A stretch of DNA of 47,188 nt from Salisapilia sapeloensis CBS 127946 (Eukaryota > Protista > Oomycota). This document shows, one piece after another, positions 1 through 47,188 of this stretch (positions are counted from its first letter, which is position 1; each line of letters opens with the position of its first letter). The stretch spans positions 1 to 47,188 of the forward strand of contig JAADVB010000147.1 in NCBI GenBank assembly GCA_023334545.1. The letters are read 5' to 3'. The translations under genes were made by a program, and so were the position numbers. Under the pieces are notes generated by a model. The model did not search any database and was not told the origin of the DNA. It worked only from the letters and a program-made list of their open reading frames with translations.

Positions 1-1
1 C

Positions 2-250
2 TTGTGTTTCATCTTCCTTACAAGTGCGGCAAACGCTGTAAACTTTAAAACTCAAGTCGAGCAAGGGGAGTGGGATAAAGTGGTCGCGGACGATGTGAAC
101 CCGACGGCTAAACCCGCGTCATCGCCTTCGGAGGAAAATCGCTTACTCTGGATTATGGACGTCATCCAAACCATGGTGGGTCTTGCTAAAGGCGGCCCGA
201 TCTTTTCTCATAATGAACAGAAGAGCAGAACACTTGCTGCCAAAAATTAA
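2..250 (+). CDS. 5'-truncated ORF, possible small secreted protein
   Basis: Open from the window edge to TAA at 248-250. It begins with a hydrophobic stretch ending in an AxA-type site (LCFIFLTSAANA/V), as at the end of a signal peptide. The start codon lies outside the window; no family recognised. Confidence 0.45.
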   Translation: MCFIFLTSAANAVNFKTQVEQGEWDKVVADDVNPTAKPASSPSEENRLLWIMDVIQTMVGLAKGGPIFSHNEQKSRTLAAKN

Positions 251-1234
251 GGAACGGTCAATAAAAGTGTTTTTTTGAAAAACAAATACGAGTTGGAGTC
301 TACCGATTGCACAAAACGCTCCAATCACCCTTCTTTACCTCTGGCTGGTACTACAAAGTTAGTTTCAGTATGGGATCTGGTGTTCTCTGACTTGTTTCGT
401 CATACCTAAATAAGAAGTTGTTTGTCAAATCCTCTAAACAGCCATATATTCGACTATTAGTATAAATACAGCCTTTTAATGAATGGATTATACCTTGTGT
501 TCGAACTGAGAGTTGTAATTCGCAAAAATGTCCGAGATAGATTAAAAACGGTGTTTCCTCATTTTGGCGCCCAGTGTAGCTAAATTAAGCCGAGCATCGA
601 CTTTGTATCTAGGAGGGAAAGATTTCAGGCTGGATCCGTGTGATAACTCTGTCTAAGATCAATTATTCAGTAGCAGTTTTATTGCTTCTTTATTTTTTGT
701 TTCGTGTCTCGTAATTCTTGTATCCATTTAATTTATTCGCTAAGTCAAGAGAGTGATAAGGCGCCAAAATTGCTAGCCAACAAAAGTCTCGCTCTCAGAT
801 AAGCATTGTCTCGATTACCATTCCTACCAAAAGAACTGAGAAGCTGTTTATATCAACAAACGTGCTCGCTTTCGTTATCTGCATTTAAAATCAATTCTTC
901 CACCTAGCTGTCAATCGATTGATTTCAATATCCGCTCTATAATACACATTCCATCGTTCTCAAACGCTACCCGTGATCATTTGAGCACAAGATGAGATAC
1001 AAGATCACTAACTGCTCACATTGTTCAAAATTTTCACTCCGTATAGCTATATGATCGTTCTTGTAGACGAAATTGCGGTGAAATACTCCATCGCTTCAAA
1101 GCTACATGTTCCTATGAATGATCTACCCGAAGGAACGCCTTAAAGCATTGATTAGATCCAATCTACATCCTCGTCATAAAGTTTTACTCGAATGAAATGA
1201 TTAATTGAATTTTAATTGAACTCAAAAAATGCAC

Positions 1235-4200
1235 TCAATATCGTTTGCCTTCTCTCCTGGTCACATTCGCCAGCACTGCACTACTCGAATTAAATCCGTG
1301 GCTAAGCAAAAGCAGTTCCAAAGCTCGAGCACGCTCTTCATCCAAATACAACGTCTTCCCTCGTCTCAAGTACGGATCCTCTTCTCCGTTCTTGTCAACG
1401 TACAAGCTCCCCCAGACACATCGTCGGTCGTTCCCGAGAAACAGCATCACGGCACAAGCTTTCAAAAGTAGCACAGCTCCCAGACCCCCACTGCATTCCT
1501 GCACATGTCGCGTGCACTCTCCAACGGCTCCAACGCCTTGACAGCACGTTTTAAAGCAGCAGAGCGAAGTGCCGCACAACAGGCAGATCGCCGGGTGCGT
1601 CGCTGGCTTACTACATCGGCTGCATTGCGTACCGGCATACTTAACAAACATGTCCATGTAGACACGAGGCAAGGGAATGAGCAGTGACGACGCACATCGT
1701 GCTTTATCCTGCAGGACATCCAAGATGCCAACGTCATGTCTACGCAAGACCGCACAAGACGCTTCCAATTGAGCACTCCAGATATCCACCAACGACCTCT
1801 GGAGAGGTGCAAAGCGGTCCTGACGAAAGAAAGCTGATAATGAAGGTAAATGGAATACACGCAAGATGGCATTGACTTGTCCAATGGCACTGGCGTTGTT
1901 CATGACAGGAAAGAGGGAATCACATACAGCACAATGCTCAGGTTCATCTTGCACAGAAAGGATGTCTTCCGTATTGTACGGTAATAAACTCTGTGTCACG
2001 ATATGCAGATCTCGTAGTCGAGGAAGTAGCTTTTCCGATACATGATCTTTCAAACAGATAGAGCTGGAGACATGTGAAGATTGGAGTAACCTGCAACGAA
2101 CAAGCAACGCACCAATGTACTCGGCAGCGTCTTCCAATGCGTCGACGCTGTCAAAGTTCGGAGAACTAAAAGATCCAGTATCTCCACTCTTCCCATTTTG
2201 TTCCATCACGACAGCGATGACGGCTTGTAGCACCAACACAGACGCTACGACACGGGCATTATACAGCGTCTCCGACAGCATCGTCTGCATCGGCTCCAAA
2301 GTCATTGTCGACATGCGCTTCTGGGTAATCCCGCGTACAAGAAGGAGGTTTACGACATTCGCATTCAACAAAACAGGCATAGACATCATATCATCGACAC
2401 TATCTGCCTGTCCTCCATATAGTTTCAGGAGAGTTTCTTCTTCGAATAGAACTTGACGACCGAATAAAACGCCATCTGCGTCCTTGGCCATTTGATCTAA
2501 ACTGTCGTCACCACTACTCGCGACAAGATCCACCAACTGCTGCAACGTATGCAATCGACTCGGATCCACAAGCGACACACTCCACCGGTTCTCGGCATAC
2601 GACAGCATCTCCACTTGCTTCAGTAGCATCGTCAACAAGACTCGCCACTCCTCTTTCACGGGAGCAGTCTCTATGGAGATGTCACGAAGAGAAGCTTCCA
2701 TCGCTGCATCTTGATTCATCGAAAGCCACGAGTTCTGTCCATCGACTAGCATCCGCACACGAAACGTCGCCCGAACTTTACGGTCCTGGACGCCAGTAAA
2801 AAAACGATGGACAGTCGCTCGACTCTCCTTTTGTCTTTCAATCAGGCCATACTCATGGACATACGGAATGGAAGTGTCAACTAATGAAAAACTAGCACGA
2901 CGTAGCCAAGAAGGTGTCTTTGGCTCATCGAAACTCACCTTCGAGATGGTACTAGTTGCTCGACTACGTACTGCATCATCTCGTAGCATCTGCGTCTGTA
3001 GGAACGAAACAAAGCTACTTACAGCATGCTTATCATTACAAGTCGATAAAGTAGACAAGCAAGGAAGCAAGACGTTGCCTAGACGACGACACATTGGACA
3101 CATGAATTCTCCATCGTTCTCATCGACGACTTGGGCGTTACCGACTGTTTGTCGGCTGCGCTTTTGCTCTCGAAGGGACTTGAGATAACCATCGAGACAC
3201 TGTTGATGCAAGACATGACCACAGCTCCAGACGATACTATCCATGGCATCCAGTGCCTGTACTTCATTGGCTCGAGCACTGCTAGACGAAGAGGACAACG
3301 TGGGCGTCCGGAAAGCAAGTTTCGACAGGATCGAAGAAGATAAGATCAACGCAACGGTACCATAGTCTGATCGACATGGCAGACGACACAAGACACACTC
3401 TTCGTCTGTATGAGAAACAGTCGGACGGTCAGGAAGCGTATCACATGAATTGGAACGAGGGAGTAGACCACAGAAAGCAGGCGGGTCGTTATCCTGCGTA
3501 ACATAATGCTTCATCGTCCCATGCACAGGTTGATGGGACTTGTACTGAGGTGAAGTGGCGTTCGTAGACACTACTTTTGGCAGGATCCTGTGGACCTGGT
3601 CTTGGATACCAGACTGGATGTGCGAGAGGTAGAGATCTAGCGTCAGAGGACCTGTCGGGAAGCCCCACTCATCCTCTTCATCACTCTTAGCATCTATATC
3701 ATCTACTGATGCCGTTACCATCTCTTCATCGTCTGACTCGAGCGCCATCTGAGACTGTATGAACTGCTGCTGACGTTCCCGCATACGTGCTAGAATCTCT
3801 TCTTGACGCTGTTTAGCATTCGAAGAGCTCCTACTTGATCGCTTCTGCTCAATTGAAACCGGATCCTTCTTACTCTTATCTTCCAAGTACTGAGCACAGG
3901 CTGTACTCTTCTCCTTAATACGAGTAAGAAGTCGTTGGACTAGTTGCTGTAGCTCCTCGGAGACTTTAGACGAGTCTTCATGAGTCATGTCTACAAGATA
4001 GGAAAGAATACACCTCGTCTCTGTCTCTCCTACGTCTTCTTCCAGTCGAAGCAAGTCAAAGAACGTACCGGTAGGACCTACAAGCTCCTCTCGCAGTAGC
4101 TCTTGACCGCAGTCGATCAGATACACTAGTTTAGAAGCCACCGCCTCCCACTCCGTTGATTGATTCTTCCATTTGGACAATATGTCCAGGGCAAACGACA

Positions 4201-7114
4201 TAAACTCGAGGCTATTCAGCACTTGATGAGCTAACTGCTCTTGATACTCTCGCCATGACTCTGACAAGTAAACATCTCTCTTCCACTCTTGCTTTCGTTT
4301 CTGTTTCTGCTCCAAAACATGCGACTCTGTCATCGTAAACCCTTCATACAAACTACTCACACGTTCCCACCATTCTGTACGTAACGTCCACTTGCCACTC
4401 ATACTACTCCCGACACTCGAGCCACTCACATGAACGTTATGCAGTTGACTCGACAACACTTGGGGATTCGTATACTCGCCACAAGCACGCAATGCATCGG
4501 ACAACATTTCCTCCTCGTCCTTTTCACTTGCTTCCGCTACCTGCTCCAGCAATCTCGCATCCATCTTTCCCTCCACATCACTACGCGTACAAGGAGCAAG
4601 CAACGCCAACCAGTGTGCCACCTCTCTCTGGACGATACTCTCGTCCATCCCTCTCGTCATCATTAGCTTCACAGGAGAAGAGATGATTTGTGCAATCAAC
4701 GTCAGACACTGCTCCCAATACACGACGTGCTTCTCTCCCATCTCTTCGTCTTCATCTAGCGATAGCAAACTACTCCTTCGCATCTGCGCTATTAGACTTC
4801 CTGGTGGGAGCACAAGAGCAGTCGCTTGCAAGAGACAATAGTCGTTTAAAAGACCTTGATACCGCCAGTTCCGATTATGATAGTGCGCTAGCTGATGCTG
4901 CATGACCGTGCCGTTACGTGCCCATAGTCCAGCATGAATTTCTTTCGTGAACAGCAAGAGCTCCAACGGGGCCTGCAGCAACATCTTCTGTTCTTCGACA
5001 GACATGTGCTTGTTTATTAACTCTACAAGACACTGTCCATCAGATAGATGGATGAGTACGCCAGTCAAGAGACGATGTAAAGACAAATGAAGACTACGAT
5101 CATGCACATCTATCGCACTAGACTGACTATGAGAAGGAGTGCATCCGACAGCAATGGACCAGTGCGTGATCTCCTTCAGAAGCGGCGATATCAATGCTCT
5201 TGTCCATGCCTCGCTACTTTTACGGAAAGACAAGAGTCCGCTGCCTATCGCCTGGATCACTTGGTTCATCTCGTACGCTACGATAAACGCATGTGTCCAT
5301 CCTTCGCCTTCAAACTCAACATGCAGCCCAGTCTTGCGCGAATGGACATCCATATAATGTAACGCTGCTACACTCTGCACTAGTTCATACCACACACTCT
5401 CGTCTCGTACCTGATGACCGTCATCCATACCCGAGTCAAAGGAAGAGCGAATGGCATTAGTCGCGACTTGTGGATGCATCACAAGTGTCCGGATATCGGA
5501 ACATAGTCGACCATAGCTTCTACGCATGATAAGTGGATGCGTACAGCTCATTGCTAACGTCCCACTCGTTCCTGTAGAGCTTTCCGAGTCTTTCTGATAG
5601 GAATACCTACGCTGTCCATCTCGTCGAGCTGTTTTGAAGACGACCTGGAGCTTATGAACGAGGTATGTCAGCAGCTTATCTGTCACGGATAATGGCGAAG
5701 GCGAGTGCTCTTGAAAGTGCTCTTCCAGTTCTTCTAACTGCGTTAAACTATGGAAGAGCTGACAGAAAAGTCGATCGAGAAACTTGGACAGTGCTTTCAT
5801 ACCTGTCTCCAACCCATTCCGACTTGCTGACATGTACACTTCGATCAGGTACGGGTACCACGTTACAAAGTGGCGCGTGTACCGTTGCTTAAAGTCTGCG
5901 TCAAAGAGTAGACGAAGGTAGAGGACTCCAAGTGCATCGTTAATTTCAACTGGAAGGAGAACACCGTTCTTCAAGAGCACATCTAAATTTGTCTCGAGAG
6001 GTGTCCACGAGTCGAGTAGAGTGGACACCATGATGTCTCGAAAGGAACGACAGCTTGATGATAGACATTGTAGCCATTCTAATAACTTCTCGAGACGAGT
6101 AAAGTGGATCTGCAGTGATGTGGAGAAACGGGACTTTAATTGCCCGGCTTTGGCCTGAAGTTCCACAGGCGTGACGAGAGACTTGGTTTCTGGAAAGAGC
6201 GACTGGAGCAAGTCCATCGCGTCTTGCGTTGGAGAAGTAGATTTAGGATAGTTGGCTGGGAGACACTCCTGCTGTACTATCTGTAATACCTCTACTAGAT
6301 ACTGTATGACGACCTTTATAATCAGCCCCACCGACGCTACTTCCTCTTCAGATCGACTCTTAGAATGAATTTTAAAATCGTCCATGCTGTTCACATTGAT
6401 ATGTGATGCCTGGTTATCTGTAAGGTCGCTCTCTATCGTCGAAGCTGTGGCGTCGTGTCGGTGCTTTTTACAGAATCCGTTCGGGTCCCACGCGAATGGA
6501 TCTCCGCAGTCACAACACCCACCTGAAGCACAACTGTAGACTCTATAGTCATGCCCTACATGATCGGCCGGATCGAAGCAATCGAGACACATGCAGCTCG
6601 AATCAGACAAGCCACACGTCCGACATCGATAAGCCATGTGATCGCTATGCCACACCGCCGCACATTTATTACGCTGAACACTCCCATATCGACTAGCATA
6701 ACACTCGAGAAGTTCGGTAGGAAGACTTTTTAAGGTACGAATGTCTACTTCTGGGCAACAAGAAGGCGTAGGTTCATCCACATCTAGTGCATGTGACGTC
6801 CTGTGGAGCTTATAAAGTATGTAATTTAAAACTATTAGTACCCCAGCATCGTCTTCCAGTAGTACTGTAGATGAGTGTAAGATCTCGAGTATCACTGCTT
6901 TCCTCGCTGCGTTAGATAGCTCGAAGATCGGATAAAAGGCGGAAGAGAATGTTTCCACGTCCAATCGACTGACTTCCACTCCCTTTGGAAGTGCTTTTTG
7001 AACTGTATGAACAAGTTGAGTCACAAGACTTGGATCTATCTGACAAATCTCTTCTTCCTCCATCCTCCTCCTTGGTCTCGAAACCGAAGAAGCCTGCGCT
7101 CCGTTCCCCATCAT
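1235..7114 (-). CDS. UBR-box/RING E3 ubiquitin ligase (N-recognin family, PRT6/UBR3-like architecture), 1959 aa, single exon
   Basis: UBR box C..YRCRTC..CLDCF..H.GH..GGCCDCGD..W..FCKKH (~6455-6665). Split RING-H2 CVLC...SCGHVLHQQCL...CPMCRR (~3075-3400). C-terminal UBR domain CSRC..AICLLCG..YVDKNGEED..RRGKTLYL. ATG at 7114, TGA at 1235. Confidence 0.95.
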   Translation of the reverse strand: MMGNGAQASSVSRPRRRMEEEEICQIDPSLVTQLVHTVQKALPKGVEVSRLDVETFSSAFYPIFELSNAARKAVILEILHSSTVLLEDDAGVLIVLNYILYKLHRTSHALDVDEPTPSCCPEVDIRTLKSLPTELLECYASRYGSVQRNKCAAVWHSDHMAYRCRTCGLSDSSCMCLDCFDPADHVGHDYRVYSCASGGCCDCGDPFAWDPNGFCKKHRHDATASTIESDLTDNQASHINVNSMDDFKIHSKSRSEEEVASVGLIIKVVIQYLVEVLQIVQQECLPANYPKSTSPTQDAMDLLQSLFPETKSLVTPVELQAKAGQLKSRFSTSLQIHFTRLEKLLEWLQCLSSSCRSFRDIMVSTLLDSWTPLETNLDVLLKNGVLLPVEINDALGVLYLRLLFDADFKQRYTRHFVTWYPYLIEVYMSASRNGLETGMKALSKFLDRLFCQLFHSLTQLEELEEHFQEHSPSPLSVTDKLLTYLVHKLQVVFKTARRDGQRRYSYQKDSESSTGTSGTLAMSCTHPLIMRRSYGRLCSDIRTLVMHPQVATNAIRSSFDSGMDDGHQVRDESVWYELVQSVAALHYMDVHSRKTGLHVEFEGEGWTHAFIVAYEMNQVIQAIGSGLLSFRKSSEAWTRALISPLLKEITHWSIAVGCTPSHSQSSAIDVHDRSLHLSLHRLLTGVLIHLSDGQCLVELINKHMSVEEQKMLLQAPLELLLFTKEIHAGLWARNGTVMQHQLAHYHNRNWRYQGLLNDYCLLQATALVLPPGSLIAQMRRSSLLSLDEDEEMGEKHVVYWEQCLTLIAQIISSPVKLMMTRGMDESIVQREVAHWLALLAPCTRSDVEGKMDARLLEQVAEASEKDEEEMLSDALRACGEYTNPQVLSSQLHNVHVSGSSVGSSMSGKWTLRTEWWERVSSLYEGFTMTESHVLEQKQKRKQEWKRDVYLSESWREYQEQLAHQVLNSLEFMSFALDILSKWKNQSTEWEAVASKLVYLIDCGQELLREELVGPTGTFFDLLRLEEDVGETETRCILSYLVDMTHEDSSKVSEELQQLVQRLLTRIKEKSTACAQYLEDKSKKDPVSIEQKRSSRSSSNAKQRQEEILARMRERQQQFIQSQMALESDDEEMVTASVDDIDAKSDEEDEWGFPTGPLTLDLYLSHIQSGIQDQVHRILPKVVSTNATSPQYKSHQPVHGTMKHYVTQDNDPPAFCGLLPRSNSCDTLPDRPTVSHTDEECVLCRLPCRSDYGTVALILSSSILSKLAFRTPTLSSSSSSARANEVQALDAMDSIVWSCGHVLHQQCLDGYLKSLREQKRSRQTVGNAQVVDENDGEFMCPMCRRLGNVLLPCLSTLSTCNDKHAVSSFVSFLQTQMLRDDAVRSRATSTISKVSFDEPKTPSWLRRASFSLVDTSIPYVHEYGLIERQKESRATVHRFFTGVQDRKVRATFRVRMLVDGQNSWLSMNQDAAMEASLRDISIETAPVKEEWRVLLTMLLKQVEMLSYAENRWSVSLVDPSRLHTLQQLVDLVASSGDDSLDQMAKDADGVLFGRQVLFEEETLLKLYGGQADSVDDMMSMPVLLNANVVNLLLVRGITQKRMSTMTLEPMQTMLSETLYNARVVASVLVLQAVIAVVMEQNGKSGDTGSFSSPNFDSVDALEDAAEYIGALLVRCRLLQSSHVSSSICLKDHVSEKLLPRLRDLHIVTQSLLPYNTEDILSVQDEPEHCAVCDSLFPVMNNASAIGQVNAILRVFHLPSLSAFFRQDRFAPLQRSLVDIWSAQLEASCAVLRRHDVGILDVLQDKARCASSLLIPLPRVYMDMFVKYAGTQCSRCSKPATHPAICLLCGTSLCCFKTCCQGVGAVGECTRHVQECSGGLGAVLLLKACAVMLFLGNDRRCVWGSLYVDKNGEEDPYLRRGKTLYLDEERARALELLLLSHGFNSSSAVLANVTRREGKRY

Positions 7115-7183
7115 ATAAGTTCTCAGATGGATCGACTCTGATCACGTAATCAAAATACACTGTACCAGCCATAAATCGAAAAG

Positions 7184-7715
7184 ATGGCATCGACCAGCGT
7201 AAATGCTCCATTTATCCACCTCACGCCGTTCGCAGCCTCTAAATGAATATCCTATAGGCTACTGAACCTACTGTCGAAACACTCCAGGCCGAAGTTCAAG
7301 TACATGAGATAAAATGTGGTGGAGATTACGAACAATTGTGCTAATAAGAGCCAATGGTGGTCATGTAGGAGCTACAGGAGAAGCTGAATGGACTTGGCGT
7401 GACCGTGGACTCGGCGATGAAAGGTGTGGAAGGACCTGTTGGAAGTGGGGTTGAGCTACAGGACTACAAAAAGCAAATGCTCAAGCGTCTTCGTCAGATT
7501 CGAGGTACGCCTTGACAGGATGTTATTGTCGCTACACAAGCTAAAGAATATCACTAGACACGCTCGTTTCGGAAGACTCATCCGTAGAGAAGCTGAAAAA
7601 GGAGAGAGATGAAGCAGTTGCGGAGCGTGATGCTTTGAAGAAACAGGTCGAAAAGCTCAACTACCGTGTCGACCACTTGAAGGCACACATCGTGGTCAAC
7701 CCACCATCCAACTAA
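7184..7715 (+). CDS. Hidden 4-exon small coiled-coil protein, 116 aa (absent from ORF track)
   Basis: Exons 7184-7198, 7258-7299, 7369-7504, 7558-7715, joined by GT-AG introns of 59, 69 and 53 nt with CTAA-type branch sites. The spliced frame is stop-free: MASTSATEPTVETLQAEVQELQEKLNGLG...ERDALKKQVEKLNYRVDHLKAHIVVNPPSN*. Confidence 0.8.
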
Positions 7716-8899
7716 GCAATGAACTCGTACTTGTGACGAAACATTCAATCTCTTTGCTTGTTATAAATTGATGTGGATAGATCTGCCAAGCTCTGTTTCG
7801 GCAGTACTGCTCTTTATCTTGACCGAGGCGACTAGAGCTGTAGAAAACCATCTCCCTTGTTTGTCCTCACCTTCCGACCAGTATTCTTATGTACTCCACA
7901 AGTATTAAAGCACTGCAGTGCTTGTTGTGGTGGCACACGTGAGACCATCTACAGCATAGAAAGGATCGACTTTAGCTATGTTACCTGACAGTGCTTATAG
8001 TAGCTTAAATAGCAACGACGTTCTAGAAATGTACTAGCTCTAATGCAATTGATCTGCTATTGCTATACTTTTCACTCCTTATACTCGGGTACAATTGCGA
8101 TGCCAAACTACTAGCGACAAGGTATCAGAAAACCTGATCAAATCTATTGCGAATAGCACTAGCGCGATTATACGCATCGCTGTATAATGCATTCTTTCCT
8201 CACTTGTGACACAAATCACCACTATAAGTAGTGAGAGATGAACCTACTGTAAATACTACGCATCGGATTTCATTTAAAGTGCCCATGAGGGCTTTATAGT
8301 TCTTAGTTCTTAGGGTCGTTCCTACCCGATGAAGATGTAGCTATATAGAGTTATAGAAACTATCTTTATATCAGATAATTCTACCGCGGTCAAGTGAGCC
8401 CATACTTTGTCACCGCACACACGCAAGTGTTTGGAAAGTTGAACTATATTGAAATGCAATTTATTAAGAATTTGCTACCCAACGTGAGAACGATCTACCT
8501 CAAACCTCGATTCTCTTTACGTCTTCAATGGTCCCTTGTCCATCAAAATGGGGTGCCTACCCACCTATAAAAGCATGTAGCAATCCCCTAGATTTAGCCT
8601 GTAAAGATTCCTATCATCTAGACCAAACTAGTTTGCTTCTCATCCACTTAAAAGCACTCTTTCGTAGATCATCACCCATCGACAAGCTATCCGTGCGTAC
8701 ATGTCGCTGAAAACCTAGCATCCACCATTGTCTTGTTGAATTGGTGAAAGAGCATGGCGACAGTGCTCTAGCACTTTATCCAAGTTACCAGTGTCCGCTC
8801 TTTAAAGCTGCGAGTTTCATCAGCACCGAAAGTAGTTTCGGCAATACAGCGACCTCTTCCTAGTGGTCAAAGCAAGATTCAATACCAGATAGATGACTG

Positions 8900-9249
8900 A
8901 TGCTACTGAGAGAAATCCAGCTCCAAATATTGGGCGAGAGGAAAAAACGTCACTGTGCTGGAATATTCCAGTTAAATAGGTGGCACGCGCCACTAGAAGC
9001 TTATGGTGATGTGGATTCCAAAAGCGTGAGTACCTTTTATTAACGAGGCACGCTCTTTCGAGCGCTACAGAAGAATGGCACGTCCGAACGAGTCATCCAA
9101 ATGCAGACAAACAATCCTGCGACAGTATCACATACTTGCTGACTTCCTCTGGATAATGACGTGACCATATCTATCGCCTAACTTTCTAGGCTTCCATTGA
9201 CGATACCACCCTTTACTCGGGCGTCGTCTTTCGAGATCCGCGAGCGTGA
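8900..9249 (+). CDS. Candidate 3-exon small gene (~79 aa, 5' end uncertain) or gene relic
   Basis: Two phase-0 introns, 9026-9070 (GTGAGT..TTAAC..CAG) and 9125-9189 (GTATCA..CTAAC..TAG), join an open frame ending ...DSKS/KNGTSERVIQMQTNNPAT/ASIDDTTLYSGVVFRDPRA*. No family recognised. Confidence 0.35.
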
Positions 9250-9607
9250 TGAACGAGACTATAAATCAAGTCTCTTCGTCAGTAACCCAGAAACAACTTC
9301 ACAATTGTCTCTTTGTACTTGCACTTACATATGAAGCCCAGCTCATAAATGACTCACGCGGTACTTCCCATGAGAAGTGTTCCCGTCGTCTTATTGCACA
9401 GACATAGCTTCAAACTTCCCACGCATAGCAACGGCTCTGAGGCAAACAGGCATGACCATAGTAGAGGATTGAAAGTACATCCTATCCTGCTGCAACTATA
9501 CTATGGATCTCCGTATTGCATACAAAGTAAAAAGAATATATGAATATTTTGCATCAAACGTAGATTCAAGATAAGCTTCAAAAAATCTAAAAACAAAGCT
9601 TCTCGGT

Positions 9608-11197
9608 CTACATCAACATGGCAGCGAATGCGAGGAGGGCCGTGGCGCCCATGGCGGCACGACCTGCACCATTCTCGCCTTGTGTATCGGCGTCATCACT
9701 TCCGCCCTTGGTACCGGAACCTCCATTGCCACCAGCCGCCGATCCAGAGCCGCCATAGGATCCGCTGTCCGAACCCATGTCGTACTCATAGTCTTCTGGA
9801 GCAATCTTACAGTCGCCATCACCCGAGCCTCCGCTCTTGCACTCCATACAGAGGGAGCAGTAGAGTCCACGACCACATCCAATCTTCGAGTCCGCACACT
9901 TCTTGCTGTTTTCGTAGCACGGAGGGTTGGCCTCGGCCACCTTCTCAACTTCGGGAAGAGCCTTGAACTTTGGATTTTTCTGCGCTTGTTCGTTGTACAG
10001 CTCGACCATCTTCTGGGCACGGTGGGCATTCGCAGCCTTCATACCAGGGTCCTTCCAGAACTTGATGCTTTCGTGGACCTTGAATCCACCATCGTTCGTC
10101 GCATTGAATTCGACACCTCCGTCCTCGCAGAACTCCTTGTAGTTCTTGTAATAGTTGCCACTGGAATCCTTCATCTTGGTGATGCCGACAATGTCATCAA
10201 TGTTAATGTAGCCCATAATCTCGTACGAGAAGGTGCAGTTCTTTCCATCCGGAGCTTTGCCAACGGGGCACAGACCACCCGGGTACTTCTCGCGGCACTC
10301 AGGCGTTTTTTCAGAACGGTCCTTTTGGGCACAAGAGTTCGGGTACGAGAACCAGTAGTTGTTCGGGTATGGGGCACGAGGGTCCGTCTCCTTGACCTGA
10401 GCACCGACACAAAGTCCAAGATCCTTTTCTTTGTCAAGACCATAGTACTGCTTGCACTCGTCCGGCAGGTCGCTTCCTTGGTCCGTACATTTCGCACTGT
10501 CCATCGCAACGAAGGGGCAGAACTCAGGTAGAGCAGCAGCATTGTCAGCGTAGTATTTCATGGAAGCCTTCGGCTGGACAATCGTCATCTCGTAGAAGAC
10601 GATGTACTGCATGTTGTTCTTGCGCTGACACTTCACGCTCTGCTCATCGACGTTGATACCTTCGGCCTGGACGTACATGAGCGCACCTTCGATGGATGCA
10701 GTGTTCACAGTGTCCAGTGCCTGGATGTAGTGGTCTTCCGTCGAGTCACCGTACTTAGAAACCCATCGGTTAAGCTCATCCGACCACTCTGGCTCATCGC
10801 CCTGCACACGCGCTTGGTACGACCTGAACGCCTTCATCCAGTCGGCACCGCCTTCGATCTTGCCGACTGATCCCGCAGTATCAAGGCTACCGCCCACCAT
10901 TTCCCCGGCAGAGCCACCTTGGTCCGGGGTCGTAAGGCCAGCACCGTCAGTCTGACCTTGACTACCCGTTCCCGACGCCGCTTGGCCTTGACTGGCCGTT
11001 CCTGAAGCCGCACCTTGGCTGGCCGTTCCTGGCGCCATGGCCTGACCGGCCGATTCGCCACCTTGCGACGCGGCTGGCTGTGCCGCAGCCGATCCCGGCT
11101 GGGCTTCATTGTTTGCTACTTTGAAGTGGAAGTTGTTGGCATTCGCGCCAGAGGCGGCGAGGAGAGCAGTCGCGAAGAGAGTGATTCCGCGCAACAT
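9608..11197 (-). CDS. Secreted, probably GPI-anchored Cys-rich protein of an oomycete-typical family of unknown function, 529 aa
   Basis: Signal peptide MLRGITLFATALLAASGANA; G/A/S/Q-rich spacer; Cys-rich core (ALDTVNTASIEGALMYVQAEGIN..C.RKNNMQYIVFYE..RAPYPNNYWFSYPNSC..GGLCP..PDG..CTFSY); G/S/D spacer; hydrophobic C-terminus AAMGATALLAFAAMLM with no cytosolic tail. Confidence 0.9.
   Translation of the reverse strand: MLRGITLFATALLAASGANANNFHFKVANNEAQPGSAAAQPAASQGGESAGQAMAPGTASQGAASGTASQGQAASGTGSQGQTDGAGLTTPDQGGSAGEMVGGSLDTAGSVGKIEGGADWMKAFRSYQARVQGDEPEWSDELNRWVSKYGDSTEDHYIQALDTVNTASIEGALMYVQAEGINVDEQSVKCQRKNNMQYIVFYEMTIVQPKASMKYYADNAAALPEFCPFVAMDSAKCTDQGSDLPDECKQYYGLDKEKDLGLCVGAQVKETDPRAPYPNNYWFSYPNSCAQKDRSEKTPECREKYPGGLCPVGKAPDGKNCTFSYEIMGYINIDDIVGITKMKDSSGNYYKNYKEFCEDGGVEFNATNDGGFKVHESIKFWKDPGMKAANAHRAQKMVELYNEQAQKNPKFKALPEVEKVAEANPPCYENSKKCADSKIGCGRGLYCSLCMECKSGGSGDGDCKIAPEDYEYDMGSDSGSYGGSGSAAGGNGGSGTKGGSDDADTQGENGAGRAAMGATALLAFAAMLM
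10956..11040 (-). repeat. Three imperfect ~27-30 nt coding tandem repeats (GTASQG-AAS units)
   Basis: Plus-strand units resemble CCTTGACTGGCCGTTCCTGAAGCCGC; protein reads GTASQGAASGTASQGQAASGTGSQGQ. Confidence 0.7.
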
Positions 11198-11239
11198 TGT
11201 TCGGAAAGGTTGAAGACCAGACTTGTGTGTGCTCGGACG

Positions 11240-11255
11240 CCAAACTCGAAATGAA
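11240..11255 (-). promoter_or_regulatory. Oomycete Inr+FPR-like core promoter of the GPI-protein gene
   Basis: Minus strand reads TTCATTTCGAGTTTGG about 45-55 nt upstream of the ATG at 11197. It fits YCATTYY followed by an FPR-like TTT element. Confidence 0.6.
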
Positions 11256-11765
11256 AAGATTTGTCGAGTTTGTGCTTTTCAAAAAAATCCGCGAATTGTG
11301 CACCCACCAGCTGAAAAATTGTCTATTCCGTCCAATGAAAACGCTCGGGTGGTCGAAGTACGCTTGCGATGCATGTAAACCCAGTGTTTAAGGGAAAGGA
11401 TAGGTTCATCTTTTGTTCGTGCTCGTCGAGAGACCGACTTGGTTTGTCTATTGAAGCCGAAGTGTTTTTCGCACGTGTAAAAGATAGGACTGCGTTGGTA
11501 ATGGAAGCTTGCAAGGGATGTGAAGTCGTAGATCGAATGTGCCGGACGTAGTAATTTGGGATCAGTACCACTTGGGTGAAAGATGGATAGTGCCTCGTGT
11601 GCATTGTATGCTCTCTTGACGCGCCGAGTCGCGCGTGGTCTAAAAATATACAAAGAAACAACTTCTGTGTCTGATCCTCTCCGTAGCAAACCGCTCCTGT
11701 CATTGTGCGTATTGCATCCTCCTGCCTCGCAACGTGGATTCCACAGATAGAAACTTGGGCTTCCC

Positions 11766-14700
11766 ATGCAATCTGGTCCGCACCACTTCACACCATCGGT
11801 AACCCCGAAGCCGCAGAAACCTAGTGCAAATGGACGCTCTGGACGCTCTTTTACGGTAGCTACTTCACCCAGTACTGTTAATCCGTCCAGCTGGAGGGGC
11901 GACAAGTACAGTTCGAATGAAGTTCGGGTGCCAGAGCGAGCGACACCTTCGACAGTTGTGCCACCGACGTTTCGAAAGAAGAAACTCGTCCTGAGCGGGG
12001 ACATACGCAACTTGGGTACCAACTTCGCGTTAGCAACGCAGCAAGTGCATCTTCCGCTCGATGTGATCATCACGGCGTTTGACAGGTATCATGTCGCGGT
12101 ATCCCGAGAGGAAGCAAATGCATTACTGCACGAGTATGAAGAGAACAATGATAGTAACCTCGAGTACTCGGAGTTTCTAGATGATATTGTGCGCATGCTG
12201 CGTCAGACTGCACTCAACCGATCGGGTTTTGGTCGAGACAGGATTAAGAAGACGAGACTTGGCAAGCACGTCGAGAAACTATCGACCATCCACTCGCACT
12301 TGAAAGAGCAAGTGGATGAAGTACTTGGTGCGAATCTTCGCGTATCATGGAGCAAAGTGAAGGAGGCACTGCAACAGGCAGATCCTGCGCGAAAAGGTTG
12401 GCTGTCGCAAGCCGTGTTCAAGGATGTTATGACGAGTCTTGAAGTGCATTTGAGTGACGACTTAATTCAGAATTTGGCATTTGAGCAACCAGCGAAAGCA
12501 AGTGGCAGTAGCCAAGAAGACATTGACTATAATCAATTCCTAAGCTATTACGGTGGGCCATTCCTAACTGCGGACACCAACAGTGTCGCACAATCGCTCA
12601 TTTTCGATCGGGCAACGGGGAAACGAGATACACAAGCAATACTCTCTAATGATACCTTTAGCTCACCAGGTGTCACCTCGACATTAACACAAAAAGGGAG
12701 CAACCCTAGAAAAGTATCTTTGAAGACTCATCGTGAGCCGGTCGCAGCCCCAGTCAGCGAAGATGAAAACATCGAACGTGTTCGGGTGATTTTAAGTGAT
12801 AAGATTGCATCGAGGTACTCGGACGTGAACAAAGCGTTTATGGGGTTGGATAAAGATGGAAATGGACTTATCTCATATGGCGAACTAGTGGAAGTGCTAG
12901 AGAATTATAATATTACGATGACACCGGAAGAAATGCAAGCACTCATGTCCATTCTAGACTACAGTGGCGATGGCTACATCGATTACCACGAGTTCTTTAG
13001 TCATTTTGGCGATGCACTTAAGCCAAGTGCCGTCGTCGCTGTGCAAAGAGACTTGCAAGAGAACGCATCCCTTATCTTTGCCGGTGATAAAACCATCAGA
13101 GGCGCGTACAAGAACCGAAACGCATTGTCTACGCCTGGGAATGAGTTGAAAGAAGCCATGTCGCGATTGACGGATGATTCGTGGAGAGCCATTTACGTCG
13201 AATTGTCTCTTGGTGACAGTCGTCATGCAGGCATTGTCGCCTCTGCGGAACTCGTTCGAGTCCTTTCCAAATACCTTGGTGACCTTCCCAATGACCATTT
13301 CAACTCTCTCTACCGATCCTGCGGATCCAAGACTCGACACCTCATGGACTACAAAGCACTCATTCGTAACTATCGACCGCATGTCCTTGACACTACAGAA
13401 TACTTTCAAAAGGATCAGCACGCTCTTGTCGAACGAGCGTATGCCAAATCCCCGACCGAGTCTCTAGTGATGAATTGGACCATTCGTGTAATTCGTGCGC
13501 AAATGACATCGGAGCAATGGAAAGCAATGAAGGATGCTATCTGGTCAGCGGATATTCGACGTCAAGGTCGGATAGTGTCTACTGAATTCGAAGCGATCGT
13601 GAAGAAGCACATGGGACTACAAGAAAACCAAGCTTCCTTCCTGAGTTTCTTCTATGAAGACCGAAGTACTGCGTTTGATCAAATCCTCGTGCGATATGAC
13701 TCTTTCATCACGGACTTTGAAGACCCAGGTCTCGAAAGCGCTGATGCAGCGTCAGTAAAAGATGATGCCGCTCGAACTCCGCGAGTGAGTAGGAAGGGAG
13801 CAGTGTTACCACCTTATGCTCTGGTGAAATCTGACAAAGTCGCAAAGCCCGTGAAGAAGGAAGATGAAGCAATCGCGTGGGTACGAACATTAATCCAGAG
13901 TCATATTCAGCAATTAGAGAAGCTGTTAGAGGAAGCTGACTCGGAAGGTCGTGGTTGCATCGCCCTCGAGTCTTTTCATGAGCTTTGCAAACGCCTGAAG
14001 AAAGGAAGTTGGAGCTATTCGACAGCTGCGTCGACTGTTCTTGGCAAGTACATTGCGAACAAATTGTTTTACTATCGAGGATTCCTCCTGGATTATGATT
14101 CACAGGCAGGGCTGCAGACCCAAGGACTGGTCATGCAGGACGATGATGATGAAGAAGTTGAGTCGGCAGTAGATGAGTTCGCTGAAGAGGATGACGATAA
14201 CGAGTTGGTTGTGTATCTAGATCTTCACCAAGCGAAGGAAGCACTTCGTTTCTTGCTATCGACTTCTAAATCCCGTCAGGCTACGGTCTACAAGTCTTTT
14301 CAACGCATGGATCCTGCTAGGCATGGTCTATTAACACTGCCAGAGATTCGTCGAGTCTTGGAGAGAGTAGAGGTCTTTGTACAGGAAGCAACAGCTCGAG
14401 AACTTCTCCAGACTTATGAACAAGAGGACGACGACGGTAACAAGTTAGGTAGATACAAGTACTTGCAGATGCTACACGCTCATGGTGGACGTGACCCAGA
14501 CAAGCTGGATGGCATGTCGGATATATCCAGCAACTGCTCCTACTACAGTGCTATTACTATTAGCCCACGTCCAGTCATGCGTAGTCAAGCGAAGAAGGCA
14601 GGTCCACAGTCCCTTGTACGTAAAGAGTACGCAGTCGCTGCGGCAGCTATCGCAAATGCTATTGAGAAGCCACGCGCTTATCGGTACGCAGCGTCCAGTG

Positions 14701-15329
14701 GAACTTGTGAATCGATCGAGACTCTACTCCAACAACAGTTACAAAAGATAGGTAAGAATAGGTGGAAGGAGCTATCTAAAGCATTTCAACGCATTGACAA
14801 AGATCGTACGGGTAGCATCAGTGTTGCTGGTTTCCAAAAGGTGCTTGACGAATTGGGACTGTCCCTTAGTGCTGAAGCGATGGTCAAGTTACAATTAAAG
14901 TACGACGTACAGCAGAATGGACGTCTGAGTTACCATGAATTATTGCATCAACTAACGAGTGAAATAAGACGAGGAAAGGGGGCCACGAGCGAGAAAGTGG
15001 AAGGCTTACTGCCAGTACTCGAGAATCCATCATCACCGAGAGACTTGTCTTCACGAAAGAACGAGAGGATGAAAACGATGAAGAGAGGCGACATTTCATC
15101 CGTGGTGAAAAACAGTATTCAGGCGAAGTGGAAACAGATCTACAGCTCTTTGAAAGCAGTCGATAAAGAGAAGAAAGGAAGACTAAGCGCTGCTCATTTC
15201 CGACAAATGCTTCAGTGGTACTCGATTCAGCTTTCGGATGATGATTTCTTGGACATATTGCGGCAATTCGAAAGTAGCGATGATGAACTTGTAGACTACA
15301 ACCGATTTATGCGTGCATGTCTTACATAA
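11766..15329 (+). CDS. Multi-EF-hand protein (EFCAB6-like pattern), 1187 aa, single exon
   Basis: About 8-9 repeated helix-loop-helix pairs. Canonical loops DKDGNGLISYGE and DYSGDGYIDYHE; degenerate ones include DPARKGWLSQAV, DIRRQGRIVSTE, DPARHGLLTLPE, DKDRTGSISVAG, DVQQNGRLSYHE and DKEKKGRLSAAH. Confidence 0.85.
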   Translation: MQSGPHHFTPSVTPKPQKPSANGRSGRSFTVATSPSTVNPSSWRGDKYSSNEVRVPERATPSTVVPPTFRKKKLVLSGDIRNLGTNFALATQQVHLPLDVIITAFDRYHVAVSREEANALLHEYEENNDSNLEYSEFLDDIVRMLRQTALNRSGFGRDRIKKTRLGKHVEKLSTIHSHLKEQVDEVLGANLRVSWSKVKEALQQADPARKGWLSQAVFKDVMTSLEVHLSDDLIQNLAFEQPAKASGSSQEDIDYNQFLSYYGGPFLTADTNSVAQSLIFDRATGKRDTQAILSNDTFSSPGVTSTLTQKGSNPRKVSLKTHREPVAAPVSEDENIERVRVILSDKIASRYSDVNKAFMGLDKDGNGLISYGELVEVLENYNITMTPEEMQALMSILDYSGDGYIDYHEFFSHFGDALKPSAVVAVQRDLQENASLIFAGDKTIRGAYKNRNALSTPGNELKEAMSRLTDDSWRAIYVELSLGDSRHAGIVASAELVRVLSKYLGDLPNDHFNSLYRSCGSKTRHLMDYKALIRNYRPHVLDTTEYFQKDQHALVERAYAKSPTESLVMNWTIRVIRAQMTSEQWKAMKDAIWSADIRRQGRIVSTEFEAIVKKHMGLQENQASFLSFFYEDRSTAFDQILVRYDSFITDFEDPGLESADAASVKDDAARTPRVSRKGAVLPPYALVKSDKVAKPVKKEDEAIAWVRTLIQSHIQQLEKLLEEADSEGRGCIALESFHELCKRLKKGSWSYSTAASTVLGKYIANKLFYYRGFLLDYDSQAGLQTQGLVMQDDDDEEVESAVDEFAEEDDDNELVVYLDLHQAKEALRFLLSTSKSRQATVYKSFQRMDPARHGLLTLPEIRRVLERVEVFVQEATARELLQTYEQEDDDGNKLGRYKYLQMLHAHGGRDPDKLDGMSDISSNCSYYSAITISPRPVMRSQAKKAGPQSLVRKEYAVAAAAIANAIEKPRAYRYAASSGTCESIETLLQQQLQKIGKNRWKELSKAFQRIDKDRTGSISVAGFQKVLDELGLSLSAEAMVKLQLKYDVQQNGRLSYHELLHQLTSEIRRGKGATSEKVEGLLPVLENPSSPRDLSSRKNERMKTMKRGDISSVVKNSIQAKWKQIYSSLKAVDKEKKGRLSAAHFRQMLQWYSIQLSDDDFLDILRQFESSDDELVDYNRFMRACLT

Positions 15330-15666
15330 GTGCACGAATATGATCGTTTCATCGGAAAGAGATACATAGTGAATTTACAGCTCAGCAAGAAATATATCTT
15401 GTCGTTTTCTATAGTTACGAGTACTTCAATAGCTTCTTCTGACTACTACTCATTGACACATGCGATAGTGAGCTGGCTCATGTAGCAGAAATCTCTATTT
15501 GAATGTAGAATCATACTTTATTTACTTTTATTGATGAGTCCTTGCTGCTAGTGTACATCAAATCTTCGCAGCTGACCGAGTCCGTTTCATGCACATCGAG
15601 AGGTGATATACACTCCAATTATATTTAAATAGCTTTCAAATAGTTTCACGACTTTCTCTAGCGACC

Positions 15667-17602
15667 ATGGCGAATGAATCGTCGTTGCCCTCTCGGCGTG
15701 CCCTTAATGCTGTGAGTCCTTCTCCGATCGATATCTTCGAGCACAATCAGCAGGCTTCCAGATCCAAGTGTGGTCGACTTAACTCTTACATGAGAAGCAT
15801 TCATGACTTCTGGTATCGAATACAGCTTTCTCATCAAGGAAAATACTCGCTTGAAAGATTGGAAGCTTTTATAGACCACTGCAACAGAACATCGCTACTT
15901 AAATCGCTACTCATGTGTTTATACGCACCTCTACCATCGATTTTGGTCGTTCTTGGCTTGGAATCTATCCCAATCAAATCTCCAAGCGCGAGCTGGGAAG
16001 AAAACTGGGCATTTTGGATAAGAACCTTTCTCACAATACTTGTTGTCAGTCTGTCCGAGTTCTACCAGGGATGGTTTTCAATCCCCGACTTAAATTTATC
16101 ACATTTCCATATTGTTATGCTGTCAATGCTCACAACTACAGCTTCCGCAGGAACAGTCTTTATCGCTGCTCAAATTACATTTCCAACACCATTCGCCATC
16201 GTTGCATCAGGAGTACCATGGGCGATTTCAGCAATAGTTGGCACAGTTTTTACTATCGGCATCCACCGAGTGAGAACGGAGCCAGAGCTCCGTATGCAGC
16301 TAAAGCAACACTTTCTCATCTTCTTCGTCCAAATGCAGCTAACATTTATTTATCCAACGTATCGTGCCATGTTCGCAGCACTCTCTTCCAACCAGCAAGT
16401 GGCTTTCGTCGCACTGTTGCCAGGAATCAAGCTATTCATGAAAAATTTACTCGCTTGGGCTGGATCTCATTCAGAAGACGCCAAGCCTGAGCTTGTTACA
16501 ATGTCAGTCCAGGTACGTGAATTCAAGATCACCTCCATAAGTTTTAGTTTTAATCAACATTTATTGCATGTATAGTTATTTAATGCGCTCTATGTCTCCA
16601 CTTGTATTCAAACTGCAGACTCGACCTTGAGCGTAGCTTTTATCATGCTCCTGGATTGTATCCACTCTATTATGACACTGCGCGACATTCATAATAATAC
16701 CAAGTCCATTCAAATGCTCTTGCGAGATCAAGGTAAGGATCATGAAAACTTGCTCGCAGTTGTCGACCAGTATGTCAAAGAGTCTGACATTGCAGCCTAT
16801 CTAGTTCGGAGAGACATCCGTATCTCGTCTACAGTACACCATTCACTAACAGAGCACAGACAGAAATATCTCACTGCACTTACGCATAAAGCTTCAAAAC
16901 TGCCAAAAGTAAAAAGTACAAAAAAGTTTATCGAAAGTAAAAAGCGCCGTAGCTCGGCGTTTATATCTCGTGCCACGCCAGTCTTTAAACAAGAGGTAAA
17001 AGTCGTCAGTTGTGACTCAACCATCCAAGGCACGTGTCGAAATAGTTCAGGACAGAATATTTTAATAAAGTCTCGTCGGAACAACAAGGTACAAGTGATT
17101 GACGAGACATTGACACTCATGTTCCGGGTGGAAGTAACGGCATTGACCGAGTACGTCGAATGCCTCATTCCGTTCATGTACTCGATATACGTCATTGTCG
17201 TCTTCCATGTACCAAGCGCCGTCTACCATCCCCAAATCCGAGATTTGGATAGCTCTCGAGTGGTATTAACCACCTTGAGTATCCTCATGTACGCTTCTCT
17301 CGAACTAGTGTCCTTCATCCTACTTCACTTTTTGATCAAACGCAAGTTTCACTTCTCTCCTTTCCACCTACTGACGTTCGTGATCGAGACGCATTGGTGG
17401 CTGATCCAATCCAGACTCTTTCTATCCGTCACATATGTACTCCTGCATACAACACTTGAGCACTATGGTAACTTCCTCCAATACGCATACACATGCATAA
17501 CAACTGACGTGCATTGGATTCGTAGGCAACGACTTCACTTTTGAGTTCATTTGGCTAACTGAAAGTACGAACGATACGAATAGCTCTCAACTATCTGGAT
17601 GA
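15667..17602 (+). CDS. Oomycete-typical multipass transmembrane protein, 3 exons, ~604 aa
   Basis: Exons 15667-16512, 16576-17467, 17526-17602; introns of 63 and 58 nt (GTACGT..TAG, GTAACT..TAG). Splicing restores VTMSVQ/LFNALYVSTC and HYG/NDFTFEFIWL. It joins track ORFs 15667..16575 and 16627..17544; many hydrophobic helices. Confidence 0.85.
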
Positions 17603-17730
17603 TAACGTAGATGCTAGACTTCACATGCCTCTATCAACATCCACTAGGATGCTCCTTTGGACCTTACGCAACGGAAACGAAAGCGTTTAAGTGTATCTAA
17701 TACCCCATTATATATGTATTTGACGTCTAC

Positions 17731-19035
17731 CTACTGTTCTACGTCTCGATATAGCAGTTGATTGACGGACGGAAGTTCTAGCTCTCCTTGATGCTCTCGA
17801 TCACCCATCGCGGTAGGAGTACAGACGCTTCGGATTGGCGACAGCGATGAGCTAGTCCAGCGGCTGGTTCCATCCACTGGTGCGCTAGTCTCTGGTGTCT
17901 CCACTACCGTCCAGGGTTTCCATGTCGGCGTCAATGGCGGCAGCGACAATCCCATATCCGTCGACTGGCTACTCCCAGCCGCATGTGGCGTATCACCAAG
18001 GACGAATCTCGAAATATTTGAAAAAGGATCTTTGTGAGGAGTTAGCGTATTGCTTCCAGCCCATCGAGTCGATTCGGAGATCGTCGGGAGCATGTTATCC
18101 GATCTATCGGACGCATCGACAGTAGTGTCCACATACAGATTTGGTTTTCGACTAACTAGAGACGAATGAGCTTTTGGACGAGGACAAGGCATTTCTTCCG
18201 ATGACATGTTAAGCACTGCGTTCCGAGAGTACGTCTCCGGCGTTTGAGTTCGATATACGAATTCACGCTGCTCCTCGAACTCGGACGAGTCCGTTGGATT
18301 CATATAGTTCGTAAATGGCTTTCGGGACGGCGAGAGTTTATGTTTATTCGATGGAAACCGATTCGTTGTTGGCATGAAGGCAGAGAAACTAGTGGATGGG
18401 CTCTGTCGATCAGGCGTTGGTGTGAGGGACCCAAGCATGCTTAGACGATGACGCTCTTTGTTTATCTGCTCCTCAAAGTACGGAAGCGTACGGTTCGCTC
18501 GAGCGAGTTTCGTGAAAAACTTTTGGGCGTGCGTCCGAACTTGTGTTGATGTTCTTGTGCCGATGACACGAGCAATTTCTCCCCACTGCGGTCCTCGAAA
18601 CATCTCGAGACCGCGTAGAAACCATCGATGCTCTTCCGCTGTCCATCGACCGATGGCAATCTCCTTGTTACGTGGCGTTCGCTGCATCGACACTGGTCTA
18701 GAGTACAAAGGTGTAGGACTTGGTGTCTTTATCTGCATGCTAGACGATAGACTCATGCCGTCTTGATACGACAACCCGACGCTGTATGTCGGAAGCGAGT
18801 GCATCATGGTCAGGGGGCTGTAGGCGTCTGCCACTTTGGGATAAGACGCTTCTTGTATCGCTGGCCACCTCGGATCGGAACAAGGTCGAGCAGTATTGGA
18901 TTCGTAATGGACGTTGGAACGCCAGTGCTGTTCGCAATTGCGTGCCATGCTAAAAGATCGTGGATCCGATCCGTATGGTCTAGCTCTGAGCCTCTGAAGA
19001 CAACTTGTGATATGAATGCATTTGATTTGGGTCAT
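17731..19035 (-). CDS. Single-repeat Myb-like transcription factor, SHAQKYF class, 434 aa
   Basis: GRWTAEEHRWFLRGLEMFRGPQWGEIARVIGTRTSTQVRTHAQKFF (~18500-18660), flanked by S/P/T-rich disorder, with a C-terminal LELPSV motif. Confidence 0.92.
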   Translation of the reverse strand: MTQIKCIHITSCLQRLRARPYGSDPRSFSMARNCEQHWRSNVHYESNTARPCSDPRWPAIQEASYPKVADAYSPLTMMHSLPTYSVGLSYQDGMSLSSSMQIKTPSPTPLYSRPVSMQRTPRNKEIAIGRWTAEEHRWFLRGLEMFRGPQWGEIARVIGTRTSTQVRTHAQKFFTKLARANRTLPYFEEQINKERHRLSMLGSLTPTPDRQSPSTSFSAFMPTTNRFPSNKHKLSPSRKPFTNYMNPTDSSEFEEQREFVYRTQTPETYSRNAVLNMSSEEMPCPRPKAHSSLVSRKPNLYVDTTVDASDRSDNMLPTISESTRWAGSNTLTPHKDPFSNISRFVLGDTPHAAGSSQSTDMGLSLPPLTPTWKPWTVVETPETSAPVDGTSRWTSSSLSPIRSVCTPTAMGDREHQGELELPSVNQLLYRDVEQ

Positions 19036-19426
19036 TGATAATTCTTTCCATCGTTTATGGATTCTCTGTTGTCTACGCGAGGCAGAGAAAAGGATGATTT
19101 CCTTCTTCCGAACGCACTTCGCTTGAAAAAAAGATCAAGGTTTCCATCCTTATTCGACCTAGAGAGGACGTCTACGCTTGTTCTCGGCAGACGAAAGGTC
19201 GAAAAGATAGAGAAAGAGAAGGATATGTGGGCAGGAGAGGAGGAAAAAACAGGATGCGTGTCCGGCATCGACAATCAGGCACATGAGAACGGATGCATAA
19301 CGTTCATCTCCAGCATTCGAAACAAGCTACGAAAACGATCGACGTGCGTATGCAGTTACATTCAAAAATTTACATGCTCGGTGGAAAAAAACTAGAAAGA
19401 AAAGCAGTGTGGATACGTGGAAACCT

Positions 19427-19516
19427 CATTGGCTTGGCACGACATGAGCAGATCAACTGCGACCGGCTGATGTCGATCAAGCGTCGCGCCAACTTCAAAA
19501 ACAAAGCAGCCAATCA
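19427..19516. promoter_or_regulatory. Two oppositely oriented CCAAT boxes in the Myb/Tudor divergent promoter
   Basis: CATTGGCT at 19427-19434 and AGCCAATCA at 19508-19516, between divergent ATGs at 19035 and 19592. Confidence 0.55.
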
Positions 19517-19591
19517 CAGACGCGCAGCTCAGCTGTACCCACTCGCAAAATAGAATACAGTTTTCTTCGCTTTATATTCCTTAGACGCCTC

Positions 19592-20516
19592 ATGATCGAC
19601 TTCATGCGGCTACTCGTTGCATTTGTGGTCCTTGGCATCTCGTTTGTCACTTGGAAATGGATGCAATCGAAATCTACCGCGGCAACTACATTTACTAGTA
19701 CTTCGTCTGGAAAAAAGAAAAATCGGAAGAAGCGAAAGAGTAAGAAAGAAAGAACGCCGGAGCGCTATACCGGCGACGTTGTCGGTCAAAACACACCAGC
19801 CCAGTCATCTCCACCTCAGCAAAGCGATCTACCGGAAGAGGAGAGTGATAATGATAGCGATAGTGATGACGATGGGCGCAAGAAAGCGTCCAAAGTGCTC
19901 TCAGAACGTCGCTTTAAGCCAAAAGCCGTCGGTGGCGCTTCGCAAGTACCGACGTCCGACCCCATTCCAAAGTACACACTTGGTCAGAGAGTATATGCAG
20001 ACTACCAGAATGGTCCACACAAGTTCCCAGGTATCATCCATGAGGTACGTGAGCATGAACTAGAAAAGATATATCTAGAAAGGATCATTCTTAGACTCGA
20101 AACGCTAGGTGCGAAGAGATAACAAGTATCACATCCAGTTTGATGACGGTGGCTTCGAGTACAATGTGCCGTATTCTAACATTCAAATACCAGACGATCA
20201 ACCTGCCAAAGAGGTAGTCGAGACCAAGCAAGAGGAAACGAAACAAGAAGAGAGATTGGTCGAACCAGAGGTCGATCATGACGACGATGGATGGGAAATC
20301 GTCGGCCCAACCAAGCGGAACAAGCCTAAGAGCGCACCAGAGCCAGCTTCCAACGACGGACTGACGAAGAGGCAACGGGAGAGTCGTCGGAAGAAGGAGA
20401 GACAGAAAGAGATTCGAGACATGGTGCGAGAGCGAGCGCAGGAAGATGGATTACACGCTCGATGGGGTGGATCCAACCAACGTTATCGCTATGTACCTCC
20501 TCCACCTACAAATTAG
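19592..20516 (+). CDS. N-terminally membrane-anchored Tudor-like domain protein, 2 exons, 286 aa
   Basis: Exons 19592-20044 and 20109-20516; 64-nt intron GTACGT..TAG. TM segment LLVAFVVLGISFVTW; polybasic KKKNRKKRKSKK; spliced Tudor-like YTLGQRVYADYQNGPHKFPGIIHE/VRRDNKYHIQFDDGGFEYNVP. Confidence 0.85.
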
Positions 20517-20554
20517 ATCCAACTATACCGAAATGGACTCTTCTTGACATATTT

Positions 20555-21083
20555 TCACATGAGAAAGACTTGTTGTATCTGTTCTGGCGCTTGTTTCTTC
20601 CCTTTCTTCATCCCCATCTGCTCTTCCACTTGATTCGCTTCATATGCTTCTTGCAGCACACGCTTTTCCATTTGAGAGTCCCGCGGTGGATGCTTTGGTG
20701 GACGGATTGTAAGTGAGTCATACGTCCCATGACGGAATTGCTCTTCGTATTGAATGCTACGAAGCGGCTTCCGACCTACATCTATAAAATATAGCATCGA
20801 ATGCTTTATTATCATGCACTTCATCTACCTGGTTTCGTATCTATTGGAGGTGGTGCGTGGGAAGATTTCTTATATATCTTTGTCATTGGCTTAGTAGATC
20901 GACTAGGAGCCTTAGCAGTCGGTTTATGATCGTACGCCACCGCCTCTGCCAACTACGATCGCATTAGCTCTATCAACATACATTTCCTTCTATTCCTACT
21001 TGACGACGCAATTCCTCCATCTCCTTCACACTCAGCTTGCCTTTCACTCCTAACTGGAGCTTTCCATGCTCTCGAACACTCAT
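20555..21083 (-). CDS. Hidden 3-exon gene, ~144 aa, tentatively UPF0193/EVG1-like
   Basis: Exons 21083-21000, 20952-20829, 20781-20555; two 47-nt GT-AG introns give a stop-free frame MSVREHGKL...HGTYDSLTIRPPKHPPRDSQMEKRVLQEAYE...VFLM*. The family resemblance is from memory of the G.Y...F.P...RD...EK.RLQ motif and is weak. Confidence 0.65.
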
Positions 21084-21287
21084 CCGAGTAGGATGCTTGT
21101 CTACTTTGTCTATAGATAGAAAAGCGTTTCAGAATCTCTAAGAGATACATCCGGAGATCGAGTCGATCGTGCCTTTTCATGATCGACTCGACCACACAAC
21201 AAGATCGTATTGATCCACTGGCAAAGATCGCTTTGCATACCTCCTTAGCACGTTCTAATCGACGTCACAATCTTATCTTGTCCCAGC

Positions 21288-24200
21288 ATGACATCACCGA
21301 CTTTGGAAATGGACCCATCGCTGGAGAATGCATCAGTAGCTCAGCTGGAGGAACGACTGGTGGAGACGACTAAAGCTAAAGAAGCGAATGCCGTACGTAT
21401 GCCCTTATGCCAATATATCATACTCTACTTTTCCATCATTAAATCATCTTTCATGATGACCATACATGCACCTATCATATCGTCTCTCCCTATACTTATG
21501 CTTATAATACTAGACGGTTGGTAAGCAACTGGATGAAAAGCTTCGTTCTGCCTTTAAGAATGCACCTCGTCGTCCGAATATGACGGCTGAATTGATCGAT
21601 CGAACGATGGAAGAACTAGAGTTACGTCGATCCACAACGTCCATGCCACTAGCAGATGAAAATCGGATCTTGAGAGAGCTCCAGCAGCTTGGTGAAAAGC
21701 GAACGCAGCTTGAGACTTTTAACAACTTCCAATCATGGGTCGACAAGACGAAAACCGAGCGTCAAGAGCGATTCGCCAAGCACAAGGAGCTAGAAACGCA
21801 GATCCGACAGCTCCAAAATGCTAAACGTCGAGCAACGCTGGCCCAAGCTTTGGGTCAAAGTACGTCGGATCTCGTCACCATCCAAGTGTCTCTTCCGAAA
21901 GCTCGCATCGGGAATGTCGTCGGCCGAGGCTATGCCAACTTGCGCCAGTTGGAAAGTGACCATCAAGCCATCATCGAAATCGATGACACTGCTCTCGTCG
22001 CGAATATTGTAAGCGTCGTCTCACAGGCAGAGCTGGCTAAAGCAGCGATCGAGGACATTACGCTCGCGACTAACGTCGTCGTTGGCCTCCACCCGGATAC
22101 GATGAAACTCCTGTTGTCTCAAAAGTCCAAGTTACTACATGAGCTAGAGCAGTCACTTCATCTCCATCTCGACGTGAATAAGAGCGATGGCATTCTATCC
22201 GCGAGCGCTTCGCCTCGAAAGGAGAAACAACTTCGATTGGCACTAGATCAAGTTGCAGCAAAGAAAGAAGACATTGGGTTACCAGCAGAAGTGGTCCCGA
22301 AACTCATCGGTCGAAAGGGTGAGACCGTGAACAAGTTGATGGAAGAGTCTGATTGTCTCATTGATATTGATAAAGTGACCAACTCTGTCCGTCTATGCGG
22401 TTCCAAAGCGAATGTAGCAAAAGCAAAGACGTTCGTGCTAGACTTGGTCGAGGAGTTTTCCACTCGGACTGACGTCGTTCGTCCAAGCGACTTAGACGTC
22501 TTCCCAGACGACACCTACGAAGTCTATAAATTCACGTTCTTTGCCGAGTTCCTCATGGCAGACAAAGCTGCTCAACTAAAGAAACTTCGATCGACCGTCG
22601 GTGAAGCTCGTGTGAGTGTATCGAAAGATGAGAAGAAGATCGTTGCAACTGGTACCAAGGCACAGTTGACGACATTCCGCCCGACACTCAAGACGTTCAT
22701 CACTTCTTTCGAAGAAAAGCATTTCGTTCATCAAGTCTCGGACGGTCGGATCTTGAGTCTCATCATCGGTCGTAAAGGTGCAAAGATTAAAGAGCTAGAG
22801 AAGGAAGCCATGTCTGCTGGTGGTCACGTACGTATTGACGTCGATGGGTTATATGTATGTGTCTACGGCGAACCAAAGGACGTACTTGAAAGCACGAAAA
22901 ACCAGATCGAACGTATTGATGCCACGAACCAGCGGTCCTACTACTCCACCTGTCAATACCTCGTCACAGTCCTCCTCAACTCGAAACGTGAGAAGCTGCA
23001 GGATATCGAGTCGGAATCCGGATGTAAGCTGCAGCTACCACCGCCGCCATCCGGCGGTAGGGACAGTGTCGACGCCAGTGCTCGTGTTAAGATCACATTG
23101 ACCGGTACGATCGAAGCGATTGCTGAGGCCAAGCAGCTTCTCACTGCACTTGACGACGCTCATCTCGTGCATCACGTTCCACTAGACGCAGACGAAGTTC
23201 CAATTGTCATTGGACAGAAAGGCAAGACAGTGAGTGAGTTGGAAAGCAAGAGTGGTGCCAAAGTACGCGTCCTAAGGAATAAGGAAGGAGAAAAGGGTGC
23301 TGAATTAGAGCTGATCGGTACCAAGGAACAGCTAGAGGTCGTGCAAGCATCTCTTGACACGCTGCTGCAGACACAGAATCGCTCTCTCCTTCAGTTCGAT
23401 GCCTTCACCGTCGGTTGTTTGATTGGAAAGAAAGGAGAGCGGATCAAGGCGTTACGTGAGAAGCATCCAGAGGCTACACTCGACGCTTTCCCTGTACGAG
23501 GTCAAGTCCGTGTCAAAGCATCTAGTCAGGAAGCCATGAATATCTGTCTGGACGATGTCATGCAGACGTTACGTGAATCGAGCGTTGTCGAGACGATTCA
23601 CGCCAGTGACAGCGTTAACTTCAAGCAGCTTATCGACAAATACGAAGCGCTGGAAGCTCGTCTGCATGAGCTCGAGGCACAAGGGGGTGAAGGCATGCGT
23701 GTGAATTTCTTGGAGGATGGCAAGATCGTCAAGCTGCGAGGTTGTGCCTTAGGTATTGGTCCGTTGAAAAAGTTCCTCGAGATGCTGAATGAAGCAGATG
23801 ACGTTCTGATGGAAAGCATGAAACTTCCGTCTCTGTCCACAGCAAAGGTGCTCATGACAGGAGAGAAAGAGGATGCTCCAGCGAAACTAAATGAGAACGC
23901 CTTGCGTATCTGTAAGCAAACCAAGTGCGAGATCCGTGTGAAGCAGAGTGGAGAGGATGCAGAGGTGGTGATTGAAGGCAGCAGCGTTGCCAATGTCTAT
24001 AACGCGAGAGCAGAAGTGGAGAAGCTACTCCAGTTCTACTTTAGCGATCGAATTGCTCTACTTGTAGACCTTCCACCTGCCGCTATTCCACGTCTCTTTG
24101 AGATGGCACCATCACTTCGATCCAAATGGAACGCCGTGCTATCTCTTCCGACTAAGACGAGTATGAAAGTCTTTACAAAGTCCAAGGAAGACACGGAAGC

Positions 24201-25242
24201 AGCCGCAAACGTCTTGCGTTCGGAATTGGCAACGTGGAAGCAGCAGCATGTTCAAGTGCCAGTTCCATCCTGGGTGGTCCCGCTGCTAGTCGGTAAGAAT
24301 GGAGAGTCTATTCGGAAGCTTGCGGCAACTGCTGAAGGAGCCAAGTTGGACGTGAGTCCTTTTGACAATCATAAAGACCGCTTCATCACGGTGCATGCAC
24401 GAGACGATGATGTCTTGCAACGTGCTGTCGACCTCGTCAAGTCTGAGATCGACAAGCATACGGAGCTAGCATCAAGTGTGGAGGCGAACTCGGATGTCGC
24501 GGACGTCCTCCTGAACGTCCGAAAGGAAGCGACTTCATCCGGATTACAGTTCCATGTACTGGACAAAGAGGCTGGTAAAGAAATTGTTGTGTATGGCACA
24601 GACTTTGAAAGTCGCGAACGTATTGTTGAGAAACTGGAGCACTTGCGTGACACGACACAAGTCCGAGTGATTGAATTGCCTGATTCGAATGCGTACAAGT
24701 CGATTGTTGGAGCGCTCATTGGTAAGAGTGGCACACATATCAAGGCACTGCAAAAACAATTCCCAGACGTGACAATCGACATCCTTCGAGATGAACGTCG
24801 CATTACGCTTAAAGGTCCTACTGAAAGCGTGGATCAAGTGAAGAGTGTCATGGAAGATAAGATTCAAGAGTTGTTGCCGAGACTGGATGAGCAAGAGCAG
24901 CAGGAACAAGCTCCAGTCAGTCCCACGGAGTCAAAGACGAAGGTCGAGAAAGACCTCAAGGATGAAGATAAGGAGAACGAAGTCGATACGTCGGTTTCGA
25001 GTGGAAACCAAAACCAGTCGGTACCAAAGCCTACGGTTGTTGGCGGCACTCCGTCCATGAGTTTACCCAAAATGTCCAAGAAGCAGCGGCAACGCATGAG
25101 AAAGCGTGCAGAGAAGACGAACGAAGTCTTGTCTATGATCATGGGAGACGACAAAACAGAGAATCCTTCCTCATCCACAAAAGAGTCGAATGGAAATGGT
25201 AGCTACTATCATTCTTCTAGTGGTTATTCCCTTCGATTGTAG
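21288..25242 (+). CDS. Multi-KH-domain RNA-binding protein (vigilin/Scp160-like), 2 exons, ~1277 aa
   Basis: Exons 21288-21392 and 21514-25242 (121-nt intron GTACGT..TAG). Seven GxxG KH loops (VGRGY, IGRKG x2, IGQKG, IGKKG, VGKNG, IGKSG) plus degenerate KH units; N-terminal coiled coil. Confidence 0.9.
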
Positions 25243-25361
25243 AAGGGATGATGCCTACGACGCCATAATGCTCAGTTCTACGTTTATGATTTACTACAGT
25301 ATTGTAATAAATCACAGTTGATAAGTTTCCATCTCTACGTTATCATATTATTCATGGACAC

Positions 25362-28300
25362 TTATCGAAATGCTGGTCGACTTTTTGGTGTGCGACTTCG
25401 GCTTCGTGATTCCGAAGGTGATTGATATTTGCTCGATTGACTCGCAGCCGTCTCTCGAGCGACACCAGAGTTTATCCGAGATGGAATCGCAGATAAAGTT
25501 TTCGTTGATGTCTTTGAATCGACAGACCGACTACTTTTTGTCTTGGAGCTGTTGGATGGAGTACGGTTTTGGTAGCTCCGAGATGGACCTGCAGAGGCAC
25601 CACGTGGCTGTCGCTTCACAGCGGATTTGCGAGGAGCTACATCTTCATATTCTTTGCTTTTTCGTCGACGTTGCTCTAACTGGGCGGATGCGTGTGGATA
25701 GATTTGTGCACCTACTGGAGATGGAGGAAAGGATTGATCCAAGTGCTCCATGTATCGCGAATTCCCGGGAAAGTTAAGCGGCTCTGATTCATCTATTGTC
25801 GGGTGGGCTGCTAGTTGCAAAGGTGCTCGGTATAATTCAGTTCCGTACCGCTTCTCCATGGATTCTAGCTCACGCTCCCAGCTAATGGATCCAATCCTTC
25901 GGTTCATTTGCTTCTGCTTACGTTCTCTTAAAGCACTACTTGAAAAGGTAAGTAGCTGACCCGTGGTCAAGCTACCATTACCACTCAATTGTTTATTTTT
26001 GGCATAGCGACTCATAAATCCTTGCAGCGTACCATCTCGCTTTCCATGGAAACCATTTACTGGATCTCGGACAGCAGCGATAATCTGTTGCATCCAGTGC
26101 ATCGTTGCAAGTGAAGTTTGACTAGATAAACTACTGCCTGGTGCTGCTTTTGGATCACTGTCAAACGCTTCAGGAAAAGTTCCAATGGCGAGAAACTTGG
26201 CCGAAGCTTTCATTGTTTCCTGGAGCAGAACGGTGAGCTTGGAACTATGATATCGAACAAACGTTGTCTCCTGGAAACGTATGTCTGCAAGCACCGAAAT
26301 AAGTGACTTGATCCCTTGCTCCATCGTTGTGACCACTTTTGACTCATCGGATCTCTGCCACTCCAAGTCGGGAGTTGGTTCTGTACGACTCTGGGCAGCT
26401 AACTCCACGATCTACAATGTAGACAAGCTTAGTCACATGAAAAGAAAGCTACCTTACATATCCGCTTACCTGAAGCTTGGATTTGACTGGCACTGCGCCA
26501 ACTAGTCGATTCTCGTAGGTAATATCAAGTGTGATTACACGATGTGCCAAGTGGTGGTTCATCGGAAAAGATTGAGTCGCCTGGAGTGTGTCATACCCAC
26601 TGCGTAAGACCAGAAGCACTTCCTCGAGGTTCGATACTTCGAGCATGGCAAACTTACAAGTAGATGTACCTCCTCTATTCTCGTACGCCTGCACCATACC
26701 TTGGGTTCCGAGAAGGTCATAAATGACTTCGTCGTACACCGCCATGAAACTCACCGTTACCGCAGCACGATGGGCATGTCCATTGGTTTCCACAATATCA
26801 AAAAGTTGATGCATAATAAGCTCAACAGGCGATATTTCGTCCGAGTGAGTAGCGAGAGAGGCAAGTGGCGGATCAGAATGGAGTTGTAGCGGTAACATTC
26901 CATCAAAAACCACAATGCATCCATTGCTTCCATCTATTATGCTTTGTAGTAGCGGAGTGATCGACTCATCACTTCTCCATGGTCGTGACCGGTCCGAATA
27001 CACTGCATCAAACTGAACATGAATCGGTTCAGTATTTGGCTGCGTACGCAAAAGTACCTCTCCTGTTGAGTAATTGGCTCGTAGCACAGGACATTTTACT
27101 TGGCCTGCGTTGTCATACGCATGTAAAGGATGCGCTGCACTTCGAATTTGACATAGAACAATAGCATTGTGCTTAGATTCCCAAAGCTGGTCATGAAGAT
27201 GCTTCCGAGCCAAGTCACTGGATGTTAATGCGTCCTTCAAGGGCTGGCGTTCACTATGTGCGGCTGTAGCATACTGTTTAGATCGACTCAAAAGCTGGAG
27301 AACTGGTTGGCGAAGATGCCTGATAAACTGTTGGAAATCTTCACGAAGAGATAAGATAGGAGCTCGTACTGTGGCTAACGATCTACGAACATTTTGTATA
27401 CGAAATAGAGCATCACAAGCAACGGCATTTAGTTTCCGCTGGCGATACTGATGACGTTGGATAGATGCACTTTGCGATTGTAAATGCTCCCGGGCGTCAT
27501 TCCCATACGTAAGTAGAGCTTTTGCCTCGGCCGTCTTTGCAGCCACTCGACCTTTAAGCTGATGCACCTCTCTTTGGAGGCAGTCACGTTCGTCTTTTGT
27601 GTTTTCCAGCTCCACTGCATCTGCTTCATACCGTTGTCTCAAATCTTTTATCTTATCTTTTAACAAAGCATTCTCCTTTTCCAAGGAAGTGTTCTCTGAC
27701 TGCGCTTCCGTCCATTTGTCTAGCACTTCTTTGAAATGCATACCTCGCTTCCCAATTTCCGAATTAAGATGTGTTGCATCCTCTTTCATTAATCTATTCT
27801 CTTGCTGTAACATAGCGTTTTGATGTGCTAACTCTTTCAATCGAACTTCAACTTGTGCGAAAGTTGATTGGGACTCATTCTCTGTAGCTCGTAGCATGTT
27901 TATTTCTTCATCCTGCTTGGCTATAGCTGCATTAAGCTCCATGATACGCTTCGATTGTTGATACGCTTCTGCAACAGCTTTATCGCGTAACTCGCTCATC
28001 ACCTGCAGCTCCTTCCATACCGAAGCCGTAGCAGTGACATCGGATGGCAGCTCTTGGCGACCTTCCTTGGGTGATTCGTTTGAAATTGTCACTTCGACGT
28101 CTAATTCACGAGTTTCTATGGGAGTTGGTTCAAAATATTTCTCCTCTGGAGTATCTCCTCTGTCATCTACATGTTCGTGCTGCTGAAATAACGTCTCCTC
28201 TTGAACTTCAGTCTGATCTTCCAAAACAGTCGTATCGGCCACTGCATCGTTGTCCATCTTCTCAATAAAATCTTCAGTCAGCTCGACACTATTTCCAACT

Positions 28301-28488
28301 TCTTGTTCAGCTTTATCATCACCAGGGCTGGCATAGAAATCATCCTCATACAATTCGACCTTCAATTCATCTTCATTATCAACGAGGTCCAAGCCCATGT
28401 GTTCTTCTTCTGGAGTTTCATCGTATATGTCTTCATCATCGTACAAGTTGGGTTCATCCATGCTCACAGCACGTTCGGTTTTATTCAT
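25362..28488 (-). CDS. Kinesin-fold protein with degenerate ATPase motifs (kinesin-14-like layout), 2 exons, ~1022 aa
   Basis: Exons 28488-26470 and 26411-25362 (58-nt intron GTAAGC..TAG). Acidic N-terminus, long coiled coil, then a motor-homology region: KHNAIVLCQIR, QFDAVY, SKLQ/IVELAA, VRYHSSKLTVLLQETM. Basic S/R-rich tail. Confidence 0.85.
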
Positions 28489-28947
28489 GTGCTCGCATTC
28501 ACTAAGGTATCCGTTTCATTTTCTACAGGACGATTACCATCGCGATACATGTATTTGAAGTTGTATGGAAGTGGGTCCAAATGACCCTATACTATCCATT
28601 TCTAAAGGTTTAAATGCATTTATAGAGTTATTTACATTATTTTCAACCAATTAAAGCTCTTCATTTGGCGCGAACGCTACTGAGTCTCATTCGTCCTTGG
28701 AATACTTTCATAGCTCATACACTCAATAATTAGTTAAGAATACAATTAATATCCTATTCTCTTCATAGGTAGACTCTTTACTTCTATTAATTTAAAAAAA
28801 ACTTGGCGGTCAACACTTAAAAAAAATGTGCTCAGTATACCTCTTCAAGATCGAACAGGACGAGAGTCTCACATTTCTTAATAGACATCTATCGCCACAA
28901 GTGCGTTCGCACATCCCACCCATCGCGTGCTGATACAAGTTGAAACG

Positions 28948-29713
28948 ATGATCACAAACACGAGCATAGATGAACATGATACTATCACGATTACTCCTGA
29001 ATCGCCAACAGCAACCGTACTCTGGCTTTCATAGCAACACCATGTCAGTCGTCTGATTCTCATTCTCTTATTAGATGATCTTCCTACATGGAGTTGGCAA
29101 TTCAGCTCATGGTTGTGTCAAATGGATGGAACACTTGTCTAAAGCACTGCCTTATATTAAATTTGTTCTACCCACCGCGACGAAGAAGCCAGTAACGATT
29201 AATAATGGTGATATGATTCCTTCTTGGTACGACATTCAGACTCGAGACAAGACAAAAGACGACAATTCCAACGGGATTGAAGATTCCAAAGCTATTGTCC
29301 AGTCGCTTATCGACAGGGAAGTTGCAGCAGGCATCCCCTACAGCCGCATTGTACTAGGTGGATTCAGCCAGGGCGGCGCAATGTCTCTCTTTTCAGGTTT
29401 CCAAATGTCTGTCACCCTCGCTGGTGTATTGGCCATCTCCTGTTACCTGCCAAATACACAGACCTTCGCTTTCACCTCAGCAGCAAAGCAAATACCATTG
29501 CTCATGTGCCACGGAGATGCTGACTCGATTGTCTACTATAAGTACGGCAAAATGTCCAAAGAGAGACTTGTGGAACTTGGTGTGTCGGACGTGGAATTTA
29601 AAACGTACGAAGGGCTGGATCATGTGATCACGACGGAAGAGCTGGATGAGATAAAACAATGGATTCATCGTGTATTGCCACCTCAGCCGCATCCTTCTCG
29701 ATCTGCGATTTAA
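28948..29713 (+). CDS. Acyl-protein thioesterase / lysophospholipase-family hydrolase, diverged copy A, 2 exons, 235 aa
   Basis: Exons 28948-29016 and 29075-29713 (58-nt intron). GFSQGG nucleophile elbow, HGDAD Asp and LDH His are all present; PSWYDI motif. Confidence 0.9.
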
Positions 29714-29751
29714 GAAAACAAACGACAATTGACTGGTACTTGAAGACAAGG

Positions 29752-30714
29752 TTAATCTTTTCTTTTCGGACGTTCCTGCATATCTTTCATTCTCCTCTTT
29801 TTCGCTCTTTCAAGACGTTCTTCTTGAGTCAATGGTCTTCTTGGACCGATCGGCACGACATTCTCTTGTCGCTTCTTTACTTTCCTCTTTGGTTTAGACA
29901 CCTCATCATCACTCGAATAGTCTTCGCTACTACTTTCCGATCCGTCAAACTGTTCGTCCACAACGTACTTATGTCGTCGGCATGGACAGAGAAAATAGCA
30001 ACAGAAGCCCATTTTAATTCGAATCGCTTGTTCCTGTCTTTTCATCTTTCGAAACTTCTCTCGCTCCTCTTCATTCTCCAGTAGCGTCTTCCGAGTACTC
30101 TCCTCCTGAAGTAGTTTGTGTTCCGTGTGTAACTCGACAATCTTCTTTTCCCACCAGTCTTCACCCATCGTATATATCCGCATGTTCTGTTGGATGCGGA
30201 AAGCTGGATAGAGTAAGCTAGGGAACAACGCATGCAACTGCTTAAACTCGGCAAAGTCGATTCGTCCATCAGAATTCATATCAAATTGCTGCATCGCCGT
30301 TTGAATATTACTTGCTGGAGTGTCAGAATGAAGCATCTCTAGCAATCGACTGAGTTCTGTTCCTTCAATTGTCCCGCCTCGATCTTCATCAAAAATATTA
30401 AAACAGAACTTGAGCATGTCTTCTTTGTTTAAAAGACAAAATTTGCCTAGGGCTTCAACATACTCGCTAAAGTCTAGCTGACCACTATTATCTTCATCGA
30501 TCAGGGCAAAGATAGCATCGCCGAGTTCAGAATGCTGCTCATCAATAGACAGATAGAACTCATTTCGGTCGATAGAACCACTCTTGTCGTCGTCGCATTT
30601 TGAAAACTTGCGCCAAAGTGTCTGTAAATCCTTATCAGATAGTCTCAATTGCGCCATCGTTTGCCTCATTCTGTCATCGGGTGTTGGAGCGGGTATGCTC
30701 CATAATCCACCCAT
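29752..30714 (-). CDS. N-myristoylated four-EF-hand calcium sensor (calcineurin-B/CBL-like) with extended C-terminus, 320 aa
   Basis: MGGLWS fits MGxxxS. Loops DDDKSGSIDRNE, DEDNSGQLDFSE, DEDRGGTIEGTE, DMNSDGRIDFAE. The tail carries a coiled coil, CCYFLCPC and basic clusters. Confidence 0.88.
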   Translation of the reverse strand: MGGLWSIPAPTPDDRMRQTMAQLRLSDKDLQTLWRKFSKCDDDKSGSIDRNEFYLSIDEQHSELGDAIFALIDEDNSGQLDFSEYVEALGKFCLLNKEDMLKFCFNIFDEDRGGTIEGTELSRLLEMLHSDTPASNIQTAMQQFDMNSDGRIDFAEFKQLHALFPSLLYPAFRIQQNMRIYTMGEDWWEKKIVELHTEHKLLQEESTRKTLLENEEEREKFRKMKRQEQAIRIKMGFCCYFLCPCRRHKYVVDEQFDGSESSSEDYSSDDEVSKPKRKVKKRQENVVPIGPRRPLTQEERLERAKKRRMKDMQERPKRKD

Positions 30715-30896
30715 CGCGGACTAGGAAGTGTTCGTCGGAGGCGGTAACCACACAAAAGAACTAATAATATGCCAAAAATAGATCAGCTAGACCCGATAGT
30801 TTAGGAAATATAAGATCGACCGAAAACGGCCATGAGCGAACTAAGAATCCATCAACAGTCACATCCAACGGCTCTCCATTGTGGATTGGCAGCTGA

Positions 30897-33800
30897 ATGT
30901 TCAATATGAACATTGGACAAAGACGAAGAAGATCTGTGGATAGTCAATCGAGTGACGATGCTGGAGTGGCAATCTCGCCGATGCCCAATAAGAATAACTC
31001 TGCAGAAGACCGTGCTACACTTCCGTGGAAAAAGATAACACACATGCAAGAGGAGCTAGATCAGCTACATCACGCTCTAGCAAAGTATGAACGACATGCA
31101 ACCCAAACAGAGCAGCATGTCGATTTCATACACTCTCTCATTTCTTCGAGTACATCCTTACTTGACAGTACTCACAATTATAAAGAGTTTATACAAACTG
31201 CAGAGGAATTTTTAAAGCACTACCTACGCTCAACAGTTAAGTTATCGATAGTAGAAAGCTATCAGAATGAAATGTATATTCTCTCTGATGCGCATGATCC
31301 GATCTGCATAGACGAATTGCAGCAGCAAGAACACAGAGGAATTCTGGGTGAAGCTATTTCACTCGGGTTATATGGAGGAGCACCTAGTGATTCTCGTCAA
31401 GACAAGCATGGACGCATACGCTTACAGAATGCCAATAGCTTTGCTTTTGTTATACCGTTGGAAACGTTCCCATTACATCACACCCACTCCGTGCTCGATA
31501 TTGATCTACGAACGCAAGCAGAGGATGGAAAAGTGGTTGTTGTAGTTTTATTCGATAGAACCGAAGCACTGGTAGGTGTCCTACAAATCCTAATCCATGA
31601 GAAATGGGCTGCATGGCATGTACTCGACACAATAACCTCTATTCTCAGTCAACTCATTCTACAAAGGAGAAAGATATGTCGTCCAGCGATGGGAGACTTC
31701 GAAATACGGATTGATACGGCTTACTCCAATTTCGATGAATCAAATAGACAAGATATACTTCGCATGGATTTAGAAGACGGTATGGGTTCGATAGTTGCAT
31801 ATGGAGACGACTGTGCTTTCAAACAAACTGATATGGAAACCATGGAGAGACTGCGATCTCCGATTCAAAAGTTATGCAAAGACTTGAGCTTATTAGAAGA
31901 AAATCTGCATCGCTCGCAGAGTATGCTCGTGGCACATCACACATTATGGAAGCAATTTGACGAGGATAAGCTCGACTTACTATACTCTACCACGTTTCTA
32001 AGAAAAATTATTTATCAGTACTGGAAGCAAGCAACTTCTACTTCTCACATGACACCGTTATTGCGGCTCCTCTTACGAGGTGAGACGCAAGAACAGTTTA
32101 TGCAGGCATACCATGATCAGGGCTATTCAATGCCCTTAAAAGAGCAGTACAGATACCTTCAGTTGGCGTTGACAGATGAAATAGTTTACAGTCATGAGAA
32201 TGACTGGATTATACTTCCAGTTGACTCTATTGAGATCGAGGCCACGGATCGGGACCTCTGTTATTCTTCCAACGGAGTCAGATCTATTGTTGGTGCATCC
32301 ATCATGGTTGTGTGTTTTGAAGATCAAGACAATAACTTCACAAAGTTGCTTCGTTCAACTATCCTACCTGAGCTAGTTATATTCATCCGACAGTGCATTC
32401 AGGAACAACTTCGTCGTCATGAAATTCATCAGCTACAATCAACTATCGAACATCAAAATTCTACAAAGCATCGAGACATCTTAAAAATGGAAATTATGAA
32501 GTACCTCCAAGCAGTATGCACCGAAACGAGTGGTTGCGGTTCGATACTTGAGATAGCTCAGACGATTACTTCTAGCAACAGCTATGACAAGAAATTGTCG
32601 TTGGAATCAAAAACGCTGTTTGTATTTGAGAAACTAGAGGATGAAGCTGTGTACAGGCTTTGGACGGTTGATAGAGAGACAGGAGAAGAAATTAATGGCT
32701 TTGAAGGAGACAGTATGCAAATGGAAAGAACTGGAGGAGTGTTGCTGCATACTGTAGTGAGTCAACATGCTCAAGAGTACACATCTTCTCATGTATGGAT
32801 GCGTGATCCATGGCGAAGAGAATCGCTTTCGTCTTCAGATTTGTATTTTTATGCTATCCCTCTCCTTTCAGAAAACAGCAAAGAAAATATTCAACGCTGT
32901 CGAGGAGTTGTCGAGTTTGCCTTCACTTCAGAATGTGATAGGCGAAACTTTGTCAAGAATGCAACATCCTTGGAAGCCTTCTCCCAATGTATAGCTAAAA
33001 TCATTATGTACCATCAGAGAAGCTCTCATAAAATTCAGGCGCTTCAACATTCGACACATGAAGTGGAAGTATCTAATCGGGAAGAATGGGAGCGTTGGAA
33101 TGCTTTTGTTAAATTAGTGGTAGCTTCGGATATAAAATCCCGACATTCAAGCGAAGAGTTGTTTCATACAGCCCTTACCAGCCTCTTCACCTCCTGTGAT
33201 TACGTTGGCGTATGGTTAGTTTCTTCAGAGATCAATCTGAATGCCCAATTTCTTCAAAAGATACTGGAGGAGGTAGAGTGTACTGGCAGCAGTCATACGC
33301 TGAACATGTCAGCTCAACGTTATCTCCCTCTCGTCCTTGCGCTTCCACTACGAGATATCGTATCTGACAATACAAATGAAGAACCACTTGGCTTGGTAGT
33401 ACTGGCCAGATCTGACATGAAAAATGTTTTTACCGCTTCTGAACATAGATTAGCCGTTCTTGCTGTTCACATCATCAATCTCATCGAGCAAAGTTGTCAA
33501 AAAGATCAAGAGCAAATAAAACTTTCAACTGCAGTTGACAAGTACAAGAAACAGAACCATTTGCAGCGAGAAGAGATATCGGAGCTCATTCGATGCGTTG
33601 AGTACAACAGATTTTATCAAAGTATCCTATCTTGCATGTCTTCATTTCAACACGATTTGAAGCGGATAAAAGAGAGGACACTAGAACAATGTGGGCAACA
33701 GATTCTGCGCTTTGTACGTCAGGCTAAGGACGAAACGATGGATGCGAACAGTGACCAAAAGTATTCTGACTGGAACCTCTTCATTATTTTCGTACCGCAA

Positions 33801-36800
33801 CTTGACGATAACTCCGTCGTAGTAATCAATGAAAGCGATATAGATCAAATTAGTTGCGTGGATCTAGAAGATATTGACGAAGATGATGATGGAATACATT
33901 CCTATCCTTTCCACAGTTTGCCAGCAAAACTTGTCCGCTGCCTTCACCTTTCAGACACATCCAAAACTATTGAGCTTTTACAATTGGGATCATTTTCTCG
34001 CTATCGTAGGATTCTTCTAGGCGTTAGTGGAGAAATCGAAAAGGAGGTAAAAGACAAAGTCAGATTGTCGATCGAGCAATTTCTAAATTATAAACTTCAA
34101 ATTGATGAAAGGAACTTTTGTCAGCAAGAAACGACAACAGAACTCGGACGCATATCAAATGAATTGGCGATGTCAAAGCTTTGGGAGCAAACTTACTGCC
34201 TGGGAACCAAGTTATGGGAAGAAGTGATGAATTATACGAAAGAGGTTGATTGGAAATTGAGACTCATTTCGCGACTTAAAAATGAGTTTCCAACAGTGTG
34301 TAAGGATTTGGCTACTTTCCAGCAATTGGAGTTTGTCATCACAGATAGAAATGACCCGCAACTGCATGTGTCGAACACATTAAAAGGAGTGCTTGGATTA
34401 AGTGAGGATCATAGAACGTCATTGGAAGTAGACGATAATGATGATTGTATTCATCAATACGTAGCACAGCTAGGACTTGAAGATTCCGAAAGCTACAAAG
34501 GATATATAATAGCACGCTGGAAGTGGGTCGAAAAAGCTTCACCGTTTGTGCGGGCAAGCTTGCGATGGATGACCGAATTTATGTCCAAGTTACTACATCA
34601 TCCCAACAAGATTAGTCAGCTTAAGAACAAAGTAAATGACCAAGAAGAACAATACAACTTACTATATAACGACTTTCAAGGCGCTCATGACGTGCTTGCA
34701 GACCTCCGGGAAAATGAAGAGCTTTACGAGTCTATCGTCAACTTTTCTATAGGCGTAACTGACTCGACAAAGGCTTTCAACATCTCTGAACGCACAGTTA
34801 TGGAGTCCATGGCATGCATTAAATCACTTGGAGCTGTTTTGTGGGTTTTCGACACACAAAAGCTTGCATGTTGGACTATTATTGACGGCACTTGTACGAC
34901 CCAAAGCGTTGAGCAATGGCGTGAAAAGATGGATTTTGATCAAATGATCGCCTTACAAGATCACTGTTTTCCTATTTACAACACAGGATTGGATAACTTC
35001 GATAAAGAAAGCACTGTGCAAAACAATGAACGCCCAAATTTGCTTGGGATCTTGGAGTTTCACCCTTCTAATTCATTAAAAGGAGCGAGGGGCAATTATG
35101 TACGAAGTTGCATGAAAATGGTAGTTTCCATCACTACGAAATTTCTTTATCTTCGAGCAACGAAAATGAGCATCAAGAATCAGCAAGATCAAATTGAAAA
35201 GATAACAATACAACAGAAGGAAATGACAGCAAACTCTAACGATCGAATGACATGCTTGCACAAAACCTTTGTGCATATGGAAAATTTCTTTGCTGATCTA
35301 TCCGTCGATAAAAACATCGCGACGATGGACTGTAATATTCTTCTTCAAAGCGTTATGCGCAAGGTTAATGAAGTCATAATAAGTATTGCGGACGCGTTTG
35401 AGACGCAAGCAAATGTGCTTTCCACAGCGAGCATTGTAATGAGCAGTGGCCATTGTTACACTTCTACGAGTGACGTGGACTTTACGTCGAATGAAAGGCT
35501 TTTTAAACTAATTGAGGACCAGCTACCTGCTCTGACATCAGGAACACCTGTGAGTAGTAGTCGTTTCATACAGGTTAATCAGTTACCGCTATATCTTGTG
35601 CAGCAGGACGGTAATCTAGAGTGTGATACGTCTGTATCAAATATACTTTTGCGTCAGCTATCAAATGAGCTATCAGAGAAGCATGCAGGAGCACAGGAGC
35701 TGCAAGCAGATTACGAAAGCGCAAGTCACATACTCTACATTTTACGTACTCTTGATGCCGATTCCAAAGAAATTAGGCAGTATTTAAGTGGTACAATTGT
35801 TTCTCGAGTAACCACATTTATCCTTGTACCGAAAGCTGAGTATGCAGAAGACACTACAACGCTATCTCTTTCATCAAATATCGTCCGTCGATGTCATTAT
35901 TCATTGCAGTGTCTTTTTCAAGCGAAAGAGATGTCACTACAGCTTATGACAAATCAAAAACAGCTTGAGATGTATCAACAAGATCTTGGTGTCACGCAAG
36001 TACAAGAGCGACGTTTAAATCGCCTTCTAAACACTGTCTTTCACAGTTTGCAACGCTTCATCACAAACTTCACGAGTCAAGAAGCAGACGAGAGTTCGTT
36101 TAGTAAAGTCTTGGGTTTATTTATGAGTGAAGTACGACAAGAAGAATGCCTTGTGAAAATTTACTACGACGGAATCGCACCAGCATCATCAGATCAATCA
36201 ACAGACACCAAAGCAAAGTATCTTTCCAGCTTTTCAATAGATACTTTGGAAGGCTCTAGTTCCATTTTGCTGGAAGTATATACAATGACCGAGATGGATG
36301 GAAATGCTCCACCAGCCATACGTTTCATGGAGTTTGCTCGTTACCTGTTCACATGGGAACAATATCAAAAGCTTATTAAAAACGAAACGCGACAAGTTTC
36401 AGCGCAGCTAAGCAAATTGAGTGAGGAAAATCGACAGCTTGAAAAATACGGCTTAGATATGAAGCGTCATTTGCATCAAAATGAAGTACAGGTTTCCAAG
36501 TGGAAGCAAACAGCACTCTCGATGATGCGCGAGACGCGCAAAGGACTTTTGGATTACTTTAACTTCGCAACAAATTCTACAGAAATACAGCATACCTTGC
36601 AGAAGTTGATAGACAACTGCAAAAATAGTACGCTTTTGACCTCAAATCTCACCTTACTACAAGTAAAACAAGATGGAAAGACATCAGGATCTATACAAGT
36701 GTGGCGTTCAACAGTTAAAGAACATTTAACGTTGATAGAATCGAAGAAAGTGTCGAGAGGAATACACCAATGCGTACTGCATGAACAAACTGTTCGAATT

Positions 36801-39602
36801 ACTGTTAATGCTGATGAAACCCATAGAGATACGTCAACTTCAAGCAGTGGAAGCAAGAGTAAATATGCTATCTTTTTCATTTGTAAGGATAATTACGATC
36901 AGATCGAAGATCAAAGTCTTATGTCAGGTACAATGTGCCTATTGGCAGAGCTTGATACCAGCCTTGACGGAGATGAGGACAGGTCATACGGATCATCAGG
37001 TGATCAGCTTTCGTACTTGGAGCTACTATCTCAAATGACAAGAGTTTCATGTGAAAGCAAAGCTAGTCAAATTCATTGGAGTGAGCAATATCAGCTTGCA
37101 AACTCTAGTCGTAACGAGCTGGAAATGGAATTAAAGCGGAGTAAAGAAACTGCTTCGGCAGTAGATGATACTCTGCAGCGTTTTAAAAGATTGCATCTTG
37201 ACCTCACAGCTAAAGTGCTTCAAGTGTACAGTCAATTACCGATCACGGAAGCCGTACCAACGAGAGTACTCGTTAAAGTTTGGAAGCTTATCACAAAAAT
37301 TGTTCACGATCGAATGAATAGTCTACTTGCAAACGGAAACTCTTTATCGAGTGCTAGTGTTGAACTCTTTGGCTGTTTAAGTGAACAGCAGGCCTTCTTT
37401 TCGTGCAATGATGCCTCAGAAGACAAACTTTGCTTTTACCCTTTTTCTACCTTGATGAATAGTGCTAAATTACAAGGCGTGTGGAAAGCATTTATGCGCG
37501 AGAAAATAGTCGAGAAGGAATCATCAGAAAGTGATGAGATGGATAGTAGCACAATTTACTGTTTTCCAATCACTACTAAATCAAGCTTTAACGGATCGTC
37601 AAGCAGCCAAGAGGTGATTGCAGTCATCAAGTTGCGGGTACCTAGTACGCTCGACACTCTGGAGAAAGATATGACGCAGCAGCTTTTGCGCTGTATGAGC
37701 TACTTACTGCAAGTGATCATTCGCTGTGCAAAGCAAAAGAAGAGTATTATAGCTGGTATGAAAAATCCAGCACAAAACCAGGAGCTTTCGTCAATTGGGC
37801 AAGTAAATGCTGAACCCGGACAGAAAGAAGACATGTATGCCAATGCACTTAATAAACTCTATCCAAGTCAACCGAATAAACGAACGGTATCTTATGCTCT
37901 GAACGAAAGACTGGATGACAGTGACTCGGAGACTGAGACGTCAGATGCACACCTCGTTCAGTATCAAGCTCTTACTGACTTGCTTGAGAAAATTACCACT
38001 AGCAATAATATTCAAGAAATCTTCGCTATGATTCAGCATGAGCTTCCAATAGTCTACAGTAAAAGCAAAAGAGCGACGACAGTGAGGACACAATTATACT
38101 ATTCCAGCGATTTCCTATCATACCATAGTATTGATACTTTTGACGAAAACACAACCATGCAAGTTCCACGTTGGATAGAACAGTGTACTCTCGCAGAATC
38201 GCACTCCAACTTGCCATGTGCTAAGAAGGCATTATCTATCTCCATGTGGAAATCCTTTGATTCTAAATTAAACTTGATGCACTGGATTATTCCAGTTACG
38301 ATGTTACACAAGAATTCTTCGCATGCAGCAGCATACCTATGCTTTTCAGCTGAACACCTCGAAAAACGCATCCGAACTGAGTTGGCCTTCATGTCTATAT
38401 ATCAAGTAGTAACTAGCCTGCAAAACAAGCTATCAGCCATCCACGAACGACGATTACTCCAACAACACACACAAGAATTGGAAGCGAGACTCAGTAAGTT
38501 GGATAGTGTGTCCACGATTTGTGATGACCAAAAAGATCAGTTAAAGATTTATTCCGACCATCACGATTTCATGCAGGTACTAACTGACCAAGACAAGATG
38601 TCTGGTGTTGTGGATGTAGCTAAACGCTATTTGGAGAAACTACTTGGAAGTAATGAAGTACATATCGTGCTTGCATCAGCTCTATCCAAGGCCTCATATC
38701 ACGATGATACAAAAGCTTCTGAAAGTCCAGTAAAATACGAATCCAGCATTCGTATTCGAGCTTTCAGTCCAAAATTAACGGATCGTAAGAAAGAAGTGTT
38801 GGCAACAATTAAAGCTTTACTGCCACATAGAAGTTCATTGCTAACAGACACGCAAAAATCTGTCTTAAGTCAAACTGCCAAGCTAATTGGTGCCTCCTTG
38901 TACCACTTGCAAGCAGAGCAAATATATTCTCGCTGTAAGAATTACGCCGATCAAATGCACGATGAATTGACGTGCCTCGAAAATACAAATGATACATTGT
39001 CTGGCGAAATGGAAACTCAGCAACAGCGTGCAGAAGCGCTACTCGAAGACAATCGTCAGTTAGAAGCTAAAAATGTAGACTTAGAAGCAGAACTGGAAAT
39101 CCTTCGAGAGCAAATACGTCAGCAGGAGCGAGAGAAAGCAGCCGTGGAGGATAAATTGGATGATAAAGATGAAGAAGTTCAGCATTATAAGTTAGAACTA
39201 GAAAACTGGAGAGCGACAGGGGATAAGGTTGTAGAGCTTCGAGAAGAAATAAGTAGAGGCTATGAGAAGCAACAAAACCAAAAGCTCAAAATTAAAAAGT
39301 TAAAACGGCAGTTGAAAGAGGTAATTGAGGCTACGCGAATGGACCCGTCCATGGCATGGGGCCCTCCTAGGCGGTCCAAAAAAGTTCACGACTATTCTCT
39401 CCGAAGTACTAGGAACAATGCTGACACGTCCATTAGTTTAGGCACTTCAGAAAAGCGCGCACCTGAAAAGGCAAAACACTCACAAAAAATTAAGCCAGAC
39501 GCTTTGGCTTCTGAACTTCACAAGTTAGCGGAGCTTGAAGCCAAAGCGGTTCAAAGTCAAATGAACGTGACAAAGCCGAGTGAACAGAACGCAAACGATT
39601 GA
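30897..39602 (+). CDS. Giant coiled-coil protein with repeated GAF-like modules, 2901 aa, single exon
   Basis: 8.7-kb stop-free frame. Recurrent GAF-type terminal strands: FYAIPLL..RGVVEF, VLALPL..PLGLVVLARS..FTASEHRL, HCFPIY..LLGILEF, IYCFPI..VIAVIKL, HWIIPV..AAYLCF. These are separated by heptad-rich helices; C-terminal coiled coil. The ORF is certain; the GAF call is an inference. Confidence 0.8.
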   Translation: MFNMNIGQRRRRSVDSQSSDDAGVAISPMPNKNNSAEDRATLPWKKITHMQEELDQLHHALAKYERHATQTEQHVDFIHSLISSSTSLLDSTHNYKEFIQTAEEFLKHYLRSTVKLSIVESYQNEMYILSDAHDPICIDELQQQEHRGILGEAISLGLYGGAPSDSRQDKHGRIRLQNANSFAFVIPLETFPLHHTHSVLDIDLRTQAEDGKVVVVVLFDRTEALVGVLQILIHEKWAAWHVLDTITSILSQLILQRRKICRPAMGDFEIRIDTAYSNFDESNRQDILRMDLEDGMGSIVAYGDDCAFKQTDMETMERLRSPIQKLCKDLSLLEENLHRSQSMLVAHHTLWKQFDEDKLDLLYSTTFLRKIIYQYWKQATSTSHMTPLLRLLLRGETQEQFMQAYHDQGYSMPLKEQYRYLQLALTDEIVYSHENDWIILPVDSIEIEATDRDLCYSSNGVRSIVGASIMVVCFEDQDNNFTKLLRSTILPELVIFIRQCIQEQLRRHEIHQLQSTIEHQNSTKHRDILKMEIMKYLQAVCTETSGCGSILEIAQTITSSNSYDKKLSLESKTLFVFEKLEDEAVYRLWTVDRETGEEINGFEGDSMQMERTGGVLLHTVVSQHAQEYTSSHVWMRDPWRRESLSSSDLYFYAIPLLSENSKENIQRCRGVVEFAFTSECDRRNFVKNATSLEAFSQCIAKIIMYHQRSSHKIQALQHSTHEVEVSNREEWERWNAFVKLVVASDIKSRHSSEELFHTALTSLFTSCDYVGVWLVSSEINLNAQFLQKILEEVECTGSSHTLNMSAQRYLPLVLALPLRDIVSDNTNEEPLGLVVLARSDMKNVFTASEHRLAVLAVHIINLIEQSCQKDQEQIKLSTAVDKYKKQNHLQREEISELIRCVEYNRFYQSILSCMSSFQHDLKRIKERTLEQCGQQILRFVRQAKDETMDANSDQKYSDWNLFIIFVPQLDDNSVVVINESDIDQISCVDLEDIDEDDDGIHSYPFHSLPAKLVRCLHLSDTSKTIELLQLGSFSRYRRILLGVSGEIEKEVKDKVRLSIEQFLNYKLQIDERNFCQQETTTELGRISNELAMSKLWEQTYCLGTKLWEEVMNYTKEVDWKLRLISRLKNEFPTVCKDLATFQQLEFVITDRNDPQLHVSNTLKGVLGLSEDHRTSLEVDDNDDCIHQYVAQLGLEDSESYKGYIIARWKWVEKASPFVRASLRWMTEFMSKLLHHPNKISQLKNKVNDQEEQYNLLYNDFQGAHDVLADLRENEELYESIVNFSIGVTDSTKAFNISERTVMESMACIKSLGAVLWVFDTQKLACWTIIDGTCTTQSVEQWREKMDFDQMIALQDHCFPIYNTGLDNFDKESTVQNNERPNLLGILEFHPSNSLKGARGNYVRSCMKMVVSITTKFLYLRATKMSIKNQQDQIEKITIQQKEMTANSNDRMTCLHKTFVHMENFFADLSVDKNIATMDCNILLQSVMRKVNEVIISIADAFETQANVLSTASIVMSSGHCYTSTSDVDFTSNERLFKLIEDQLPALTSGTPVSSSRFIQVNQLPLYLVQQDGNLECDTSVSNILLRQLSNELSEKHAGAQELQADYESASHILYILRTLDADSKEIRQYLSGTIVSRVTTFILVPKAEYAEDTTTLSLSSNIVRRCHYSLQCLFQAKEMSLQLMTNQKQLEMYQQDLGVTQVQERRLNRLLNTVFHSLQRFITNFTSQEADESSFSKVLGLFMSEVRQEECLVKIYYDGIAPASSDQSTDTKAKYLSSFSIDTLEGSSSILLEVYTMTEMDGNAPPAIRFMEFARYLFTWEQYQKLIKNETRQVSAQLSKLSEENRQLEKYGLDMKRHLHQNEVQVSKWKQTALSMMRETRKGLLDYFNFATNSTEIQHTLQKLIDNCKNSTLLTSNLTLLQVKQDGKTSGSIQVWRSTVKEHLTLIESKKVSRGIHQCVLHEQTVRITVNADETHRDTSTSSSGSKSKYAIFFICKDNYDQIEDQSLMSGTMCLLAELDTSLDGDEDRSYGSSGDQLSYLELLSQMTRVSCESKASQIHWSEQYQLANSSRNELEMELKRSKETASAVDDTLQRFKRLHLDLTAKVLQVYSQLPITEAVPTRVLVKVWKLITKIVHDRMNSLLANGNSLSSASVELFGCLSEQQAFFSCNDASEDKLCFYPFSTLMNSAKLQGVWKAFMREKIVEKESSESDEMDSSTIYCFPITTKSSFNGSSSSQEVIAVIKLRVPSTLDTLEKDMTQQLLRCMSYLLQVIIRCAKQKKSIIAGMKNPAQNQELSSIGQVNAEPGQKEDMYANALNKLYPSQPNKRTVSYALNERLDDSDSETETSDAHLVQYQALTDLLEKITTSNNIQEIFAMIQHELPIVYSKSKRATTVRTQLYYSSDFLSYHSIDTFDENTTMQVPRWIEQCTLAESHSNLPCAKKALSISMWKSFDSKLNLMHWIIPVTMLHKNSSHAAAYLCFSAEHLEKRIRTELAFMSIYQVVTSLQNKLSAIHERRLLQQHTQELEARLSKLDSVSTICDDQKDQLKIYSDHHDFMQVLTDQDKMSGVVDVAKRYLEKLLGSNEVHIVLASALSKASYHDDTKASESPVKYESSIRIRAFSPKLTDRKKEVLATIKALLPHRSSLLTDTQKSVLSQTAKLIGASLYHLQAEQIYSRCKNYADQMHDELTCLENTNDTLSGEMETQQQRAEALLEDNRQLEAKNVDLEAELEILREQIRQQEREKAAVEDKLDDKDEEVQHYKLELENWRATGDKVVELREEISRGYEKQQNQKLKIKKLKRQLKEVIEATRMDPSMAWGPPRRSKKVHDYSLRSTRNNADTSISLGTSEKRAPEKAKHSQKIKPDALASELHKLAELEAKAVQSQMNVTKPSEQNAND

Positions 39603-39779
39603 GCTACCTTGTGATAGACGGGAATGTAGACACAATTATCTTAATTGCAGTTTCAATCTCATCGAACCAAAAGAGCAATGTCGTACGGACAAAAGAGAAA
39701 GTTGAAAGAGAACGCTGATAAAAGAGAATAGGTATCGACATCATATTCCACTCTATCGGCAGGACATCTGCTTGTTTAG

Positions 39780-41966
39780 TTAGCTAGCAAAATGCGCGCA
39801 ATATAAAGCCCATGACCGAGTGAGTCCATGGTCTAAGTCAACATTCCACAGCTTTTCTTGTGCAACTTCTTTGTTGATCCGGGCGTAGTTGACATACAGT
39901 AACGCAGCCCATGCATTGTCCAAACTATTGTTAATAATGATTGGATCCTGAGAAAGGATGCTCTCCCATTCTTGTTTTACAAACTCGGTCGTTCGAACAA
40001 CGTCCAATATCGGCGTTACTGGCAGCATGTGAATACCATGAATACAGTGCTTTTCAGAACAGAAAAAGGTTGTATAGTCTGCTTTGTTGTCAAAATGGAT
40101 GCCAGTCACCAAGTTCCCCCTGTACTCTTCTGGATGAATCGTATTTCCCTCTGCAAGTAGGAAGTACGTCTGGATGGACCGAATATTTAATTTCGTCATC
40201 AACTTGCTCGTTTGAGCCATTTCAACGTCTCCAGTCACACGACTGAAAAGGTACATGGCAAACGAAAAGTTAATGTCTTCCGATGTGCTTTCCTGGTTTT
40301 TACCATCCGGAAACGTTGTCTGACCGTGCGAGTAGGAATGCCCGCGGTACCAGTCAAAAGCACGAAACTTTGGAAAGTAAGGATCTTCGCCCGTTTCAGT
40401 CGCAACGTCACGAATAAGTAGACGAGTGATTCTATTAAGATCGTCCAGGCGCTCCCATGTTGAATCCAAATAGTTCAGCACAGCTGCAGTGTATACCCAG
40501 TAGCCGTAATGATAGTGATGGTCATTATAAGCTGCGTTTCCATAGTCAGCATTGATATATCCTGTCGTAAATCCTTCGGAGGTTACAATCCCACCGTAAA
40601 CTTGGTCGTATATGAGCTCATACGTCCAAGTGTTTTCGATCAACGGAATAAGAAGATCTTGCAACTTCGACAAACAAGTAGACAGAACGGTTTCATCTTC
40701 TCCGACGATCATTTTGTCATTAGCCATAAGACAAAGCATCGCTCGCTTCTGCACTTCTTTCCCTCCAAAATAGATACTTCCAGGGTCCGGGATGTTCCAA
40801 TCAGCATCAATATCCTTTCTCAGTTGGTCATCCAGATAACTTAGATCTTTGACGCCTTGTTTCAGTCTCTGGGATGGGTAAAAATCTACAGAAATCGTAC
40901 CCGTCTCTGTAAGAGTCCACTTCGTCTCCTCGGTCAATGTAATGTACGCCTTCATTTCTCCCCGAGTTGCAGAAAACATTGTAAGTGAGGAAACTTCAGT
41001 AGCTGTCTTTGGGTCTATTGTGTCAAACTGATGTGGCAGTGCGAAATGCAGTAATCCATTTAAGCACTCTCCTTCCGTCTCCCAAACGTGCTCGTAAGTT
41101 TCTGCATCAACTATTTGAACAGCACCACCGGTCGAGATGCATTCACTGTGAGTATCATACACATCAAGCTGGCTTTCCTCAATAACGAGTGCCGCTCTAA
41201 TCGTCCCCGAGTATGGCTTATCATTCACAAGCTGCTTCTCTCCACTTCGCTTTAATTGAATTTCGTCCGAAGCATAGACAACCCACTTTTGGTCGTTCGT
41301 AGAAACGATAAAACGGTTACCAACATAATTCCCATCGACTCCATTTCCATCGCTCTCGACGGAGACAATTTCCGAAATAAAAGTTAGAAGCGGTGTCAAC
41401 TCCGTGTAGTACATTGTGATGTATGCCATGCCATTCACAATAGGGCTTTCCAGAACACCGGCGGTGCTAACATCGAGCGTACGTACTTCAATTCGTGCAC
41501 CAGCGTCCGTCCAACTGGTAACTTTGCCATTCAATCCCTTACTTGCAAATTCCTCCGCTCCAAAGGTAAGGTCTTGTACATTCCTGTGACTGTAAAATTT
41601 GATCTGACCAGAGGCATACTGACCAAAGTATCGGCGATGATAGGCATAGCCGACAGCAATACCTTTTCCATCCGTATCTGTGTCCATGAAGATCGTATAC
41701 GGATTTGCCCACACCGGCTGAGTGTTCGTTCCATTCGCACACGTGATCAAGTTCCCCCACCACGTATTCGTTGGTATGGGTCGACCTTGGACGATGTCCA
41801 CATTGCGTGGCTTACAGAAGTTTTCCTGGGCAGTAGTTTTTTCCAACACACCCTTCCACTCCGGATCGGCATTGTCCAAATCCCATGCATTAGAAGTCGT
41901 TGGCACGTAGATGGCCCCACACCATACGGCCAAAGATACAGACAGCAATCCTCTAGAGAGCTGCAT
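39780..41966 (-). CDS. Secreted endo-1,3-beta-glucanase, glycoside hydrolase family 81, 728 aa
   Basis: The first ATG is at 41966 (the track start at 41987 is TTG). Signal peptide MQLSRGLLSVSLAVWCGAIY...; PIPTNTWWGN, YNDHHYHYGY, FRAFDWYRGHS and catalytic NQESTSEDINF motifs intact. Confidence 0.95.
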   Translation of the reverse strand: MQLSRGLLSVSLAVWCGAIYVPTTSNAWDLDNADPEWKGVLEKTTAQENFCKPRNVDIVQGRPIPTNTWWGNLITCANGTNTQPVWANPYTIFMDTDTDGKGIAVGYAYHRRYFGQYASGQIKFYSHRNVQDLTFGAEEFASKGLNGKVTSWTDAGARIEVRTLDVSTAGVLESPIVNGMAYITMYYTELTPLLTFISEIVSVESDGNGVDGNYVGNRFIVSTNDQKWVVYASDEIQLKRSGEKQLVNDKPYSGTIRAALVIEESQLDVYDTHSECISTGGAVQIVDAETYEHVWETEGECLNGLLHFALPHQFDTIDPKTATEVSSLTMFSATRGEMKAYITLTEETKWTLTETGTISVDFYPSQRLKQGVKDLSYLDDQLRKDIDADWNIPDPGSIYFGGKEVQKRAMLCLMANDKMIVGEDETVLSTCLSKLQDLLIPLIENTWTYELIYDQVYGGIVTSEGFTTGYINADYGNAAYNDHHYHYGYWVYTAAVLNYLDSTWERLDDLNRITRLLIRDVATETGEDPYFPKFRAFDWYRGHSYSHGQTTFPDGKNQESTSEDINFSFAMYLFSRVTGDVEMAQTSKLMTKLNIRSIQTYFLLAEGNTIHPEEYRGNLVTGIHFDNKADYTTFFCSEKHCIHGIHMLPVTPILDVVRTTEFVKQEWESILSQDPIIINNSLDNAWAALLYVNYARINKEVAQEKLWNVDLDHGLTRSWALYCAHFAS

Positions 41967-41994
41967 GGATAGAAGATCACTTGGCAAGTCGCGC

Positions 41995-42011
41995 GTAAAT
42001 TGTAGAATGGC
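41995..42011 (-). promoter_or_regulatory. Oomycete Inr+FPR core promoter of the GH81 gene
   Basis: Minus strand GCCATTCTACAATTTAC matches YCATTYY-N-CAWTTT, about 40 nt upstream of the ATG. Confidence 0.75.
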
Positions 42012-42446
42012 AAGTAGGAAGTGGCATCTTCAGCTCACCACTAGAGCTGTCCATTCATGTACATGAACCCGTTCAAGTAATCTCATGGCACTCCTAGATT
42101 TTATTTTGCGATCAAGTACATTGGGAAGAGGCTACGGCGGGCAGAGGACTCTTGAACCTCCACAACACTATTGATAGTCGTTTCAAAAACTAATTGCCAA
42201 CATTTTCCAGATTGCGATGTTGTACGACAAGTTAGTCCTACTAAGCACTAGCCACAACGCATGCGATCTAGGAACCTTCTCATGAACCCTCGATCCGACA
42301 ACTTGTAAAGTAAAGCAAATAACTAGATGAAGCCTAGTATCGGAACAAGTTAAGAAATTACAGCAATAGTCGGTAGCAAAAGTTCTTCATTGAAGATATA
42401 GCAGAATTGCTACGTGCTTAAGGAATCAAAAAAAATCATCTTCCCA

Positions 42447-43240
<794 letters not shown>

Positions 43241-43482
43241 CTTTCGAAAGTTCGAAGGTGCAGGGAATGGAGCGAAACGTGCAACTCGTCCAATAGTGAG
43301 CATGCGGTACTTGTCGAGCGTGGCGAGATGTGTCCACCGCCACAGAGCTCTCAAACATCACACTTCTCGATCCTAAAAAGTCGCAATATTACTAGCTGCT
43401 TCGGTTTCGCGCTCGAAAGCTAAATGTAGTTTCTCGTAGTTTATCTACTTTAGCGCTAAGCATTTCAATGAGAACAAGTTGA

Positions 43483-43490
43483 GCTCATTC
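43483..43490 (+). promoter_or_regulatory. Inr-like element upstream of the coiled-coil gene
   Basis: GCTCATTC, about 20-27 nt before the ATG at 43510. Confidence 0.45.
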
Positions 43491-43509
43491 ATTCGTTCTT
43501 ACAAGTTTC

Positions 43510-45467
43510 ATGAAGACACAGGTCAAGGCCATTTGTACGGAAGATGATAGCAAATTAGATTCAGCTTCCCGACCACGACCTACCACTCGACGACCCCAGT
43601 CGGCCGCAGCCAGAACTTTCTACAAGGATGGACTGTCGTCTTCACCTCAATCATCATCAATTGGCGCCGAAATGCAAACGTTTGAAGCGAAACGGGTACG
43701 TCCGCGACCGCCATTAGCGAATGGAAACTTGGCTCGTTCCCGACGACCGCAGACGGCAGTATCCCGACGTGACAAACTTCGTGCACAATACAGTAGTCAA
43801 ACAGCACCTAAAGTACCCAAAAAGGTTACTCTCTCGCGAGTCCTTCACGAAGAAATCGAAAGCCAGTATATCGCGACAGGACATGCCATCCGAGAACTGC
43901 AGCGACTGCAGCTGCTATCTAAGCAAAAGAAGAAGGAACTACAAAACTTGAGCAACGATTTAGGCAGTCTCCAATTACAAGTGAGCACTGCTAAGCAGGT
44001 ATGGGAAGAGTCAAATACTACCATGAGTAAAAGGGAATTAAATGACCCTAAAGTGCATTTGAGAGCAGAATTGCAGCGACAGGAAGAATATAAAAAGACT
44101 TTAAAGCACATGCTGGATCGTCAAAACCATCAAGTACGTGCTCTTAAAGCACAAATAGCGTTGCTTCGAAGCAACATACAGGCAACTGAGCGGGAGAAAC
44201 GAGTGGTGGAAGAACGAGTATCGGTTGAGCAAAACAATGTTGCGGAACTCAAGCGTAACTATGAAAAGTTACACCAGAGACAAGAAGACCAACGTCGGCA
44301 CGCCGAGCTGACGCTTAATTCACTCCGGAAAGAAATACAATCTCGTGAAGAAGTACGAAAAAAGCGCAGCATAGCTGACTGCCAGCGTCGCGATATGCTC
44401 CAAGTCGTTCAAACACGACCAATGCTAACGTCAAAAGAGAGCAAGCAAATTTTAGCTTCTATTCCGGATCGTAAGATGATGCATATTACATTACCGATGA
44501 AGGAAGGTGTCAAAAATCGTGCCGATTCTGTCCAAGGTCGACGAAGTAGCGTTGTGAGCACTTCGTCACGTAGGGAGTCAATATCGATTTCTCTTCAGGA
44601 AAGAGAGGATATGTTTAAGCGTTATGAGCTTGATTTCGCCCAGATTGTAAAAGAGAGTGGGGAACAAGACGTTGAAAACTTTGTGGCGACGTTCATTGGA
44701 TACAGCGATTCGATCCAACAGCTACATGACATGCAAGTTGAGATGGATGCAAAGATAGCACAAACGGAGCGAAAGTGGTACGCAAGTCAAGATTTAGCAT
44801 CGCGTTGGAAACTAGCGGAAGGTGTCGATTCAAATAGAACAAAAAGAGTGCGAGATTATCTTGAATGGCAGCAACAAGACAGCTCCTTGGAGAGGGAGAA
44901 CGCACGTGAAGTCTATTTATCATCACTCAAGTCGATCTCACGTAAGTTTAGCTTTTACGTGCTACTATGAAATAAATGATTAACGTTTGTACTCATTTCT
45001 CTCCAACAGTGATTCGAGAAGGGATGGAAAACATTATAGCGATTTTGGAAGGTGTTGGAGGGAATGAAGCAGTCGACAAACCATACCTGAAAGCAAATGA
45101 AGTACGGAGTGATGAACACGCTTTAGACTATAATAACATGAATCGTCTCGTGACGAAAGCTACAGCGCTTGCTCAACATTGTCGATCCACTATCAGCGTT
45201 AATTACGACGTAGTGAGCCTCAATGACATCCAGAACGAAAAGAACAGGGATACGGGAGCTATGGTCGCAGAAATGAGTATCGTGTCAAAAATGAAAGCAC
45301 TAGTCTTGCCTATTCAGCATGACCGAAAAGCTGTCCCCATTAAAAGATCTGACACGAGTCTCGATCTCGATGCGTTGGAAGCTCAAAGGTTATCTATTAA
45401 ACGACGAGAACGTGAGATCATTTCCAAGGGCGTATCGGGTAATCAACTTAAGAGTCGTAACTCATAG
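43510..45467 (+). CDS. Coiled-coil protein resembling outer-dynein-arm docking complex subunits (ODA-DC/CCDC114/CCDC151-like), 2 exons, ~629 aa
   Basis: Exons 43510-44941 and 45010-45467 (68-nt intron GTAAGT..TTAAC..CAG). Long heptads; YELDFAQIVKESGEQDVENFVATFI resembles the ODA-DC YE..F..I...TG..D....V..F motif as I recall it. Confidence 0.7.
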
Positions 45468-46512
45468 TCTCACTGTACAAACGTATCTTATTTATACGTG
45501 CACGCGAGACTTGTTTCGCGTCTGGAGACTTCAGCCGTATAAAAGACGTAAATGTCACAATGGGAGCACTGAGGCGTGTCAGCATCCGGTTACTGGTAAT
45601 GTAGTTCCGACGACAGCAACGAAAGTCAAAAATTATTGCATTTAAAACAGTAATTGTGATCCAGAGTGAATTGGAGTATACATCTAGTATATTGAGATGC
45701 AAAATGATAATTTAAGTGGCGATGAATCGTCAGGATCAGGATTACAAAGGACGGTGAGACTGACGCCGTATCAGCCCAAACGGTGTTCTGTTCGCCTTCA
45801 GCCTGGACACAGCGAAAGACATGCACGCTTTGAATGGGCTCGTCAATTGCCGTTCCCTACAAAAAGTTACTGATTAGTGTGAAATATCTGCTACTTTGGG
45901 CGGAGCTTCTAGCGATCTACTAGTATGAACAGCAGTACGTAAAAGTTATTAAAGTGTCGCGTCTAGCTCGGACAGTTAGCACACTCCATCACCAGATACA
46001 TAGGCATGCCGATATTGAGGCTACCATGAATAGTCCGTCTGCCTAGTAAATACCCTCCGACCCTGGTCACAGATACCTTCGAAACACCTGCTCTACGCTC
46101 GTACCTTGCGTGTACATCCTTCGTGCCATTTTTACGCCAACGCTTTGGCCGAATAATACAACCAGCAGCCTATTCATGTGTAGGATTTACCTAAGGTAAT
46201 CCGAAAAAGACGCTACTATCGTCATCAGGCATCCTCACGAGGATGGGACCCGAACTTATTCCCTCGGAGGTTAGATAGATGCCAGCAACTACAAAAATAT
46301 CCAAAGGAAGAATGGCTGGCGCACTGCAGTCATGTTTGCTTACGATATATATCCGCTGCTTTCAGCAAGCTGTATACCAATGTCTCTGCATTTAAAATTT
46401 TAAATAGCCAAGACGCTGGCAAGGTAGACGAAGAACAAGACACTGATCAGACTGTTTCGTGTCCTTGATTATACAGCAGCATCACTCTCTTTTCTGACCG
46501 TGGTATGTCACA

Positions 46513-47188
46513 ATGTCGATCTCAAGGAAAATGAAAGTTGACAGAGAGTGCTGTGTGAAGCAAGTCAGCAACAATTCTCACCGTATCGTCTCCAACTACA
46601 GGATTGGCTCTGTTTCTTCTTTTCATTTCCGAATTAAAATACTGACGCTATCTCCAGCACAGTGACTACGCAGTGGACAGCAGATGCATACGAAGACTTT
46701 TATCTCTCGGATGCGAAGAAGGTTGACTGCAAGCGTATCGCAATGATACTCGTACACGAAGCACTTCGAAACTTTCAAGAGTTTGATGAGTTAAAACCCC
46801 GTGGCTTCGATCACAGGCGTTGGAAGCCAATCAAGACATCGAATAATGTGACCATGTACCGTGAACGACACCCATCTCGGCGTGTGGTGAAAGATTCATA
46901 CACCAACAGTGCGGGCTGGCAAATGCCTCGAATCATCGTCGGTAATGGGACGATCTCAAGCAGTATGGATGACCTCTTATTCGGTATCGTCAACGGCGAC
47001 GAGGCAGCACTTTTACAAAGCGCGAGCTACGCCGGGCAGACAACGACGAATGCCCAGATTCTCTCAACAATCGAGAAGCCGAGTCTGGAACATCCATATC
47101 GCTGCACTGTTCTCCAATGGCATGCTGGTAGTCCAAGTCTAGCACTCCGGGGGGTTGTCAAAGACCGAGATGTCGTCTACATTCGAGC
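46513..47188 (+). CDS. 3'-truncated oomycete START-like domain protein (family often followed by FYVE), absent from ORF track
   Basis: Frame open from about 46640 to the window end: RRWKPIKTSNNVTMYRER..MPRIIVGNG..SMDDLLFG..ILSTIEKPSLEHPYR..LQW..KDRDVVYIR. Exon 1 is uncertain: ATG 46513 or 46531, with the intron ending at 46657 or 46662. Confidence 0.8.

What the first reader, a model, noticed from the sequence alone, without database searches (positions are those of the whole stretch)
25362..28488. Catalytically dead kinesin: a possible oomycete analogue of Vik1/Cik1
Seen: after a long coiled coil the kinesin fold is traceable, but all nucleotide motifs are lost. P-loop GxxGxGKT reads GSNGCIVVFDGMLPL (~26885-26935), switch I NxxSSRSH reads MNHHLAH (~26545-26570), and switch II DLAGSE reads ELAAQS (~26390-26411). 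The microtubule-binding loop12/helix5 region survives (VRYHSSKLTVLLQE). The ORF and intron are intact. Known: yeast Vik1/Cik1 are non-catalytic motor-homology partners of kinesin-14 Kar3. Inference: an independently evolved pseudo-motor that heterodimerises with an active kinesin or cross-links microtubules. A TTTGGCGC (E2F-like) site at 28664-28671 lies upstream but is statistically weak.
Basis: partly seen in the sequence, partly recalled or inferred. Interest (0 to 1): 0.72.

Follow-up and report, generated by a model that had tools for sequence, protein, structure and literature searches.

The report
Conserved dead kinesin-14 of oomycetes
This water-mould gene encodes a microtubule-motor look-alike that keeps the motor's shape and its track-binding face but has lost every residue needed to burn ATP. 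The same dead form has been kept under selection across oomycetes, yet no paper I could find describes it.

Summary
A two-exon minus-strand gene (28488-26470 and 26411-25362, with a 58-nt GT-AG intron) encodes about 1022 aa. The parts are an acidic N-terminus, a roughly 270-residue helical stalk, a kinesin-14-type neck and motor, conserved post-motor helices and a basic Ser/Thr-rich tail. Pfam Kinesin scores above its cut-off, and the best solved relatives are Ncd and Kar3, neck included. A model of the Lagenidium orthologue matches them at Z 27. The P-loop, switch I, switch II and RxRP motifs are all replaced. The alpha4-L12-alpha5 microtubule face is the family's best-conserved block.

It is not a decaying pseudogene. 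About 45 orthologues, from Phytophthora to Saprolegnia and Albugo, lack the same motifs. They form one clade (99% support) on a long stem among kinesin-14s. dN/dS is 0.14-0.22 for the whole gene and 0.07-0.11 for the neck and motor.

The family has no detectable homology to Vik1/Cik1, so the dead motor arose independently. Pairing with an active kinesin-14 remains untested. The E2F-like site is not conserved.

Databases call these proteins KIN-14Q, di-glucose binding protein or P-loop NTPase. The scan also noted another "dead kinesin" elsewhere in this genome (s1-314473); its relation to this gene is unknown.

The parts
25362..28488 (-). Whole gene: exon 1 28488-26470 (673 codons), intron 26469-26412, exon 2 26411-25362 (349 codons plus stop). 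The product is about 1022 aa.
26412..26469 (-). 58-nt phase-0 GT-AG intron between beta7 (KSKLQ) and the former switch II (IVELAAQS). If it were retained, the frame would stop after 6 codons.
   Evidence: The junction matches the family consensus. The P. capsici orthologue has no intron.
28297..28488 (-). Disordered acidic N-terminus. Residues 1-64 have pLDDT below 50. Residues 1-150 have pI 4.05 and net charge -42.
27532..28029 (-). Stalk helix 1, residues 154-319, with heptad periodicity.
   Evidence: AF2 on exon 1. Heptad score 0.64 against shuffled 0.49 +/- 0.018.
27178..27498 (-). Stalk helix 2 and neck, residues 331-437. It ends in the kinesin-14-type junction ARKHLHDQLWESKHNAIVLCQIRS (27139-27210) and holds three family-conserved prolines (P377, P395, P416).
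26470..27177 (-). Motor-homology core, exon 1 part (residues 438-673). It contains the degenerate P-loop site at 26872-26931 and the degenerate switch I site at 26542-26562.
26157..26411 (-). Motor-homology core, exon 2 part: degenerate switch II (26388-26411), alpha4 (26274-26324), L12/alpha5 FVRYHSSKLTVLLQE (26217-26261) and beta8 (26181-26201).
25812..26156 (-). Family-specific post-motor region with the conserved blocks DGTLQGFMSRYAK (25998-26036), FSS (25920-25946) and SWERELESMEKRYG (25836-25883).
   Evidence: (helices at pLDDT 65-75 in the orthologue model)
25365..25811 (-). Basic Ser/Thr/Pro-rich tail (pI 10.8, net +15). It carries ARETAAS (25440-25460; family RRETASS) and the C-terminal RPAFR (25365-25379; family PF[RK]-COOH).

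Best explanation
The gene encodes a member of an oomycete-wide family of kinesin-14-derived pseudo-motors.

Shown here: the protein keeps the kinesin-14 neck helix and motor fold. All four nucleotide-binding signatures are replaced: RxRP, the Walker-A P-loop, switch I SSRSH and switch II DxxGxE. The replacement is shared by every family member, so it dates to before the split of Saprolegniales, Albuginales and Peronosporales. The gene is single-copy, vertically inherited and under purifying selection.

Inferred: it cannot bind or hydrolyse ATP. It acts as a non-catalytic, nucleotide-independent microtubule-binding head through the conserved alpha4-L12-alpha5 face. It is held on a dimerising helical stalk of about 270 residues. 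The basic, phosphorylatable C-terminal tail is assumed to help as a second, electrostatic microtubule contact or regulatory handle.

The working model I commit to is a passive 'foothold' or tether head on spindle or basal-body microtubules. It would act either paired with a catalytic kinesin-14 (Kar3-Vik1/Cik1 logic) or as a homodimeric cross-linker or brake. The evidence does not separate these two modes. I put the heterodimer mode at about 0.3, the homodimeric cross-linker or brake at about 0.3, and a non-microtubule scaffold role at about 0.12.
For: - Fold: Pfam Kinesin is above cut-off. phmmer against PDB gives Ncd at 6e-9 with the neck included.
- Structure: the AF2 model of the Lagenidium orthologue has pLDDT 83 and pTM 0.77, with a 97-residue helix running into beta1. 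Foldseek's top hits are Kar3 4etp_A and Ncd at E 1e-21. VIA gives Z 27 with model residues 45-465 aligned to Ncd 292-671.
- The window's own exon 1 folds as disordered N-terminus, two long helices and a partial kinesin core.
- Motif loss is family-wide. None of P0001-P0016, P0019-21 or P0034 has GxxxxGK[ST], SSRSH or DLAGSE. Nearly all other hits do.
- Family limits: the profile search of 1.84 billion representatives shows a gap between members (263-595 bits) and active kinesins (131 bits or less). Of the 133 non-family hits, 82 carry the strict kinesin-14 neck signature.
- Monophyly has 99% SH-aLRT support, with a stem of 3.48 changes per site.
- Taxa: 17 named Phytophthora species, Nothophytophthora, Plasmopara, Pythium, Globisporangium, Lagenidium, Saprolegnia, Thraustotheca, Aphanomyces and Albugo.
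- dN/dS in Aphanomyces is 0.217 overall and 0.069 for neck plus motor. In Phytophthora it is 0.139 overall, 0.035 for the stalk and 0.110 for the motor.
- The best-conserved family blocks are HSSKLTVLLQ in alpha5 (0.91) and KSKLQIVEL in beta7 (0.86). The P-loop block drops to 0.50, against 0.92 in active kinesins.
- The KH-protein neighbour is conserved in three peronosporalean loci.
Against: - No biochemical data exist. Loss of ATP binding and retention of microtubule binding are both inferred from sequence.
- In alpha5 the Arg of YRNSKLT is His in this family, with an Arg shifted two positions upstream. KAC1/2 show that a kinesin-14-like domain can lose microtubule binding (PMC3402901).
- Three conserved prolines sit in the neck-proximal helix, which is unusual for a canonical coiled coil.
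- No partner was identified, and no stalk paralogue was detected in active kinesins.
- Expression in this organism rests on one 166-nt low-depth contig.
- The window's spliced protein was never searched or folded as one chain. Exons were handled apart, and the full motor model is of a 43%-identical orthologue.
Confidence: 0.85

Rival explanations
1. Vik1/Cik1-type partner. The protein heterodimerises through its stalk and neck with a catalytic oomycete kinesin-14. Its dead head would act as the microtubule 'foothold' that makes the pair processive or targets it.
For: - The architecture matches: a coiled-coil stalk, a kinesin-14 neck helix running straight into a nucleotide-site-free motor-homology head.
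- The stalk is under very strong constraint in Phytophthora (dN/dS 0.035, lower than the head), as expected for a specific pairing surface.
- The Kar3-Vik1/Cik1 precedent shows that a non-catalytic head enables processive movement (PMC4338441).
- The scan notes at least one active kinesin-14 gene elsewhere in this genome (s1-288995; I did not check it).
Against: - No partner was identified.
- No detectable stalk similarity to any active kinesin.
- In Aphanomyces the stalk is less constrained than the head (0.206 against 0.069).
- Unlike Vik1/Cik1, the head is followed by about 270 conserved residues.
Confidence: 0.3
2. Homodimeric passive microtubule cross-linker, brake or MAP. Two dead heads plus basic tails would bind microtubules statically, for example in the spindle or at the basal body and flagellar rootlets. 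The acidic N-terminus would serve as an auto-inhibitory or cargo end.
For: - The stalk has heptad periodicity.
- The microtubule face is conserved.
- The tail is basic (pI 10.8-11.8) and the N-terminus acidic across the family.
- No stalk-matched partner was found.
- No named hit came from the non-flagellate downy mildews, while zoospore-forming taxa all have the gene. Kinesin genes are known to be depleted in those mildews (PMC6264045).
Against: - The downy-mildew absence is only a lack of named hits in a word-limited search, not a tested absence.
- PITG_11652 is not in the published P. infestans flagellar list. That list could not contain oomycete-only genes.
- No localisation data exist.
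Confidence: 0.3
3. Repurposed scaffold that no longer binds microtubules, like plant KAC1/2. The kinesin fold would serve only as a protein-interaction platform, using the family-specific conserved blocks.
For: - New conserved blocks occur where active kinesin-14s are variable: LRANYSTGEL, SDRAREW and VVLEVQNAEEALLVL, plus the post-motor helices, RRETASS and PF[RK]-COOH.
- KAC1/2 are a precedent (PMC3402901).
Against: L12/alpha5 and alpha4 are the family's best-conserved segments and still resemble the active consensus. That would be unexpected if tubulin contact had been abandoned.
Confidence: 0.12
4. Decaying pseudogene or mis-assembled gene model.
For: The motifs are lost and evolution is fast. 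Identity between orders is only 25-43%, and Pfam scores are 45-105 bits.
Against: - ORFs of similar length are intact in about 45 orthologues.
- dN/dS is 0.07-0.22 in two lineages.
- The splice junction is exact.
- The C-terminal end motif is conserved.
Confidence: 0.02

Closest known systems
Vik1 and Cik1 (Saccharomyces), non-catalytic partners of the kinesin-14 Kar3
   Same: Both have a coiled-coil stalk followed by a globular head with the kinesin fold and no nucleotide-binding site. The design would allow a dead 'foothold' head next to a live one (PMC4338441).
   Different: - There is no detectable homology. Sequence and fold searches return Kar3 and Ncd chains, not Vik1.
- This family still scores as Pfam Kinesin and keeps the kinesin-14 neck-core junction.
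- It is restricted to oomycetes.
- About 270 residues with conserved motifs follow the head.
- Heterodimerisation is unproven.
Catalytic kinesin-14 motors (Ncd, Kar3, KIFC1/3, plant KIN-14)
   Same: - These are the nearest relatives by sequence, profile and structure (Z 27).
- The neck helix abuts beta1.
- alpha4-L12-alpha5 is conserved.
- The family branches among kinesin-14s.
   Different: - RxRP, the P-loop, switch I and switch II are all replaced.
- The N-terminus is acidic instead of a basic microtubule-binding tail.
- A basic tail lies C-terminal of the head.
- The stem branch is very long, at 3.48 changes per site.
Plant KAC1/KAC2 (kinesin-like proteins for actin-based chloroplast movement)
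   Same: Both are kinesin-14-derived proteins that no longer act as microtubule motors (PMC3402901).
   Different: KAC proteins are reported to lack microtubule binding and to act with actin. This family keeps the tubulin-facing elements best of all. The lineages and origins are unrelated.
Other degenerate kinesins (KIF26A/B of kinesin-11, Costal2, yeast Smy1); from my own knowledge, not tested here
   Same: They have a kinesin-like head with impaired or absent ATPase, used as a static binder or scaffold.
   Different: They descend from N-terminal-motor families, not from kinesin-14. None has this family's stalk, post-motor blocks or PF[RK] end.

Membership tests
Kinesin superfamily (Pfam PF00225 fold) | Motor-domain fold recognised by profile and by structure | tested here: met
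   Pfam scores 44.7 bits on exon 1 against a cut-off of 29.3. Orthologues score 62-105 bits. The orthologue model matches Ncd/Kar3 at Z 27, and Foldseek gives E 1e-21.
Catalytically competent kinesin | Walker-A P-loop GxxxxGK[ST] | tested here: not met
   The site reads DGMLPLQLHSD in the window. No family member matches the regex.
Catalytically competent kinesin | Switch I NxxSSRSH and switch II DxxGxE | tested here: not met
   Switch I reads MNHHLAH, where only the final His is kept. Switch II reads ELAAQS. This holds across the family.
Catalytically competent kinesin | RxRP adenine-contact motif after beta1 | tested here: not met
   The window has CQIRS and the family has CQxxN, against CRVRP in active kinesins.
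Kinesin-14 | Neck coiled coil directly N-terminal of the core, with the conserved junction (R/K)xLHNxxxELKGNIRV | tested here: met
   ARKHLHDQLWESKHNAIVLCQ aligns to the Ncd neck. The model helix runs into beta1 and superposes on Ncd 292-347. The junction is degenerate: Gly becomes Lys, Arg or His, and IRV becomes ALL.
Kinesin-14 | Phylogenetic placement inside the kinesin-14 clade | tested here: inconclusive
   The family branches among active kinesin-14s, and 82 of 133 top profile hits carry the strict neck signature. However, the tree held no other kinesin families as outgroup, and the stem is very long.
Kinesin-14 | Minus-end-directed ATP-driven motility | not testable with these tools
   This needs a motility assay. 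It is predicted absent because the nucleotide site is gone.
Vik1/Cik1 family | Homology to Vik1/Cik1 | tested here: not met
   No Vik1 or Cik1 chain appears among the PDB sequence hits or among the best 50 Foldseek or VIA matches. The family is confined to oomycetes.
Vik1/Cik1 family | Motor-homology head with kinesin fold and no nucleotide site | tested here: met
Vik1/Cik1 family | Obligate coiled-coil heterodimer with a catalytic kinesin-14 | not testable with these tools
   There was no multimer prediction and no access to the genome's other kinesins.
Vik1/Cik1 family | Nucleotide-independent microtubule binding by the dead head | not testable with these tools
   Only indirect evidence is available: alpha4-L12-alpha5 is the best-conserved block.

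The most novel reading that the evidence does not exclude
Oomycetes independently invented a Kar3-Vik1-type two-headed motor. This dead kinesin-14 would be the obligate non-catalytic partner of a live kinesin-14. It would supply the foothold head, and through its conserved post-motor helices, RRETASS site and PF[RK]-COOH end it would target the pair to the spindle or the basal bodies. That would be a second, convergent origin of the live-head/dead-head motor design. Its sequence intermediates would still be readable, because the dead head remains recognisably kinesin-14.
Probability: 0.25. Interest if true: 0.8.

Novelty: new variant of a known kind. Interest (0 to 1): 0.58.

Why it matters
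- Pseudo-motors are rare. The Kar3-Vik1/Cik1 pair is the only well-understood case in which a dead kinesin-like head is built into a working motor.
- This family is an independent origin that still aligns to live kinesin-14s. One can therefore read, residue by residue, what is discarded (the whole nucleotide site) and what is kept or gained. Kept or gained are the tubulin face, the neck junction, new surface blocks and a C-terminal end motif.
- The gene is conserved in all major oomycete orders, including crop and fish pathogens, and no member was found outside oomycetes. That makes it a lineage-specific cytoskeletal component worth a knock-down or localisation study.
- Current database names are misleading and should be corrected. 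These names are KIN-14Q, di-glucose binding protein with kinesin motor domain, and P-loop containing NTP hydrolase.

Tried and rejected
- Pseudogene reading: rejected by dN/dS and by about 45 intact orthologues.
- E2F-site reading: the motif is present, with 4 copies in the window against 0.97 expected. It is absent within 500 nt upstream of six orthologues, so I dropped it.
- RNA evidence: only one run held any of the stretch. It gave a 166-nt exon 2 contig at depth 4.8, and nothing crossed the intron.
- My first dN/dS attempt by tblastx covered only 355 codons and gave unusable control values. A protein-guided codon mapping replaced it.
- Literature searches found nothing on this family. The queries covered oomycete kinesins with P-loop loss, pseudokinesin terms, Phytophthora kinesin-14 and PITG_11652.
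- The P. infestans flagellar-proteome supplements do not list PITG_11652. This is uninformative, because that list was built from pan-eukaryotic orthologues.
- The findings look-up by sequence was blank, which means nothing according to the operators.
- Window organism: no protein is more than 43% identical. The tree places it only weakly near a metagenome sequence and Saprolegniales. The organism remains unidentified.
Exons were searched by reference apart, and the complete head was modelled on the Lagenidium orthologue P0001:330-900.
Full report
**Gene model**

Two long minus-strand ORFs, 26449..28488 and 25362..26408, lie head to tail. Between them is a 58-nt intron, 26469..26412, with GTAAGC...TGTAG ends and phase 0. 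Splicing joins ...KSKLQ to IVELAAQS.... That junction reproduces the consensus KSKLQIVELA of the orthologues with no gap. An unspliced message would stop after six codons. The product is 673 + 349 = 1022 residues and ends in RPAFR.

Each exon was used by reference. The complete head was modelled on an orthologue. This is a limit of the work.

- Pfam Kinesin (PF00225) scores 44.7 bits on exon 1 against a cut-off of 29.3, and 17.4 bits on exon 2. The kinesin-14-typical Microtub_bd model is just under its cut-off.
- phmmer against all PDB chains puts Drosophila Ncd first (6e-9), then Kar3. The alignment starts in the neck coiled coil: query 389-596 against Ncd 12-208.
- Exon 2 aligns weakly to the alpha4-alpha5 region of KIF3 and kinesin-1.
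  - 26872-26931 reads GSNGCIVVFDGMLPLQLHSD where Ncd has DGYNICIFAYGQTGSGKT.
  - 26542-26562 reads MNHHLAH for NxxSSRSH.
  - 26388-26411 reads IVELAAQS for LVDLAGSE.
  - The RxRP after beta1 reads CQIRS.
  - FVRYHSSKLTVLLQE (26217-26261) keeps the L12/alpha5 signature HVPYRNSKLTxLLQD.

**Structure**

An AlphaFold2 model of the Lagenidium orthologue (P0001:330-900) was built on a 50-row alignment of family members and active kinesin-14s.

- It has mean pLDDT 83 and pTM 0.77. A 97-residue helix runs directly into beta1 of a complete kinesin core.
- Foldseek ranks Kar3 (4etp_A) and Ncd first, at E about 1e-21.
- VIA-align gives Z 27.0-27.3 with model residues 45-465 laid on Ncd 292-671, so neck and head are both matched.
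- Vik1 is not among the 50 best rows in either list.

The window's own exon 1 product was folded separately (pLDDT 71). It shows a disordered acidic N-terminus, a short helix at 65-109, a 166-residue helix at 154-319, a hinge at 320-330, and a 107-residue helix at 331-437 entering the partial core. The stalk has heptad periodicity well above shuffles, 0.64 against 0.49 +/- 0.018. It also holds three prolines (377, 395, 416) that are conserved in the family. I cannot explain these.

**A conserved family, not a one-off**

Word-based searches found orthologues in these taxa:
- Lagenidium, Nothophytophthora and Plasmopara halstedii
- 17 named Phytophthora species
- Pythium and Globisporangium

A profile of neck plus head was run against 1.84 billion representative proteins. 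It shows a sharp gap.
- Twelve full-length representatives score 263-595 bits, along with some fragments.
- Active kinesins follow at 131 bits or less.

By source names, the twelve include Pythium oligandrum, Plasmopara, Saprolegnia diclina, Thraustotheca clavata and Aphanomyces. A very divergent Albugo candida cluster scores 96 bits.

None of these proteins has a P-loop, SSRSH or DLAGSE. Nearly all the other listed hits have all three. The aligned motif sites are degenerate in every member.

Of the 133 non-family hits, 82 carry the strict kinesin-14 neck signature GNIRVxCRxRP, and many more carry near variants. The named ones are plant KIN-14R, KIFC2/C3 and a yeast Kar3-like protein.

In a maximum-likelihood tree, the 16 family rows form one clade with 99% SH-aLRT support. 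The stem is 3.48 changes per site among active kinesin-14s, and the internal order largely follows oomycete taxonomy. Because the tree contained no other kinesin families, I treat the kinesin-14 parentage as well supported by neck, profile and fold, but not formally proven by phylogeny.

No member from outside oomycetes was seen. The unnamed Logan and metagenome members nest inside the oomycete clade.

The window's protein is at most 43% identical to any database protein. Its organism is therefore not represented in the databases searched.

**Selection**

| Comparison | Region | dN/dS |
|---|---|---|
| Aphanomyces euteiches vs A. cochlioides (865 codons) | whole gene | 0.217 |
| | neck + head | 0.069 |
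| | stalk | 0.206 |
| Phytophthora capsici vs P. citrophthora (975 codons, dS 0.45) | whole gene | 0.139 |
| | stalk | 0.035 |
| | neck + head | 0.110 |
| | post-motor region | 0.230 |
| | tail | 0.50 |
| | adjacent KH-protein gene (control) | 0.040 |

The dead head is therefore under strong purifying selection in two orders.

Column conservation shows what is being kept:
- The family's best blocks are HSSKLTVLLQ in alpha5 (0.91) and KSKLQIVEL in beta7 (0.86).
- The P-loop block falls to 0.50, against 0.92 in active kinesins.
- New conserved blocks appear where active kinesin-14s vary: LRANYSTGEL, SDRAREW and VVLEVQNAEEALLVL.
- After the head come DRSLEGFMNR, FSS, W..EL..M.KRYG, RRETASSALKK and an extreme C-terminal [KR]x(x)PF[RK].
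- That C-terminal end is shared by Albugo, Saprolegnia, Aphanomyces and the peronosporaleans. The window has RPAFR.

Charge is inverted relative to classical kinesin-14s. The N-terminus is acidic (pI 4.05, net -42 over 150 residues). The tail after the head is basic and Ser/Thr/Pro-rich (pI 10.8).

**Context**

- A vigilin-like protein gene with multiple KH domains (21580-25242, Pfam KH_1) abuts the gene.
- A KH gene also abuts the orthologue in P. capsici, P. citrophthora and a Logan contig, although the orientation differs.
- In Aphanomyces the neighbour is a Tudor-domain gene. Window 19886-20489 is weakly similar to it (tblastx 1e-9).
- This microsynteny supports orthology.

**Expression**

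Expression evidence in this organism is thin.
- One small run holds a 3.9-kb contig of the KH gene that ends at 25285.
- The same run holds a 166-nt contig inside exon 2 at depth 4.8.
- Nothing crosses the intron.
- The E2F-like TTTGGCGC at 28664-28671 is real but is absent upstream of six orthologues.

**Mechanism**

Shown: the fold, the loss of every nucleotide-site signature, the antiquity of that loss, and selection on the head, stalk and end motifs.

Inferred:
- There is no ATP binding or hydrolysis.
- The retained alpha4-L12-alpha5 face gives nucleotide-independent microtubule binding.
- The stalk mediates dimerisation.
- The basic tail acts as a second microtubule contact or regulatory handle.

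- The very low stalk dN/dS in Phytophthora favours a specific pairing surface.
- The failure to find any stalk-related active kinesin and the weaker stalk constraint in Aphanomyces argue for caution.
- Plant KAC1/2 show that a kinesin-14-like head can also abandon microtubules (PMC3402901), so that rival is kept at low weight.
- That search listed no named hit from the non-flagellate downy mildews, which are known to have lost many kinesin genes (PMC6264045).
- That link is only a lead. The search is word-limited, and absence was not tested.

**Novelty**

I found no paper on this family. Databases label members as hypothetical, KIN-14Q, di-glucose binding protein with kinesin motor domain, or P-loop NTP hydrolase. 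All of these names are transferred by similarity. The last is wrong, because the P-loop is absent.

The kind of protein, a dead kinesin-like head, is known from Vik1/Cik1, KAC and others. This is an independent, lineage-wide variant with its own architecture.

The scan's notes list another "catalytically dead kinesin" on a different piece of the same genome (s1-314473). I could not see its sequence, so it may be a paralogue, a second family or a duplicate.

Noticed in passing
window 25365-25379; family C-termini (P0001-P0015, P0034): Almost every full-length family member ends in [KR]x(x)PF[RK]-COOH. This includes Albugo, Saprolegnia and Aphanomyces. The window ends in RPAFR. I know of no reader domain for such an end motif.
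   Followed up: partly
window 27241-27360 (residues P377, P395, P416 of exon 1): Three prolines conserved across the family lie 18-21 residues apart inside the neck-proximal helix. AlphaFold draws that helix as continuous. This is odd for a canonical coiled coil.
   Followed up: partly
window 25482-25493: An SxIP-like SAIP sits in the basic Ser-rich tail, resembling an EB1-binding motif. It is not conserved in the orthologues shown, so it may be chance.
   Followed up: partly
window 21580-25285 and 25362: The convergent KH/vigilin gene's transcript contig ends at 25285. That is 77 nt from the stop codon of the dead kinesin on the other strand, so the two 3' ends nearly touch. The KH-kinesin adjacency is conserved in Phytophthora, but there the two genes are in tandem orientation.
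   Followed up: partly
window 19886-20489; L003 8845-9978; L004 8980-10135: The Tudor-domain gene that abuts the pseudo-kinesin in Aphanomyces has a weak homologue (tblastx 1e-9) two genes away in the window. This is a trace of older synteny.
   Followed up: partly
P0004 and P0190 (Nothophytophthora sp. Chile5): Two family copies of 964 and 954 aa come from one assembly. They may be a duplication or two haplotypes. All other named genomes showed a single locus, apart from Pythium insidiosum, whose two entries carry different assembly prefixes.
   Followed up: no
P0017, P0018, P0022, P0023: Several top active-kinesin hits carry two to seven repeated P-loop, switch I or switch II motifs in one predicted protein. 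They are either tandem motor repeats or assembly or gene-model artefacts.
   Followed up: no
one search hit list: No named hit came from Peronospora, Hyaloperonospora or Bremia, the non-flagellate downy mildews. Zoospore-forming Plasmopara halstedii and all the Phytophthora species listed have the gene.
   Followed up: no
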